Below are positions 1 through 64,000 of a stretch of DNA of 64,000 nucleotides, one piece after another. A model generated the notes under the pieces. The model did no database searches, was not told where the DNA came from, and saw nothing but the letters and a program-made list of their open reading frames with translations. How positions within the stretch are numbered: the first letter of the stretch is position 1; each line of letters begins with the position of its first letter. Origin of the DNA: a candidate division WOR-3 bacterium (GTDB lineage Bacteria > Hydrothermota > Tepidihabitantia > Tepidihabitantales > Tepidihabitantaceae); contig CBFGIT010000003.1 of NCBI GenBank assembly GCA_965648905.1, positions 1-64,000 of the forward strand, read 5' to 3'. Both the position numbers and the translations under genes were made by a program.

Positions 1-401
1 AGCCGGACACGAACCACGTCCGTAAGCACCAGTTCCTCATGGCGTTCCAGAATCGGCACCAGCTCGGGCAGAAACGGTGCCAGACGCTTGCCACAGATGT
101 AGTCCATGATCTTCCAGACCCGTTTGAGTGTGGTCCGCACCGACTCATCATAGATGCGCGGGCGTGCGCGCCGGCGCTGGTCGTGCTGGGCAGCTTCAAC
201 CACCACCCCCGGCTCAGTCGGGCTCGGCAGCATCACCTTCCGGCCATGGGCTCGCAGCAACCAGGCGGCATAGCTCCGGTTGTAGCCGGCAAGGTCGACC
301 ACCTGGTCGATGATTGCCTGCTTCTCTCTACGGTCAGCCCGGCGATAACGCCGAGCCAGTTCTTTCGTCACTGCTTGTTTCTCATGCATCGTCAAAGCCA
401 C
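1..401 (-). CDS. IS transposase, N-terminal part (runs off the window start); integrase-core/ISNCY-like family
   Basis: Minus-strand frame from GTG401, with AAAGGAGA upstream, reads MALTMHEKQAVTKELARRYRRADRREKQAIIDQVVDLAGYNRSYAAWLL...RPRIYD...WKIMDYICGKRLAPFLPELVPILERH, a recognisable transposase N-terminus. Absent from the ORF track because it is truncated by the window edge. Confidence 0.8.
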   Translation of the reverse strand, partial: MALTMHEKQAVTKELARRYRRADRREKQAIIDQVVDLAGYNRSYAAWLLRAHGRKVMLPSPTEPGVVVEAAQHDQRRRARPRIYDESVRTTLKRVWKIMDYICGKRLAPFLPELVPILERHEELVLTDVVRVR

Positions 402-515
402 GGGACCATCTCCTTTCAGAGTTAGAGATGGTCATATTGTGCCTCCGTTTCGAGTAGATTTCCCATGTGAGGCAACGGGGTGGCTTCGAGTAGATTTCTC
501 GTGAGGCAACGCGCA
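1..515 (-). mobile_element. IS element left end with two subterminal direct repeats
   Basis: ttcgagtagatttcccatgtgaggcaacg (449-477) and ttcgagtagatttctcgtgaggcaacg (485-511) lie upstream of the transposase; putative TG terminus at about 515 on the minus strand. Confidence 0.65.
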
Positions 516-518
516 TTG

Positions 519-547
519 TTGACGCCGGGCCATTTGTGTGGTATCAT
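519..547 (+). promoter_or_regulatory. sigma70-type promoter of the pilin gene
   Basis: TTGACG-17 bp-TATCAT. Confidence 0.7.
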
Positions 548-673
548 TTAACCGAGCAGAGGACACTGAATGCGCACGTATACGTTTCTCGCTTTTGCAG
601 AGCCAGAAGTGGTTCGTCGCCGCATTGGCGGCTTCTGCTCGCCTATCCCCAAAAAGAGAGGAGGTGACTCCAA

Positions 674-1297
674 ATGAAGAATAAGGGCTTTACCCTGATC
701 GAGCTACTGGTGGTCATCCTGATCATCGGTATCCTCCTCGCCCTCATCATCCCGAACTTCGTGCTGTTCCAGGAGCGCGCTCGTCGCAGCTCAGTGAAGA
801 ACAACATGCACGTCGTTCAGACCGCGCTCGAAGCGTACTCGGTAGACCACTTTGGCAACTACCCCAACGCTGACGTGGGATGGGAGGCAGAGGAAGACGG
901 CGGCATCAACCACTGGTTCCCCGGTGGTGACCCGGTGGGCATCGACGGCGAGTTTAAGTACGGCAACTTCCCGGTGAATCCTTATACCGGTCGTCGCTAC
1001 AACGTTGACGACATGGATATGAACTACCAGGATTTCATCGGTGAGATTGAGATCGGCACGGCGGCGCAGACGCGCGGCGACGACCCCGAGTGCCCGTACC
1101 TGGATGCGACCGTTGAGTACACGGGCGGCATCGGTATCTTCACTGCGGTCCTCGAGATCGCCGGTGATGAAATCCCGGTGGAGTACGGCATTTTCGGACA
1201 CGGCCGCGACTATTCGCAGCCGATGTACGACCTTGACCCGTACGCCGAGTCGCCGGACGATACCGACTACTGGATCTTCTTCGTCCTGCACAACTAG
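674..1297 (+). CDS. Type IV pilin / GspG-like prepilin-type protein
   Basis: Class III signal MKNKG|FTLIELLVV with E at +5, hydrophobic helix, YxxDxxxxYP motif; strong RBS GGAGGTGA. Confidence 0.9.
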   Translation: MKNKGFTLIELLVVILIIGILLALIIPNFVLFQERARRSSVKNNMHVVQTALEAYSVDHFGNYPNADVGWEAEEDGGINHWFPGGDPVGIDGEFKYGNFPVNPYTGRRYNVDDMDMNYQDFIGEIEIGTAAQTRGDDPECPYLDATVEYTGGIGIFTAVLEIAGDEIPVEYGIFGHGRDYSQPMYDLDPYAESPDDTDYWIFFVLHN

Positions 1298-1314
1298 TCG
1301 GTCTCCGACTCATC

Positions 1315-1346
1315 CGGTGGGGCACTTCGGTGCCCCACCGCTTTTT
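1315..1346 (+). terminator. Rho-independent terminator
   Basis: Perfect 11-bp stem cggtggggcac-TTCG-gtgccccaccg followed by cttttt. Confidence 0.9.
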
Positions 1347-1374
1347 CGGGCGCAGTCAGAGAGGAATGGACGGG

Positions 1375-1911
1375 CTAGAACCAGCCCTTGGTGGTGTCGA
1401 CGCCCCTGCTCTTCAGGTACTCTTCCCATTCGGCAAGGTCGCCCGGAGTCATTTCGGGTTTGTCGCTCGACCCTTCTCGTTCCCCCCGGGACGTGTTACG
1501 TCTGCCCGGCGCCGCCAGCAGACGGACGAAGGCGCGGGACGAAGTGGTCTTGGCCCCGTAGTCGCGGGCCGAGCGTGCCAGGGATGCGTCCGACGTGACA
1601 ATCGTGACCGAGCGCGGCCGGGTGTTGCGCCGAAGCAGGGCGATGATGGTCTGGTCCGCGTCGTGAGGCGGGCGGGAGAAGACGACCTCAACGCCCGCGA
1701 CGCGGCTGGGGTCGTGCGGCACAAACTGCGGGCCCCGGCCGTCGAACACGACCGTGACTTCGATGTTGCGTACCGCCGCGAATTCGGACAGGTGCGCAAC
1801 CAGTCGGTCCCGCGCCCGCAACAGGTCGGTGTCGATGAGTCGCGCCAGCTCCGGCAGCGCGTGGATGAGGTTGTAGCCGTCGACGATGAGTCTGGGGTCT
1901 GCCATTGCCAC
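1375..1911 (-). CDS. NYN-domain (YacP/Rae1-like) ribonuclease
   Basis: LIVDGYNLI, VVFDG, DADQTI and IVTSDASL motifs. Confidence 0.85.
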   Translation of the reverse strand: MAMADPRLIVDGYNLIHALPELARLIDTDLLRARDRLVAHLSEFAAVRNIEVTVVFDGRGPQFVPHDPSRVAGVEVVFSRPPHDADQTIIALLRRNTRPRSVTIVTSDASLARSARDYGAKTTSSRAFVRLLAAPGRRNTSRGEREGSSDKPEMTPGDLAEWEEYLKSRGVDTTKGWF

Positions 1912-1950
1912 AATGATAGCCCGCGGTGAGTGCCGGTGTCAAGGCGCCGT

Positions 1951-3921
1951 TCAGGGCGCCAGCGAGACCTGGACGAGCAGGGCCAACGTGGCCGCAGCGA
2001 GCGACACGATGGTGACGACCAGCCCGGTCTTGAACCACTCGCCAAAGCGAATCGACTGTCCGGTGACGCGTTCGTAGACGCCGACCGCAACAAGGTTGGC
2101 GCTGGAGCCAACCATGGTCAGGTTGCCCCCGAAGCAGCCGCCGAAGAGCAGGGCCCACCACAGAATCGATGCGTGGGGTAGACCGACGAGCAGCAGTCCC
2201 TTGACCACCGGGACCAGAGCGGCAACGACCGGCATGTTGTCCACAAAGCCGGATGCGAGGCCGGAGCCCCAGAGCATCAGGATGAGCGCCGAGCCGGTCG
2301 TGCCGTTTGCACCAACGAGATGATTGAGCGGCGACTGCTCGGCCGCCCGCAGGACGAGGTAGCCGAGCTTGATGGTCACACCGGTGTGTTCGAGGCAGGC
2401 GGCGCTGGCGAAAAGGAACATGAAGAAGAGCAGCGTCCACCAATCGATGCTCCGGGCGAGGAGAATCCGACCCTTCTCCTGCTCGACAAAAATGATGAAC
2501 GCGACCGCGGCCAGAGGCGCTACCATCAGCATCGTTCCCTCGGGCAGGTGCAGGAGCGCTTCAGCCCGGGCGTGGAACATGATAAACAGGACAACGACAA
2601 GAAAAGTCAGGGCACCCAGGCGCAGTTCGGTCGGGCTGAAGCTGCCAGCGGTCTGCTCCAGACCTGCGAAATCGGCCTTGGTGCGGGTCGAGAGATGCCT
2701 CTTGAACAGCAGGATGATGAGGATACCGACGCACAGGCCGGTGGCGAGCGCTATCGGCGTGGCCCAGCGGACGAAGGACTCGAACGTCAACTGCCCGACA
2801 AAGGCCAGGTAGACCCCAATCGGGTTACCAACCAGAGTGAGGGCGCTGCCGATGTTCGTTGCGAAGACCAGGGCCAGCAGGTAGGGCATGATCGGCGTCC
2901 GGGTCCGACGGGCAATCTCGACGGCGAGGCCAAAGGTCACAAGGATTCCTGATACCTCGCCGACGAAGCCGCTCAGGATGACCGAAAAGCCCATGAGTAT
3001 GAGGAGCAGCACCCAAGGTACGCCGCCGACCCGCTCAACGACGCGCAAGACGATGAACTTGAACACGCCCTTGTCTTCAAGCCACTTGATCAGCACCATC
3101 ATTGCCATCACGAAAATGATGGTCGGCAGCGACATGTATTCAACCATGCTATCCAAGTCAATGACGCCGACCAGCAGCAGGCAGGCAAGCCCGACCGCCG
3201 CAATGGCAAGGCGGAACTTCCAGAACAGCAACGTGCCGACGACCATGCCGAGGAAGACCGCCACGACCAGCATCTGCTGGTTCAGCCAGGGCTGGGAGTT
3301 GAACTTGAGGTAGCCGAGCTGTTCGTAGATGCCGCCCGCGGGAAGGCGGATCGCCGGCAGCGCGAATCGCGCCGCGATGTAGGCCAGTAGGACCGCGCCA
3401 GCCAGGAGCAGAGCCGGACGGTATGGGGCAAACCAGTCATGCCGAGACGGGTGGGTGAAGATGCGGCGCACGCGGTCCGGCGAATCGGCCTTGAGCAACT
3501 GCGCGCGGATGCGTTCAGACCTGAGTGCCCGGGCGACTTCGGCCAGGAGATGAAGATAGGCGGGGCGGTCAGATTGCGCCGCCACGATGACGGCGACGAG
3601 TCTGACCGGCTTGCCATCGACCGAGTGCCAGTCTACTCCGCGTCGGACCCGGACCAGCGCGAACACCGGGCGGTTCAGTGGGGCAGCGATGAGTGCATGG
3701 GGCAGCGCGACCTCATCGCCGACACCGGTCGAACCTTCGGCCTCGCGTGCCCCGAGGGCAATTACCAGTTGCGCAGCATCGGGGACTGCCCCGGTTTCGA
3801 CCAAACGCTCTGCGACCGCAGCGAAGACCCGTTCCACCGATTCCGCGGCCGGCAGGTCCAGTACGCACTCCGGCCGCACGACCTGTGCGGGGCGTCCGAG
3901 TGCGTCTTCCGAGTCATTCAC
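1951..3921 (-). CDS. PTS EIIA(Fru/Ntr-type) domain fused to ArsB/NhaD (ion-transporter superfamily) permease
   Basis: N-terminal RE..GSTGVGDEVALPH and DW.SVDGKPVRL; C-terminal multi-TM region with TNIGSALTLVGNP, SGFVDNMP and FGGNLTMVGSSANLV. Confidence 0.85.
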   Translation of the reverse strand: MNDSEDALGRPAQVVRPECVLDLPAAESVERVFAAVAERLVETGAVPDAAQLVIALGAREAEGSTGVGDEVALPHALIAAPLNRPVFALVRVRRGVDWHSVDGKPVRLVAVIVAAQSDRPAYLHLLAEVARALRSERIRAQLLKADSPDRVRRIFTHPSRHDWFAPYRPALLLAGAVLLAYIAARFALPAIRLPAGGIYEQLGYLKFNSQPWLNQQMLVVAVFLGMVVGTLLFWKFRLAIAAVGLACLLLVGVIDLDSMVEYMSLPTIIFVMAMMVLIKWLEDKGVFKFIVLRVVERVGGVPWVLLLILMGFSVILSGFVGEVSGILVTFGLAVEIARRTRTPIMPYLLALVFATNIGSALTLVGNPIGVYLAFVGQLTFESFVRWATPIALATGLCVGILIILLFKRHLSTRTKADFAGLEQTAGSFSPTELRLGALTFLVVVLFIMFHARAEALLHLPEGTMLMVAPLAAVAFIIFVEQEKGRILLARSIDWWTLLFFMFLFASAACLEHTGVTIKLGYLVLRAAEQSPLNHLVGANGTTGSALILMLWGSGLASGFVDNMPVVAALVPVVKGLLLVGLPHASILWWALLFGGCFGGNLTMVGSSANLVAVGVYERVTGQSIRFGEWFKTGLVVTIVSLAAATLALLVQVSLAP

Positions 3922-3946
3922 GATGGCGCGATGGGGCGACGCGGGT

Positions 3947-4360
3947 CTAGCCGGCGTTGGTGATGATTATCGGGCAGGGCAAGCCGGGTATGAATTCATC
4001 GGGCAACCGGTAGTTGGTCCCGGCCAGACTGCTGGCGCTGAGCACAATCAGGTCGCTACCCGTATTGTGGGCAAGAGTCTGAATGTCCTCGACGTCGCCT
4101 TCCCGGGCGATGACCGAAGCTCTGATGCCTTCCGCCTTGAACTCCTCCTCAAGGCGGTAGAGATTGTGCCAGGACCTGCGTTCGTGTTCTTCACGCAGAA
4201 CCCGGCGGCGCGTTTTGCCTTCGGTTGAGACCTCATGGCCGCTGCCAATGGCGAGCATTGCGCCCAGCAGCACGGCGCTGTCGTGTGCTCTGGCTAAGTC
4301 CTTGACCAGATGCTTCTCTTCCTGTTTCTCGCTCACGATATAGAGTATCCTTTGAAACAT
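3947..4360 (-). CDS. Universal stress protein (USP)-like protein
   Basis: From ATG4360: MFQRILY...EGD...DLIVL...LPCPIII, a USP fold pattern; 137 aa; lies in the operon between the two permeases. Confidence 0.65.
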   Translation of the reverse strand: MFQRILYIVSEKQEEKHLVKDLARAHDSAVLLGAMLAIGSGHEVSTEGKTRRRVLREEHERRSWHNLYRLEEEFKAEGIRASVIAREGDVEDIQTLAHNTGSDLIVLSASSLAGTNYRLPDEFIPGLPCPIIITNAG

Positions 4361-4374
4361 CCCTGTCTCTCCTG

Positions 4375-6321
4375 TTATGGCGCCAGTTTGAGCTGCAGCA
4401 GCAGGGCTGCGGTTGCAACGAGTAGAGATACGACGGTTATGATTGTGCCGACTCGAATCCAGTCCCGAAACCGGATGGACTTGCCCGAAACCCGTTCGTA
4501 GGCACCGACCGCGACCAGATTCGCCGTTGACCCGATAACCGTCAGGTTGCCACCGAAACAGCCGCCGAAGAGCAATGCCCACCAGAGAATCGAGGCGTGG
4601 GGCAGACCGACTCGTCCCAGGTCTTTGGCCACCGGAACCAAGGCAGCGACGATGGGCAGGTTGTCGACAAATCCCGACGTGATGCCGCTGAACCACAACA
4701 TCAGCACTGCGGTTACGCTCGTGACGCCAGCCGGTGTTGCTCCGGCCCCGGCCAGCGAATGCGACAGGTTGAGCATCACGTAGCCAAGCTTGGCCGTGAC
4801 ACCGGTGTACTCCAGGCAGGCCGCATTGGCGAACAGGAACATGAAGAAGAGTAGCGTCCACCAGTCAATGCCGCGTTCAACCAACAGCCGACCGCGCTCC
4901 TGCTCGAAGAAGACAATGAAACCGACAACCATCAGGGCGACGGCAACGAGCACCGTGCCGTCGTGGAGGTTCAGCAGAACCTCGAGCCGCCGGTGGAGCG
5001 CAATGAGCGCGACGGTGGTGATGAAGGTGATGGTGCCGGTGCGGAGGCGGGTGAAGTCGATGCCCTCGGCAGACCGTTCCAGGTCACGCAGGTCGAGGTC
5101 GTAGCGCTGACCGAAGAACTGACGACGGTAGAGCAATAGACAGATGCCGGCGGTGATGACTGCGGCAACGGCCGAGACCGGCGTGGCCCAACGTAGGAAA
5201 TCCTCGAAGCTCAGGCCGCCAGCAAACGCGATGTACACGCCGATCGGGTTGCCGACGAGCGTTATTGCGCTGCCGACATTGGTGGCAAAAACCAGGCACA
5301 GCAGGTATGGTACCAACGGAGTCCGGGTCCGGCGCGAGACCTCAGATGCCAGCCCGAAGGTCACGAGGATTGCCGAGACCTCATCGGCGAACCCGCCCAT
5401 CAGTACCGAAAAGCCCATCAACACGACCAGCAGCAGCCACGGTATGCCGCGCACCTGCTCGATTGCCTTGGTGACAAGGTAGCGGAACACACCGATGTTC
5501 TCCAGCCACCGGACGATGACCATCATCGACATGATGAAAAGGATGGTCGGGATCGACATGAACTTGACGGTCGTTTCCAAGTCCATCACTCCGGCGATGA
5601 GGAGCACGCCAAGGCTGGCCGCGGCGATTGCGACGCGGAAGCGCCAGAACAGGAGAGTCCCGAGCACCATTCCCATGAACAGAGTCACGGTCAGTTCCTG
5701 GAAGAGGAGCCAGCGTGGTTCGTTGAGCTTCAGGTAGTCGGCAGTCGCGTAGATTCCGGTTTCGGGCAGCACCACCCGAGGCATCGCGAGCCGGGCCGCA
5801 ACGAAGAGCAGCGCGATTGCCGTACCGAAGACGAAGAGCCGTCGATTCCGCATGATGAAGCCTTCGTGCGGCGGGTGAACAATGACCCGGGCCGCGTCAG
5901 CCGCGCTGCGGGCCTTGATCGTCCGGTCGCGCACCAGGGGATGGTTGAGCGAACGGGCGACCTCGGCCAGGACTTTGAGATACTCATCTTGCTCGCCCGC
6001 CGGGGCGAGAATCACGACCAGGAGTCGTATCGGCTCGTTATCGACCGCGTCCCAGTCAAGTGGCGACCTGAGCCGCACCACCACCACGATGGTCTCGTCC
6101 AGTTCCGGCAGCATCACGTGGGGCAGGGCGATGCCGTGCCCCACCCCGGTCGAGCCTTGTCGCTCGCGCGATAGAAGCTCGGCAACGAGCTTCTCGCGGT
6201 CAACCTTGATACCGTGCTCAATCAGCCGGGCAGCGACCAGGCCGAACAGCTCCTCCGAGGTTGTGACATCCGGAGCGTCAAAGGAGAGCTCGGGCCGCAC
6301 GAAGCGAGTGAGTTTTAGCAT
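4375..6321 (-). CDS. Second PTS EIIA-ArsB/NhaD permease fusion (paralog of 1951-3921)
   Basis: RERQGSTGVGHGIALPH, TNVGSAITLVGNP, SGFVDNLP, FGGNLTVIGSTANLV; start placed at MLKLTRF. Confidence 0.85.
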   Translation of the reverse strand: MLKLTRFVRPELSFDAPDVTTSEELFGLVAARLIEHGIKVDREKLVAELLSRERQGSTGVGHGIALPHVMLPELDETIVVVVRLRSPLDWDAVDNEPIRLLVVILAPAGEQDEYLKVLAEVARSLNHPLVRDRTIKARSAADAARVIVHPPHEGFIMRNRRLFVFGTAIALLFVAARLAMPRVVLPETGIYATADYLKLNEPRWLLFQELTVTLFMGMVLGTLLFWRFRVAIAAASLGVLLIAGVMDLETTVKFMSIPTILFIMSMMVIVRWLENIGVFRYLVTKAIEQVRGIPWLLLVVLMGFSVLMGGFADEVSAILVTFGLASEVSRRTRTPLVPYLLCLVFATNVGSAITLVGNPIGVYIAFAGGLSFEDFLRWATPVSAVAAVITAGICLLLYRRQFFGQRYDLDLRDLERSAEGIDFTRLRTGTITFITTVALIALHRRLEVLLNLHDGTVLVAVALMVVGFIVFFEQERGRLLVERGIDWWTLLFFMFLFANAACLEYTGVTAKLGYVMLNLSHSLAGAGATPAGVTSVTAVLMLWFSGITSGFVDNLPIVAALVPVAKDLGRVGLPHASILWWALLFGGCFGGNLTVIGSTANLVAVGAYERVSGKSIRFRDWIRVGTIITVVSLLVATAALLLQLKLAP

Positions 6322-6462
6322 CAGACCGCGGCCGTGGCTGTGATGATGTTCATAGCGGGGCGAGATGATAGCCGCTGGTGCAATAGAAGTCAACGAAACG
6401 GCCTGGGAGCCCCAGCAGGCTTAGCCCGCTTGTATTCACTGCCGAGTCTCGTATACTCTGCC

Positions 6463-6744
6463 GTGTCTCTCACCGGTGTGCTGCTCGGGTTCGTTGCCGG
6501 GGTGGCTAGTTTCGGCGTCTTCTACCTTGGTGCGCGCCGACTGATGGTCAGCCAATCGGCCCGAATCAAGGTTTGGCTGCCGCTGCTCTACCTGGTGCGC
6601 TACGGTCTGTTCGCGCTGCTGGTCTATGTCTTCCTGCGGCTCGGACTTGGGGACTTCTGGGGACTGTTCGTGGGCGTGACAGTAGCGATTGTCGGCTGCT
6701 TCGTCTTTGACTTCTGGCAACGGCACAGGACACTGGGTCCCTAG
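6463..6744 (+). CDS. Small membrane protein, ATP synthase I (AtpI)-like
   Basis: About 93 aa, 3-4 hydrophobic segments, LYLVRY pattern; GTG follows TTGTAT-16-TATACT. No other atp genes nearby. Confidence 0.4.
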   Translation: MSLTGVLLGFVAGVASFGVFYLGARRLMVSQSARIKVWLPLLYLVRYGLFALLVYVFLRLGLGDFWGLFVGVTVAIVGCFVFDFWQRHRTLGP

Positions 6745-6823
6745 TTCCTGCGCACCTTCTTCAACTCACGCCTGCAGTTCCGGACTGGTTTGACTTGGTC
6801 AACAGGTCGGCTAGACTGCTGCC

Positions 6824-8971
6824 GTGACTCTCGTTCTGGGACTGGTAGTTGCACTGGCGCCGTCCGATTCAGGGGACCGGGTCATCCAGGCGCACTTCAC
6901 GACAACACCACCGAGAATCGACGGCCACCTCGAGGACATCTGGTCGACCGCTGATTCAGCAACCCGGTTCACCCAGTTCACCCCCGACCATGCCGAACCC
7001 GCGACCGAGGCGACCACGGTCTATCTCCTCTATGACCGACACAACGTCTACGTCGCGTTCCGCTGTCTTGTGCGCGACCGTACGACCCTGCGCGCCCGTC
7101 TGACCGGCACCAACGACGGGGTCAGGCTGTTTCTTGACACTTTTGACGACAATGCCAGTTGCTATGCATTCGCAGTGACTGCCGCGGGGGTCGAGCAGTC
7201 GTATCGCCTGACCAATGATGGTAACTGGGTCGAGCAGTGGAGCGGTATCTGGTGGTCGAGCACGCGGATTGAACCATGGGGCTTTGCCGTTGAGATGGCG
7301 ATACCATTCAAGTCCCTGCGCTACCCGACGCAACTGACTGGCTGGGGCATCGAGTTCGGCCGGTACGTAGCAGCCAGAGGCGAGAAGAGCTACTGGTGCG
7401 AGCACGACAAGACTGTTGTCCGGGTGTCAAGGTTCGGGCGGATCGCCAGTATCAGGACACCGGGCGCTGGTCTGCACCTTGAGGCCTATCCGGTCGGACT
7501 GGTGCGCTACGAGCGCGACTCGGTAGCCCGCGTTCGCCCCACCGCCGGACTCGATGCAGCCTGGCTGCCGACACCAACTGCGAACATCCAGTTGACCACG
7601 TTCCCCGACTATGCTGAAATCGAGGCTGACCCTTACCGGGTAAATCTTTCCAAGTACGAGCTCTGGCTGGCCGAACGCCGGCCTTTCTTCGTTGAGGCAA
7701 ACGAGAACTTCGGGTCCGGATTTCCGGCCATCAGGTTGTTCTACTCCCGCCGCATCGGCCGGCGTCTGGCCGACGGCACTGAGGTGCCGATTCTTTCGGG
7801 CCTGAAGTACACCGACCGTCTTGGCCGGTACCAGCTCGGGGCACTTACTGCGCTCACCGGCAGAACGAGCTACAACAGCGGTGCCGACACGGAGCCGGCT
7901 GCGGTATACTCGGTCGTGTCGTTACGGCGTCAGGTGCTGGCCAATTCCGAGATCGGGCTGCTCTATGCCGGCAAAGATGCCGGTAGTCCGGTCTGGTATC
8001 ATGGCGACACGATGCACCTGGACGGCAACCACGGACTCCGTCTGGACGGCATCTGGCGTCAGGGCAGCCTGACCACGGAGGTCGCCGCCGCGGCCAGCCA
8101 GCGCGGCGACCGTCTCGACCACGCCTTGTCCTTGACCGCAAGCTACGAGTCTTCAGTCATGACCGGCTACCTGTCGGCAGGGCAGGTCAGACCCGGATTT
8201 GACCTAAACGGCATCGGCTTCACCAGTTGGCGCGGCCAGTCCTTCGCGGCCGGGGCTGGTCCGGTGTTCTATGCGCGCGGGCCGTTCCGGACTGCCAACC
8301 TGATTCTGGCCACGGAACTGTCGCGCGAGTGGGACTATCCTGACCGTGCACTTGACCGTCAGGTTCGAATGCAGTTCTACGGCTTGACGGAAGACCAAGT
8401 GGGCTTCAACTTCTGGGGCTCACAGAGCCGTGCGTACTACCCGGACACCACCGGAACCTACCAGGCCTACGACGGCGCGAACTTCGGCGGCCTGGGCTAC
8501 ACCGACGACAGCCGGGCACTCTACCTGTTTCTCTACGTCGACTACACGACCAGGTCGTTCAACTACAACCGAATGGTTCTCGCCCCGAATGCAAACCCCC
8601 AGGCTGAACTGACGTTTCGGCTTGGTGACCGACTTGAGCTCTCGGTTGGGGCAGAACTGATTGCCGAGTTCCAGCCGGACGGGACACTAGACCCGCTGCG
8701 TGACCTGACCGGCATCGTACGCCCGCACGCCGAGTACTCATTCACACCCAAGATGAGTGCCAACATGGGTGCGGAGACCGTGCGCAGCTACGACCTTGCG
8801 CGCGACCGGGAGGAGTACTCTTATTACCTGACCGCCCTGTACAGTTGGACCGTGCGGCCACGCAGCACTTTCTACATCGCCCTGAATCAGAGGCTTACCG
8901 GCGGAACCAATTGGGTCGAACCCTCAGGCACCGCGGCCGCGGTTAAGCTGCGCTACCTGTTTGTGTTCTAG
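6824..8971 (+). CDS. CBM9-like domain plus DUF5916 outer-membrane beta-barrel protein
   Basis: PPRIDGHLEDIW, LFLDTFDD, EMAIPFKSLRY, PDYAEIEAD, ERRPFFVE, LFYSRRIG; ends KLRYLFVF. Confidence 0.8.
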   Translation: MTLVLGLVVALAPSDSGDRVIQAHFTTTPPRIDGHLEDIWSTADSATRFTQFTPDHAEPATEATTVYLLYDRHNVYVAFRCLVRDRTTLRARLTGTNDGVRLFLDTFDDNASCYAFAVTAAGVEQSYRLTNDGNWVEQWSGIWWSSTRIEPWGFAVEMAIPFKSLRYPTQLTGWGIEFGRYVAARGEKSYWCEHDKTVVRVSRFGRIASIRTPGAGLHLEAYPVGLVRYERDSVARVRPTAGLDAAWLPTPTANIQLTTFPDYAEIEADPYRVNLSKYELWLAERRPFFVEANENFGSGFPAIRLFYSRRIGRRLADGTEVPILSGLKYTDRLGRYQLGALTALTGRTSYNSGADTEPAAVYSVVSLRRQVLANSEIGLLYAGKDAGSPVWYHGDTMHLDGNHGLRLDGIWRQGSLTTEVAAAASQRGDRLDHALSLTASYESSVMTGYLSAGQVRPGFDLNGIGFTSWRGQSFAAGAGPVFYARGPFRTANLILATELSREWDYPDRALDRQVRMQFYGLTEDQVGFNFWGSQSRAYYPDTTGTYQAYDGANFGGLGYTDDSRALYLFLYVDYTTRSFNYNRMVLAPNANPQAELTFRLGDRLELSVGAELIAEFQPDGTLDPLRDLTGIVRPHAEYSFTPKMSANMGAETVRSYDLARDREEYSYYLTALYSWTVRPRSTFYIALNQRLTGGTNWVEPSGTAAAVKLRYLFVF

Positions 8972-9096
8972 CCTCGGGCGAAGGTCCGAGGCCAAAGGCC
9001 GCGCGTCGGCTTGACTTGGCCGGTTTTCCCGGGTAGCCTGAGTAGTTGTCGGCCGATACATCCGGCTGGACAGCAACTCTGACCAAGGAGAAACTC

Positions 9097-9957
9097 ATGA
9101 AGATTGCTTCGCGTGTTCTGACCGTGGCTGCCCTGGCCGCGGCTGCGCTCGTCTGCCTTTCCGGCTGTGGTGTGCTTGGTGGCCCGCCGACTGGCATTCA
9201 GTTGGCCGCTGCGACTGACTCGACGGTCCAGGTTGTCTGGAACACCCCGGCCGAAGGAAGTCCGGATAACTACCTGCTCTACTTCCGTCCGGTGAACGAG
9301 TCAACGTTTATCTTCCTTACCGAGACCCAGGCCAACTCGTACGAGCACAAGCCCGCGGGGATGACCGGCGTCTACAAGGTGGTGGCGCGTTTTGGCAGCG
9401 ACACCTACGAGCCGGTATTCATGCCGACTTCGGTTCCGGTGCACTCGGCCGCGGTAACACTGGTTGAGCTGAATGCCGACACGCTGACACCCGGTTTCGG
9501 CTCAGGCTACGGTTGGTTGCGCGATTCGGGCATTGGTCGAAGCTATTCGATGGCCGACGCCGGCAGCGCCGCCGACGTCGACTTCTATGTTTCCGACCTT
9601 GACACCGGGCATACCCGGTTACCCTACGTCATCATCAGCCCGGACTGGGCAGACTCGATCGACCGGGGCGCACCCGGCTTCGTGCCCCGCGCCAACTGGC
9701 GGACGAACGGCTTCAGCGGTGCTCTCGCCGACGAACAGACGCCGCTGCCTAGGCAGGTCAACGACCCGGCCAACTACTTCAACTACGCAAGCATCACGAC
9801 CACTCCATTGTACGTCGGTTTCTACAACGCGGGCGAGCCGGAAGAAGACCGGCATTATGCTCTAATCAAAGTCCTGACCGTTGAGCCGCTGACCGGACGA
9901 GTCAAGGTCGAGACGTGGTATCAGCTCATCGCCGGCCTGAGGCTGATTCGACACTAG
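9097..9957 (+). CDS. Lipoprotein with N-terminal Fn3-like domain
   Basis: RBS AAGGAG, signal peptide with LSGC lipobox, V.V.W..P...Y..Y pattern. Confidence 0.7.
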   Translation: MKIASRVLTVAALAAAALVCLSGCGVLGGPPTGIQLAAATDSTVQVVWNTPAEGSPDNYLLYFRPVNESTFIFLTETQANSYEHKPAGMTGVYKVVARFGSDTYEPVFMPTSVPVHSAAVTLVELNADTLTPGFGSGYGWLRDSGIGRSYSMADAGSAADVDFYVSDLDTGHTRLPYVIISPDWADSIDRGAPGFVPRANWRTNGFSGALADEQTPLPRQVNDPANYFNYASITTTPLYVGFYNAGEPEEDRHYALIKVLTVEPLTGRVKVETWYQLIAGLRLIRH

Positions 9958-9962
9958 CGGAA

Positions 9963-10793
9963 ATGGCCGTGGACTTGAGTGGCCCGCCGCGGTTGGTCCG
10001 GGCAGCGTTGGTGCTGGTACTGGCCTGGGCCGGGCTGGTTTGTTGCGGCGGGCCGGGCCGCGTTCCTGTCAATGTTCGGCTCGAGGCCGAGACCGACTCG
10101 ACGGTCGGTATCCTCTGGCGTTCTCCGGCTGAGGGTACGCCCGACCGGTACTCGGTCTACTTCAAGCCCATGGGCGAGACCGTCTACGCGCTCGTGGCAG
10201 AGACGACAGAGAACGGGTATGTTCACGACCCGCAGGGCAGAACCGGGTGGTATCGGGTCTCGGCCTGGTTCGGTGCCGAAGAGCACATCGCCCCGAGCAG
10301 CCCGGGCACAATTCCAGTTCACACGGACACGATTGCCGTCGCGGAGCTGAACGCAGTTGGCAATTCGGGCTGCGGCTGGGACCGCTCGACCGGCACGGCC
10401 CGGTCGTTCTCGATGAGGACTGTCGGCAGTCGGGACAAGGTTGATTTCTACATTACCGATTTCAAGCCCGCGGCCTCCAACCAGTTCCCCTATTCTATTG
10501 CCAGTCCGGACATGGGCCCGTCCGACCTGGGCGGGGTGGTTCCGGTCGGAGGTTGGCGTCTGACTTCTTTCACCGACCCGCTGGCGAATGAGAATGTCCC
10601 TCTGCCTGCCTACGCCTCCAATTCGTACTTCAACTATGTTGATGTCTACCACACGCCCTGTGTCGTCGGGTGCCACACGCAGGACGGCCGCTACGCAATG
10701 ATCAAGGCGACGGCCGTGAACCGAGAGAATTCCTGGGTCCAGGTCGAGACCTGGTTCCAGTTGGTGGCCGGGCTCAGGTTGATCCAACACTGA
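9963..10793 (+). CDS. Lipoprotein paralog of 9097-9957
   Basis: Shared motifs TDSTV, PAEG.PD.Y, VDFY, YFNY, ETW.QL.AGLRLI.H; Cys after hydrophobic signal. Confidence 0.7.
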   Translation: MAVDLSGPPRLVRAALVLVLAWAGLVCCGGPGRVPVNVRLEAETDSTVGILWRSPAEGTPDRYSVYFKPMGETVYALVAETTENGYVHDPQGRTGWYRVSAWFGAEEHIAPSSPGTIPVHTDTIAVAELNAVGNSGCGWDRSTGTARSFSMRTVGSRDKVDFYITDFKPAASNQFPYSIASPDMGPSDLGGVVPVGGWRLTSFTDPLANENVPLPAYASNSYFNYVDVYHTPCVVGCHTQDGRYAMIKATAVNRENSWVQVETWFQLVAGLRLIQH

Positions 10794-10811
10794 AGTCGGG
10801 GAGCGCGCGCG

Positions 10812-11027
10812 TTGGCAGCAGACGGCACGATTCCGACGCACCGGGAGTTGATCGCCCGAGAGCTTGCCCGTCTTGAGCAGCGTGTCGACGAGGCCATCGC
10901 GCTCGTTACCCGGCTGCGTCGAGAGAAGTCTGAACTTGAAGCCAGGCTGGCAGCCGCTGACCGACTCCGCGGCGAAGCGGCTCAGCGGGTCCAAGCTCTG
11001 CTTGACAGAATTGATGGGCTGGGATAG
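10812..11027 (+). CDS. zapB: Cell division protein ZapB-like coiled coil
   Basis: 71-aa coiled coil (LEQRVDEAIALVTRLRREK...RVQALLDRID) directly upstream of zapA. Confidence 0.6.
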   Translation: MAADGTIPTHRELIARELARLEQRVDEAIALVTRLRREKSELEARLAAADRLRGEAAQRVQALLDRIDGLG

Positions 11028-11078
11028 ATTGTCCGGCTACGGGCCACAGGGCTGGCCCCAAACTCACGACGGGAGCCT

Positions 11079-11345
11079 ATGAAGTCAGTAGCAGTGCAGA
11101 TATTCGGCAGCGAATACTATGTTAGGGCCGATCGCGACGTCAGTCATGTGCAGGAGATAGCCGGCATCGTTGACCGCAAGATGCGTGAGATTGAGGAGCA
11201 GTTCCACCAGCCTTCGAGCACACGCACCGCAGTGCTGGCGTGTATGAACCTGGTTGACGAGTATTCCCGTTCCAGCCAGGAGGACAGCGTCTGGGTGGCG
11301 GCGCGGATCGGTGCTTTGACCGACAGACTCGAGAAAGTACTTTGA
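11079..11345 (+). CDS. zapA: Cell division protein ZapA
   Basis: V.IFGSEY.V, A..VDRKMREI, AVLACMNL.DE. Confidence 0.9.
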   Translation: MKSVAVQIFGSEYYVRADRDVSHVQEIAGIVDRKMREIEEQFHQPSSTRTAVLACMNLVDEYSRSSQEDSVWVAARIGALTDRLEKVL

Positions 11346-11351
11346 CAGGCT

Positions 11352-11518
11352 CCCTGCCCTGCGCGTGATAGCGGCTGAGTCTTGAGCCAACACCCGAGAA
11401 CCGGGTGCCGTCATAGAGGAATGAACGGCCACTCCTGACCGGAGAGGCCCGCAGGTCCTCTGAGGCGCCCACTTCAACCTTCGGTTCATAGACTTGACCC
11501 TACACGGCAGTGGCGGGG
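11352..11518 (+). ncRNA. ssrS: 6S RNA
   Basis: About 167 nt between zapA and rny, the conserved 6S location. Ends pair (ccctgccctgc / gcagtggcgggg); internal agtcttgagcc / ggttcatagact pairing fits the rod structure. Confidence 0.8.
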
Positions 11519-11542
11519 TTTTGTTTGATTGCGGAGGACGTA

Positions 11543-13111
11543 ATGGAATTCAACCCCTATTGGGCAGTCGGGATACTTGTCTTGCTGGGCGGAGCCGGAC
11601 TGCTGGCCGGGTTTCTTGCCGGCCGCCGCACGGCCCGCGGTCTGCTGACTCAAGTGCAGGCCGAGCGCGAACGGCTGCTTGCCGAGGCGCGGGAGCAGAT
11701 TGAGCAGCAGCGAAAACGGTCTGAGTCCGAGTTGAAGGAGGAGTGGTATCGGGAGAAGCTTCGCTTCGATTCGCAGACCGCGGCGACGCGTCGGGAACTG
11801 GAGCGTCTCGAAGCCAAGCTGTCCGAGCGGGAGGCTTTCCTCGCGCGCCGGGACAGCGTCCTGACCCAGAAAGAGGCGGACCTGATGCGCAAAGACCGTG
11901 ACCTGGCATCACGTGAGAAGGTCGCCCGAGCCAAGATCGAGCGGCTCGACCAGCTCATCAACCAGGAGAACTCGAGGCTTGAGCGTATCGCCGGCATTTC
12001 GGCTGATGAAGCACGGCGCGAGCTCTGCCGAAATCTCGAGAACGAGGCTCGGCTTGAGGCTGCCAAAATGGTCAAGGATATTAAGGAGGAGGCGCGTGCC
12101 CGGGCCGAGGAGGAGGCGAAGGAGATCATCACGACCGCGATTCAGCGCTGTGCCGTTTCTCACGCGAGCGAAGCGACGGTCTCAGTCGTCAGCCTGCCTT
12201 CCGACGAACTCAAAGGCAGAATCATCGGCCGCGAGGGGAGAAACATCAGGACGTTCGAATCCATCACCGGGGTTGAGGTAATGATTGACGACACCCCCGG
12301 TGCGATAATCATCTCGGCGTTCGACCCGATTCGGCGCGAGGTCGCCAAGCTCGCAATGGAGAAGCTCGTGATCGACGGCCGCATCCACCCGGCACGAATC
12401 GAAGAGGTGGTCGGACGGACGCACGAGGAGATGAATCAGATTATCAAGTCCACCGGCGAGGCCGTGGTGCTCGAACTCGGCATCGTCGGGCTGGCACCTG
12501 ACCTTTCGCGGATGCTGGGCCGGCTCAAGTATCGGACGAGTTACGGCCAGAACGTGCTCCTGCACAGCAAGGAGGTTGCCTACCTCTGCTCGCTGATGGC
12601 GCAGGAGTTGGAACTTGACCCGGCGCTCGCGAAGCGGGCCGGACTGCTGCACGACATCGGCAAGGCGGCGGATCAGTCGGTTGAAGGGCCGCATGCGCAG
12701 ATCGGCGCCGAGCTCGCCCGACGTTACGGTGAAGCAGAGCTGGTCGTCAATGCGATTGCGGCACATCACGAGGAGACGACACTCGACTCACCCTACGCGT
12801 TCCTGGTGGCCGCGGCGGACAGCGTGTCCGGGTCCCGGCCCGGGGCGCGGCGCGAGAGCTTCGAAACGTATGTCAAGCGGGTTGAGAGCCTGGAGACGAT
12901 TGCCGCTTCTTTTCCCGGGGTAGAGAAGGCCTACGCCATCCAGGCGGGACGGGAGATCAGGGTTCTTGTCGAGCCGGACAAAGTCAGTGATGACCATGCT
13001 CCGGACCTGGCGGCACGAATTGCCGCCCAAATCCAGTCTGAACTCAAGTATCCGGGTCAGATAAAGGTGACGGTGGTCCGAGAGACGCGGGCGGTTGACT
13101 ATGCCCGCTGA
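11543..13111 (+). CDS. rny: Ribonuclease Y
   Basis: N-terminal TM, coiled coil, KH domain (KGRIIGREGRNIR), HD domain (LLHDIGK), YAIQAGREIRV. Confidence 0.97.
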   Translation: MEFNPYWAVGILVLLGGAGLLAGFLAGRRTARGLLTQVQAERERLLAEAREQIEQQRKRSESELKEEWYREKLRFDSQTAATRRELERLEAKLSEREAFLARRDSVLTQKEADLMRKDRDLASREKVARAKIERLDQLINQENSRLERIAGISADEARRELCRNLENEARLEAAKMVKDIKEEARARAEEEAKEIITTAIQRCAVSHASEATVSVVSLPSDELKGRIIGREGRNIRTFESITGVEVMIDDTPGAIIISAFDPIRREVAKLAMEKLVIDGRIHPARIEEVVGRTHEEMNQIIKSTGEAVVLELGIVGLAPDLSRMLGRLKYRTSYGQNVLLHSKEVAYLCSLMAQELELDPALAKRAGLLHDIGKAADQSVEGPHAQIGAELARRYGEAELVVNAIAAHHEETTLDSPYAFLVAAADSVSGSRPGARRESFETYVKRVESLETIAASFPGVEKAYAIQAGREIRVLVEPDKVSDDHAPDLAARIAAQIQSELKYPGQIKVTVVRETRAVDYAR

Positions 13112-13148
13112 CGGCGGTGAGTCGACGGATGTCGGCGGTCAGCCAGGC

Positions 13149-13970
13149 GTGTCCGAACCGCGGCTGCGGATTCTCTTCCTGGGCGACATCTGCGCCGAGC
13201 CGGGACGCAAGGCAGTCGAGCAGTTCCTGCCCGGCCTCCGTCTGGAACTGGGTGTCGACTTTGTCATCGCCAACGGCGAGAACGCCGCGGCTGGCTACGG
13301 CATCACGTCCAAGCTGGCTGAGCCGCTGTACAAGGCCGGCGTTGACTGTCTGACCGGCGGTGACCACATCTACGACCGACGCGAGGGGTGGTCCTTTGTC
13401 GCCGCTGAGCACCGACTCCTTCGACCGCTCAACTACCCGGCTGAAGCACCAGGACATGGGGCCGGCGTCTTCGAGTGCGCTGGCACCCGGGTCGGGGTCA
13501 TCAACCTGCTGGGCCGTGTCTTCCTCAAGCCGCTCGACTGCCCTTTTCGCCGGGTGCTGCCGGTGATTGAAGAGATGTGCCAGTCGACCCCAATCATCGT
13601 TGTGGACATGCATGCCGAAGCGACCGCGGAGAAGCAGGCCATGGGCTGGTACCTTGACGGCCGGGTTTCAGCGGTACTGGGAACTCACACGCACGTTCAG
13701 ACCGCAGACGAGCGGATTCTGCCCCGCGGTACCGCATACGTCACCGACGTCGGCATGTGCGGTGCATTCGAGTCGGTGCTCGGCATGAGGGCAGACCTGT
13801 CCCTGCGCCGGATGCTGGAGCAGGTTCCGGTTCGGCTCCATCCGGCGATCGGAGACATCCGGCTGAGCGGCGTCGTGCTTGATGTCGAGCGGCCCACCGG
13901 TCGGGCGACCGCAATCTCCCGGTTCTGCCGGTCGGTCGTACTGAATCAGCCCGAGGCCGAGCAGGTCTAA
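13149..13970 (+). CDS. ymdB: YmdB/TIGR00282 family metallophosphoesterase
   Basis: ILFLGDI, NGENAAAG, RPLNYP, DMHAEATAEK, GTHTHVQTAD; follows rny. Start placed at GTG (VSEPRL), uncertain. Confidence 0.9.
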   Translation: MSEPRLRILFLGDICAEPGRKAVEQFLPGLRLELGVDFVIANGENAAAGYGITSKLAEPLYKAGVDCLTGGDHIYDRREGWSFVAAEHRLLRPLNYPAEAPGHGAGVFECAGTRVGVINLLGRVFLKPLDCPFRRVLPVIEEMCQSTPIIVVDMHAEATAEKQAMGWYLDGRVSAVLGTHTHVQTADERILPRGTAYVTDVGMCGAFESVLGMRADLSLRRMLEQVPVRLHPAIGDIRLSGVVLDVERPTGRATAISRFCRSVVLNQPEAEQV

Positions 13971-13975
13971 TAGGC

Positions 13976-14395
13976 ATGTCTCGACACCGGCAACTGCGGG
14001 CCGTCACTGCGTTGGGCCGCGAGGTAGATGAGTTGTTTGAGCAGTTCTTTGGACCGGATACGAGCGAGGCAGTGTGGCAGCCGCTGGTCGACCTCTACGT
14101 GACTCGGGATAAGGTCTACCTGCTGGCCGAGGTCCCGGGAGTGGGCGAGGGCGACATTCACATTGCCGTCGGAGCCGGGTCGGTGCTGATTACGGGCGTG
14201 AAGCGGGTTCCGGTCGGCGCACGTCATGGGGCGAGTTTCTACGAGTCCGAAATCCCCTACGGCAGTTTTGAGAAACGCGTTGCGTTGCCGGTGCCGACCC
14301 GTCCCGAGACCCTGAAGGCCGAGCTGGTGAGCGGCGTCATCCACCTCGAGATTGCCCGGCGCCATGCTACCGGGAAGGTAGTCAAGATTGACTGA
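13976..14395 (+). CDS. Hsp20/alpha-crystallin small heat-shock protein
   Basis: WQPLVDLY, EVPGV, EIPYGSFEKRV.LP, GV.H.EI. Confidence 0.88.
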   Translation: MSRHRQLRAVTALGREVDELFEQFFGPDTSEAVWQPLVDLYVTRDKVYLLAEVPGVGEGDIHIAVGAGSVLITGVKRVPVGARHGASFYESEIPYGSFEKRVALPVPTRPETLKAELVSGVIHLEIARRHATGKVVKID

Positions 14396-16787
14396 CAACA
14401 CCGAGCTTCTGGTCAAGGCGGGTGGCACGGGTGGGTCCGGCCGCTTTCCCGCGACGCTGCCGATTCTCGTGGTCAAGGGGGGAGTCGTCTTTCCCGGGCT
14501 GGTGTCACCGCTGGTCGTTTCGACCGAGCGTTCGGCCCGGCTGGTTGATGACGCCCTGGCCGGAGACAAGCTCGTCTGCGCCGTAACCCAGCAGGACGTG
14601 AGTCTTGAAGGCGAGGCCGGGCCGGCTGACCTGTACCGGACCGGCACGATTTCGGTTATCCTGAAGATGCTTCGGTTTCCGGACGGCACGATGCGGCTGC
14701 TGCTTCAGGGGATGAAGCGCGGCCGGGTCGAGGAGTACGTCCAGACTGAGCCGTACATGCGCGCGCGGGTTGAGCCGCTTGAGGAAGTCGGCGCGAAAGA
14801 CAGCGACGACGTCAAGGCGCTGATGCGTAACGTCGCCGAGCTGTTCGGCCGGCTGGCGGAGATGGCTCCCTATCTGCCTGAGGACATGACCGCGGTGGTG
14901 ATGAACATCGAGAGCCCGGGCCGGCTGGCAGATTTCGCCGCCACCTACGTCAACCTCGAACTGACCGACAAACAACGGTTGCTTGAGACACTGGACGTGC
15001 GGGAGCGGCTTGCGTCCCTGCTGCCGCTACTAACCCGGGAAATCAAAGTGCTTGAGCTGAGCCAGAAGATCCGTGAGCAGGCCAAGGACGAGCTGGACAA
15101 GAGCCAGCGCGAGTATTTCCTGCGCGAGCAGATGAGACAGATTCAGAAGGAGCTGGGCGAGACCGACCAGACCCAGGCCGAGATTGACGAGCTGCGTGCC
15201 AAGGTCGAGTCCGCGTCCATGCCCGAGGTCGCGCTCGAGGCGGCACGCCGGGAGCTGGACCGGCTCGGCCGGATTCCTACGACCTCGCCCGAGCACGCGG
15301 TGACGCGGAACTATCTCGACTGGCTGCTCGCCGTCCCTTGGAAGAACCGGACCGAGGACCGGCTTGACATCAGAGCGGCGCGCCGCATCCTCGATGAAGA
15401 CCACTTCGACCTGGCCAGGGTGAAGGAGCGAATCCTCGAATACCTGGCGGTGCGCAAACTCAAGGCCGACTCCAAAGGACCGATTCTCTGCTTCGTCGGG
15501 CCGCCCGGGGTGGGCAAGACGTCGCTCGGCCGCTCGATTGCCCGGGCGCTGGGCCGCCGGTTCTTCCGTTTCTCGCTGGGCGGCATCAGAGACGAGGCTG
15601 AAATCCGAGGCCACCGCCGCACCTATGTTGGCGCGCTGCCGGGCCGGATCGTCCAGGCCCTGCGCACGGCCGGTTCGATGAATCCGGTGTTGATGCTCGA
15701 TGAAATCGATAAGGTGGGGACCGACTTCCGGGGCGACCCTTCATCGGCCCTGCTCGAAGTACTCGACCCGGAGCAGAACTGGAGTTTCTCCGACCACTAC
15801 CTTGAGGTCCCGGTTGACCTGTCTCAGGTGATGTTCATTACCACCGCGAACATTGCCGATACCATCATCCCGGCGCTGCGCGACCGGATGGAGGTGTTGG
15901 AGCTGCCCGGCTATACCGACGAAGAGAAGCTGGCCATTGCCCGAGGCTTTCTCGTGCCGCGACAGGTGAAGGAGAATGGGCTTGTGCCGGGCCAGGTGAT
16001 GTTCGACGACGATGGCCTGAGGGTCATCATCAGTCAGTACACCCGGGAAGCAGGTGTGCGGAATCTGGAACGTGAGATTGGCGCCATCACCCGCAAGGTC
16101 GCCCGGCGGTTTGCCGAAGGGGACGGCAAGCCCGCGCTCATCGGCGCGGCCGAGGTGAGAAGGCTGCTGGGCCCGCGCAAGTTCAGTCCTGAGGTTGCTG
16201 CCCGGCGCGGCACCGTCGGCGTGTCAACCGGACTGGCCGTGACCCCGTTCGGGGGTGAGATACTATTCGTCGAGGCCACCTTGATGAAAGGCAGGAAGGG
16301 TCTGATTCTTACCGGCTCACTGGGCGAGGTGATGAAGGAGTCGGCCGAGGCTGCTCTCTCGTATGTCCGGGCGCATGCTACGACGCTCGGCATCGAGGAG
16401 AAGAACTTCGACGACACTGACATCCACATCCACATTCCATCCGGGGCCGTGCCCAAGGACGGGCCGTCGGCCGGGGTGGCGGTGGTTGCGTCGCTGCTAT
16501 CCTTGCTGCGCCGCGAGCCGGTCGACCCGCGCATCGCCATGACCGGCGAGATTACGCTGACCGGCCGGGTGCTGCCGATTGGTGGGGTCAAGGAGAAGGT
16601 GCTGGCCGCGAGTCGTGCCGGCATCAAGGAGGTCATCCTTCCCTCGGAGAACCGGCGCGACCTGCGGGAAGTGCCGACCAACGTGCGAAGGGCGCTCAGG
16701 TTCCATTTCGTGCATGACGTCACCGATGTCTGCCGGGTGCTCTTTCCAGACCATTGCCCGGCCAAGGCCGGCCGCAAGACCAGGTAG
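14388..16787 (+). CDS. lon: ATP-dependent protease La (Lon)
   Basis: GPPGVGKTS, LDEIDK, PKDGPSAG, TGEITLTGRVLPIGGVKEK. Confidence 0.97.
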   Translation: MTDNTELLVKAGGTGGSGRFPATLPILVVKGGVVFPGLVSPLVVSTERSARLVDDALAGDKLVCAVTQQDVSLEGEAGPADLYRTGTISVILKMLRFPDGTMRLLLQGMKRGRVEEYVQTEPYMRARVEPLEEVGAKDSDDVKALMRNVAELFGRLAEMAPYLPEDMTAVVMNIESPGRLADFAATYVNLELTDKQRLLETLDVRERLASLLPLLTREIKVLELSQKIREQAKDELDKSQREYFLREQMRQIQKELGETDQTQAEIDELRAKVESASMPEVALEAARRELDRLGRIPTTSPEHAVTRNYLDWLLAVPWKNRTEDRLDIRAARRILDEDHFDLARVKERILEYLAVRKLKADSKGPILCFVGPPGVGKTSLGRSIARALGRRFFRFSLGGIRDEAEIRGHRRTYVGALPGRIVQALRTAGSMNPVLMLDEIDKVGTDFRGDPSSALLEVLDPEQNWSFSDHYLEVPVDLSQVMFITTANIADTIIPALRDRMEVLELPGYTDEEKLAIARGFLVPRQVKENGLVPGQVMFDDDGLRVIISQYTREAGVRNLEREIGAITRKVARRFAEGDGKPALIGAAEVRRLLGPRKFSPEVAARRGTVGVSTGLAVTPFGGEILFVEATLMKGRKGLILTGSLGEVMKESAEAALSYVRAHATTLGIEEKNFDDTDIHIHIPSGAVPKDGPSAGVAVVASLLSLLRREPVDPRIAMTGEITLTGRVLPIGGVKEKVLAASRAGIKEVILPSENRRDLREVPTNVRRALRFHFVHDVTDVCRVLFPDHCPAKAGRKTR

Positions 16788-16849
16788 AGTGCTGGCCGTG
16801 CCGGTTGCCGGTTAGTCGCGGCTACCGACAAACGGGCGAACAGTCAGGC

Positions 16850-17281
16850 TCACGTCAGGCGCGCGAGGCGGACGGCGAAGTCAACGACGACATACCTGCC
16901 GCCCTTTTTTGTGACCTTGTGGCCTTCGGATTCAAGCAGTCGCTTGAGCGCCAGGATGCCGCCCGGGTACTTCGGGTTCAGCTCACCGCCGGCCTTGAGC
17001 GTGCGCCAGTAAGGGGTGATGTTCTTCCTGCCCTGGGCACGGGCTTCCTCGGCTGCGTGCGCCGCAATCCAGGCAAAGATGCCGGTGGTCCTCGGACAGG
17101 CGATGTCGGTCCGGTGTTTGCGGGCAAGGGCGGCGCGGATTTCGTCGATGGTCACGAGCCTGCCCTTGGGCACGCGGCGCATGACTTCGTCTACTTCGGC
17201 CGGTGACGGGATGACCATGGTCTTGGGCAGGTCTTTGCTGTCAGAGAGTTTCTCCTGCCAGGTCTTTTTCTTTCGGGTCAT
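16850..17281 (-). CDS. MGMT/Atl-like alkylated-DNA-binding protein
   Basis: VPKGRLVT, CPRTTGIF, PYWRTLK..G.LN; Trp-containing motif instead of PCHR. Confidence 0.8.
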   Translation of the reverse strand: MTRKKKTWQEKLSDSKDLPKTMVIPSPAEVDEVMRRVPKGRLVTIDEIRAALARKHRTDIACPRTTGIFAWIAAHAAEEARAQGRKNITPYWRTLKAGGELNPKYPGGILALKRLLESEGHKVTKKGGRYVVVDFAVRLARLT

Positions 17282-17303
17282 TGGCGCTCCTCTCGAATCG
17301 GTT

Positions 17304-18092
17304 TCAGGCGAGCAGCTCGAGCGCAACCGGAAGCTCGGGCAGCGAGCTTATCACCGCGTCCGGAGCCGTGCCTTCCCGGGGCGGACACGAGTCGTAGTTG
17401 GCCCAGACCGCTCTCATGCCAATAGTCTTTGCTCCGACAACGTCTTTGCTCAGGCTGTCGCCGACATAGACCGCCTCGGCCGGGCAGACCCCTAGCCGGT
17501 CGAGCGCGAGCCTGAAGATGCGCGGGTCGGGCTTCATCATGCCGACTGCCCGGGATATGACCACAGCCGTGAACCGGTCTTTGAGCCCGGAGCATTCGAG
17601 CTTGTCCTGCTGCAGGTCAGCCGGGCCATTGGTGACAAGACCGAGCTGGAGTTTGCTGGCGAGCCGGTCGAGCACAGGTAGCGCGTCTGGGTAAGGCTGA
17701 TACCGGGCCCGGCGTTCGGCTGCGTAGGTGGCTGCAAGCAGGTCGGCAAGCAGCGGGTCGGCAACGCCGAATTCGGCCAGGGCACTGGTCCAGACTTCCT
17801 GCCGGTAAGCAGGGGCCCAGGCGCGCAACTGCCTCATTTCGTCGTCGCTGTCCTCGAACCGGGCTGTGAGTGCCTCCCAGGAGCTGATGTCGTAGCTCCC
17901 GCGGTAGGCAGCCACTACCGGGTGCGCGCGCCAGATGCGGCGGGCAATGCGGCGCACCGTGTCCTTGAGCTCGCTGGGCAGAATGCGGTGCCATTCAGCA
18001 GCGAGCTTGCCAGCAGCGACGAGCGCCGCATCGGCCGCAGACTCATCCGGCATCAGTGTGTCATCCAGGTCGAACAGCACGGCGCGGAGCAT
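17304..18092 (-). CDS. HAD-superfamily hydrolase (subfamily IA)
   Basis: FDLDDTL, VTNG, KPDPRIF, VGDS..KDV.GA. Confidence 0.92.
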   Translation of the reverse strand: MLRAVLFDLDDTLMPDESAADAALVAAGKLAAEWHRILPSELKDTVRRIARRIWRAHPVVAAYRGSYDISSWEALTARFEDSDDEMRQLRAWAPAYRQEVWTSALAEFGVADPLLADLLAATYAAERRARYQPYPDALPVLDRLASKLQLGLVTNGPADLQQDKLECSGLKDRFTAVVISRAVGMMKPDPRIFRLALDRLGVCPAEAVYVGDSLSKDVVGAKTIGMRAVWANYDSCPPREGTAPDAVISSLPELPVALELLA

Positions 18093-18328
18093 GACGACTG
18101 ATGTTACCCGGTCACCAGGCGAACGCAAGCGCGGCAGGGATGGTCACCCTGGTACATGTCGATTCGTATCAAGAGGTTATGTCTTTGACCGGACGCCCCT
18201 GGTGCGACGAGTGCGGGGCAACGGCGGCTCATCCAAACAGCGCTGGCAGTGCAAGCAGTGAACGGCCAATAGGTTGGGCGAATCGGTGCGACGGCACACC
18301 GGTTGCAAGACAGGTCGTCAGGTGTAAC

Positions 18329-18892
18329 ATGGCTACGGACATCGTTATTCTTCTGTTTCTTGCCCTGACATCGGCATATGGCTATGGTCAGGGGTTCTTG
18401 CGCGGTCTTGGGTCGGTCGCATCGGCGATCCTTGGAATATGGCTTGCACTTCGTCGGGTTGACCTGTTGGCCGCAGTCCTGGACCCGCTTATCAAGAGTC
18501 CGCGCGTGTCGGCGGTGGTGGCGTTCCTTGTTCTGCTGGTTCTCTTCTGGGTTGCGCTGCGCGTCGGCCGGACCATGCTGACGAAGCTTCTGGACTGGGC
18601 CCGGCTCCACGACCTGGACAGCTATGCCGGCGGACTGCTTGGTTTTGCCCGGGGTGTTACCGTGGTGTGGCTGCTGCTTGCAGCAGCGCTGGCGGTATTC
18701 CCGTCGAGTGTAAGGTATATCAGCAGTTCAGCGGCCTCGATGCGGATCCTGCGACTGGGTGAAAAGCTGACCGCAACTGACTTGGAGCAGGGCGTGGCGC
18801 ACGCCGTTGCGAGCAACGGCTCAGGCGACCGGCAACATTCCCCCGCCCTGCTCCCTCAAACCAAGGAGTATTCTCATGCCAATCAACACTAA
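18329..18892 (+). CDS. cvpA: CvpA (colicin V production) family membrane protein
   Basis: DIVIL...GYGQGFLR, D...GGLLGFARG, four TM segments. Confidence 0.8.
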   Translation: MATDIVILLFLALTSAYGYGQGFLRGLGSVASAILGIWLALRRVDLLAAVLDPLIKSPRVSAVVAFLVLLVLFWVALRVGRTMLTKLLDWARLHDLDSYAGGLLGFARGVTVVWLLLAAALAVFPSSVRYISSSAASMRILRLGEKLTATDLEQGVAHAVASNGSGDRQHSPALLPQTKEYSHANQH

Positions 18893-18974
18893 GTTCCGCG
18901 ACCCTGATTCCGGCAAAGCCGGTGAGGCTCAGAGGGCACCGCCGACCTAGGTGGAGAATGGCGAGGGCACAGTC

Positions 18975-19003
18975 AGGGCCGGATGTTTCCGGCCCTTTCC
19001 TTT
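18975..19003 (+). terminator. Probable terminator downstream of cvpA
   Basis: agggccgga-tgtt-tccggccct followed by ttccttt. Confidence 0.6.
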
Positions 19004-19029
19004 GGATACAACCGAACAACCCGCCGTGG

Positions 19030-19058
19030 TTGCGAATCAACCGTTCTTCTGGTATAAT
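19030..19058 (+). promoter_or_regulatory. sigma70-type promoter with extended -10
   Basis: TTGCGA-17 bp-TATAAT, preceded by TGG. Confidence 0.65.
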
Positions 19059-19296
19059 TTACACCGAGATGGCAGGGGGCCGGTATTCATGCCCCCAGGA
19101 GCCGGCCTTGAAGACCAAGACACCGGCCCACTCAGAACAACAACATAACACCGGGTAGAGTGAAGTCCCGGCGTGCAAGTCCACTAGACCTGACCCGTGT
19201 CAGGACATTGGGTTTGCGGCCGAAAAGACTCAAGCAAGAAGAAGATGTTCTGCCCGGACAAAGAGAGGCTGAGATACATTCCGGAAGGGGTGAACG

Positions 19297-19539
19297 ATGA
19301 CCGACGTACTCAGGACCGCATGGACCAAGGGTTTGGAGCGGCTCAAGGACCAGGGTGTGCAACTGCCGCCACCAGGCCATCGGGCGATTGAGAATGCGCG
19401 CACCGAGTTCGAGACGATTGCCGGCCCGATTCAGGGTCAGCCCAGGTTCGACCGCGAAGCGCCCAAACTCGCTGCGCACCTGGTGACTGAGTCCCTGGCC
19501 CGCCACTACTACGAGCTCGCCAGCCGCGACTGGCTGTAG
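19297..19539 (+). CDS. Hypothetical protein (80 aa)
   Basis: RBS-like AAGGGGTGA, host-like codon usage; no family recognised. Confidence 0.55.
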   Translation: MTDVLRTAWTKGLERLKDQGVQLPPPGHRAIENARTEFETIAGPIQGQPRFDREAPKLAAHLVTESLARHYYELASRDWL

Positions 19540-19613
19540 CACCCGAGCGGTTCAAAGTCGCCTCAGCTCCTCCTCTGTTGCAATCGCGGCTGGTCAAGGT
19601 AAGCTGAAGGCGC

Positions 19614-20675
19614 ATGAGAGACCAGTCGCAACCGACTGCGGTCGCCCTCTTGTCCGGCGGGCTTGACTCGACCCTCGCGGCCAGGCTCGTGCTTGACCTC
19701 GGGGTGAAGGTTATCGGCGTGAACTTCGCGGGAGCCTACTGCCCGCGGCCGCTTCAGGGCAGAAGCAATGCCGAAAAGGCTGCCGAGCAACTGGGTATCG
19801 AACTTGTCACCCTGCCGATCGACCAGGAGTTCATCGAGATGGTGAAATCTCCGAAGCACGGCCGGGGCAGGAACATGAACCCATGCATCGACTGCCATAT
19901 CCTGATGGTTCGCAAGGCATGGGAGTATGGCCAGACGCGCGGTGCTCAGTTCATCATCACCGGCGAAGTCCTGGGCCAGCGGCCGATGTCTCAGAACCGG
20001 CAGGCGCTCGTGAAAGTCGCGCGTGAGTCAGGCACCGACGGACACCTGGTCCGGCCGCTTTCAGCCAAGCTACTCGACGAAACCCTGCCCGAGAAGCAAG
20101 GCCTGCTCGACCGGCGCAGGCTCTTCGACATCCAGGGCCGGATGCGCAAGCGGCAGATGGTGCTCGCTGTGCTCTACCGAATCAAAGATTACCCGACTCC
20201 GGCTGGCGGCTGCCTGCTGACCGAGCCGGTCTTCTCCAGCCGACTCGAGGACGCCTTTGCCCACGGTGAGGATTCAGTGCCGATAGTCGAGCTGCTCGGC
20301 CTGGGCCGGCATTTTCGGCTGAGCTCGGGCGCGCGGGTCGTGGTCGGCCGGGACCAAGAGGAAAACGCGGCGCTGGCAGAGTTTGCCCGAGGACGCAATC
20401 CCAGTTCTCTGGCAGAAACGGGTCATGTCCCCGCGGTCATCGACGCAACACACTTGCCCGGGCCGCTGTGCCTGCTTATCCCGGTTGTTCCCAATCCCAC
20501 GGCGGAATTGGGTCATGTCCCGGTCTGGGACGAAGACGTCGGTGCTGCGGCGCGGTTGTGCGCGGCGTTCAGTGACCGGCGCAGAGAGAAACGTGTGCGC
20601 GTGCAGGTGAACGGCCGCGAGCTGGATGTGAATCCCGCAACTCAGGAGGAGATTGCGGCCTGGCGCATCGACTGA
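19614..20675 (+). CDS. ThiI/MnmA-like PP-loop tRNA thiolation protein with DUF814-type C-terminus
   Basis: LLSGGLDS, NPCIDC, TGEVLGQRPMSQ, RPLSAK, PAGGCLLT, GRHFRL, VGRDQEEN. Confidence 0.85.
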   Translation: MRDQSQPTAVALLSGGLDSTLAARLVLDLGVKVIGVNFAGAYCPRPLQGRSNAEKAAEQLGIELVTLPIDQEFIEMVKSPKHGRGRNMNPCIDCHILMVRKAWEYGQTRGAQFIITGEVLGQRPMSQNRQALVKVARESGTDGHLVRPLSAKLLDETLPEKQGLLDRRRLFDIQGRMRKRQMVLAVLYRIKDYPTPAGGCLLTEPVFSSRLEDAFAHGEDSVPIVELLGLGRHFRLSSGARVVVGRDQEENAALAEFARGRNPSSLAETGHVPAVIDATHLPGPLCLLIPVVPNPTAELGHVPVWDEDVGAAARLCAAFSDRRREKRVRVQVNGRELDVNPATQEEIAAWRID

Positions 20676-20690
20676 CCTAAGGAGGCTTGA

Positions 20691-22715
20691 ATGACCATCC
20701 TGCTGTTGTTGTGTCTTACCAGTCAGAACATCGAACGCGTGTCAACGGCCGTGCTCTCTGGTGCGGACCGGAAGCTGGTCGTTGACGGCACGCGGCTCTA
20801 CTCTGCCTGCGAGCGCGGGCTTGATATCTTCGACATCACTGAGCCGGAGAGTATCAGGCTGCTCGGGTACTGCAACACGCCGGGCTTCGCCTATGGCTGC
20901 GCGGTGCAGGAATCGATCGCCTTTATCGCCGACAACTTCAACGGTCTGGTGGTGCTGGACGTTGCCGACCCGGCCCGACCGCGCGAACTCAGCCGGTACC
21001 CGATGGCGTCAATCGAGGATGTCGTGGTCAAGGACACCTTTGCGTTCTGCGGCTCGAATGACTTGGCGGTGCTGAGCATCGCCGATTTGGCGCGGCCGCG
21101 GCGACTAGGGCTTCTGTCCGGAGTCGGCATCAAGCGCATGGCGCTCAAAGACACGCTGCTCTTTGTCGCGACCCAGACTGGCCTTAAGGTGCTGAGCGTG
21201 GCCAGCCCCCAGTCGCCGCGCCAGGTCGCGAGTATCGAGGCGAGCTGGCTGCGCGACGTGACCGTGCAGGGCAACTACGTCTACACCTGCGGCGACACCG
21301 AGCTGCTCATCTACGACGCGACAACGCTCGCCCGGGTCGGACGCTATGACGGCGGCTATCTGGCTTTCGGGCTGGCGGTCAAAGACAGCCTTGCGTTTCT
21401 CTGCCGGGGCCAGAACATGGACGTAAGAATCGTGAACGTGGCAAACCCGGCCTTGCCGGTCTACCGGGGCCAGTTCACCTGCCAGAACGGGCCCCAGTCG
21501 GCCGCGGTTTCGGGCCACTATGTGTTTGCCGGGGTCTGGTCGCGCGACCTGCTCGTGGCCGATTTCACCAATCCGGCTGCGCCGGTAGTACGTGGCCGGT
21601 TCAAGCGGCCCGGCGAAATCAACGATGCCTGGCGCAACGGCAACCTGGTCGTCACTGCGGACCGCTGGTATGGAGTGACGGTCGTGGACGTGACCGACAT
21701 CGAGCACCCAGTCGAGCTGGGTGAATTGGTCTTGTCCGGGTATCCCCGGCGCGTGGTCGTGCGCGACTCACTCGCCTTTGTCGCGAACTACGACGGCCTG
21801 GCGATTGTCAGCCTTGCCAACCCGGCCCGACCGGCTCTTCTGGCCCAGACCACAACCAGCTACTACACCTACAAGGTCACAGTCAAAGATACTTTCGCCT
21901 ATGTGGCCGAACGCGAATGGAACCCGTATCACGGCACGCTCCTGGTCTACGGCCTGAGCGACCCCCGGCAGCCGCACCTGCTTGGCAGCTACTCGACCAA
22001 TGGTGGCGGCGTCGAAGCGGTCGCCCACCCGGTCGGCCGGTACTGCTATGTCGTGAGTCAGGGCTGGAGCCTGAACGAGTTCGCCATCATCAACGTTGAA
22101 GACCCACGCGCACCGCGCCGGGTCTCAGGCCTTGCCATCAATGGTTACCCGATTGACGTCGATGCCGCGGGCGAGTACTGCTACGCGCTCGTCACCAGCC
22201 CGAACCAGCGCATCGAGGTCATCTCGGTTGCCGACACGCTTCAACCGAGCCTGCTTGCGACCGTGGGCCTGACCAACAGCCCACGCGCACTCTACGTCCG
22301 TGCGCCCTATCTGTTCGTCTCCTACTACTACCACGGCATCGAGGTGTTCGACATCTCCAACCCGGCTGCGCCGCGCTCAATTGCCACCTGCGACCTGCCC
22401 GGCAGCGCGCAAGGGCTGTATTGCGACGACCAGTGGTACGTCTATGTCGGTGACTCGCACTCCGTTGAGCTGCTCCGTCTTGTTCTGACCGGCATCACGG
22501 CCGAAACCAGCCGAGCCGGAAACAGATGCAACGCAACCCTGTGCCGGAACCAGGTCAAGCTCACACCCGGGAAGGTCGATGTTGTGGACGCGACCGGCCG
22601 AAAAGTCATGACCGGCACGGTCACTCAAGACGGCACGCTCGACATCAGTCGGTTGCCGCCGGGCGTCTACTACGCGACCGGTACTGAGCCGGCGCGGTTC
22701 GTCAAGGTTCGTTAG
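20691..22715 (+). CDS. Secreted LVIVD-repeat beta-propeller protein with C-terminal sorting-like domain
   Basis: Repeated GL.I.D..P..P units; C-terminal DATGRKV...LPPGVYY...RFVKVR; RBS AAGGAGG. Confidence 0.85.
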   Translation: MTILLLLCLTSQNIERVSTAVLSGADRKLVVDGTRLYSACERGLDIFDITEPESIRLLGYCNTPGFAYGCAVQESIAFIADNFNGLVVLDVADPARPRELSRYPMASIEDVVVKDTFAFCGSNDLAVLSIADLARPRRLGLLSGVGIKRMALKDTLLFVATQTGLKVLSVASPQSPRQVASIEASWLRDVTVQGNYVYTCGDTELLIYDATTLARVGRYDGGYLAFGLAVKDSLAFLCRGQNMDVRIVNVANPALPVYRGQFTCQNGPQSAAVSGHYVFAGVWSRDLLVADFTNPAAPVVRGRFKRPGEINDAWRNGNLVVTADRWYGVTVVDVTDIEHPVELGELVLSGYPRRVVVRDSLAFVANYDGLAIVSLANPARPALLAQTTTSYYTYKVTVKDTFAYVAEREWNPYHGTLLVYGLSDPRQPHLLGSYSTNGGGVEAVAHPVGRYCYVVSQGWSLNEFAIINVEDPRAPRRVSGLAINGYPIDVDAAGEYCYALVTSPNQRIEVISVADTLQPSLLATVGLTNSPRALYVRAPYLFVSYYYHGIEVFDISNPAAPRSIATCDLPGSAQGLYCDDQWYVYVGDSHSVELLRLVLTGITAETSRAGNRCNATLCRNQVKLTPGKVDVVDATGRKVMTGTVTQDGTLDISRLPPGVYYATGTEPARFVKVR

Positions 22716-22748
22716 GCAGACAAAGCAGAGGCCGGCAGCACGTAGAAA

Positions 22749-23064
22749 CCTGTGGCCAAGCTGCATCCCCATCTGCGTCTCCGGGTGCGGTCTGGTCTGG
22801 TGCTCCCAGTCTAGACTCGCCTGCCCGCCAGCCTGCAGTTCGGTACGCTCTCGAACCCGGCTTCTTAGTCGGTCTGTCACTTGAGTCCTGCTCTGCTTCC
22901 TCACCTGCGCTGACGCCCGACTGCCCAACCGCATTCTGAGCCGGCGCTGACCGCGCTGTCTTGGCTGGCAGAGGGAGCGACTCCCCCACTCGCTCCCCCT
23001 GCCGGTTCCGAAGACAGGTCGGACACCGGGAACTAAAGCTAACATGCTCAAGATACGATAGTTA
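22749..23064. repeat. Degenerate 12-bp-periodic tract plus conserved end motif plus TAAC-N17-GTTA (copy 1)
   Basis: 21 in-phase units 22749-23000 (ctgcatccccat, ctgcgtctccgg, ctgcccgccagc, ctgcagttcggt, ctgcttcctcac, ctgcgctgacgc ...); end motif shared with 53415-53445. Confidence 0.7.
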
Positions 23065-23305
23065 GAATGACCGGTCAGGTTCTGAGAGCCTTATCCGGTC
23101 TGGTCCCAGGGTGCTCTGGCGCGGAGTTCGGCCTGCCCTTCGCCTCTGGTGGTCGTTGGGCGAGTTCCCTAATCCTCTCGCACCTGCCAGACCCTCCTCT
23201 CAAGTCCCGGTATGCCGGCTCGATGCCCTGCACCTTCATCTCAGCCCGCCGCCAAACATGAACCGGTCAGCGAAGCAGCCCCGCTGCCCCGACTTCCCCT
23301 CTGCG

Positions 23306-24697
23306 TCAGAACCCCAGTCGGACTCTCTTCTCGACCTCCGTGTATCCATCCAATTCGCGCCTGGCTGCAGCCTCGAAGTCAGCCATGGCAATCCGCCCTG
23401 TGTCCGAGTCCCCACTCATCCGCGATGCTGCGAGTGAAGCCGCCGAGAGAACCGCGTTGGCAATCTGCCCACCGGTCAGCTTGTAGTTCTCGGCCAACTG
23501 CCTGAGGTCAACGTCCGGCGCGAGCGGTACGGCTTCGGGCAAGTGCTTCCGCCATATCTCGGCGCGGACTTTAGCATCTGGTGGTTCGAAAAAGACCTTG
23601 TGCTTGATGCGGCGTTCGAACGCCGGGTCGAACACGCCGGCGTGGTTCGTGGTCAGAATGACGATTCCCGGAAACTGCTCCATCTCCATCAGCAGGGTAT
23701 TCACCTCGCTGTTGGCGAAGCGGTCGCTTGAGGTGTTCACGTCGGTTCTCCGGGCGAACACCGCATCAGCCTCATCGAAGATGAGCACCTTGCCCTGCTT
23801 TGCCGCCTCGGCAAATGCGCCGTGCGTGTTCTTCTGCGTCTCGCCAACCCACTTGCTCACCAAGTCCGGATAGCTGACAACCAGCGGCTCGCGGCCAAGC
23901 GCCCGGCACAGCATCCGCGCGGTCAGAGTCTTGCCCGTGCCCGACGGCCCGTGAAACAAGATGCAAACCCCGCCTGATACCTGCGGCAGGGAACCGAATC
24001 CCCACTTCTCGCGAATCAGGTCCCGACGGCGGACATAGCCCCACAGCGTGCGGATGGACTCGATGGCCGTGTCACCGAGCACGACGCCGGAGCCGACAAG
24101 GAACTCGGCGATGTCGCCCTCACAGCAGGCTCCTGCCGCGTCCTTGCCCGTCTGTGCCGGCCCGCACTCGACGCCCATGAGCCTCGCCACCACGCTGTCG
24201 TCGAGGCAGAGCCGCCGCGACCCGAATCCCTCCCGGCAGTTCACTGCCGAGAGCAGACGGCTGCCCGGCAGGAAGTAGCCCAGGTACTGCTGCGTATCTT
24301 CCTCCCGGCCCCGGGCAAGAAGAATGACTATCTCGGCCACCTTCAGACCAACGCGCCCGTCGTCATGGGTCAGGTCGGTTGCGGCCACGAGCAGCAGCTC
24401 TACCACCTCCCGCTCCACCGCATCCAGCCCAAACGACTCCGCGAAGTCGTCTATCGGCAGCCTGATGCCGGCGGCCTCAGTCTGGATTTCGCGGACCAGG
24501 TGCTCTTCCTCATACCATTGCAGCGCCGCTTTCAGCACCTCGCGGTCAACCGCGGATGCGTGCTCACGGCGTGGGCGCCACTCGTCGTCCCTGATGCCGC
24601 AGAACCGGCGCGCGAGCCTTACGAACCGGCGCTTCCCCTCCAGCCACTCGCCCGGGGTTGTGTAGGCTTCAGGTGCCGCCTGCTTTGCCTCGTTCAT
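23306..24697 (-). CDS. AAA+ ATPase with uncharacterised N-terminal region
   Basis: Walker A GPSGTGKT, SKWVGET, Walker B IFDEAD, EVNTLLMEME, TTN, DPAFERRI, LTGGQIAN. Confidence 0.9.
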   Translation of the reverse strand: MNEAKQAAPEAYTTPGEWLEGKRRFVRLARRFCGIRDDEWRPRREHASAVDREVLKAALQWYEEEHLVREIQTEAAGIRLPIDDFAESFGLDAVEREVVELLLVAATDLTHDDGRVGLKVAEIVILLARGREEDTQQYLGYFLPGSRLLSAVNCREGFGSRRLCLDDSVVARLMGVECGPAQTGKDAAGACCEGDIAEFLVGSGVVLGDTAIESIRTLWGYVRRRDLIREKWGFGSLPQVSGGVCILFHGPSGTGKTLTARMLCRALGREPLVVSYPDLVSKWVGETQKNTHGAFAEAAKQGKVLIFDEADAVFARRTDVNTSSDRFANSEVNTLLMEMEQFPGIVILTTNHAGVFDPAFERRIKHKVFFEPPDAKVRAEIWRKHLPEAVPLAPDVDLRQLAENYKLTGGQIANAVLSAASLAASRMSGDSDTGRIAMADFEAAARRELDGYTEVEKRVRLGF

Positions 24698-25284
24698 TGC
24701 TCCTCCTTCCTGGCCTCAAGCCGCTTCCTTTCATCATCGAGGATGAAGTAGAACACGAAGGCGTCTTCGTAGAGAGTCAGAAAGTCCTCGATGTCCAGTT
24801 CGCGCTTCTCGTTGACCAGCTTGAACTGGTCGTGCACGTAGTTCTTGATGAGGCCGAGCATGTTGTCGTTCCATGCCTGCCGGAACTCATCCTGGTACTG
24901 CCGCAACTCCGGGTCGTTAGCGGAAGCCGCGACGCGGATGTTCTCGTCCACCGGCAGGAATCGGCTTTCGGTCCCGCCTGCCGCCTCCTCGTAGTACCGC
25001 CTCGCTACCGGAAGCGCCTCCGTGAACCGGCGCATCACATCATGCACTGCCGGCAGGTCTCGGGCCTCGAATCTCTCCTTGCCGTGAACCAGGCCGAACA
25101 GCCGATAGACGTGCGCCTTGGCCGCAAGCGCCATGCATTCCGGCATCGCACTCATTATCTCCTCCCGCCGCTTCCTCATATCCTCGATGAAGTCTGCCAC
25201 CTTCCTCAAGCTGGCCAGCGCATCCGCATAAGTTTCGGCCGACATTGCTTTCCGGCCTGCGTTGCTCATAGACGAATCGGTCAT
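24694..25284 (-). CDS. Hypothetical helical protein coupled to the AAA ATPase
   Basis: RBS AAAGGAG; ATGA overlap with the ATPase start; 196 aa. Confidence 0.7.
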   Translation of the reverse strand: MTDSSMSNAGRKAMSAETYADALASLRKVADFIEDMRKRREEIMSAMPECMALAAKAHVYRLFGLVHGKERFEARDLPAVHDVMRRFTEALPVARRYYEEAAGGTESRFLPVDENIRVAASANDPELRQYQDEFRQAWNDNMLGLIKNYVHDQFKLVNEKRELDIEDFLTLYEDAFVFYFILDDERKRLEARKEEQ

Positions 25285-25617
25285 ACGGTCTCCTTTCTGG
25301 TTTCTGTAGTATGACAGCTCTCAGCCATCTGCCAAGTAACCTTGTTCGGCCCTTGGTTGCCATGCCACGCCAACACAGGGCCTAACCTCTTGATAAGAAG
25401 AGAGTTGGGTCATACAAGCGCGGACATCGCGCATTTCGGCCCGTCCCTCTACTGAAATACGGGGTTCTGGTGCAGAATTTGAGTCTGTCAGCATATTCAG
25501 TAAGATTCACAACTGACTGACAAAAAGCGACTTACCAAATCACGCCCGGCACCGAGTCGGCGCATCTGGCTTAAGTGATTACTATTCCTAGGCATAACCA
25601 CGCTCGCCGCCTTCCCG

Positions 25618-25989
25618 TCACTGCCTAATGACCGCCCGGCAGGAAGGACAAGACACCGCCTTCACTCGGGTCCGGCATTGCGGGCACCTTCCGAGTTCAC
25701 CAAGCCATGCCCCGCACTTCGGGCAGATGATGTGCATCATCAGAGTCCCGCATCCCGGGCAGTTGACCGGGAATACAAGCCTCTCGCGGGGCTTCACCTT
25801 GAACTCCCTCGGCTCTCGTATCTCCACCTCGTCGAGCACCAGTCCAACCAACGCTCCGGCCGCCTTGCCGAGGATGCAGGCGGCACGAATCAGGCCCACG
25901 GTGAACACGACAGCGCCGACCAACAGGACGCAGGCAAAGACTATCTCTCCGGTGGTCATGTGTCTCATAGCGCGTATTATGTGTTCCAT
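25618..25989 (-). CDS. Membrane-anchored zinc-ribbon protein
   Basis: N-terminal TM plus four CxxC pairs (CPGC, CPKC, CPQC, CPSC); promoter-like TTGACA-16-CATAAC just upstream. Confidence 0.65.
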   Translation of the reverse strand: MEHIIRAMRHMTTGEIVFACVLLVGAVVFTVGLIRAACILGKAAGALVGLVLDEVEIREPREFKVKPRERLVFPVNCPGCGTLMMHIICPKCGAWLGELGRCPQCRTRVKAVSCPSCRAVIRQ

Positions 25990-26237
25990 GGTGCGTTATG
26001 ACAGCAAACGGCCGTTTGTCAATCGGTATTTTATTAGAACTGTGTCAGAATCGTGTATGTCAAGCAGTAGCAACCACTTAGCGACTTTCGCCGACTGAAA
26101 ACCTGGTGTGTCTCACGGCGCGGGTCGGACAGGTCCGAGAGCGCCTGGGTGCTGCCACACGAGGTAAGGTCATAGTGAGCAGTCGGTTATAGCTTGTCCA
26201 ACTTGACTGGGCCAACCCGCGGCCTATTATCTGGCCT

Positions 26238-27104
26238 ATGAGCCAAGCAGATGATTCGTCCGAGGATGTCCAAGCAGAGCTGAAGAAGCTCGAACAGGAC
26301 AAGCACCTGAACCTGTTCTACTGCTACGGGGCCAAGGAACGGGACGAAGAGAAGAACGTGCTGATCGAGAACAACCTGACCCGGGCGTTCATTCACACAA
26401 TCCGGATGCTGTCCGACAAGAAGCGCCACGAGTTCCTGCGTGCCTTGTTGAAGCGCGACAAGGAGCTAGAACAGCTTGACTTCGGGCAAGCTGAGGTAGC
26501 GCTGCAGGGTTACAGCCCGGGCGAAAAGGGCAAGCTCGGCGAGGCGTATTGTGTGAAGCGTATCGTCACCATCGCAACATCGGCACAGGACCCCGGTGAC
26601 AGAGTCAAGCAAGAGAATGACCCGAAGGAACGGCTGCCCGATGCGTGGATCTTCGGCCAAGACAGACAAAGCAAGTACTGCTTGCTCCTGGAGTGCAAGA
26701 CCAAGAAGCTCCCTCTGAGTCTGGACCAGATTCGCGGTCATGCCGCTTGGTTTGGTGAGCAGGAAGCGAAGGTCTGGAAAGAGCTCGGTTGGGACCAGAT
26801 GAAGATAGAGTCGGGACTACGTCTGCTGCCTCTGACGTGGTACAACGTGCTGGAGGCGATTGACAAGATGCTGCCGGAGCTATCCGACAGGGCTAGCGAC
26901 TCGTCGAACACAGGTCTCATATGGCACGAGAAGATGATACTGACGCATCTATGGGCGTTTCTCGGGTACTACGAGTACTGGCTGTTTGGAGGTTTCTGCT
27001 TTCATACCACGAACAGCGCCACCTACCAGCAACAAGTGAGCGGTCCGTGGCGATTGTCGTCCATCCTGTGTTCAGATCGCGAATCAGCAAGGAGGCCGAG
27101 TTGA
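26238..27104 (+). CDS. Putative PD-(D/E)XK nuclease-fold protein
   Basis: ENNLTRAF, LPDAWIF, LLLECKT, DQIRGH, LTWYNV pattern; composition less GC-rich than the host. Confidence 0.6.
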   Translation: MSQADDSSEDVQAELKKLEQDKHLNLFYCYGAKERDEEKNVLIENNLTRAFIHTIRMLSDKKRHEFLRALLKRDKELEQLDFGQAEVALQGYSPGEKGKLGEAYCVKRIVTIATSAQDPGDRVKQENDPKERLPDAWIFGQDRQSKYCLLLECKTKKLPLSLDQIRGHAAWFGEQEAKVWKELGWDQMKIESGLRLLPLTWYNVLEAIDKMLPELSDRASDSSNTGLIWHEKMILTHLWAFLGYYEYWLFGGFCFHTTNSATYQQQVSGPWRLSSILCSDRESARRPS

Positions 27105-27793
27105 TGGAATCCGATATGCAGGTGTTCTATCGGCGATACAACTGGTTCCGGCAATTCTATAAGGACCTCAACTGCCTGATGTGCAGGATGGACTTGGAGG
27201 TCGCCGCCCCCGGCCTCGAATACAGCCGCAAGGAGATAGTCAGCGAGCTTGGGGACCTGACTCCGTCGTACATGCTTTCTGGTTTCTACACGCTACCTGA
27301 TCCGATCGTCAGATACTACGTGCGCACGAAGGCCCCGCCCTACCTGTCTATGAGCGCCGTGCTATCTAGTGTGGCTAGTCAGTGCCGAAGTCGTAGTCTT
27401 CAAGGACGCGCGACCGTGCTGATTGAGGTCATCAAGACCGAGCCGCTGAAATCCGCTCTCTGCAAGCCGAGTCTGGTGCTGATTGTCCATGGAGCCATGC
27501 CAGGGGACGACGCTTGGCCAAGAGCTGCCCTCAAGAACAAGAGCACGAAATGCTCTATTCTCAGTTGCGAACCGAAGGATGGGAGATTCCACGGTAGCAT
27601 GGAGGTCGTCTTCAAGAAAAAGGGTGCACCCGAGACAAGAGAAGAAGTGGAGTTTGCTTGCTTCGTCGTATCGCTTGATGAGTTCTCGGCGAATGAGATC
27701 CGAAGCCAGGACGAGCTGGCGGGCAAGCTCAAGAGTAAGGTCGTTGCCCCACTCAAGGACGTCTTGAGGAAAGACTTCCCAAGCACGACTTGA
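27104..27793 (+). CDS. Hypothetical protein
   Basis: GGAGG RBS and TGATG overlap with the upstream stop; 229 aa; no family recognised. Confidence 0.6.
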   Translation: MESDMQVFYRRYNWFRQFYKDLNCLMCRMDLEVAAPGLEYSRKEIVSELGDLTPSYMLSGFYTLPDPIVRYYVRTKAPPYLSMSAVLSSVASQCRSRSLQGRATVLIEVIKTEPLKSALCKPSLVLIVHGAMPGDDAWPRAALKNKSTKCSILSCEPKDGRFHGSMEVVFKKKGAPETREEVEFACFVVSLDEFSANEIRSQDELAGKLKSKVVAPLKDVLRKDFPSTT

Positions 27794-27841
27794 TACCACT
27801 GGTCCGCGCCGAAACTAACGCACAACACATTGAGGGTATGT

Positions 27842-28639
27842 ATGACCAATCTTGAGCTTGTGTCCGATGCCGCGAAGGAGGTGCTCGCGGTGCTAGGTGA
27901 AGGGTACGGTGAAGGCGTCTACGAGGAGGCGCTGGCGCACGAACTGCGGCTGCGGCAGATTCCATATGACCGTCAGCGCAACTTCGAGGTGCTATACAAG
28001 GGCTATCGCGCCGGTGAGGGTCGGGTAGACTTCATCATCAACCCGCTCTGGGCCAACCAGGGAGGCAAGGAATTAGTCCTTGAGCTGAAGAGGTTGGCAA
28101 AGATCGGCTCGGACCAGAAGCGCCAGGCCCAGGTCTATATGCTCTCTCTCAACATTGACAACGGCGCGGTGATGAACTTCGCCGCTGAGGTGGAGGTCGT
28201 CGAGGTCACGAAACCAGGCAAGGCCCGCGACCTCACTGTGGCCGCACCCAAACGCGTTGAAGGCGTCGCGCTCCCCGACCTGCTTGAGGCCGGCGCGAAA
28301 GAGGTGTACGACTACCTCGGCCAGGAGTTCATCTACTGCGAGAATGCCAAGAAGATATTTGCCGCAAGCCTCGGCGTCGAGTTGCATCTGTGCGGCTGCG
28401 AGTTCACGGGACTCGACCGCGAGGTGCTCTACAAAGGTCAGCGCGTAGATGCACACAGCTTCGAATTCTGCTTCTCGGACGGCAGCGTTGCCGACACGGC
28501 ATTCTACGACAACGACAAGAAGCTGCAGGAACTCTGTGAAGGCCTTCGTCGCTACAAGACGGCTGCCGGACTCAAGGCCGCCCGTCTTGTTGCCTTCCCG
28601 AAGAAGGAAAAGGACGAAGTGAAGGTCGTCAGCGTCTAG
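27842..28639 (+). CDS. GxxExxY (PD-(D/E)XK-like) protein with tandem duplicated domain
   Basis: LGEGYGEGVYEEALAHEL, YKG, RVDFII, LELK, QAQVYM; second half repeats AKEV...LG...YKG pattern. Confidence 0.85.
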   Translation: MTNLELVSDAAKEVLAVLGEGYGEGVYEEALAHELRLRQIPYDRQRNFEVLYKGYRAGEGRVDFIINPLWANQGGKELVLELKRLAKIGSDQKRQAQVYMLSLNIDNGAVMNFAAEVEVVEVTKPGKARDLTVAAPKRVEGVALPDLLEAGAKEVYDYLGQEFIYCENAKKIFAASLGVELHLCGCEFTGLDREVLYKGQRVDAHSFEFCFSDGSVADTAFYDNDKKLQELCEGLRRYKTAAGLKAARLVAFPKKEKDEVKVVSV

Positions 28640-28660
28640 CCGCTGCGGGATATGACACAC

Positions 28661-28680
28661 GGGGCAGGGAAACCTGCCCC
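28661..28680. terminator. GC hairpin between convergent genes
   Basis: ggggcagg-gaaa-cctgcccc; no clear U-tract. Confidence 0.4.
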
Positions 28681-28745
28681 GTTATCACACGTGCTCGGCC
28701 GAGACCCGAAGCCGAAAGCGAACCGGAATCGCCGCCCTGGCTACG

Positions 28746-29171
28746 CTAGTCCCCGCGCACCGGCCGGCCGCGACGCGACCTCAGTCTCTCCCAGAACTGA
28801 CGCGGAGTCAGAATCTGCACGCGACCGATGTGACTGATGGTCAGAAGCTCCCGGTCGCCCGTCACGAACACGTCCACTCGACCGGCCACCGCGGCAGCGA
28901 GTATCGGCAGGTCGTCGCGGTCTGCGAGCTTGACATCCGGCAGCGGGCCGGGATTGGCCAACTCAGCATCATCCCGAAGCAGTTGGACGAAGTCGTCTAC
29001 TATCTCCGGCGGCGCGCCGAACTTCCGGCGCAGCGTCCGGTTCACCTCTGTCAGCACCTGCGGTGAGACCACCAGGTCATGGGCGGCAAGCACCTCTCGC
29101 ATCATGTCGGCGCACAGGCCGCGCGTGGCCGCGGCGCTTACAAGCACATTCGTGTCGAGGAAGACCCTCAC
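28746..29171 (-). CDS. PIN-family toxin (TIGR00305/PIN_3-like)
   Basis: VRVFLDTNVLVSA, DRDDLPILAAA, VTGDRELL, ILTPRQF. Confidence 0.9.
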   Translation of the reverse strand: MRVFLDTNVLVSAAATRGLCADMMREVLAAHDLVVSPQVLTEVNRTLRRKFGAPPEIVDDFVQLLRDDAELANPGPLPDVKLADRDDLPILAAAVAGRVDVFVTGDRELLTISHIGRVQILTPRQFWERLRSRRGRPVRGD

Positions 29172-29389
29172 GACACCGCGTCGAATACGTCTTCGTCCGT
29201 CAGATAGCCGCGCGCCTCGGCAAAGGGCATCAGCCGCTGCCGCGCGGCGTCGAACCGGGCAATCCGGAGCTGGCGGCGCATCGCTTCGCGGGCGACATCG
29301 CTGCGGCTTCGTCCCGATTGTCGGCACGCCCTGACAAGCAGGTCTTCAAGGTCCTTGTCCAGGCGGATGGTGATGGTGCTCGATTTCAT
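29168..29389 (-). CDS. Ribbon-helix-helix (CopG-like) antitoxin
   Basis: TITIRLD...GRSRSDVAREA; GTGA overlap with the PIN gene. Confidence 0.9.
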   Translation of the reverse strand: MKSSTITIRLDKDLEDLLVRACRQSGRSRSDVAREAMRRQLRIARFDAARQRLMPFAEARGYLTDEDVFDAVS

Positions 29390-29393
29390 GTAT

Positions 29394-29425
29394 TACAATG
29401 TAAGTCACGAAGCCCGGGCTGTCAA
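29394..29425 (-). promoter_or_regulatory. Promoter and probable operator of the RHH-PIN operon (leaderless)
   Basis: TTGACA-17-TACATT, 7 nt before ATG; palindrome TTACA-T-TGTAA overlaps the -10. Confidence 0.7.
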
Positions 29426-29493
29426 GTTCCGCCACGCCGCAAGAGAACTCCGAAGCTTGGGGGGCATGCTACTCAATTATCAGCAATCCCGGT

Positions 29494-29523
29494 GACACAG
29501 TATTCAATTATGCTCCTGTCAAG
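29494..29523 (+). repeat. 30-bp direct repeat, copy 1 (partner 31327-31356)
   Basis: gacacagtattcaattatgctcctgtcaag vs gacatagtactcaattatgctcccgtcaag, 27/30 identical. Confidence 0.8.
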
Positions 29524-29608
29524 ACCATGGCACGGCGCACATTCCGGCTGCGTCAGATGTTCAGCCGATGCCAAGGAAGGCCGGGCGGCAAGCCGGTTCG
29601 TTTCTGCA

Positions 29609-29754
29609 GGCGCAACGCAAAGCGCTGAGGCGCGAGCGCTGAGCAGCGGACGGGCGAAGTCAGAAGGCAAAGGCCAAGAGCCAAAGGGCAGAAGGGTGGA
29701 GGAAGCGGAGGCGGACGAAGCGAGAAGTCAGAAGCTAGAGGCTAGAGCGCAGAG
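29609..29754 (+). repeat. Purine-rich heptamer-built direct repeat, copy A
   Basis: Core 29627-29721 matches 30422-30516 at 86/95 positions. Confidence 0.9.
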
Positions 29755-29774
29755 TACCGACTCACTCGCGCTGG

Positions 29775-30131
29775 CTAGTCTCCGCGGATGCGAATCTGGT
29801 GCTCGTCTACAATCCAGAGTCGCCCGGTAACTTCCTCGCTCGCCAGCAAAGGGATAATACGGGCGACTGTCTTCAGAACCTTAGGCTTGTCCTGCCTCGT
29901 CAGGCGGAGTACTATGAGGCCTGGGTAATGGTCAGGCGGATAGTTCCGGATGTTTGCGAAGTCAAGGTCGAGGGTGACGAGCACCCGACCTTCACGTCGA
30001 CAAACCGACACGACCTTCGTATCAATGGCGCCGCCAAGTTGCTGCTCCCCGACGGTCGTCGCGTCATGCCCGGCAGCGCGCAACAGGTCTGCAACCTCGA
30101 TCGGGAGATTTTGGTCGGTCTTGAACTTCAT
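29775..30131 (-). CDS. DUF5615 PIN-like toxin
   Basis: MKFKTDQNLP, GHDATTV, VLVTLDLDF, GLIVLR. Confidence 0.88.
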   Translation of the reverse strand: MKFKTDQNLPIEVADLLRAAGHDATTVGEQQLGGAIDTKVVSVCRREGRVLVTLDLDFANIRNYPPDHYPGLIVLRLTRQDKPKVLKTVARIIPLLASEEVTGRLWIVDEHQIRIRGD

Positions 30132-30139
30132 GCGCCGGC

Positions 30140-30397
<258 letters not shown>

Positions 30398-30404
30398 TCA
30401 AGCC

Positions 30405-30544
30405 GGCGCAACGCGGAGCTAGAGGCGAGAGCGCAGAGCAGCGGACGGACGAAGGCAAAAGGCAACGGCCAAAAGCCAAAGGGCAAAAGGGTGGAGGAAG
30501 CGGAGGTGGACGAAGCTAGAGTGCGGAGCGGCGGACGGGCGAAG
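30405..30544 (+). repeat. Purine-rich heptamer-built direct repeat, copy B
   Basis: Aligns to copy A; both are preceded by ggcgcaacgc. Confidence 0.9.
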
Positions 30545-30573
30545 GGTGGCGAGCGAACTGGCCGCAGGCGCGG

Positions 30574-30792
30574 CTAGACCGCAGGAGTCAGGACCAGGTC
30601 CTCGAGCACGACGCGCCGGAGAATCTGCTCGTCGCCGAACCGCTTGCGCGCGTCGAGTACTTCAATGCCCGCAATCCGGCCATCGGCCGCGTAGTCCACG
30701 GCGATGCCTTCAGCCACGTGCTTGGTCGTCACCGTGGTCTCGATGAACCTGATGTACAGTGCATCTACTTCCGAGTCGTATGATATTCTCAC
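30574..30792 (-). CDS. DUF2283 antitoxin-like protein
   Basis: MRISYDSEVDALYIRF...GIAVDY..DGRIAGIEVLDA. Confidence 0.92.
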   Translation of the reverse strand: MRISYDSEVDALYIRFIETTVTTKHVAEGIAVDYAADGRIAGIEVLDARKRFGDEQILRRVVLEDLVLTPAV

Positions 30793-30804
30793 TTTGGTAC
30801 TCCG

Positions 30805-31062
30805 TTACGATATATAGTACACATAGACCGTCACGACTACAATGGTATCGGGTTCGTCCACAAACACCGGCCGTACCTGTTTGCGTGCGTAGTGGTGACC
30901 GTTCCAGTCCGCGTCGAAGGCGAACTCATAGCGGCAATCGAACCTGCCCCGCTCGACCGGCTGCCATTCGGCTTGCCTGATTGCCTTTACCACTTCTTCC
31001 TCGGTCGCCCCGCGGAAAGTCATGTTCTCGCGGGCGTGACGGGACAGCCGAATCGGCTTCAC
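30805..31062 (-). CDS. DUF4258 (RelE/BrnT-like) toxin
   Basis: IRLSRHARENM..RG.TEEEV, IVVVTVYVYY; usual partner of DUF2283. Confidence 0.85.
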   Translation of the reverse strand: MKPIRLSRHARENMTFRGATEEEVVKAIRQAEWQPVERGRFDCRYEFAFDADWNGHHYARKQVRPVFVDEPDTIVVVTVYVYYIS

Positions 31063-31159
31063 GCAGCGATTCTAGCGCGGCCGGTCGGCCTTGTCCACAC
31101 GACGCCGGACAAAACCTGCCCGTGTGTTTCAAGACGAGGCGGGCGTTATCAGAGGCCAG

Positions 31160-31275
31160 GATGCAGAAAGGCGGACAGGCGAAGCCAGATGCTAGAGGCT
31201 GGAGTGCAGAGCAGCGGAGGGGCGAAGGCAAGAGCCAAGAGCCAAAGGGCAGAAGGGTGGAGGAAGCGGAGGCGG
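31160..31275 (+). repeat. Purine-rich heptamer-built direct repeat, copy C
   Basis: 42 nt identical to copy A (gccaagagccaaagggcagaagggtggaggaagcggaggcgg); one heptamer shorter than A and B. Confidence 0.88.
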
Positions 31276-31326
31276 GAGCAGGACTATGCGAGCAGGTGCC
31301 CGAGCGGAATCGCCCAGAGTTCGGAG

Positions 31327-31356
31327 GACATAGTACTCAATTATGCTCCCGTCAAG
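31327..31356 (+). repeat. 30-bp direct repeat, copy 2
   Basis: 27/30 identical to 29494-29523. Confidence 0.8.
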
Positions 31357-31690
31357 TCCGTGATGGGATTCAAAGTTCAGTAGTTCAAAGTTCAGGGGAC
31401 ATGATGTCTAATTATTGGTCGTCAATATGTGGACACGGCAACCGAAGCCAGAACACAGGCCGCAGGGCGCACGTGGCGGAGCTCCCCGCAAGCAGGAAGC
31501 CGCCATTAGTGGACAGCATCGCAACCTTCGACCACAGTCCATTGTCGTACATTGACGTTGCAAATGGGTTCTCCGCGAGGCTGCTAGGCTCCGACCTAGG
31601 TTCTGGTCGTGGCCGGCGCAGCCGCCCGGTGCGCAAAGGCCGGGTCATTGCGCTCTGGGGACACACGAGGCCGCTGGCGCTTCTCTGGGT

Positions 31691-31719
31691 TTGACAGAGA
31701 CGGTTGACGTGTGTATATC
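31691..31719 (+). promoter_or_regulatory. sigma70-type promoter
   Basis: TTGACA-17-TATATC, about 395 nt upstream of ATG32114. Confidence 0.6.
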
Positions 31720-31724
31720 TTGTA

Positions 31725-32055
31725 GGGCGCGCCGGTTGCCGGAGACGCTTCCGGACCTGAGCGCCTGCCGTGAGTCACCCGCGTGACTTCAACTTCGAGG
31801 TGCATGCAACGCCGTCAACAGAAGACGGAGACAGGAGCGCAGTGGAGTCTTCTGCCAGGTGCGGGGACACAGAGCCCTGCATCGGGCCCAAAACTGCCGG
31901 TCAGCGCCTGCCGCGACCGGGCCCGGACTCCGACGTGGCAAGGGCTCATATGCTTCTGTCGTGCGGACAGCAGGAGCCGCGCGTTCCTTTGCCAGCACCA
32001 CCAAGGTCAATCGTCCAAGATCAGTCCTTTCCGTGCCGGCCGTCAGCCGGCACGA
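31725..32055 (+). ncRNA. Candidate structured leader or ncRNA (no family recognised)
   Basis: At least eight consecutive or nested stems between the promoter and the RBS. Confidence 0.35.
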
Positions 32056-32113
32056 GCTTGTCCAGAGCAAGAAGGGTGTCTGCCCGAACACAAGGTTACA
32101 GCAAGGAGAGAAG

Positions 32114-33211
32114 ATGAAACACAACTGCCTACTCGCGATGGCCATCGTGGCCGTCATCACAACGGCCGCACGGGCCGACACGACGAGGGTTGATGTCAAG
32201 TTGTGGCCGCCGCCCAAACAGCAGCTCACGCAGGATGACCTGTGGAACGCACAACTTACCACCTACGGTGGGCCGGTTGAGGTGCTCCTGAAAGGGTACG
32301 TCATGGTCAAAGGCGACACGGTCCTGCGCGGGTTCGCAAGAAACATGCTTGTGCTCCAGAACGGCATGCGCCGGATTCAATCAACCGACATCACCGGGGT
32401 GCGGGACCTGAAGGTCAAGAAGGAATACGAGGGGTTCACGGTTCGGGGCGGACAGGTTCCGGAAGGGAACTACACCTTCTGCCTTGAGGTGTATGAAGCA
32501 AGCACAGGCCGCAGATTGGGCGGGGACTGCTTTGAGTTTTCGCCCGTGATTCCCGGCGCGCCGAGGCTCGTTTCGCCTAAAGACGGCGACACGATTCGCA
32601 CCGCCACACCGACGTTCGTCTGGACCCCGCCGAGTCCGATGCCGAAGGGCCGCGTGACCTATGAGCTGACCATCGTCGAGGTGCGGCCGGGGCAGACCGC
32701 TGAGGCGGCGCTGAGAGACAACAAACCGTTCTTCAAGAAGACCGGACTCACCACCACCAGCCTGACCTACCCGACCTCGGCGCGTCAGTTCGAAGACACG
32801 CCGATTGGTGGTCAGGGCGGCGGACCCACAAAGCATTACGCGAACATGACTGAACTTCGGCGTCTGCTGGCTGAGTCGCCGGTTGACACCGCTCGGGCGG
32901 CCGCACTCGGCAGAGCCCTGATGAAAGCCATCATTGAGGACGCGACCTACACCGAGCCGCCGCCACCGCCAGAGACTGAGCCAACCGGCCCGGATTCGGT
33001 GTCGGCCAAGGCATATGCCTGGCAGGTGTCCGCGGTCGCCCAAGGCTCGGCAATAGCGAGCGGCGCCGGGCTGTGTTACAAGCCCTCAATAATACGTCTC
33101 GCCGTCCCTCCATTGTTCGACGACCCGGTACCGCCACCGCCGCCGTCCCAACCATGGTGGGTCCGGCTGGGGAAGTGGCTTGACCAGAATCCGTACCCGG
33201 GCTGGCACTAA
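32114..33211 (+). CDS. Secreted Ig/Fn3-like domain protein
   Basis: RBS AAGGAG, signal peptide ending ARA, PRLVSPKDGD..PTFVWTPP..YEL..VE..GQ..YP..AWQV; Pro-rich tail. Confidence 0.7.
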   Translation: MKHNCLLAMAIVAVITTAARADTTRVDVKLWPPPKQQLTQDDLWNAQLTTYGGPVEVLLKGYVMVKGDTVLRGFARNMLVLQNGMRRIQSTDITGVRDLKVKKEYEGFTVRGGQVPEGNYTFCLEVYEASTGRRLGGDCFEFSPVIPGAPRLVSPKDGDTIRTATPTFVWTPPSPMPKGRVTYELTIVEVRPGQTAEAALRDNKPFFKKTGLTTTSLTYPTSARQFEDTPIGGQGGGPTKHYANMTELRRLLAESPVDTARAAALGRALMKAIIEDATYTEPPPPPETEPTGPDSVSAKAYAWQVSAVAQGSAIASGAGLCYKPSIIRLAVPPLFDDPVPPPPPSQPWWVRLGKWLDQNPYPGWH

Positions 33212-33289
33212 GTCCGGTCGCTTCTTGAGGGACGCATCACTAACTCGGCTAACCGGTCATCGTCGTTGACCAAAGGAGGCAAGGTGCGA

Positions 33290-34918
33290 ATGCGTAGTCT
33301 GTCTATGGCAGCCGTAATAGCTGCAACCCTGTTCCCGGCCGTGATGTTGGCCTATCCGACCGTCAGGCTCAAGGTCCCGCCGCCGGGGCGGTACGGCATT
33401 GAGGACTTGTGGAAGGCGACCGTGACGTCGGATACGGTCTGCGACGCCTGGTTTGAAGGGTTTGTGTTCGAGGCGTCGCGCGGCCAGGTGTTCTGGGCCA
33501 AGACGAAACCTTTTCCGCTGCCGAAGGGTACGAGGCTCTACCAGTACAGAGACGTGAAGATAGACAAGACCGAGACTGTGTCCGGGTATGAGGTGTTCGT
33601 CACCCGCTCCGGGCAACTACCTGCCGGAACCTACCGGTTCGTGTTGATACTAAGGCCGTTCGGGGTAGGCGACTCGAACGAGTTCGACGCGGAGCCGATG
33701 GGCCCGCCGCGGCTGATTACGCCCCGTGACGGGGATACGGTCAGGCAGAAGTACCCAACCTTCACCTGGACTCCGCCTGCGCCGATGCCTGCCGGAGGCG
33801 TGACCTACGAACTGAGGCTGGTAGAGATAAGAACGGGCCAGTCGGCTCAGGAGGCGCTGGCCGCGAATCCGCCGTGGTTTGAGCAGAAGGACATCCGTAG
33901 CACCAGCCTGACCTATCCGACCTCAGCACGGCAGCTTGAGGACTTGCAGCCGGGTAAGATGTACGCCTGGCAAGTGACGGCGAAGGCGCGGGACGGAGCA
34001 GAGAGCAGGAGCGAAGTCCATCGGCTGAGCATGGGAGTTGATGTTCTCCCATCTGACACTTCGTACTGTGGTCCAATCGTCGAGCTTGATAGCACCAACG
34101 CCGACAGCCTCATAGTGCTGGGAAGATCTGTCGTAGTAATGGGACGAGACGATTGGCTGTGGGCCAGTGCAGAGCCCGTCATCAATCCTGCGCTGGAGCC
34201 GAGAGGTATGTTACGAGGTTCACCTGACACCTGTGTTCGCTCAGAACCGGCAGGAATCTGGCTGGACCCTCCCGTGAATTCTGCGTTCTGGCTGGGCGCC
34301 GGTGCTCGCGCTTTCCTCGAGCTTCACTGCAGAGGTAAGTCAGGGTGGTTGCGCATAGAGAGCCAGTGGTTCAATGAAGCCACAGGCGAGTGGCTGCCTG
34401 AGAAACCCACGGCCTCCACCCAAGAGCCTTGGATTGTTGGCGATGGCTGGCTGGGTTTTGTCGTCAAGATGGGCAACTCGTCTCGCAGGTGTCGCGGCAG
34501 ACTTGTGGAGCAGACAGAACCGGGCGTGTTCAAGGGCACCTACACTGGCTGGGTCTACTACTACTATGCAAAGAGCGTGTGGGGGGTCGAGAGCTTTGAG
34601 GCGGCCAGGAAGCCTTGGGAACCTTGGCCGGTCATAACTCTGGTTGTGGGGCCAGCGTCGCTGCCCCAAGGAATGCACCGGGTCAGCACACCTGCTGCGT
34701 TCAAGACCGAAGGGGATGGCTACATCCAGGAGTGTAAATGGCTGGTCGATAACCCATACGACGGTCGCATGAGGGTAAGCGTTCAAATGACCGGGCGGCC
34801 GACTGATTTGAATTCCAAGGGTAGTCTACGCTGGGTCGTATTCTGTTCAAGGCTTCCGCCAGTATCCTCGCCACATAGAGAGGACACTGATCCATATCTA
34901 CCCGGCGGTACGAAGTAG
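33290..34918 (+). CDS. Secreted Ig/Fn3-like domain protein with unrelated C-terminal extension
   Basis: RBS AAGGAGG, signal peptide, same motifs as 32114-33211, then about 290 aa with no counterpart in the paralog. Confidence 0.7.
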   Translation: MRSLSMAAVIAATLFPAVMLAYPTVRLKVPPPGRYGIEDLWKATVTSDTVCDAWFEGFVFEASRGQVFWAKTKPFPLPKGTRLYQYRDVKIDKTETVSGYEVFVTRSGQLPAGTYRFVLILRPFGVGDSNEFDAEPMGPPRLITPRDGDTVRQKYPTFTWTPPAPMPAGGVTYELRLVEIRTGQSAQEALAANPPWFEQKDIRSTSLTYPTSARQLEDLQPGKMYAWQVTAKARDGAESRSEVHRLSMGVDVLPSDTSYCGPIVELDSTNADSLIVLGRSVVVMGRDDWLWASAEPVINPALEPRGMLRGSPDTCVRSEPAGIWLDPPVNSAFWLGAGARAFLELHCRGKSGWLRIESQWFNEATGEWLPEKPTASTQEPWIVGDGWLGFVVKMGNSSRRCRGRLVEQTEPGVFKGTYTGWVYYYYAKSVWGVESFEAARKPWEPWPVITLVVGPASLPQGMHRVSTPAAFKTEGDGYIQECKWLVDNPYDGRMRVSVQMTGRPTDLNSKGSLRWVVFCSRLPPVSSPHREDTDPYLPGGTK

Positions 34919-34974
34919 CAGGAGTACCGTATGCGTGCTTCCGTGCGATACCGTGACTGACAAAGGGAGGTGAG

Positions 34975-36708
34975 TTGGCAGGGTTCCCGGTAGCCCTTGT
35001 CCTGATCGCCCTCTCTGCCGGGCCGGTGCGGTTCTCTGGTTCAGCGAGTGTGTCCGGTGAGTATGGTTGGGTCTCGGGTGACCCGCTGGTCGAGCCAAGG
35101 CCGGAGCTGCGGTTCAGCCTGGACCCCACGATTTCGTTCTGGGGCTTTCCGCTTTCGCTCGGCATGAACCTGAGCACGATGGAGTCGAACCTGCGCCAGC
35201 AGTTGAACAAGTATCGGTTCTTCCTGCACCCGTCAGAGTGGGTTGAAGGGATAACGAGTCTTCCCGGGTTCGTGCTTTCAATCAAGAGCCTTGAACTCGG
35301 CTCGTGCCACCCGTCGTGGACGGCTTATACGCTCTCCGGCGCGCCGGTCCTGGGCGGCGCGTTCGAGCTGAATCCATGGTACGTCTATCTTGGCGGGGCC
35401 GCGGGTCGGGCCCAGCGCGCAGTCGTAGTCTCTGACTCGACCGAAGGCGCTTACTCGCGGATGCTCTACTCAGGCCGGTTCGGGTTCGGCAAGAAGGAGC
35501 GCACCCACTTCTTCTTGACCGGCATGTACGTAACCGACGACCCGTCGTCGCTTGAGCACAACCGGTTGCCGATGCCGGGTGATACAACCGTGCCGCCGGA
35601 CAGCTTCGAGGCGGTTAAGCCGCAGGAGAACTATGTTGTCGGCGCGGAGTTCAAGCTGCACCTGTACGATGGCGCTTTCACGCTCGAATCAGAGCTGACC
35701 GGGTCGGAATTGACCCGGGACAACCGGTTGCCGGTTGAGCGCTGGGACTGGTTGCCGGAATGGGTGGCGAGCACGTTCAAGCCGCGGATGTCAACTTCGG
35801 TGGACTACGCGTGGAAGGTCAGGCCGACCGCGAATCTGCTCAACACCAGGGTCTATGGCAGGTTCGAGTTCGTCGGGCCCGGCTACGTCTCGCTCGGCGC
35901 ACCCGGACTGCGCAAGGACAACCTGAAACTGGGCGGTGGTATCGAGCGCGACCTGTTCAACCGGAGTGTGACGCTGACCTGTGCCTACACGACCGAGCGC
36001 GACAATCTGCTCAGGCAACGCGTGACCTGGCAGGATGCGGTTGTGAACGGAGCGGAGACAACATACGTAACAAGAGAAAGGGTTCTGACCCTGAAGAGCG
36101 CGACGACGCGGTTTGCGAACTGGGAGGCAAGCCTCGGCATTTCGTTCCCGAACCTGCCGTACCTGCAGGCCGGATACTACCCTTATACGCAGGCGAGCGA
36201 CAGCCTCGATGAACTGGGCAACGCGGCATTGACCAAGACCATGAAAGGCAACGTTGTCTCGGTGAGCGCCGGGTACAGCTTCCAGACCGGCAGTCTGGCG
36301 CACTCACCAGGAGTTTCCTTCAGCTACAACGACCTGCGCGGTGACGAACCGGACATGGACAACACGAACTGGGACCTGGGCCTGAGTCACGGCCTGGGGT
36401 TCGAGTTCCCGCTGTCGCTTTTTTTGAGCGGCGGCTACAGCCGCTCTGTGTCTGCCTCGGCCAAGCCGGACGAGCGAATCTACTTCGACCTGACGCCTTC
36501 GTACACGCTGTTTCAGGTTTGGCGTAACAGCCTGACTCTCGGCGCGACCTTTGGAACTGCCACCCGGTACGACACGCGGCTTACCTCCTCATTTCCGGTC
36601 TGGAAGATTGCCGACGCGCGCCTGGGTTTTGCCGACGCTATCTACCAGGGCGACGACGGCAGCTACAACGACCTGCGCCTTACCGCGGAGCTTGCCAAGA
36701 GCTGGTAG
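34975..36708 (+). CDS. Putative outer-membrane beta-barrel protein
   Basis: Signal peptide, alternating beta-strand pattern, GPGYVSLGAP motif, terminal W; RBS GGAGGTG. Confidence 0.7.
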   Translation: MAGFPVALVLIALSAGPVRFSGSASVSGEYGWVSGDPLVEPRPELRFSLDPTISFWGFPLSLGMNLSTMESNLRQQLNKYRFFLHPSEWVEGITSLPGFVLSIKSLELGSCHPSWTAYTLSGAPVLGGAFELNPWYVYLGGAAGRAQRAVVVSDSTEGAYSRMLYSGRFGFGKKERTHFFLTGMYVTDDPSSLEHNRLPMPGDTTVPPDSFEAVKPQENYVVGAEFKLHLYDGAFTLESELTGSELTRDNRLPVERWDWLPEWVASTFKPRMSTSVDYAWKVRPTANLLNTRVYGRFEFVGPGYVSLGAPGLRKDNLKLGGGIERDLFNRSVTLTCAYTTERDNLLRQRVTWQDAVVNGAETTYVTRERVLTLKSATTRFANWEASLGISFPNLPYLQAGYYPYTQASDSLDELGNAALTKTMKGNVVSVSAGYSFQTGSLAHSPGVSFSYNDLRGDEPDMDNTNWDLGLSHGLGFEFPLSLFLSGGYSRSVSASAKPDERIYFDLTPSYTLFQVWRNSLTLGATFGTATRYDTRLTSSFPVWKIADARLGFADAIYQGDDGSYNDLRLTAELAKSW

Positions 36709-36714
36709 CCCGGG

Positions 36715-36957
36715 TTGGCTGGTGTCAGCCAGGGACCCCGCGGCAGCAGAACACAGAGTGCCGGAGCTGTATGTCGAGTCGTTGGTGACCGCGCCAGCCA
36801 CGGCAATCGCGCCATCGCGGTAGTCGATGCCGACTGCCTGGGCGTCAGCGCCGAAGTCGAATCGATGCAGCCAGAGCGTATCCTGGGCCGGGCCGACCGA
36901 AGCCGCGGCAAATACCAGGAGCACGGCCAGACTGAAATGTCCTTCTGCTGCTCTCAC
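36715..36957 (-). pseudogene. 5' remnant of a secreted protein gene
   Basis: Strong RBS AAGGGAGGA, GTG, signal peptide, QDTLWLHRFD...AVAG; the frame then runs antisense into the barrel gene. Confidence 0.5.
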
Positions 36958-37129
36958 GGTTCCTCCTTAGGGGGCACAGATTGAATGGATTTCCGCTGTC
37001 CTCGGTAGATAGGTATAGTCAGACCCGTACAGAAGTCAAGCAAGTTGAGAGACTGGACCATCGGGCAGTGGATTGCGCACGCCAGACCGTTGCCTGGTTC
37101 CAGGAATCGAACGGCTCGGTCAGAAGTCG

Positions 37130-37444
37130 CTAGCGCTTTCTCTCGGCCTCGTATTCCTTTTTCTTTGCTTCGAGATCGGATTCAAGCCGCGCGATTTCGC
37201 GATACAGGCGCTTGAGTTCGTCGTCAGGGGTAATCGGTTCTTCCGGAGTCCGGGAAAGTCGGTCGTAGACCCGACCACCGAGCCGGGCCATGGCGCGTTC
37301 GATTTCACGGCTCAGGCGGAAGAGCTCGACTTTGAGCCGGCCGCGGCGTGTGAGGTCCTCGGCCTCTTTGATGGCCGAGCGGGTCGCGTCACCCAGCCAG
37401 ACCCGGACGTCATCCCACAGTGTCTCGATGTCCTTTTTTGCCAT
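37130..37444 (-). CDS. Hypothetical coiled-coil protein
   Basis: RBS AAAGGA; 104 aa; GRLKVE...LGGRVY pattern. Confidence 0.7.
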   Translation of the reverse strand: MAKKDIETLWDDVRVWLGDATRSAIKEAEDLTRRGRLKVELFRLSREIERAMARLGGRVYDRLSRTPEEPITPDDELKRLYREIARLESDLEAKKKEYEAERKR

Positions 37445-37456
37445 TGCTGGTCCTTT

Positions 37457-39100
37457 CTACCTGGATACAAGCACAAGCTTCACTCTTGGCGTACGCCCCT
37501 GATTACTTCTACCGAACCCGGGTACGTGTTTCGGCTCCGCGAAGTAGCAGCCCGGCCCGAGCCGGTTGCCGCGACCGTCGGTCCCGTCCCAGAAGAAGGC
37601 AGCCGACTGCGGACCGTGGACCGTGGACAGGGACAAGGTGCGGACCAGGCGGCCTGCGGCGTCGAAGATCTGCACAGAGGAGACATTGGGGAAACAGAAC
37701 GTGAACTGACGTCCTATGCTCGGGACACGATCCGAATTGCCGGGCAATTCGGTCATGTCCCCGCGCTCGGCCAGGCCGGAGCCGTGACCGCGCCAGACGC
37801 ATATCGGGTTATTCGACACCGGGCCGATGTTGTCGGAGTTGAACCCGGCGACGATGTCCTGTTCGAAGAAAACCGTAACCGAGTCGCCGGTGCAGTTGCG
37901 GGCGATAACCGGGAACCGTTTCGAGGTCTGGTCGGTCGGCACCAGCTTGAACGGCTCGGTCCAGAAAAGGCCGTCGTCCGAGCAGGAGAGGAAGACATCG
38001 GCCCGAAGCAGGTCTGTGCTCGGCTCGACATTCAATGAGTCGAACTGCTCCCAGGCAACGTAGAGCCGGCCGTTCTCCTGATTCTCGCCGATGCTCGGCC
38101 GACCGCAGAGGGCGGCGTTGGCTCCGAACCCGCCAGCGAGGTTGTGCGACTCGGCCCGATGGATTCTCGACCACGTTGCCGCCGCGATGTCGTACAGCCA
38201 GATTTCGGCCGGGTTCCAGTAGGCCGAGTCGCCGATAAGCGGAACGAGCGTGGTCACAAGCAGCGGGTTGTCGCTGCGGTCCATAACGAGACCCGCGCCG
38301 ATTGCGCAGACCGTACCGGTGTCACCACCGAACGCGTCGGGCGGGGTCAGGGTCGTGATGGGTTCCCAGTTCGCGCCTGCATCGGTGGACATGCGGTAGT
38401 GCAGGGCCATCTCGGCATTGCTGCCTGACATCCAGGTCGCAACGAGCTTCCCGGACGTATGCGAGGCGATGAGGTTATGGCCGAATGCACCGGTCTGAAT
38501 CCAGCCGGTCGGCAGCTCCCAGTTGCACCAGCTTGTGCTCCGGGTGTAGAACAGGTTGTCTGACACCGCGAACTTGATGATGAGCAGATGGGTCGTGCCG
38601 TCCGCAGTCGCCGCCGCCACCGGCAGGAAGTAACCTTCAAGGTCAGGAGCGCCGTCGCAGTATGAGAAGATCCCTCCGCCAGGAGCCACGTCTTTGGCGA
38701 CAATCGGCACAAAGGTCGGCGGCATGCCGCCGGTTGAGTAGTGGCAGGCGATAAGCGCAGCGCCGTCTGCCGGGTTCAGTTCCAGCGAGCCGTACCCGGT
38801 GCGCTGGGTTTGACTGTTGATGCCCGAGGCCATGAAGTCAGGGTCGTTCCAGTTCCAGGTTCCGGTGTTGCGGTCAAAGTAGTTGTAGCGGACCGTGCGG
38901 TCCGGCCAGTTCGAGCCGTAAGGTAGCGCGCTGTACAACCAGATGACGTGGATACCGTTGGTCGGGTCCTGCGCCACCCACTGCAGGGCCGGGACCGAGT
39001 TCTGGTTGTCGAAGGTCGTGCCGCCAACCGTATCCACGATTCCGACCGGCTGGGCGACCGTCAGGCAGGTCGAGGTCAAGAGTATCGCAAAGAACCTCAT
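37457..39100 (-). CDS. Secreted protein with Asp-box motifs and FlgD-Ig/T9SS-like C-terminus
   Basis: Signal peptide, STDAGANW and SDDGLFW Asp-boxes, IFDAAGRLVRTL..WDGTD..G....G.YF. Confidence 0.8.
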   Translation of the reverse strand: MRFFAILLTSTCLTVAQPVGIVDTVGGTTFDNQNSVPALQWVAQDPTNGIHVIWLYSALPYGSNWPDRTVRYNYFDRNTGTWNWNDPDFMASGINSQTQRTGYGSLELNPADGAALIACHYSTGGMPPTFVPIVAKDVAPGGGIFSYCDGAPDLEGYFLPVAAATADGTTHLLIIKFAVSDNLFYTRSTSWCNWELPTGWIQTGAFGHNLIASHTSGKLVATWMSGSNAEMALHYRMSTDAGANWEPITTLTPPDAFGGDTGTVCAIGAGLVMDRSDNPLLVTTLVPLIGDSAYWNPAEIWLYDIAAATWSRIHRAESHNLAGGFGANAALCGRPSIGENQENGRLYVAWEQFDSLNVEPSTDLLRADVFLSCSDDGLFWTEPFKLVPTDQTSKRFPVIARNCTGDSVTVFFEQDIVAGFNSDNIGPVSNNPICVWRGHGSGLAERGDMTELPGNSDRVPSIGRQFTFCFPNVSSVQIFDAAGRLVRTLSLSTVHGPQSAAFFWDGTDGRGNRLGPGCYFAEPKHVPGFGRSNQGRTPRVKLVLVSR

Positions 39101-39114
39101 GTCGTTCCTCCAGT

Positions 39115-40698
39115 CTATCGGACCACAACGATGCTGATGTGTCGGCCCGAGTGCTCAAGGCGGTAGACACCGGTCACCAGTCCGGCAGTGCTCAATTGGT
39201 CTTCGCCCTCGGTAACCAGGCGTCCGGCAGCCGAGAACAAGCGGTATCTGCCGGGCAAGGATAGAACGTTGCCGGCCGGAAAGAAAGTGGATGTGGGATG
39301 CGCGCCGAAAAGTCGCGTAGCTTCGGACGTCTCCGGCCGCTCGGCAATGCCGGCTGCTGCGGCTGTGTACGAGTAGGCCATCGTACCAAACGGGTAGTGG
39401 CTTACCGGCACGAGATAGACCGTCTGATACGCCGTGTCGAAGCCGGGCACGCTCGCCCTGGCGTGCTGCAGCGAGTCGAGCGTCAACGTGTCGAGCACCA
39501 TGCGCCGGCCGACCGAATCATGACAGATTAGATACAGCCGGAAGTCAGCCTCGTCCGCGCCGTCAAAGGTCAGTTCCAGATCCCGGCCCCGTTGGAACCG
39601 AACGTACTCGCCAGCCCAGCGTTGCAGGCTGGCGTTGCGCGACACCGGATAATTCGAGTGGGTCGTGACGCCGAAGCGCGGCACGCGCTCGCCGAAGTAG
39701 CCGTAGCGGCCGCTGAAGTACGCGGTGTCGTTGATGATATTGGCCAGCACCCAGCCGTCGAGCACGTCCTCGAACCGCTCGAACCGGCCGGTCGCGGCAA
39801 AGCCGGCATCAACGCCCTCGATGCTTGCCTGGGGCGCGGCAACAATGTTGCGAATCAGGTCGGTGCCGACCCGGCCGCCGTACTGCTCGTAGAGGTATAG
39901 AAAGAAAAGGTAGGTCTTGATGTAGTCGGCCCATTGCCCGTTCCACGCGGTCAGGTCGTTGTCCGGGTTGGAGTTGAACCCGGATATCGGGTCAGGTGAG
40001 CCATAGAGCCACATCGCCAGCTCCGAACAGCCTTCGTCGACCCAGAGCGACTCGGCCGGGTCATAGTTCCAGTGAATCATGTGGCCGAACTCGTGGGCGG
40101 CAATCGCGATCCGATAGTCACCAGCCGGGTTCGCCGGGTAGCAGTCGAGGTAGACGCACTCGACCTCGTTTGAGTGGTAGCCGAACAGCCGCAGTGACGT
40201 CGTGTCGTAATACTCGTCGAAGAATTGCCAGAACCCGTCAAACTGGTAGCCGTGGAACTGACCGATGTTGTAGTAGAGCAGATAGATGGCAGAGTCGTTG
40301 TCAATGGCATCGGGTGGCTGGCCGAGCACGGTGGTGTTATGATACCAGACGCCGTGATGCGAGTCGCGGGGACTGGAGTTTTCGAAGCGTTCGGCGATGC
40401 GGACGACGTCCTCGGAGTCGACGACGCCGGCTTCCCACACCGAGTCGTGGACCATCACGTAGACGTGCGGGCCCAGGGCGCGGCAAGTCAGCTCGGCCTC
40501 AAACTGCTGGGGCGGCATCACGCTCATGTTCTGCAGCCACATCAGCCGGGTCTCGCCGACCCGGGGTGGACTGGCGCCGTCTCTCGGAACCGGTCGAGCT
40601 ACGGGTGCGACCGGCCGCAGCGCGTTGAAGACTTGCGTGCCGCACCGCATCGGTGCGGAGTTGGCCTGTACGGTGAGGAAGACGGTCAGTATCAGCAT
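39115..40698 (-). CDS. Secreted zinc metalloprotease with C-terminal sorting-like domain
   Basis: AHEFGHMIH, W.DEGCSE; propeptide RCGT; C-terminal FSAAGRLV...TGVY. Confidence 0.8.
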   Translation of the reverse strand: MLILTVFLTVQANSAPMRCGTQVFNALRPVAPVARPVPRDGASPPRVGETRLMWLQNMSVMPPQQFEAELTCRALGPHVYVMVHDSVWEAGVVDSEDVVRIAERFENSSPRDSHHGVWYHNTTVLGQPPDAIDNDSAIYLLYYNIGQFHGYQFDGFWQFFDEYYDTTSLRLFGYHSNEVECVYLDCYPANPAGDYRIAIAAHEFGHMIHWNYDPAESLWVDEGCSELAMWLYGSPDPISGFNSNPDNDLTAWNGQWADYIKTYLFFLYLYEQYGGRVGTDLIRNIVAAPQASIEGVDAGFAATGRFERFEDVLDGWVLANIINDTAYFSGRYGYFGERVPRFGVTTHSNYPVSRNASLQRWAGEYVRFQRGRDLELTFDGADEADFRLYLICHDSVGRRMVLDTLTLDSLQHARASVPGFDTAYQTVYLVPVSHYPFGTMAYSYTAAAAGIAERPETSEATRLFGAHPTSTFFPAGNVLSLPGRYRLFSAAGRLVTEGEDQLSTAGLVTGVYRLEHSGRHISIVVVR

Positions 40699-40770
40699 TG
40701 GCTCTCCAAGTATGAACTCAAGAGTAATTCTATTGGGCGCGGCCCGGATGTCAAAGCACCGGCCGGCGCG

Positions 40771-42651
40771 TCACTCGGACTTCAGCTCTCTGACCGTGGC
40801 GAGAAAACCACTGGGCCGGCCGCGGCCGTCGCGCAGAAGCGTCGCGTTCAGCTCAGCCCGGAAGCGCGAGCCGTCACGGCGCAGCATGACGTACTCGACG
40901 CCCTTCAGGGTTTCGCCGGCCCGGGTGCGTTCAATGTTGGTCCTGGCCCGGGCATGCTCTTCTGGTGCCAGCAGCTCAAGCGCGTTCCTGCCGAGCAGCT
41001 TCTCGGCCCGGGCCACGCCGTGCATCCGCAGCGCCTCGGACGAGACGTAGGTAATGGTACCTTCGAGGTCGGTCGCCGTGACCGCGTAAGGCAGGGCACG
41101 CAGCAATGACGCGCAGAACTCCTCGGAGTCGTGCAGTGCCTGGTCCCGGGTTCGGCGCTCAGTGATGTCACGGACCAGAACCAGAGTCGCGGGCTCGCCG
41201 GCCCAGACTATGCGGCTGGCGTTGATTTCAACCGGAACCTCGGTCCCGTCCTGCCGCACCGCGGTCAGCTCGTAGCGTGCCGGCGCTGGCTCGCCGGCAA
41301 TGCGCCGGTGCAGCCGGTCCATGACCCAGGTTGTGTCGTCTGGTCGGATGATGTCGCGGACGTGCAGACCGAGCATCTCCTCGACCGTTCGGCCGAGCAA
41401 TTCCGCACCTCGACGGTTGACGTACCGATGTCGGCCGTCGGCGCCGACGATGCCGATGCCGTCGGGCAGGCTCTCGGCCAGGGCCCGGAAGCCGGCCTCG
41501 CTTTCGACCAGCGCCCTCTCTGCCTGTCTGAGCGCGGTTAGGTCTTGCGCCATCAACATGCTTCCCTCGTGTTCGCCGGTTGGTCCGAACAGCGGCCGGC
41601 TGAGCCACGACAGAACCCGCTCCACTCCGTCCTTGGTCACGATTGCCGCCTCGAGCTCCACAGGCTCGGCCGCCGCACCGCTGGTCGAGAACAACCGAGC
41701 CCGGTCAGCCGCGTCGGGCAGTAGAAGCATCCAGACGTCAGACGCACCCTGAACCTGGTCCCGTGGGTAGCCCGTGAGCAGTTCTGCCGCCCGATTCCAG
41801 GACCGCACCCTGCCGCCTAGGTCAACGACCGCGGAGAACATGCGCGCGCTCTCGGTGATGCTCTCACGGAGCTGACTTAGTGCGGCGAGTTCGGTCAATG
41901 CCTGACGATGCTCGCTTGCGTCATTGACGACCGCCAGCAGGTAGGTGGGCGTTCCGGACTGGTCACAGACGTTGCGTATGGTCTCACGCACCCAGCCAAT
42001 CGAGCTGTCCTTTCGGACCACACGGTAGTCACGGGTAACGATGTAGTTTGGAACCGCACGCAGTTTTTCCGAGGCCCCCCGCATCCGGAGCAGGTCTTCG
42101 GGATGGATGATGTCACGCCAGCGTACGCGGCCAGACAGAAACTCATCTTCGGAGTAGCCCGTAATCTCCCGCACCGCGCCCCGCAGGAACAGCGGCGAGT
42201 AATCAAGTTGCCCGAAGAACGCGATGCCCTGGAAACTGTCAATGAACAACCGATACCGGTCTTCGACGGCACGGTGCTCAGCTTCGGCCTGCAGTCTCGC
42301 CCGGATGTCGCGCAGAACCAGAACCGCACCGACCACGGCCCCGGCCGGGACTTTCACGACCCGGGCCGACACGCCGACCGGAACCTGACTGCCGTCCGAG
42401 GTTCTGACGCTCATTTCCTTGCAGCAGAGCTCGCCCTGGGCGAACACCCGGGCAAGCGCCTCATTGAGCTGTGCCGCGGGTTCGAACAACGAATTCGCGG
42501 CCTGGCCCTCGAGCCCGAGCGGCCCCGATTTCACCAACCGGCGGGCCGACTCATTCGCACCGATGATTGTACCTTCGGTTGAGACCACCAGCACGGCATC
42601 AAGCATCGCATCGAGGATGCTGCCGGCCTCCCAATGCAAGGAAGTTGACAT
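40771..42651 (-). CDS. Multi-PAS domain protein (about five PAS/PAC units, no output domain)
   Basis: Repeated PAS-PAC units (N..A..L.G, IHPED, RKD/DG..., RDIT); ends right after the last PAC. Confidence 0.85.
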   Translation of the reverse strand: MSTSLHWEAGSILDAMLDAVLVVSTEGTIIGANESARRLVKSGPLGLEGQAANSLFEPAAQLNEALARVFAQGELCCKEMSVRTSDGSQVPVGVSARVVKVPAGAVVGAVLVLRDIRARLQAEAEHRAVEDRYRLFIDSFQGIAFFGQLDYSPLFLRGAVREITGYSEDEFLSGRVRWRDIIHPEDLLRMRGASEKLRAVPNYIVTRDYRVVRKDSSIGWVRETIRNVCDQSGTPTYLLAVVNDASEHRQALTELAALSQLRESITESARMFSAVVDLGGRVRSWNRAAELLTGYPRDQVQGASDVWMLLLPDAADRARLFSTSGAAAEPVELEAAIVTKDGVERVLSWLSRPLFGPTGEHEGSMLMAQDLTALRQAERALVESEAGFRALAESLPDGIGIVGADGRHRYVNRRGAELLGRTVEEMLGLHVRDIIRPDDTTWVMDRLHRRIAGEPAPARYELTAVRQDGTEVPVEINASRIVWAGEPATLVLVRDITERRTRDQALHDSEEFCASLLRALPYAVTATDLEGTITYVSSEALRMHGVARAEKLLGRNALELLAPEEHARARTNIERTRAGETLKGVEYVMLRRDGSRFRAELNATLLRDGRGRPSGFLATVRELKSE

Positions 42652-42985
42652 CTAACCTCGCCCTTGTCCGGAAACAGCGCCTTCAGTCCCGCTTCCGGCG
42701 ACGATGCCGCCGGGCAGGGACTGCCTTTCTCGCTTCCGAGCGAGCAGATTGAACACCGGCCCGGCCGTGAACGCGTCGGCGTGCCGGGTTGGGGCCAAAC
42801 TCATGATGTCTTGTCTGCGGTGCGGCTCAGGCCGTGCCCGCACAAGAGAGGCCGATGCCGCTCCGCTGGCCGGCAGGGCACCTGCCGGCATTCTTGCTGC
42901 CCCAAGATAACACCAGGATCCGGTTTGTCAAGCTCGAATCGTCCCAATGTGCCGGATTTGACATCCAAGACATGACCGGCTACAA

Positions 42986-44002
42986 TTGCCCGGTCTGTTT
43001 GCGGCGAGGGCGATGCTTGGGCATCGTGCCTCGCTTCGTCTTGACAGAAAGAACCGGAGTCAGCTTCTGCGTTACTGCATCGTCGTCTTCACAGCTCTGC
43101 TCGCCGCCGGACCGGTGCCGGCAGCGAGCTTGAGTGACGGTATCGTCCATCAGAGAATCGACCCAAGTCTGCGCGTCGAGGTCAACGGTCAGGAGTACAC
43201 CTGGGGTCAGGTCGGCCGTTTTGTGCTGCCCGGCGACACTCTGCGGCTTCGGATAGTCGGCAGCTCAGCCGGGAGCGGTTGGGTTGCTTCGGCCGGCGAG
43301 TTGTTCGAAGCCGACGGAGCCACGTGCTGGGTAGCACCGGACCAGATCGGGCTGTGTCAGCTTATCACTGCCGTTGGCGCTGCAACCAAACACATCAACG
43401 CCTTCGTCATGATCCCATACGACAGCCTGAAGAATGGCTATCTCCGTGGCGTCCGCGTCGGCAAGTACCCGGGTTCCAGTCCTTTTCCCAATTTTACCAA
43501 GCCGCGTGGATTCATCATGGTCACGCCTGAAGTGCTGGACGTACCCGTGTCCGACCGGTACGTATTGCGGGACTTCGTGCCGAGGCAACCAGAGTGCTTC
43601 CCGAACTTCATGGCCTTGCGTGAGGAACTGCTCATCAAGCTGGAGCTGTTCACCGACCTGGTGCAGGCCCGGGGCTACCAGTGTGACAGACTGACCGTCA
43701 TCAGCGGCTTCCGCTCACCGTATTACAACCGCAGGAACCGCTCCGGGCGCAACAGCGCCCATGTCTATGGCGGTGCGGCCGACCTCATCGTCGATGCCAA
43801 TCACGACGGGCACATGGATGACCTCAATCATGACGGCGCGGTGAACCGGCGTGACTCCAAGCTGCTGGCCGGTCTGGTGGACGAGCTGGAAGAACGGCAT
43901 CCGGAGCTGGTCGGCGGCTGCGGCTGGTATTCACGGACCCGGTACCGGGGTCCTTTCATCCACGTTGATGTCCGCGGCGCGCCGTCGCGCTGGCATCAGT
44001 GA
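42986..44002 (+). CDS. Peptidase M15A / YcbK-like D-Ala-D-Ala metallopeptidase (start uncertain)
   Basis: ISGFRSPYYN, SAHVYGGAAD, FIHVDVRG; DxNxDG loops; signal-like segment about 25 codons in. Confidence 0.82.
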   Translation: MPGLFAARAMLGHRASLRLDRKNRSQLLRYCIVVFTALLAAGPVPAASLSDGIVHQRIDPSLRVEVNGQEYTWGQVGRFVLPGDTLRLRIVGSSAGSGWVASAGELFEADGATCWVAPDQIGLCQLITAVGAATKHINAFVMIPYDSLKNGYLRGVRVGKYPGSSPFPNFTKPRGFIMVTPEVLDVPVSDRYVLRDFVPRQPECFPNFMALREELLIKLELFTDLVQARGYQCDRLTVISGFRSPYYNRRNRSGRNSAHVYGGAADLIVDANHDGHMDDLNHDGAVNRRDSKLLAGLVDELEERHPELVGGCGWYSRTRYRGPFIHVDVRGAPSRWHQ

Positions 44003-44685
44003 GGACTAGTCCACTTCAGTCAATCAGCCTGATTCTGCTTGCCATTCTGGTGATGGCATGGGCCGAGTTCTACCTGCCGATTCGCGAGGGTCTTCAGGTG
44101 GATATCGTGCAGGTCGCGGTACGGATGTATCGTACCCGGCTGGCAACCGCGGCTCTCCGAGAGCAGCTCCCACTGCTTGGACAGAAGACCGCGGACCTCA
44201 CCGCGCAGTTGCAGGACCTCTCCCGTCAAGTCGCCAGCGCCTTTTCCAACGAGCTGTATCTTGTGGTCAATCCGGCGACAAACCGGTTGGCCATGCGCCG
44301 CGGCCAGAACGTGCTGCTCGAGGCGACGATTTCAACCGGGAGCAATGACTCACTGGCGCGCACGGGCAGGAAATGGGTCTTTCGTACCCCGCGCGGAGCC
44401 ATGACCGTGCTGCGCAAGAAGAAGGACCCGGTCTGGGTGAAACCGGACTGGGCGTTTCTGGAAAAAGGAGAGCCGGTGCCGCCGTGGAACTCGCCCCTGC
44501 GGCGCGAGAAGGGCGTACTCGGTGACTATCTGCTCGATTTGGGTGGCGGAGTAATGATTCACGGCACACCGATGGAGCACCTGCTCGGCCGCAGCGTCAC
44601 GCACGGCTGTATCCGGGTCGGCAGGCAGGACCTGAAAGTGCTGTACGATTCGGTGCCGGTCGGCACCAGGGTGTACATCTTCTGA
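43999..44685 (+). CDS. L,D-transpeptidase (YkuD family)
   Basis: ISTG, TPRG, DPVW..PDW, IHGT...THGCIR, GTRVYI. Confidence 0.92.
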   Translation: MRTSPLQSISLILLAILVMAWAEFYLPIREGLQVDIVQVAVRMYRTRLATAALREQLPLLGQKTADLTAQLQDLSRQVASAFSNELYLVVNPATNRLAMRRGQNVLLEATISTGSNDSLARTGRKWVFRTPRGAMTVLRKKKDPVWVKPDWAFLEKGEPVPPWNSPLRREKGVLGDYLLDLGGGVMIHGTPMEHLLGRSVTHGCIRVGRQDLKVLYDSVPVGTRVYIF

Positions 44686-45338
44686 TGGCGACCGGGTTCA
44701 GGAACCTGCTGAGCGTCCTGGCCACCGTGTTCGCTGGGCTGGCCATCACCCGCCTGGCAGATGCGGTCGGCAAGCGCGAGCTCGTGCGGGCCGCGAGTGA
44801 GGTTCAGGCCGAGCATGACTCGGTGCGGGCTGAGTTCGATGCCCTGGAGTTGACCAGCCGGCGTCTGAAAGAAGACCAGGAGTTCCTGAGCTTTCGACTG
44901 GCCTCTTTCTCCAAGCGGGAGCCGTACTTGATTCTCGAACGGGGACGGAGCCGCCTGACTCTCGCGGTCGGCGACAAGACCATCCTGGAGACAAAGTTCC
45001 GGCTGCGCGGGCCGGAACATGCTCAGGAAGAACTGGCCCGTCTTTCCGGAGCAACGCTCGAAGTACTGGCGACGCGGGCCAACACCAACTGGTATCGGCC
45101 CGACTGGCTCTATCGCCTGGAGGGGGTCGAACCGCCGCGCGACTCTGCGGCCCGCATCGTAGCTAACGCCTTTGGTCCGGGTGAAGTTTTCCTCGGCGGC
45201 GACATCGTCATTCACGGGCCAGCCAGCGAAAACGTGCCGGCTGAGGCGATCGACCACAGCTACATTGAGCTTGACACCAATGCGCTCAAGACCGTGCTCG
45301 AAGCGGTCAAGCCGGGCACCGCGGTGCGCATTCGCTAG
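44685..45338 (+). CDS. L,D-transpeptidase-like protein lacking the catalytic Cys
   Basis: WYRPDW, IVIHG, DHSYIEL in place of THGCIRV, KPGTAV.I. Confidence 0.7.
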   Translation: MATGFRNLLSVLATVFAGLAITRLADAVGKRELVRAASEVQAEHDSVRAEFDALELTSRRLKEDQEFLSFRLASFSKREPYLILERGRSRLTLAVGDKTILETKFRLRGPEHAQEELARLSGATLEVLATRANTNWYRPDWLYRLEGVEPPRDSAARIVANAFGPGEVFLGGDIVIHGPASENVPAEAIDHSYIELDTNALKTVLEAVKPGTAVRIR

Positions 45339-45447
45339 AGTCCCGCCCTTTGACTTACCGTCGGCACACGCTAGGCTTAGGGCGCGATGCGCAACATTCG
45401 CTGGCGGAGCAGGACAGCCACGAGCGCAGCACGAAGAACCGCATATC

Positions 45448-45534
<87 letters not shown>

Positions 45535-45640
45535 TTTTACCACTGGATGGAATGGCTGGCGGAAGCATGTCAGCAGATGGGTCGCGACACGGGTTCTTTT
45601 CGGCCACAAGGCCGAAGATTCGCTGTCCGCTGCGCTCCCA

Positions 45641-45660
45641 TTCGAATCCCACCCTCTCCG
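45641..45660 (+). repeat. Duplicate of the tRNA-Ser 3' end (att-like)
   Basis: ttcgaatcccaccctctccg identical to 45515-45534. Confidence 0.9.
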
Positions 45661-45762
45661 CTCCACTTGTGAAAGACGATGAGCAAGCGCCCGTGACGAA
45701 TCAAGACCCAAGACCCAACACCCGATTCGAACCCGGCGGTACGACGGGCCAGAGGGCACTCT

Positions 45763-48480
45763 ATGCGTGACCGAAAACCGGCCGTACACATCGACCCGGT
45801 CTGCAAGATGCAGGTGACCGGAGGCACCGAGGCAGCCCGGCGTGACTACGACGGCAGAACCTACTACTTCTGCAGCAAGGTGTGCGCCCGGAAGTTCATA
45901 GCCGACCCGGAGCTGTACCTCGGGGCACAGACGAAGTCAGAAGACGCAATGCGGAAGGCAGAGGGCAGCGTTCAGGAGTCGGCCCGAACCATCGATGCCA
46001 AGCCGACGCCGAGCTACCACGTCGACCCGGTCTGTAAGATGCAGGTCATCGAAGGACGCGAGGCCGGCAGGTGGGAGTACAAGGGAAAGGCGTACTACTT
46101 CTGTAACGTGAGCTGCCTGAGGCGGTTCCGGGCTGAACCGGAGAGGTTCCTCAGCGCGGAGAAGTCAGAAATCAGAGTGCAGAATGCAGAAGCCAAGACC
46201 ACGGGACCCGAATCGACATTGCCTGAACCGGTACTGCTTGAAAAGCCCGAACTGGGCAAGACCGAGACCGTCACGCTATCGGTCAGCGGGATGACGTGCG
46301 CCAGTTGTGTGGCAACAGTCGAGAAAGCGTTGAACCGACTCCCCGGTGTGAAGACCGCAACCGTCAACTTCGCCATCGAGAAGGCGATCGTCGAGTTCGA
46401 CCCCAAGGTGACACCGGTCGCGGCACTAAAGCAGGCAGTGACCGAGGTCGGCTACGATGTCCGACCCGACGAAACAGAACTGGATGACCGAGCCGAAGTC
46501 GAGCGTAAGCGGGCGCAGGACCGGCTGCTCTGGGCCTGGTTGCTGGCATTGGTGCCGATGCTCTTCATGGTGCTGCACTGGCTCGGCCTGCACCACATGC
46601 CGTGGATGGTCTGGCTCGACGTGGCGTTCTGCGCCGCGGTGCTCTTTGGTCCGGGCTTGAACACCTTGAAGGGCGCGTGGGGTTCGGTCCGGGCCGGCTC
46701 GGCGTCAATGGACGTGCTGATTGTGCTCGGCACTGGTGCGGCCCTGGTCTCGGGTCTTGCGGTCATCGCCGGCCTGCCCATTAAGAGTTTCGCCGACGTC
46801 GGCGGCATGATTATGGCCGTCAGTCTTACCGGGCGTTACATCGAGGCCCGCGCCAAAGGTCGGGCATCGCAGGCAATCCGCCGGCTCGTAGCCCTTGGTG
46901 CACGTACTGCCCGGGTCCAACTGGTCGACGGCGTTGAGAAAGAAGTCCCGGTTGCACAACTGAAAGTGGGTGACGTGATGGTTGTACGGCCGGGCGAGAA
47001 GATTCCGACCGACGGTCGCATCGTTGAAGGCAGCACCAGCGTGGACGAATCGCTCGCAACCGGCGAGTCGTTGCCGGTCGAGAAGCGGGTCGGCGACCAG
47101 GTCATCGGTGCGACCGTGAACGGCAATGGTTTCATCAAGGTCGAGGCGACCCGAGTGGGCAGGGACACGTTTCTCGCTCAGGTGGTCACGCTGGTCGAGC
47201 AGGCCCAGGGTTCCAAGGTTCCGGTTCAAGCACTCGCGGACCGAATCACGGCAGAGTTCGTGCCGGTCGTACTCGTGGTTGCTCTCGTGACGTTCCTCGT
47301 CTGGCTGTTCCTCGGTCCGAACCTGCGGCCGGTGCTGGTCTGGGCCGGCCGGCTCCTGCCCTGGGTTGACCCGGGCCTGCCCGTGTTTTCGCTGGCGTTC
47401 TCTGCCGCGGTTGCGGTACTCGTAATTGCCTGCCCGTGTGCTCTGGGTCTTGCGACGCCGACTGCCTTGATGGTCGGGTCGGGCATGGGTGCCGAACGCG
47501 GCATCCTGTTCCGGGCAGGTGAAGCGATTCAGACCTTGAAAGACGTCCGCGCGGTCGTTCTTGACAAGACTGGCACAATCACCCAGGGCCGGCCTGCGGT
47601 CACCGACGTCGTGCCCGCACTGGGGACCACGGACACCGACGTACTCACGCTGGCCGCGTCGGTCGAGCAGGGTTCAGAACACCCAATCGCCGAAGCGGTC
47701 GTGGCTGCGGCGCTGGCCCGGAGTCTGAAGCTGCCAGTGGCAACGGACGTGCAGGCAGTTCCCGGACAGGGCGTGAAGGGCCGGGTCAAGGGAGTCGAGG
47801 TCCGGGTCGGCAAGGAACTGCTGCTCAAGGATTGTGGTATCGATTGCCGCGACCTGACCGAAGCAGCCAATCAACTCAAGCAGCGGGCACGAACCGTGCT
47901 CTATGTTGCGGCGAACAACCGGCCGGTCGGCGTCATCGGCGTTGCCGACACGGTCAAACCCGACTCGGTTCGGGCAATTGCCGAGCTGAAAGCCCTGGGC
48001 ATCGTGCCGGTGATGCTGACCGGTGACAATCAGGAGACCGCCACTCAAGTCGGAGCCGAAGCAGGCATCAGTCGCATCATCGCCGAGGTGCTGCCGGCTC
48101 AGAAACAGCAGGTCGTGGAAGAACTGCGGAGAGAATTCGGTACTGTGGCAATGGTCGGCGACGGCATCAACGATGCGCCCGCACTCAAGGCAGCCGATGT
48201 CGGTATTGCCATCGGCACCGGCACGGACGTGGCAATCGAGTCGAGTGACGTGACGCTTGTACGCGGCAGTCTCCTGGGTGTGGTCGCGGCAGTCAAGCTC
48301 TCCCGGGCAACGTTCGCCAAGATACAACAGAACCTGTTCTGGGCCTTCTTCTACAATGTTGGGGCGATTCCGGTTGCGATGCTCGGCCTGCTCCATCCGG
48401 TCATTGCCGAAGTTGCCATGGCCCTAAGCTCGGTGAACGTCGTGACCAATTCCCTGCGTCTGCGCCGCACCCGGTTGTAG
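45763..48480 (+). CDS. copA: Cu(I)-translocating P1B-type ATPase with two YHS domains and one HMA domain
   Basis: DPVCKM...YYFC twice, GMTCASC, TGES, CPC, DKTGT, SEHP, GDGIND, YN and MALSS. Confidence 0.95.
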
Positions 48481-48496
48481 CTGCCAACTGAACCAC

Positions 48497-49528
48497 GTGA
48501 TGAGGATAGTGAGCATCGCCGGACTGTTCGCGACCGTGCTCCTGGCGTCGGATACGCTTGACACGACCAAGCCGCGGCCCGATTCACGGATTGTTGTCAT
48601 CTCGTGGGTTGGTGACATCTACCTTGCCGGCTCAGTCAACACCATGGCCCGGTTGAGAGGCATAGACTATGTGCTCGCCGGCGTGAGCGATACGCTCAAG
48701 GCCGACAGCCTGACCGTCGGTAACCTCGAAGGTTCAGTGTCCACAACCGGAAAGCCGGAAAAAGGCAAGCAGTACACGTTTCAGTCGCCACCTGATCTGC
48801 TCGACGGACTGAAGAGCGGCGGTATCGAAATGGTCTCTCTGGCCAATAACCACGTGCTCGACTTCGGCAAAGAGGCGCTCCTGGAGATGCTCGGGCACCT
48901 GAGTGCTGCCGGACTGAGGTTCGGCGGTGCCGGAGTGAGCATCGATTCAGCGTCTGCCCCGGCCCGCTTCACCATCGCCGGGCAGAAGGTGGCAGTCCTC
49001 TGCTTTAGCCGGGTCATCTCAAACCAGAACTGGCACGCGGGTTCATACACACCCGGCGTGGCCGGGGCATACGACCCGACTCGGTTGCTGGCCAGCATCG
49101 CTGCGGCCCGGGACTCAGGTGCGATTGTGGCGGTCTATCTGCACTGGGGCAAGGAAAAGAAGGACCGGCCTGAACCCTACCAGCGGCTCTTGGCTCACCG
49201 CTGCATCGAAGCCGGCGCTCACCTTGTGGTTGGCAGTCATCCCCACGTGCTTCAGGGGTTCGAGTTCTATCAGGGCAGGCTGATTGCCTACAGCCTGGGC
49301 AACTTCGTCTTCTCCAACCGCGACCACCGTCCCACAGTCATTCTCCGGACCACGTTCCGGGGCGACAGTCTTGTCTCAGCTACGATTGTCCCGTGCCGGA
49401 TTTCCTATCTCCGGCCCGAGGTCATCGAGGATAAGACCGACCGACAGCAGCTCTTCGATTATCTGACGTCGATTTCGTCGAACGTTGCTGTCGACCGCGC
49501 GGGTCAGATCGCTCGGTCGCAACCGTAA
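48497..49528 (+). CDS. CapA family (PGA_cap) metallophosphatase-fold protein
   Basis: VGDI, GNLE, SLANNHVLDFG, LHWGKE, GSHPHVLQG, YSLGNFVF. Confidence 0.92.
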   Translation: MMRIVSIAGLFATVLLASDTLDTTKPRPDSRIVVISWVGDIYLAGSVNTMARLRGIDYVLAGVSDTLKADSLTVGNLEGSVSTTGKPEKGKQYTFQSPPDLLDGLKSGGIEMVSLANNHVLDFGKEALLEMLGHLSAAGLRFGGAGVSIDSASAPARFTIAGQKVAVLCFSRVISNQNWHAGSYTPGVAGAYDPTRLLASIAAARDSGAIVAVYLHWGKEKKDRPEPYQRLLAHRCIEAGAHLVVGSHPHVLQGFEFYQGRLIAYSLGNFVFSNRDHRPTVILRTTFRGDSLVSATIVPCRISYLRPEVIEDKTDRQQLFDYLTSISSNVAVDRAGQIARSQP

Positions 49529-49533
49529 CAGGC

Positions 49534-50433
49534 TCACTCCAGACAGACGTTTTCGCCGGACTTGCACTCGCCACACTCAAGCTCCAAAGTGACGTGGTTG
49601 AGCGTGAAGTTCTCGGCCAGGGCGCGCTCGAGGCGTGAGAGGAGCGGGTGATATGAACTGACCGGGCCGTCGGTCACCACGAGGTGGGCCATCAGCGCCC
49701 GCTCGCCTTCCCCAAGGGTCCAGATGTGCAGGTCGTGGATATCCTTGATGACCGGGTCGAACCTCAGGACAAACGAACGCACGGCGTCGAAGCTCAGGTC
49801 ATGCGGAGTTGAGTCGATGAGGATGCTCGCCGACTCACGGAACACCGAGTATGCGCCGTACAGTACGAACCCGCTGACCCCAATCGACAGCAGCGGGTCG
49901 ACGAAGTACCAGCCGGTCAGACTGATGATCATGCCGCCGACAAGCACCGCCCCCCACCCAAAGAAATCCTCAAGCAGATGCCACATCGCGGCCCGAATAT
50001 TCAGGCTGGTCTGGTCCCGGCGCAGCAGCAAGACGGCCAGGCCGTTCACTGCCAGGCCGACCACGGCCATGATGATGAGTATCGGGCTCCGGACCGGCTC
50101 GGGGTGGAACAGGCGCACAACCGCGGCCCGGAGCACAAAGGCGGTCAGGCCGACAAGGATCACCGCATTAAGGAAAGCGGTCAGGATGCGTACCTTGCGA
50201 TAGCCGAACGTCCGGCGACGGTTCGGAGCACGCTCCGACATCCGCAGCCCGAAGTACGACAACCCGAGCGCGACCGCATCACTGGCATCGTGCAGCGCGT
50301 CTGCCACGAGCACAAGCGAGTTGGCCACAAGACCAAATACCAGCTCGGCCCCAGCAAAGCCAAGGTTCAAGGCGATGGACAAGAGCAGACTGCGCCCCTG
50401 CCGGACGTGGGCGTGATGGTTGTGGGCTGTCAT
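49534..50433 (-). CDS. Cation diffusion facilitator (CzcD/ZitB-like)
   Basis: ADALHDASD, TFGYRK, HLLED, HDLHIW, H.TLE.E. Confidence 0.93.
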   Translation of the reverse strand: MTAHNHHAHVRQGRSLLLSIALNLGFAGAELVFGLVANSLVLVADALHDASDAVALGLSYFGLRMSERAPNRRRTFGYRKVRILTAFLNAVILVGLTAFVLRAAVVRLFHPEPVRSPILIIMAVVGLAVNGLAVLLLRRDQTSLNIRAAMWHLLEDFFGWGAVLVGGMIISLTGWYFVDPLLSIGVSGFVLYGAYSVFRESASILIDSTPHDLSFDAVRSFVLRFDPVIKDIHDLHIWTLGEGERALMAHLVVTDGPVSSYHPLLSRLERALAENFTLNHVTLELECGECKSGENVCLE

Positions 50434-50461
50434 AGGCCGGATATGTTATGCGAACGTGGGG

Positions 50462-51730
50462 TCAGCGCAAGCCTCGCCGGACCAACGCGACCGGCAGCTT
50501 CTCGGTTCGGGATACGCCGCCTTCTCGATACTCAAGCCAGACCGCATAGATCCCGGCTGGCAACCTGTCGCCTCGGTCCTGCCTGCCATCCCAGAACAGA
50601 ACTCCTCGTTCTTCGGTTATGGTCAAGTCCCGGCAGATAGTGCGCACTGCCCTGCCAGCCAGGTCAAACACGGCCACATTCAACCTGCCGCCAGTTTTCG
50701 CGACCCGGTACACGATGACGAGCGTATCTTCGATGCCATCACCATCCGGGCTGAAGCTGAGCCGGTCGAGAGTCAGCAGACGGTCGCTGCCTCCCGGCCG
50801 CAGATAGACACGGCGCAGGTTGTTGAGCGTATCCCGGTCAGCCGGACACAGAAGACACGCTGCCAGGTACGCATTGGTGCGCGGAACCGTGAACTCGACC
50901 GGCAGCAGCGAGTCCTCTCCCGGCTCAAGCTCCCAGCCGGCAAGCGAGTCCACGCGCTCGCCCGGCTCCAGGTGTAGCACCAGCGACCAGGTCTTATCTG
51001 AGACAAAACCCAGATTGGCGACGCGTACACTTGCCCATGCCCGCGTCCTTGGTCGCAACGACTCACCAACGGTCAGCTCGGTCACGGCAAGGTCCAGATA
51101 GGAAAAGATGCTGTTGGGTGAGCCAGGCGTGCATCGGGCCGAATCCAGACAACGCGTCCAGTTCCCGGCCATGTCTTCGTCTTCGACCCGGATTCGTTCC
51201 CACGAAAAGCCGTCACCCGCGTCACCGGGCAGCGAATCGGTCGTGTCGCATGGTGTGCCAAAGGTGCTTGTGTCCTCAAAGCCGTAGGCCGACGATGCTA
51301 CGAGAACCAGCGGGTCGTTGCCAGCCAGACCATTGCCGATGGTTGTGTTGCCGGTTGTCAGTATCAGTGCACCCGGCCCGAACCGGTACGGCTGGACATA
51401 GCCGCCGATCGGATTCGGGTCAGTGTATTCGGAGTCAAGGACCACGGCGAAACAGCCCGGATTCAGCCATGTCGTACCCAGCCGCACTGCCGGATTCTGG
51501 CGCAGAATCGATGAATCGGTCCAGGCAACCAGCCGGTCGGTCGCGTCGCCGTCGTTGATGGTCCAGCCGGCAAGGTCAACTGCATACCGTGACCGATTGT
51601 ACAGCTCTACGAACTCATTGCGGTCCTCGGGTGCATGCGCGCCTGAGGCACCGGCCGGATTCGCCATCACCTCAGTGATGACGACCCGGCTCGTGCTGAC
51701 AATCAGGGTAACCAGCAGTCCGGCGTACAA
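50462..51730 (-). CDS. Secreted lamin-tail-domain protein with CARDB-like and FlgD-like C-terminal domains
   Basis: VVITEVMANP, EFVELYN, VDLAGW, TPGSPNS, FSPDGDG..D, FDLAGR.VR, WDGR...GIY. Confidence 0.85.
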   Translation of the reverse strand: MYAGLLVTLIVSTSRVVITEVMANPAGASGAHAPEDRNEFVELYNRSRYAVDLAGWTINDGDATDRLVAWTDSSILRQNPAVRLGTTWLNPGCFAVVLDSEYTDPNPIGGYVQPYRFGPGALILTTGNTTIGNGLAGNDPLVLVASSAYGFEDTSTFGTPCDTTDSLPGDAGDGFSWERIRVEDEDMAGNWTRCLDSARCTPGSPNSIFSYLDLAVTELTVGESLRPRTRAWASVRVANLGFVSDKTWSLVLHLEPGERVDSLAGWELEPGEDSLLPVEFTVPRTNAYLAACLLCPADRDTLNNLRRVYLRPGGSDRLLTLDRLSFSPDGDGIEDTLVIVYRVAKTGGRLNVAVFDLAGRAVRTICRDLTITEERGVLFWDGRQDRGDRLPAGIYAVWLEYREGGVSRTEKLPVALVRRGLR

Positions 51731-51806
51731 CAGTTCAGAGTAGTCTCGGGGTTGTCCGTGTCAAGCAGACCGAGGCACTCCGAATCTGGGCATAATTCTG
51801 GGGACA

Positions 51807-52835
51807 GGTTTGTTAGTCAAGCCGTGCGTTAACTGCTCTCTTCTGTGACAAGGTTGACGACGGCGTCGGCCCGGCTTCTGCTGTCCCGTCGCTTTCGATA
51901 GGTGTGATGGCATGCTGCGACCGTGGGTCGGCCCCACGCGTCGGCACTCGCTGTAGCAGCGCCCGTCCCGCACCAAGGCACAAAGCAGCCGCACCAGCCG
52001 GCACGAGACTGCGGTTAGCGCAACGTTCTTCGGCTTGCCCCGCGCCACCAGCCTGGCATAGTACGGCTGCAGCGGCCAGCCGCGCCTGGCGTGCTGCACC
52101 GCCACCATGTACAGCGCCCGCCGCAACTGCGACCGGCCCCGCTTCGAGATGCGCCGGCTGCTCCGATACTGCCCCGAGTTGGTCTGATACAAGAATTGAG
52201 CCCAGCCAGCTTCAGTACTGCGGCCGCACAACTGTACTGCCCAAGCCCACCCGTCTCGGCCAGAATGACCGCAGCGGTCATCGCCCCGACTCCCTTCACA
52301 CTCATCAGGTAACGAGCCTCTGGAAGCTGCTCCAGCAGGCGCGCAATCTCTGCCAAGCCAGCGATGCGCCTCTCGAGCACGGCCAAGGTCGCAAGCATCT
52401 CACTCAGGCTGCGTTCCTGGCCGGCACTGACCGCCAGTGGGCCGATTGACTCATCGCCAGCCGCCTTGAGCCGCTTGAGCTTAGCCAGACTGGCCCGGGC
52501 CGCTCCGTCCCGGATCAGGAGCCGGCGCATCTCAGCCGCAGAGTGCGCCCGAACAGCACCAACCGTGCCGAACCGGCCCAGGACCAATCGGGCACTTGGC
52601 CGCTTGAGGTCAGGAAACACCGTCTCGAACTCAGGAAAAAGCACGTCCACGGTCTGGTGCAGGGCATTGAACCAGCCGGTCTGCTCCTTCACCAGCCGCG
52701 CCCGCAAGTTGACCAGTGCGCGCAGCTCGAGGCAGATGTCGGACAGCTCGACAAAGCCCAGGTATTGGCCCCGGACCACGAGGTCGGCAATGATGAGGGC
52801 GTCCTTACTGTCGCTCGCACCGCTTGAAAGCGGGA
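51807..52835 (-). pseudogene. IS110-family transposase remnant (5'-truncated, frameshifted)
   Basis: SDSKDALIIA and SVKGVG..TAA.ILAE.G...KLAGL in one frame; NSGQ...ISKRGRSQLRRALY...YY.RL..RGK in another; shift near 52195. Confidence 0.88.
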
Positions 52836-53150
52836 CAGCTTTCCTGTCAAGTTCGGCTCCGGCATCGGCATAATCATATAGCACTCATAGCAATTCGGGG
52901 GACATGATACGGGATTTTGGGTTGTCAATATGCGGCCGTGGTCATGCGGCACGAGGCGAAGCCGGCTGGACCTTCCTGTGTTTCACAACGTGAAGAAAGC
53001 GGTGCTGATGAGATAGCCAGTCGCAGACAGCATACGGCACACAGGATACAGGGCAGGGCGGCGAGCGAAATCTTGCCGCCCTGCTCTTGTTCGAATGGGG
53101 CCCACGGCTATGCCAGAAATGGCCGGCCTCTGACCAGAGAGTTCCTCCTG

Positions 53151-53480
53151 CGGCTTGCGGCGCGGATCGGAAGGCGGCTTGCCGAGCGGCTCCTGAAGCG
53201 GATTGGTAAGCGACGCCCGAATCGATTCTGGCTGCGCACCCGAGAGCGCAGTGCCGAGCCACAAGGAGAGCCGAAAGGACTGCGCCTCGGGTCGCGGCAG
53301 CCACCGGGGCTCGGGCCGCGCCGGCCTGAGCCGCAGGGAAAGCCGCAGGGAAAGCCGCACCGAGAGCGCTTCAGGGTTCGCTATGGGTAGCGGTTCCCTG
53401 AGCCGTATGGGGAACCGTTCCCCCTGGGGGTTCAGAATACCGGCCCGCTTTCGGCTAACTCCGTGATACTTTGAGGGTTG
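53151..53480. repeat. Degenerate 12-bp-periodic tract plus conserved end motif plus TAAC-N17-GTTG (copy 2)
   Basis: 23 in-phase units 53151-53426 (cggcttgcggcg, cggatcggaagg, cggcttgccgag ... ccgcagggaaag twice ...). Confidence 0.8.
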
Positions 53481-53609
53481 AGTCTCGAAACCGGCCAAAT
53501 CGCCATTATACAATTTTGCTGGGTGCCCTTGAGTCGCTGTCTGTGAGACGCACAAAGACGCCTCTGCGGTTTCTGCCTGGACGCAGGCCAGCCGCTCGCA
53601 AGTCCCGAG

Positions 53610-54902
53610 TCAAGGCCGGTTGCCGCTCAAACCAAGCAGGCGCAGGACCTCACCGGCAAGGTAGAATGAGCCGGCAAAGACGACAGGAAATGACGAGTCA
53701 CGCGCAATGGACACAGCGGCAGGCAGGCTCTCAGCAGTAACATAGGAGACACGCAGGCGCGTGAAGACGCGGCCCAGTTCTGCCAGTGGCAGAGCACGGG
53801 GAGAGTCGGGTCGGACCAGCACCGCGCTGTGTATCCAGCGGGTTAGTGGCCGCACGGTCTCTTTGACCAGCTTGCCGCGCAGCGAGCCGTAGACCAGTAT
53901 CACCCTTTGATTCAGGTGGTCGCGGATGACATCAGCCAGTGCTCGCCCAGAATCCGGGTTGTGGCACGAATCAACCATAATGAACGGCCTGCGGGAAACA
54001 ACCTGACACCGGGCCGGAATCATGACCTTTGCCAGGCCGCGCCTTACCCCGGCCAGTCTGATGCGCGGGTCATGCTCTGCGAGCAGGCCGAGTACGGCCA
54101 GCGCGGTCTGGCAGTTCTCGACCTGGTGCCGGCCCAGCAGAGGCAATCGGAACACAGCCCGGCCCATGTCGGTGCAGGCGGAAAAACGAGTGCCGGTTCG
54201 GGTCGGCAGTATCGGGCCGATGCTGGTTGCGGCCTCGGCGCGGTTCAGCATTGCTCTGGTGGCGTGGGCACACCGGCGCAGCTCAGCCAGCGCGTCTGGT
54301 TCCTGCCGGCCGACCACGACCGGCCTGCCCGGCCGCATGATGCCCGCTTTCTCACGCGCGATTTGCCGCCGGGTGCTGCCCAGCACCTTGACATGGTCCA
54401 GACCGATGCGGGTAATGACCGAGACCTGCGGCTCGGACAGATTCGTCGCATCCAGCCTGCCGCCGAGGCCGACCTCGACGATGCAGTAGTCTGGCCGGCG
54501 TCGGGCGAACAGGTCAAAGGCCATGGCCGTGGTCAGCTCAAAGTAGCTGACCGGCTGCCGGCGCACCAGCGGGACGAACCGTTCGACCAGCCGGGCGAAT
54601 GTCGCCGGCGGGACCGGCACACCGTTGTACTGAATCCGCTCGCGCACATTGTGGACATGAGGCGAGACGAACAGGCCGGTTCTTAGCCCGCAGCCGCGCA
54701 GAGCCGCATCGAGCATGTAGCAGACCGAGCCTTTGCCTTTGGTGCCGGCCACGAGCACGACCGAGTCGAGCTTCTGCTGTGGGTTGCCGGCCAGCCCGAG
54801 CAGGCGCCGGATGTTGTCGAGCTTGAACCGGTCGCGCGGTTTGGCCTGCTTCTCGTAGTTCACAAGCGCGTCGAGAAAGGCGACCGCGTCAGAGAATCTC
54901 AT
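53610..54902 (-). CDS. folC: Folylpolyglutamate/dihydrofolate synthase
   Basis: VAGTKGKGS, SPH...RERI, EVGLGGRLDATN, DH...LG, EKAGI, DSCHNP, GSFYL. Confidence 0.95.
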   Translation of the reverse strand: MRFSDAVAFLDALVNYEKQAKPRDRFKLDNIRRLLGLAGNPQQKLDSVVLVAGTKGKGSVCYMLDAALRGCGLRTGLFVSPHVHNVRERIQYNGVPVPPATFARLVERFVPLVRRQPVSYFELTTAMAFDLFARRRPDYCIVEVGLGGRLDATNLSEPQVSVITRIGLDHVKVLGSTRRQIAREKAGIMRPGRPVVVGRQEPDALAELRRCAHATRAMLNRAEAATSIGPILPTRTGTRFSACTDMGRAVFRLPLLGRHQVENCQTALAVLGLLAEHDPRIRLAGVRRGLAKVMIPARCQVVSRRPFIMVDSCHNPDSGRALADVIRDHLNQRVILVYGSLRGKLVKETVRPLTRWIHSAVLVRPDSPRALPLAELGRVFTRLRVSYVTAESLPAAVSIARDSSFPVVFAGSFYLAGEVLRLLGLSGNRP

Positions 54903-55680
54903 CGTCTTGCTGACTGCTGCGCAGCTCGATGCCACGGCAACTCGACCCGAGGAAACCGGCGAGCACGGCCACATGCTGCCGGCCAGCCTCGTGGCCGGCA
55001 AGGAGCTCTGACTCGATTCTGGCCAGCGCCTGGGTCAAGTTCAGCCCCGAACGATACACGAGGCGGAACGCATGCCGCAGCGCGGCCAGCTCCTCGGGCC
55101 GGAAACCGGCACGCCTGAGCCCGACCGCATTCAGTCCGCGCACCCGGCAAGGGTTGCCCGCCGCCAGCACAAAAGGCGGAATGTCCTTACCCACGTAGGA
55201 ACATGCGCCGACCATAGCCAGCCGCCCGACACGGCAGAACTGGTGTACGCCCGTAAGACCACCGATATTCGCGCCATCACCGACTTCAACGTGGCCGGCC
55301 AGTTGGACACCGTTGGTCAGTACGCACCCGGAGCCGACCCGGCAGTTGTGGGCAACATGCACATAGGCCATAACCATGTTGTTGTCGCCGATAACCGTGC
55401 TCGTACCTTCACCGCATGACCGGTGCACCGTGGCGTACTCGAAGAACTGGTTGTCCGAGCCGATCTGCACTTCGGTCGCCTCGCCCTGGTACTTGCGGTC
55501 CATCGGCCGGCCGCCGACAATCACGCCCGAAGCAAACCGGCAGCGCGCACCAACTGAGACGCGACCTTCGAACCGGCAGAACGGTCCGACTTCGGTGCCC
55601 GGCCCAAGTTTCACCTCCGGGCCAATCAGGGGCGAGGTGTCGACCGCTACCTCAGCATGCCCAAAACGACCGCTTCGCAC
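54889..55680 (-). CDS. lpxA: UDP-N-acetylglucosamine acyltransferase (start uncertain)
   Basis: Hexapeptide repeats, D.KY.GE, MAYVHVAHNC, LAGHV, VHQFCR.G, GLNAVGLRR.GF. Confidence 0.93.
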   Translation of the reverse strand: MRSGRFGHAEVAVDTSPLIGPEVKLGPGTEVGPFCRFEGRVSVGARCRFASGVIVGGRPMDRKYQGEATEVQIGSDNQFFEYATVHRSCGEGTSTVIGDNNMVMAYVHVAHNCRVGSGCVLTNGVQLAGHVEVGDGANIGGLTGVHQFCRVGRLAMVGACSYVGKDIPPFVLAAGNPCRVRGLNAVGLRRAGFRPEELAALRHAFRLVYRSGLNLTQALARIESELLAGHEAGRQHVAVLAGFLGSSCRGIELRSSQQDDEIL

Positions 55681-56066
55681 GCCAGTTCCGAACCGACTAC
55701 TATCTGTCCTTCAATCTTGTAGACCGGCCCTTTCTGACCGACGACCGTGGCGGTGATGGTCATCCGGTCACCGGGCCGGACAATGCGGCGGAATCGCGCC
55801 CGCTCGATGCCGGCAAAAAGGGTATCGCGGCCCGCGCGTTCGGTGCGCCTGGTCAAGACGAGCAGGATTCCAGCCTGGGCAATCGTCTCCACCATCACGA
55901 CACCGGGCAGCACCGGATTGCCCGGGAAATGACCAACAAAGAAGTACTCATCATGCCGGACGTCGCGATACGCTTCTATCAGGTTATCTTCCAATCGGGT
56001 CACCGCGTCAACAAAGAGAAACGGCTCGCGGTGCGGCAGGTATCGTTTCACCGCTTCGCTATCCAT
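55647..56066 (-). CDS. fabZ: 3-hydroxyacyl-ACP dehydratase
   Basis: LPHREPFLFVD, GHFPGNPVLPGV..E..AQ, RFRRIVRPGD. Confidence 0.95.
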   Translation of the reverse strand: MDSEAVKRYLPHREPFLFVDAVTRLEDNLIEAYRDVRHDEYFFVGHFPGNPVLPGVVMVETIAQAGILLVLTRRTERAGRDTLFAGIERARFRRIVRPGDRMTITATVVGQKGPVYKIEGQIVVGSELACEAVVLGMLR

Positions 56067-56068
56067 GA

Positions 56069-56851
56069 CTATGTCCGACACATCTCCTCCAGTTCGCGCA
56101 CCAGCGCGAGGTTCATCCGGTGATTGGAATTGCAGACTTCGATACTTGCCAGTATCGGCCGGCCCAGCAGCCAAAGGTCGCCCAAGAGGTCAAGAACCTT
56201 GTGGCAACCCGGCTCATTAGGCATGCGTTCATGCTTCGGGAATACCCAGCCATCATTACGCTTCAGCGGAAGGCCGAGCCTGAATCGTTGACGGAACTTC
56301 CATACCGGGCCCTCCACCGGCCCGAAGGTCCGGGCTCTGACCAGCCTGGTTCTGAAGGATTCCGGCGTGACGTCGATGACCTGGTCGTACGGGCCGTAAC
56401 CCGGTGCCCACCCGTAGACTGCAACTCTCAGCCCGCTGCCGGGCGCGACGAAGTAGCACGAGCACTTCGCATCCAAAGCCCAGTGGCAGCCGGTAATGGG
56501 CACTGCCTCCTGGACCAGTTCTCTTGTGCCGGCCCGATTCAAAGCGTGATAGAAGAGCAGACTGCTGCCGTCGCCCAGTGGTAGCTCGTTCCCTTCCACG
56601 TCCACGCCCAAGTCGGTGATACCGAGTCCGGCGCAGGCTGCCATCAAGTGCTCAATCATGTAGATGCGGTGCCGGCCCCGACCGATGCAGGTACGATTCT
56701 CGTACTCAGAAGCCCGTCTCGGAGTGGCCAGGATGCTGTCGTTGAAGACGATTCCCTCTTGACCGGGCTTCAGCCGCACCTTGACCGGGCGCTGGCTGAG
56801 CAGGCCGATGCCACTGACGCTGGTCGGGCGGCAGATGGTGCGGCGATTCAC
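56069..56851 (-). CDS. lpxC: UDP-3-O-acyl-GlcNAc deacetylase
   Basis: RRTI...SGIGL, IEHLMAA, ELPLGDGSS, ARTFG, HKVLDLLGDL, H..N. Confidence 0.9.
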   Translation of the reverse strand: MNRRTICRPTSVSGIGLLSQRPVKVRLKPGQEGIVFNDSILATPRRASEYENRTCIGRGRHRIYMIEHLMAACAGLGITDLGVDVEGNELPLGDGSSLLFYHALNRAGTRELVQEAVPITGCHWALDAKCSCYFVAPGSGLRVAVYGWAPGYGPYDQVIDVTPESFRTRLVRARTFGPVEGPVWKFRQRFRLGLPLKRNDGWVFPKHERMPNEPGCHKVLDLLGDLWLLGRPILASIEVCNSNHRMNLALVRELEEMCRT

Positions 56852-57495
56852 GAACCCCTGCCGTACTGCCGCCAGAGCCGCGCCCAGAAGCGCTTCATCG
56901 CGCCGTGTGGCCGCGCCGGGATTCCGGAGTAGTGCGCACCGGCCGGAACTGAACGGAATACCGCAGACTTGGCATGGATAACCGCATCGTCGCCGATCGT
57001 CACGTGGTCGCTGATACCTACTTGCCCGGCAAGCTGTACGCGGTCGCCGATTCGGACGCTACCGGCAATGCCGGTCTGAGCCACGATGATACAGTCCTGG
57101 CCGATGACGACATTGTGGCCGATGTGAACCAGGCAATCGACCTTGGTGCCCCGGCCGATTCGGGTCTCGCGTCCGGTTCTGGCCCGGGCGATGGTGACGT
57201 TGGCTCCGATGTCAACGTCGTCCTCAATGACAACCCGACCGTCATGCTCGAGCCGGTGATACCCGTCGGTCCGTCGCTCGTACCCGAATCCGTCGCAGCC
57301 GATAACACCGCCCGGCCCGATGCGCACGCGCGCCCCGACCGATGCCGGGCCGATGATCACGGCATGTGGTTGAACGATTGTTCCGGGTCCGATTGAGACC
57401 CCGGAGCCGATGTACACGAACGGACCAAGTCGGACGTCCGGGCCGAGCCGCACGTCATCAGCGACCCACTGAAGAGGTAACCCCGGGCTATTCAA
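56848..57495 (-). CDS. lpxD: UDP-3-O-acylglucosamine N-acyltransferase (short form)
   Basis: IGCDGFGY, V.IEDDVDIGAN.TI, TK.D.LVHIGHNV.IG, GIAGS, GQVGISDH; start placed at the TTG overlapping the upstream stop. Confidence 0.88.
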   Translation of the reverse strand: MNSPGLPLQWVADDVRLGPDVRLGPFVYIGSGVSIGPGTIVQPHAVIIGPASVGARVRIGPGGVIGCDGFGYERRTDGYHRLEHDGRVVIEDDVDIGANVTIARARTGRETRIGRGTKVDCLVHIGHNVVIGQDCIIVAQTGIAGSVRIGDRVQLAGQVGISDHVTIGDDAVIHAKSAVFRSVPAGAHYSGIPARPHGAMKRFWARLWRQYGRGS

Positions 57496-58435
57496 TGCTG
57501 CCCAACAGCACGCGGACGACTTTGCCGACCTCCTGCTGCAGGTCCTCGACCCGGCTGGCCGCACCTTCCTCAGTCTTGAGCAGGGTTCCCAGCCGAACAT
57601 TGGCAAGTGACAGTGTGAACTGGACCCGCCGGTCCTGTTTGCCCGCGCTGCCGAACACGACGAAGTCAGCATCAAGTGCCCGGGCCGCCTCAAGCGCGGA
57701 CTCCAGGACAATCTGCTGATTCTGCAGGCCACGGCCGGTCAGTTGCTGGTCAACCTTGGCGTTGGCAACCATGTCGGTGCGTGGGGTTGAACGGACGAGG
57801 TCATAGACGAACTGCCGAATCTGCGCTCCGATTCGGTCCTGCTGTGCCTGGTCGTCCCGGTTGTAGACCGGCATGATCGCGTAGACCTGCTTACCCGTGC
57901 CGCTCGGTGTCACCGGCGCGTACTCGCGGTTCAGGTCTTCGATGATACGCTCGGTCAGGTCGAGACCGGCTTGGCTGTAGACGATGCCGGCCTTGCTGGC
58001 GTCCAGTACCAGAGCATAACCTTCCTCAACCGCCACGCGGTTGACCGCGGAGTCGATCTTCTCGACAATCGGAGCAACCAACTCCTTGTTCTTCTGGTCG
58101 ATGCGGCCACCCTTGGAGTAGACCTCGGCGACATAGCCGTCGTAGCGTCGCTTGCGCTGGTCAACCTCGGCCAGCTTGGCACGCTTGCCCTCTTCTGACA
58201 AAGTCAGTTGCTGGGAGTCGTACTCCTGCTTCGCCTGTTCATAGTCCAGCTTGAGCGACTCGACCCGGGCCTCGAATTTGGCGACCGCGGCGTCGAGTTC
58301 CTTCTTGGCTTCAGCCGCGGCCTCGAGCTTGGCAATCACTCGGTCGGTGTCAACGTAGCCGACCTTGAACTCCTTGGCCAGCAGCAATGGGCTGATGGCC
58401 GACATCACAAGAACCATTCGCCGCAAGCAGCTCAT
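57488..58435 (-). CDS. skp: OmpH/Skp chaperone with extra C-terminal domain
   Basis: Signal peptide, KVGYVD, coiled coil, GY.LVLD, DLT..II..L; about 140 additional residues. Confidence 0.85.
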   Translation of the reverse strand: MSCLRRMVLVMSAISPLLLAKEFKVGYVDTDRVIAKLEAAAEAKKELDAAVAKFEARVESLKLDYEQAKQEYDSQQLTLSEEGKRAKLAEVDQRKRRYDGYVAEVYSKGGRIDQKNKELVAPIVEKIDSAVNRVAVEEGYALVLDASKAGIVYSQAGLDLTERIIEDLNREYAPVTPSGTGKQVYAIMPVYNRDDQAQQDRIGAQIRQFVYDLVRSTPRTDMVANAKVDQQLTGRGLQNQQIVLESALEAARALDADFVVFGSAGKQDRRVQFTLSLANVRLGTLLKTEEGAASRVEDLQQEVGKVVRVLLGSIE

Positions 58436-59709
58436 GTTTCCTCCTGGGTTTGAATCACGGGAACGCCGGCGAGTCTCGTTAAGTCTGACCGCACCACCAG
58501 CACCTTGGCCGGCCGACCCGGCCGGATGCCCGACGAGTCCGCAAGGTGCAGCCGCAGATAGTTGTCGGTCAAAGCAGTTTGGCTCGTTTCGACCACTGCC
58601 GGACGGATGGTCCCGATGAATCGTTCTTCGTAGCGACGGCGCAGTTCAACGGCCAGACTCCTCAATTCGTGCACCCGGCGGCGCACTGCGCTTGAGTTTC
58701 TTCCGGACCGCGCGGGCGGCACGCTCGCGCCGGGCCGGGCCGAAAATGAGAAGACGTGCAGATAGGCGAGCTGCAGTTCCCGAACAAACTCGCAGGTTCG
58801 CTCAAACTCGGCCGAACCCTCGGTAGGGAAGCCGACGATGACGTCGGCGCCGATGCAGACATCAGGCCGTACCGACCGCAACCGGGTCACAAGTCGGCTG
58901 AAGTCGGCCGCAGTGTACTCTCGGCCCATCGCCCTGAGCACGCCGTCGTCTGCCGACTGCAGCGGTAAGTGGACGTGCGGGCAGATGCGTGGCTCAGCAA
59001 ACGTCTCAAGCAGTTCATCGTCGAACGTATCCGGCTCGATTGAACCAAGCCTGATTCTCGACTCCGGACTGACGCCGAGCAGCCGCCTGAGCAGCCCGGC
59101 CAGCCTGGTTCCATCCGGGTCAGCATACGTCCCAAGATTGAGGCCGGTCAAGACCAGCTCGTAGAATCCTTCGGATAGCAACTGCTCAACCTGAGCCACA
59201 ACACTCGCGGCCGGCACGGAACGCGGCATCCCTCTCAGGCGCGACACAACGCAGTAGGTGCAGCGTCGGGAACAGCCATCCTGTACCTTCAGAATTGCCC
59301 GGCTCCGTGCCGGCTCCGGACACAGTCCGGCAATGACCTGCTGCTTGTGCTCGTTGGTCCAGACCTCGTCCACACCCGGCAGCGCCCGAACCCTGCCCGG
59401 CGCGCGTTCAGCAAGGCACCCGAGCACCACCACCCGCGGTTTCGGCCGCAGCCGCACGACGCGATTGATGAGCTGGGTCGAGCTGCGGTCCGCGGCGGCG
59501 GTGACCGTGCAGGTGTTGACGTAGCAGACATCGGCGGTCGCCGGGTCGTCGTGAAGAGCGACGCCCTGCCGGAGCAGACTCCGGCGCAGGGCGTCACTCT
59601 CAGACTGATTCAGCCGGCAGCCGGCAGTGAGGACCGCCGCACGTGCCGCGGTGCTGAGGGCCGACTCGGAGCTAGCGTTCCTCTTCGAATTCGCGCAGAT
59701 GGTCCTCAA
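58432..59709 (-). CDS. mtaB: MtaB/MiaB-family tRNA methylthiotransferase (start uncertain)
   Basis: GCRLNQSES, NTCTVT, LKVQDGCSRRCTYC, H.HLPLQS, DVIVGFP, HVFSFSARPG, TDNY. Confidence 0.88.
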   Translation of the reverse strand: MRTICANSKRNASSESALSTAARAAVLTAGCRLNQSESDALRRSLLRQGVALHDDPATADVCYVNTCTVTAAADRSSTQLINRVVRLRPKPRVVVLGCLAERAPGRVRALPGVDEVWTNEHKQQVIAGLCPEPARSRAILKVQDGCSRRCTYCVVSRLRGMPRSVPAASVVAQVEQLLSEGFYELVLTGLNLGTYADPDGTRLAGLLRRLLGVSPESRIRLGSIEPDTFDDELLETFAEPRICPHVHLPLQSADDGVLRAMGREYTAADFSRLVTRLRSVRPDVCIGADVIVGFPTEGSAEFERTCEFVRELQLAYLHVFSFSARPGASVPPARSGRNSSAVRRRVHELRSLAVELRRRYEERFIGTIRPAVVETSQTALTDNYLRLHLADSSGIRPGRPAKVLVVRSDLTRLAGVPVIQTQEET

Positions 59710-61441
59710 GCGTGAACCGGTCGGTCAGTTCGTCTTCCCGGTAGCGGTCGCGGTCCCGGCCCTCCTGCCGCTCGGGTTCTTCTTCGGATTCGAGTTCCGG
59801 ATGCAGCGCCCGCTCGCTCAGCGCAATCCGGCGATACTCGGCATCAATCCGGATGACCTTGAGTTCGAGCTCCTCGCCGATCTGATACTTGTCCTTGGTC
59901 TTCTTGCCGCCCCGGCAGAGCATGTTCACCGGCACGAAACCCTCGATGCCGTGGTTCAGCGCCACGACCGCTCCAGGCTTGGGCAGGTCGACAATCCGCG
60001 CCCGGACCACGTCGCCTTCCTTCAGTTCCCGGCTCAGCCGGTAGAACGGGTCTTCCTGCACCTGTTTCAGGCCCAGGGTGATACGTCGGTTCTCCTTGTC
60101 AAGCCCGAGGATGATCGTCTCGACCTGCTGGCCCTTCTTCAGCTCCTCGCGCGGGTGCTTGATGCGCTTCGTCCACGAGATGTCGGCGTTGTGAATCAGT
60201 CCTTCGATGCCCTCCTCGATCTCGACGAACGCGCCGAAGTCCTTGAGGGCACGAACCCGCCCGGTGACCCGCTGGCCGACATGGAACTTGTCCTCGACCA
60301 GGGACCAGGGGTCAGGCAGGGTCTGCTTGAGCCCGAGCGATATGCGCCGATTCTCCTTGTCGATGTTGAGCACGACCGTTTCGACTTCCTCGTCGACCTG
60401 GACAATCTGGGACGGATGATGCACCGACTTGGTCCAGGACATCTCGGAGATGTGAATCAACCCTTCAATGCCCTTCTCCAGCTCAACGAACGCGCCGTAC
60501 TCGGCCAGCGTCGTCACCCGGCCGCGAATCCGCGAACCGACCGGGTACTTCTCCTCGACCCGCTCCCACGGGTGAGGCTGGAGCTGCTTCAAGCCGACGG
60601 TAATCCGGTTCGTCTGCGGGTCGGCCGACAACACCTTGACCTTGAGCTCGTCGCCGACATTGACAACCTCGGTCGGATGGACGACCTTGTTCCAGGCCAG
60701 GTCGGAAATGTGGAGCAGCGCATCGACGCCGCCGATGTCCACAAACGCGCCGAAGTCGGTGATCGTCTTCACCGTGCCGTCAATCACGTCGCCGACCGCG
60801 AGCCGGCTGAACACCTCGCGCCGCACCTGCTCCTGCCGTTCCTCTAGCAGTATCCGGCGGGAAACGACGATGTTCTTCTTATACCAGTTGACCGAAAGGA
60901 TTCTGACCTCAATCTGCTTGTTCAACAGCTCATCGAGATTGAGCACCGGCCGCAGGTCAACCTGCGAGCCGGGCAGAAACGCATCCAGTCCCAGGATTTC
61001 GACCGCCAGCCCGCCCTTCACGCGCTTGATGACCGTTGCCGGCACACCCTCGGCGCTCTCCGACTTCTGCTTGATGGTCTCCCAGGCGAGCTGGAAGTCG
61101 GCCTTTTTCTTCGATATTACCGGGAACCCGTCGCGGTCCTCGAGCAGGTCAACGTAGACCTTGACTTCCCGGCCTTCCTCGGCCTCGGTCTGGTTGCGAA
61201 ACTCCTCCAGCGGCAGCACACCCTCGGCCTTCAGGCCGATGTCCACAAGCACGGCATTGGGCAGCTTCTTGATGATGCGACCGGTGACAATCTCACCGGG
61301 CCGCAGCGTCGGAAAAGAACTCGCGTACAGGTCAGCCATTGACCGCTCGGCGACCGGTGCCGTCATTCCGACGGTCTGCCCGAAGCTATCAGCCTGGGGC
61401 GGGTGTGCGGTGCCACCATTGGGGATTTCATCATTCGACAT
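59672..61441 (-). CDS. rpsA: 30S ribosomal protein S1
   Basis: Six S1 repeats (AFLPGSQVD, DFGAFVD.GG, EGLIHISE.SW, ISLGLKQ). Confidence 0.97.
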   Translation of the reverse strand: MSNDEIPNGGTAHPPQADSFGQTVGMTAPVAERSMADLYASSFPTLRPGEIVTGRIIKKLPNAVLVDIGLKAEGVLPLEEFRNQTEAEEGREVKVYVDLLEDRDGFPVISKKKADFQLAWETIKQKSESAEGVPATVIKRVKGGLAVEILGLDAFLPGSQVDLRPVLNLDELLNKQIEVRILSVNWYKKNIVVSRRILLEERQEQVRREVFSRLAVGDVIDGTVKTITDFGAFVDIGGVDALLHISDLAWNKVVHPTEVVNVGDELKVKVLSADPQTNRITVGLKQLQPHPWERVEEKYPVGSRIRGRVTTLAEYGAFVELEKGIEGLIHISEMSWTKSVHHPSQIVQVDEEVETVVLNIDKENRRISLGLKQTLPDPWSLVEDKFHVGQRVTGRVRALKDFGAFVEIEEGIEGLIHNADISWTKRIKHPREELKKGQQVETIILGLDKENRRITLGLKQVQEDPFYRLSRELKEGDVVRARIVDLPKPGAVVALNHGIEGFVPVNMLCRGGKKTKDKYQIGEELELKVIRIDAEYRRIALSERALHPELESEEEPERQEGRDRDRYREDELTDRFTLEDHLREFEEER

Positions 61442-62286
61442 TAGACGGATACCTCCTGAACAGGATTTCGGACAATCTTAGCGACTTCTCTCACCACCCA
61501 CGATGGGGTAGACGAACCGGCAACGATGCCGACATGCCGGCTCTGTGCCATGACTCCACGCGGCACGTCCGCCGTGCGTTCAGCGAACACCACACGCCGG
61601 CCCGCGTCGCGGGCGATGTCAGCCAGACGGGAGCTGTTGGCGCTGTTGCGTCCACCGACCACGACAACCAGATCCACCTGTCGGGCAAGCCGGTCGGCCG
61701 CTTCCTGCCGCGCCGCGGCTTCCTCGCAGACGGTGTCGAAAACTCGCAGCTCAGTATAGCGAAAGCGACTGAGATTGGCAACAGCCTCCCGGAACCTCGA
61801 CCGTGACATGGTCGTCTGAGCAACGACCCCGACCTTACGTCCCTCCAGACGCATCCGCGGGTCCCATACCCGACCGGCCCGGCCGGTATGGCCGAGAATT
61901 GACCTTACTTCCGGATGGTCGCGCTCGCCGACAACGACGACCACATAGCCGTTGTCCTTGAGCCGCCGGGCAACGTTCTGAACCTTGCGTACATAGGGGC
62001 ACGTGGCGTCAATCGTGACGATGCCGAGGCCTCGGCACCGCTCCAGAACCCGGGGTGGACAGCCGTGTGCCCGGATTACGAGCGCACCCTCGCGCATCGG
62101 GCGGACCTGCGCCACGGCTCTGATGCCGTCGGCTGCCAGCTCTTCGAGCACAAGCGGATTGTGCACCAGTTCACCGAGCGTCGAGACCCGGCCGTATCGT
62201 TCCTTCCCGGCCTTGGCGAGCCGGATCGCCCGTTCGACACCGAAACAGAAACCGGTTGGACGGGCAATGGTAACACGCGGCATCAA
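61441..62286 (-). CDS. ispH: 4-hydroxy-3-methylbut-2-enyl diphosphate reductase
   Basis: GFCFGVERA, VHN, RAHG, DATCP, HPEV, QTT, NSANS. Confidence 0.95.
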   Translation of the reverse strand: MMPRVTIARPTGFCFGVERAIRLAKAGKERYGRVSTLGELVHNPLVLEELAADGIRAVAQVRPMREGALVIRAHGCPPRVLERCRGLGIVTIDATCPYVRKVQNVARRLKDNGYVVVVVGERDHPEVRSILGHTGRAGRVWDPRMRLEGRKVGVVAQTTMSRSRFREAVANLSRFRYTELRVFDTVCEEAAARQEAADRLARQVDLVVVVGGRNSANSSRLADIARDAGRRVVFAERTADVPRGVMAQSRHVGIVAGSSTPSWVVREVAKIVRNPVQEVSV

Positions 62287-62930
62287 CTACCGCCTTTGGC
62301 CATCAGACGGATGCAGTCGGCCACGGCCTGAGTGAGTCCGTCGTAGCCGGTCCGGTCACGGCTGAACCGGTCGGGCAGGACCGGGGTGCCGAACGAAACG
62401 CGAATGGCTGTTGGCCGAGTCGGGCGGCGGCGAAAACCCCGACGCACAAAGTCACGGTCCACCCAGTACGACACGTTGGACCGGTCCACGCCCGTAAGGC
62501 ACACCGGGATGACCGGCACACGGTTACTCAGCGCCAGGAAACCGATACCTGGCTGAAACTCCTGCAACTCGCCAGTTCTGCTCCGAGTCCCTTCAGGAAA
62601 CAAGACGATTGTCTTTCCTCTTCTGAGTAGCCAGGAACACTGCTTGAGTGCGGCCGAATCTGCTCCGCCACGCCGTACCGGCCAGGCGTTCCAGGTTCGA
62701 ATCAGCCAGGCGAACATCCGCGATGCTTTGAACAGCTCTTCCTTCGCCAGAAAATGAATCTCCCGGGCCGCAGCCATGCCGACAATCAACGGGTCGAAGT
62801 TGGACACATGATTGGCTGCAAGAATCTGGGGCCCACTCAAGAGGTTGTTCCGGCCCGTGACCCGCAGACGCAGCACCAAGCGGGCAAACGGGTAGGTCAA
62901 CAGCAGTCCTGCCCGCCACCTGAGTTTCAA
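62283..62930 (-). CDS. plsC: 1-acyl-sn-glycerol-3-phosphate acyltransferase
   Basis: NHVSNFD, LAKEELF, FPEGTRS, VPVIPV; start placed at TTG (LKLRW). Confidence 0.92.
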   Translation of the reverse strand: MKLRWRAGLLLTYPFARLVLRLRVTGRNNLLSGPQILAANHVSNFDPLIVGMAAAREIHFLAKEELFKASRMFAWLIRTWNAWPVRRGGADSAALKQCSWLLRRGKTIVLFPEGTRSRTGELQEFQPGIGFLALSNRVPVIPVCLTGVDRSNVSYWVDRDFVRRGFRRRPTRPTAIRVSFGTPVLPDRFSRDRTGYDGLTQAVADCIRLMAKGGS

Positions 62931-63015
62931 ACTGCAGCTCCGGTCTGCTCCGGCTGACTTTCCCGCATGTTGATATCTGGGCCCTGCAATCTGCCTTGCC
63001 TCTGTCTTCCGCTCG

Positions 63016-63765
63016 CTACCCTTTGACCCGGCAGCATCTGTCGAGCTGCCGTCGAACCAGGTCACACACGACCGCGACCTGCTCGTCGATTGTCAGTTCG
63101 GTCGTGTCCACCAGGAACGCGTCCTTGGCTCGGCACAAAGGACTCATCCGACGACGGGAGTCGATTCGGTCGCGCGTCGCCAGATTCGCCCGCACTGAGG
63201 CAGCACTGACTCTCCTGCCCTGCTGCCTCAGCTCCAGTTGCCGACGCCGGCTGCGCTCTTCATGGTCGCACACCAGGAACACTTTGACCTGGGCCTGAGG
63301 AAACACAACGCTGCCGATGTCACGGCCTTCGCAGACCACCATGCGCCCGCGGGCAAACCGTCGCTGCTCGGCCACGAGCTTCCGGCGCACCGCGGGAATC
63401 GCCGAGACCTGAGACACAAGCGCACTCACCCGGGGCTCGCGCACCGCCTGGGTCACGTCTCGACCATCAAGCACCACGCGCAGGTGGTCTTTCGCCCAAG
63501 CAACCGCGACCCGCGTACGCGCCAGCAGTCTGGCCAGCGCCCTGGCGTTCCTTGGCTTGATGCCGGATTCGATGACCTTGAGCGTCACCGCCCGGTACAT
63601 CGCTCCGGTGTCGAGATAGTCAAGTCCGAGCCGAAGCGCACAGTGTCGAGCGGTTGTGCTCTTGCCCGAGCCGGCCGGCCCGTCAATCGCCACGACGAAC
63701 CCGCCTCCTTGGTCAGTCGTCCGAGTTTCCCTTAATGGTTTCGAACCCTGCTGGTCCGGTCTCAT
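63016..63765 (-). CDS. cmk: Cytidylate kinase
   Basis: AIDGPAGSGKST, DTGAMYR, EGRDIGSVVFP, RD..DS.R..SPL. Confidence 0.96.
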   Translation of the reverse strand: MRPDQQGSKPLRETRTTDQGGGFVVAIDGPAGSGKSTTARHCALRLGLDYLDTGAMYRAVTLKVIESGIKPRNARALARLLARTRVAVAWAKDHLRVVLDGRDVTQAVREPRVSALVSQVSAIPAVRRKLVAEQRRFARGRMVVCEGRDIGSVVFPQAQVKVFLVCDHEERSRRRQLELRQQGRRVSAASVRANLATRDRIDSRRRMSPLCRAKDAFLVDTTELTIDEQVAVVCDLVRRQLDRCCRVKG

Positions 63766-64000
63766 TCGACCTGGCTCAACGCATACTGCTGGGCCAGTTG
63801 CAGTTGCATCGCCCACAGCCGTGAGGCGATTGCCTGGGCGATTACCCGCATCACGACATACCCGAGCTTCGGGTCCTCGTCAAACGCCTGTTGCAGCCGG
63901 GCGCTGTCAAACTCAAGGAAGGTGCAGTCGGTCAACGCCCTGCCACTGGCAGTGTAGTGCGGATTGCCGATGATGCCGGACCACGCAAACACGTGCCCGG
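63762..64000 (-). CDS. Cyclic-nucleotide-binding domain protein, 3' part (runs off the window end)
   Basis: G..FAWSG....YTAS..ALTD....D...L...F..DP.LGY..MR.IA..IA.RL; ATGA overlap with cmk. Confidence 0.75.
   Translation of the reverse strand, partial: GHVFAWSGIIGNPHYTASGRALTDCTFLEFDSARLQQAFDEDPKLGYVVMRVIAQAIASRLWAMQLQLAQQYALSQVE

Follow-up and report, generated by a model that had tools for sequence, protein, structure and literature searches.

The window, by which we mean the whole 64,000-nt stretch of DNA that was analysed, contains two tracts built of degenerate 12-nt units, here called copy 1 and copy 2, and Table 1 lists their coordinates with those of the adjoining features. Copy 1 lies between a gene for an LVIVD-repeat protein and a convergent gene for an AAA ATPase. 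The LVIVD protein ends in a type IX secretion C-terminal tail, as judged from a weak Por_Secre_tail match, and its gene is closed by a TAG stop codon at 22713-22715; copy 1 begins 34 nt past this stop codon, and its C-rich strand is the sense strand of the gene. The AAA ATPase had no close orthologue in 12 relatives. It is also unrelated to the Mur-ligase/FolC-like protein of the same length (463 aa) next to copy 2 (BLASTP E at least 1.3), so the two neighbours are not paralogues. Here after, this genome is G000, G001 is a relative of the same genus and G005 belongs to another genus. In G005, the LVIVD orthologue (57% identity) is directly followed by smc with no tract between them, and the smc of G000 sits on a different contig from the LVIVD gene. 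The placement of copy 1 at the left edge of an accessory region, proposed in the preliminary description, was not borne out by this comparison.

Table 1. Coordinates of copy 1, copy 2 and adjoining features in the window.
Feature	Position	Strand	Description
LVIVD-repeat beta-propeller protein gene	20691..22715	+	ORF of 674 aa upstream of copy 1; Pfam LVIVD E=3.8e-34
Copy 1 tract	22749..22972	+	~19-21 degenerate 12-nt units; C-rich on + strand, C/G 1.3-1.4
Family H end motif GGGAGCGACTCCCCCACTCGCTCCC in copy 1	22973..22997	+	8-nt inverted-repeat arms; 7 further genomic loci
Sigma-70-like pattern CTAACA-18-TAGAAT	23039..23068	+	overlaps TAAC-N17-GTTA (23040-23064)
AAA ATPase gene with winged-helix domain	23306..24697	-	convergent ORF of 463 aa; domain search
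Truncated IS110-family transposase fragment	52015..52884	-	left of copy 2; DEDD_Tnp_IS110 positions 94-155 only, and Transposase_20
Remnant 3' end of type IX secretion cargo gene (...LDLPVFHNVKKAVLMR)	52965..53016	+	stop 53014-53016
Copy 2, family K member	53121..53555	-	one of 11 copies, 75-92% identity, of a ~430-bp repeat
Family K array in copy 2	53151..53426	-	23 units of 12 nt; + strand reading CSG......RAG
Hairpin GGGGAACCGTTCCCC capping the family K array	53409..53423		compensated A-T to G-C pair in the C2 copy
Family K conserved part (tail)	53427..53555	-	GCTAAC at 53454-53459

The units of copy 1 start with CTG or CCG at positions 22761+12k, and such a CYG triplet stands at phase 8 in 12 of the 22 units, in a single register. 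When the span 22749-23000 was compared with 500 dinucleotide shuffles, the match at lag 12 was 0.371 against 0.289 (z +2.9) and the signal at lag 24 gave z +3.8, with no rise over the shuffles at lags 3, 6 and 9; for the wider span 22749-23064, the values were z +3.3 and z +4.2 at lags 12 and 24, respectively. The phased 12-nt tract described previously is therefore confirmed, at z of about 3 (lag 12) and about 4 (lag 24), and has no 3-nt period. The units have diverged too far for Tandem Repeats Finder to report anything in copy 1, whose best 192-nt window scored 0.141 in the genome scan described below. The G content of the tract is about 27%. No RNA run containing the region was listed, and contigs from three hot-spring runs placed on 22300-23500 leave copy 1 uncovered. 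The hairpin noted at its end is present as an inverted repeat of GGGAGCGA (22973-22980) and TCGCTCCC (22990-22997). Farther downstream, TAAC (23040-23043) and GTTA (23061-23064) are separated by 17 nt, as reported, and the overlapping sigma-70-like pattern is a single site where 0.1 would be expected from shuffles.

Copy 2 was assigned to the - strand, on which the order is conserved part, hairpin and C-rich array. Its 12-nt phasing is more marked: over 53160-53414, z reached +7.2 at lag 12, +7.5 at lag 24 and +5.3 at lag 36. The suggested comparison with shuffles thus succeeded at lag 12 for this copy as well, and Tandem Repeats Finder detected a perfect 2.6-copy repeat at 53329-53359. In one member of family K, one unit has been overwritten by a copy of another unit. 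The tail contains a -10-like box, TATAAT, on the - strand (53505-53510), which is kept as yATAAT or yATAGT in 9 of 10 copies by eye in the alignment, and on the + strand a sigma-70-like pattern, TCGAAA-18-TACAAT (53485-53514). A GC hairpin at about 53056-53081 follows the remnant end of the secretion cargo gene, and this combination also precedes the family K copies on C23, C9, C25 and C29.

The preliminary description regarded the two tracts as copies of one element, on the grounds of a 31-nt end motif matching 53415-53445 and of the TAAC-N17-GTTA dyad. The count of 23 matches in 31 positions was correct, but it does not exceed chance: a profile made from the 11 family K tails recovered all 11 copies at E of 2e-34 or better and reached copy 1 at just E=97 (3.2 bits), which rules out a single family and places the supposedly shared end motif at chance level. 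The dyad is present in copy 1, but copy 2 has TAAC-N17-GTTG, and the relatives of copy 1 described below do not share it at the loci read. Copies 1 and 2 therefore belong to different families, H and K, and the second is not another copy of the same element.

True relatives of copy 1 exist elsewhere. Its 35-nt end motif was found again in the genome, and family H consists of eight loci including copy 1, all with a GGGAGCGACTCCCCCACTCGCTCCC-type motif. In all eight loci, the 252 nt located 5' of the motif had a lag-12 score of 0.09-0.15 and a C/G ratio of 1.23-1.69, whereas the 252 nt located 3' of it scored only -0.007 to 0.048; the C-rich, 12-periodic stretch of 264 nt is confined to one side. 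Eight loci out of eight therefore carry the 12-periodic tract on the same side of the motif, a point that the preliminary description had proposed to check. The register is conserved too, since the most frequent CYG phase relative to the motif is 8 in 8/8 loci; when copy 1 was excluded and the remaining loci were pooled, 78 of 159 CYG triplets were at phase 8, and no drift of the register by 3 or 6 nt was found among the eight loci. The tracts themselves have diverged past BLAST linkage, except those on C1 and C9. In this form, the earlier idea holds: the tract is polarised, its unit length is fixed and it is tied to an end motif, and the arrangement recurs in seven true relatives on the same side and in the same register.

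The 3' flanks were read at three family H loci besides copy 1 (L002, L005 and L006), where nothing resembling the dyad or the sigma-70-like pattern was seen. Because these flanks differ, the TAAC-N17-GTTA dyad is private to copy 1. It lies outside the module and would most simply be either a chance occurrence or a real sigma-70-like promoter pattern. Copy 1 is a worn, head-less 3' half, without the conserved 5' part of fuller modules such as an element of about 0.8 kb with two arrays on C1. Given the lack of this part and the start so close to the stop codon, it is at most located in the 3' untranslated region of the LVIVD gene. Its relatives are variously placed: a co-directional stop codon lies upstream at three of the eight loci (copy 1, C7 and C26), and divergent gene starts adjoin three (C5, C4 and C9).

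Tracts of this kind are abundant. A scan with 192-nt windows (n=124,917), counting regions with a score above 0.13 and little 3-nt periodicity, gave 150 period-12 regions in the 3.0 Mb of G000, compared with a maximum of 0.118 and no window above 0.13 in a simulated 3-Mb first-order Markov sequence. BLAST links 68 of the 150. Distinct families among them include, besides family K, family B, with 14 copies of 410-455 bp that have common boundaries, and family A, which has three copies and whose units resemble AGGATTGGTCGC. Period 12 stands out against periods 9, 15 and 18: above a score of 0.15, period 12 accounted for 73 regions, period 7 for 28, period 6 for 15, period 15 for six, period 18 for five and period 9 for one, with none for periods 5, 10, 11, 13, 16, 17, 19 and 20. 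Within families, the arrays change by whole units, and the out-of-register indels that are common in the flanks are missing from them. The indels among copies were 9, 12, 12 and 24 nt over 535 array columns, the 9-nt one being at the array edge and possibly an alignment effect, as against 1, 1, 1, 3, 8 and 17 nt over 316 columns of the conserved non-array flanks. Perfect neighbouring duplicate units occur in the arrays, and substitution is uneven along the 12-nt unit, with peaks of variability at positions 3, 6 and 12. For several figures in this study, alignments were counted by eye, and figures taken across copies lack independence because the families are paralogues within one genome.

Two or more other genomes of the bacterial family share the 12-nt array design. 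Period-12 regions numbered 13 in G001 and 29 in G005 per 0.4 Mb sampled, densities similar to that of G000. Family K had no BLAST match in 40 relatives. A sequence model of its tail, however, matched twice in G001 (E=8.7e-8 and 0.014), with nothing in the sampled 0.4 Mb of G005; aligned to each other, the tails of G000 and G001 show 1- and 2-nt gaps, and beside the first match AGCG recurs in 12-nt phase by eye. The arrays of G005 have units resembling CAGCTTGGGAAA; they lie downstream of a secretion-cargo gene and a hairpin, and a GC-rich motif closes them.

We could not match the design of copy 1 to any described element, in agreement with the preliminary description, which had recognised no CRISPR, attC or simple (perfect) VNTR; no Rfam family applies either. 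At the gathering threshold, Rfam matched only a 6S RNA and a tRNA in the window, and 12 loci of families K and B gave no match at E up to 1. CRISPR arrays have near-identical repeats of about 21-48 nt and unique spacers of similar length. The present unit is 12 nt with only two to four conserved bases, copy 1 contains no Tandem Repeats Finder array, and its neighbours are the LVIVD and AAA ATPase genes instead of cas genes. An attC site of an integron has RYYYAAC and GTTRRRY cores around an imperfect palindrome of about 55-140 nt; the would-be cores of copy 1, AGCTAAC and GTTAGAA, are merely 17 nt apart, and the dyad is absent from the family H loci read (L002, L005 and L006). Transposons and MITEs were rejected as well, since no terminal inverted repeats or target-site duplications were seen at the ends of families K and B. 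The adjoining transposases are insertions and not partners of the modules: this holds for the IS110 fragment at copy 2, for an IS110-like insert in the family K copy on C29 and for an unclassified insertion sequence that interrupts a family B copy. Because IS elements have entered one copy each of families K and B, single copies are dispensable, which counts against a functional module. Among the full-text literature matches listed for 12-nt periodicity or dodecamer repeats, there was no such bacterial element; the matches concerned dodecamer expansions of human and dog, and nucleosomes.

Families K (11 copies) and B (14 copies), whose copies have common boundaries and indels of 12 and 24 nt, conform to a modular dispersed repeat like BOX of Streptococcus pneumoniae and MIRU of mycobacteria, whose internal tandem part is variable. 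Common to them are conserved end modules, internal variation by whole units, many intergenic copies and the lack of a transposase of their own; small ORFs in MIRU are coupled to neighbouring genes, and one G001 array ORF may be so too. However, BOX and MIRU are made of near-identical units of 45-77 bp and show neither degenerate 12-nt phasing nor strand asymmetry. The heptamer STRR of cyanobacteria and the TAACTGA repeats are short intergenic tandem-repeat arrays of bacteria that are likewise dispersed, lineage-specific, of unknown function and growing by whole units, and G000 has period-7 arrays too. The arrays described here differ from those in having highly degenerate units of 12 nt, a register tied to a conserved non-repeat motif, and a place inside a multi-copy module of 0.3-0.8 kb. 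CsrB and RsmZ are protein-sponge RNAs, about 300-400 nt in length, that carry short motifs repeated about 20 times, and the family A units CAGGAUUG resemble the CsrB repeat. In contrast to these RNAs, spacing is strictly 12 nt and the cores vary, and a CsrA sponge was rejected because the genome has no csrA gene: PF02599 had no match in this 99.57% complete genome, and control searches found it in three genomes. Finally, tandem repeats of Borg elements are perfect, lie mostly within clear ORFs and create disordered protein regions. They are similar in a unit length divisible by 3, rapid turnover and a would-be encoded sequence of low complexity. The present arrays differ in their degenerate units, their broken frames and their preference for period 12 alone.

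The reading we prefer, tentatively and with somewhat less than even confidence, is that copy 1 is a worn member of lineage-wide, non-coding 'dodecamer-array' modules constrained in register. The body of such a module would consist of about 20-25 strand-asymmetric 12-nt units, C-rich on one strand, whose sequences drift while a conserved GC-rich motif at one end fixes the register. On this reading, the tract would work as a ruler read in 12-nt steps from its capped end, most likely in the form of C-rich-strand RNA to which a putative protein with a 12-nt footprint would bind cooperatively, and the end motif may serve as the nucleation site or as a 3'-end stem-loop. A more far-reaching proposal, which we consider doubtful, is that the tracts are nucleic-acid rulers on which a putative protein or ribonucleoprotein nucleates at the end motif and polymerises in exact 12-nt steps, with selection acting on the register rather than on the unit sequence. 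Counting against a non-coding RNA module, covariation in the consensus folds of family B on either strand did not exceed controls: for 14 copies, seven double-change pairs were found compared with 5.0 +/- 1.5 in shuffles, and the consensus fold paired 93.6% of cells compared with 92.6% in controls. Also counting against it, a slippage bias alone could yield unit-sized indels.

Coding signals in the arrays are weak and inconsistent. They bear on the possibility, which we rate as real if on balance improbable, that the arrays are translated now or were so recently, as fast-evolving multi-copy orphan genes. The products would be disordered tetrapeptide-repeat proteins with much Arg, Pro, Cys and Leu, and most of the copies, copy 1 among them, would be dead. 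The 12-nt period equals four codons, every array indel has a length divisible by 3, and the peaks of variability at positions 3, 6 and 12 of the unit point the same way. For a single sense/antisense pair of frames, pN/pS was 0.57-0.63 in family B and 0.61-0.64 in family K, compared with 0.8-1.4, i.e. about 1, in the other frames, these figures being point estimates from paralogous, non-independent copies. Frame (-,1) of family K has one stop in 728 codons, with long ORFs in two copies and an ATG in 6 of 10 by eye in the alignment, and is also open in the G001 homologue, although the frame-matched G001 ORF has no protein likeness (BLASTP E at least 1.2) despite the alike DNA tail. A related family starts with ATG and keeps about 100 aa at 85-90% identity in four paralogues, and a 175-aa ORF of GLGx repeats in G001 ends in an ATGA overlap with the next gene. 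The family H motif translates as GATPPLAP[R/P] in six of the seven loci translated and as GATPGVAPD in the seventh, with codon variants GCG/GCC, GCT/GCC and AGA/CGA/CGG; of the three changes that disrupt its stem, two would be synonymous in this frame, which is open across the 90 preceding codons in 4/7 loci. The pN/pS values, the nearly stop-free family K frame, the kept motif peptide with its synonymous changes and the open family H frame each count against a non-coding module. In view of the weak codon-like substitution pattern in these two families, B and K, the constraint that the preliminary description placed at the nucleic-acid level is tentative.

Nevertheless, translation leaves much unexplained. 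Past the stop codon of the upstream gene, copy 1 has four in-frame stops, the + frame of family K is broken by TAG in 7 of 10 copies (by eye), and every frame of family B has 6-15 stops per about 1040 codons. Since each frame has stops in some copies, no single frame stays open with a kept start and stop throughout, as a tetrapeptide-repeat gene would require. No start codon is constant across copies, and different copies favour different frames. The codon-usage score of the arrays, which also penalises stops, was at most -0.04 in all six frames, compared with +0.31 +/- 0.13 for 200 samples of real genes, so that codon usage is unlike that of the genome's genes. Searches of 5.8 billion and 1.84 billion proteins gave no homologue beyond this genome. 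Furthermore, the 12-nt register, free of 3- and 6-nt drift in the eight family H loci, is stricter than a reading frame needs, and periods 9, 15 and 18 are rare.

That the tracts are a neutral, minisatellite-like by-product within a dispersed repeat, kept periodic by whole-unit slippage and unequal exchange in a repeat-prone lineage, seems to us distinctly unlikely. The perfect adjacent units, the 12- and 24-nt indels and the 28 period-7 regions of the same genome speak for this explanation, as do the IS elements inserted in copies, the absence of family K from BLAST searches of 40 relatives, the lack of orientation bias to neighbouring genes, and the failure to find a structure, homologue or known family. 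It does not account for the small indels that occur in the adjoining conserved parts and are absent from the arrays, for the uneven substitution along the unit, for the persistence of the design across genera, or for the register that is locked to the end motif in 8/8 loci despite divergence past BLAST detection.

Two further readings are minor. According to one, which we hold very improbable, a small DNA-binding protein would use the tracts as double-stranded DNA, each being an operator or a centromere-like array that lies ahead of a promoter, comparable to the repeat arrays bound by ParR, omega and TubR. A small gene with a weak Phd/YefM-like match comes after the family A array, with a hairpin and about 100 nt in between, at three loci of G000 and one of G001, but the matches are below curated cut-offs (E 0.015-0.12). 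One family B copy is followed by a gene for a 354-aa protein whose N-terminus resembles an XRE-type helix-turn-helix by eye, and sigma-70-like patterns lie just beyond the arrays of copies 1 and 2 on the strand leading away; yet most copies lack such a neighbour gene, the unit sequences vary too much to be bound by one sequence-specific protein, a count of 150 tracts in 3 Mb of chromosome does not suit a centromere, and the strand asymmetry is left unexplained. According to the other, the least credible of all, Rho would load onto copy 1 as a rut tract of the LVIVD 3' untranslated region, with YC dimers spaced for the Rho hexamer and a stem-loop protecting the 3' end: rho is encoded in the genome, the C-rich sense strand starts just past the stop codon, a co-directional stop codon likewise precedes two other family H loci, and the published rut descriptors (C>G skew and [(YC)N9-13]n, PMC6144790, PMC13613805; 12-13 nt to span neighbouring Rho subunits, PMC6144790) resemble the C-rich strand, the spacing near 12 nt and the stem-loop near the 3' end, but the skew is weak (C/G only 1.3 with the high G given above), 20-25 units far exceed the need of six Rho subunits and the length of one hexamer, three family H loci lie beside divergent gene starts, and no orientation rule is seen, the sense strand of the facing gene being C-rich 37 times and G-rich 36 times, with 17 neutral (90 gene ends, 80 arrays; genes from a crude ORF filter).

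If the register lock of the preferred non-coding module reflects function, it would define a class of repeats in which selection acts on spacing instead of sequence; such tracts, about 250 nt long and keeping an exact 12-nt step relative to an end motif at no fewer than 150 loci and in several genera, would point to an unrecognised cooperative reader of RNA or DNA. The ruler proposal, if true, would add a new class of bacterial element across a family of uncultured hot-spring bacteria. If the arrays are translated, they would be a large orphan family of tetrapeptide-repeat proteins, in which new genes arise and die fast. On either reading, the tracts yield spurious ORFs in several frames of these GC-rich genomes, and annotators of such lineages should mask or flag them.

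As to the genes around the arrays, type IX secretion-cargo genes make up 20 of the 139 gene ends facing them, compared with 6.9% of 3702 ORFs (p=0.0013), a mild enrichment only, from non-independent copies and an ORF set obtained by a crude filter; a link of the arrays to these genes was not retained. One related locus on C1 adjoins a gene with a Cas6 domain, which we take to be a coincidence.

Mobile elements are associated with two copies of family K, the 11-copy repeat of the source genome that carries a 12-nt array. A truncated transposase gene adjoins the copy in the window (copy 2, 53121-53555, minus strand), and the point at which the IS110-like element entered the family K copy on contig C29 is the exact equivalent of window position 53390.

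Several members of family K carry consecutive AGACAGY heptamers between the stop codon of the type IX secretion cargo gene, whose remnant 3′ end precedes these copies, and a GC hairpin. The run is far shorter in copy 2 (about 53017-53050), and the whole source genome contains 28 period-7 regions. Across the whole genome, an iterated in-house profile recognised a type IX secretion C-terminal domain at the end of approximately 290 ORFs, a cargo set that is very large for a 3-Mb genome.

Arrays were also found beside other genes. Besides a pair of 12-nt arrays, the module at locus L005 has an ATG-led ORF and an end motif of the type seen in copy 1 (the tract at 22749-22972), and a CRISPR_Cas6-domain gene (E = 6e-19) starts 60 nt downstream of the module. 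The small gene 3′ of the arrays of family A, which has three copies in the source genome, shows weak likeness to the Phd/YefM antitoxin; in the same-genus relative G001, a 175-aa GLGx-repeat ORF overlaps this gene by ATGA at the ORF end. On contig C10 the family A array is preceded by an ORF that we read as similar to the C-terminal region of an IS256-type transposase. In G005, a relative from another genus, two mutually inverted arrays of 24-nt period bracket an N stretch (locus L094, 5260-5860).

Within the window, the AAA ATPase and PD-(D/E)XK genes could form a defence-like neighbourhood; no close orthologue of this ATPase was found among 12 relatives. Two RNA genes of the window are also listed.

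Features of the window, of other source-genome contigs (C numbers) and of G001
Feature	Location	Strand	Remark
6S RNA gene	window 11348-11523	+	Rfam RF00013, 59.8 bits, full length
AAA ATPase with winged-helix domain	window 23306-24697	-	
PD-(D/E)XK nuclease-family gene	window 27830-28639	+	
tRNA-Ser (GGA)	window 45447-45535	+	within the so-called accessory region of the preliminary description
IS110-family transposase, truncated	window 52015-52884	-	adjoins copy 2
IS110-like element, 1.28 kb	C29 6030-7310		inside another family K copy
Module, ~0.8 kb, and neighbouring gene	L005 (C1) 742-1563 and 1622-2791		
Family A arrays with small gene downstream	L076 (G001) 3719-4440; C10, C12, C21		
AGACAGY run	copies of C23, C9, C29		just 5′ of family K core, past cargo-gene stop
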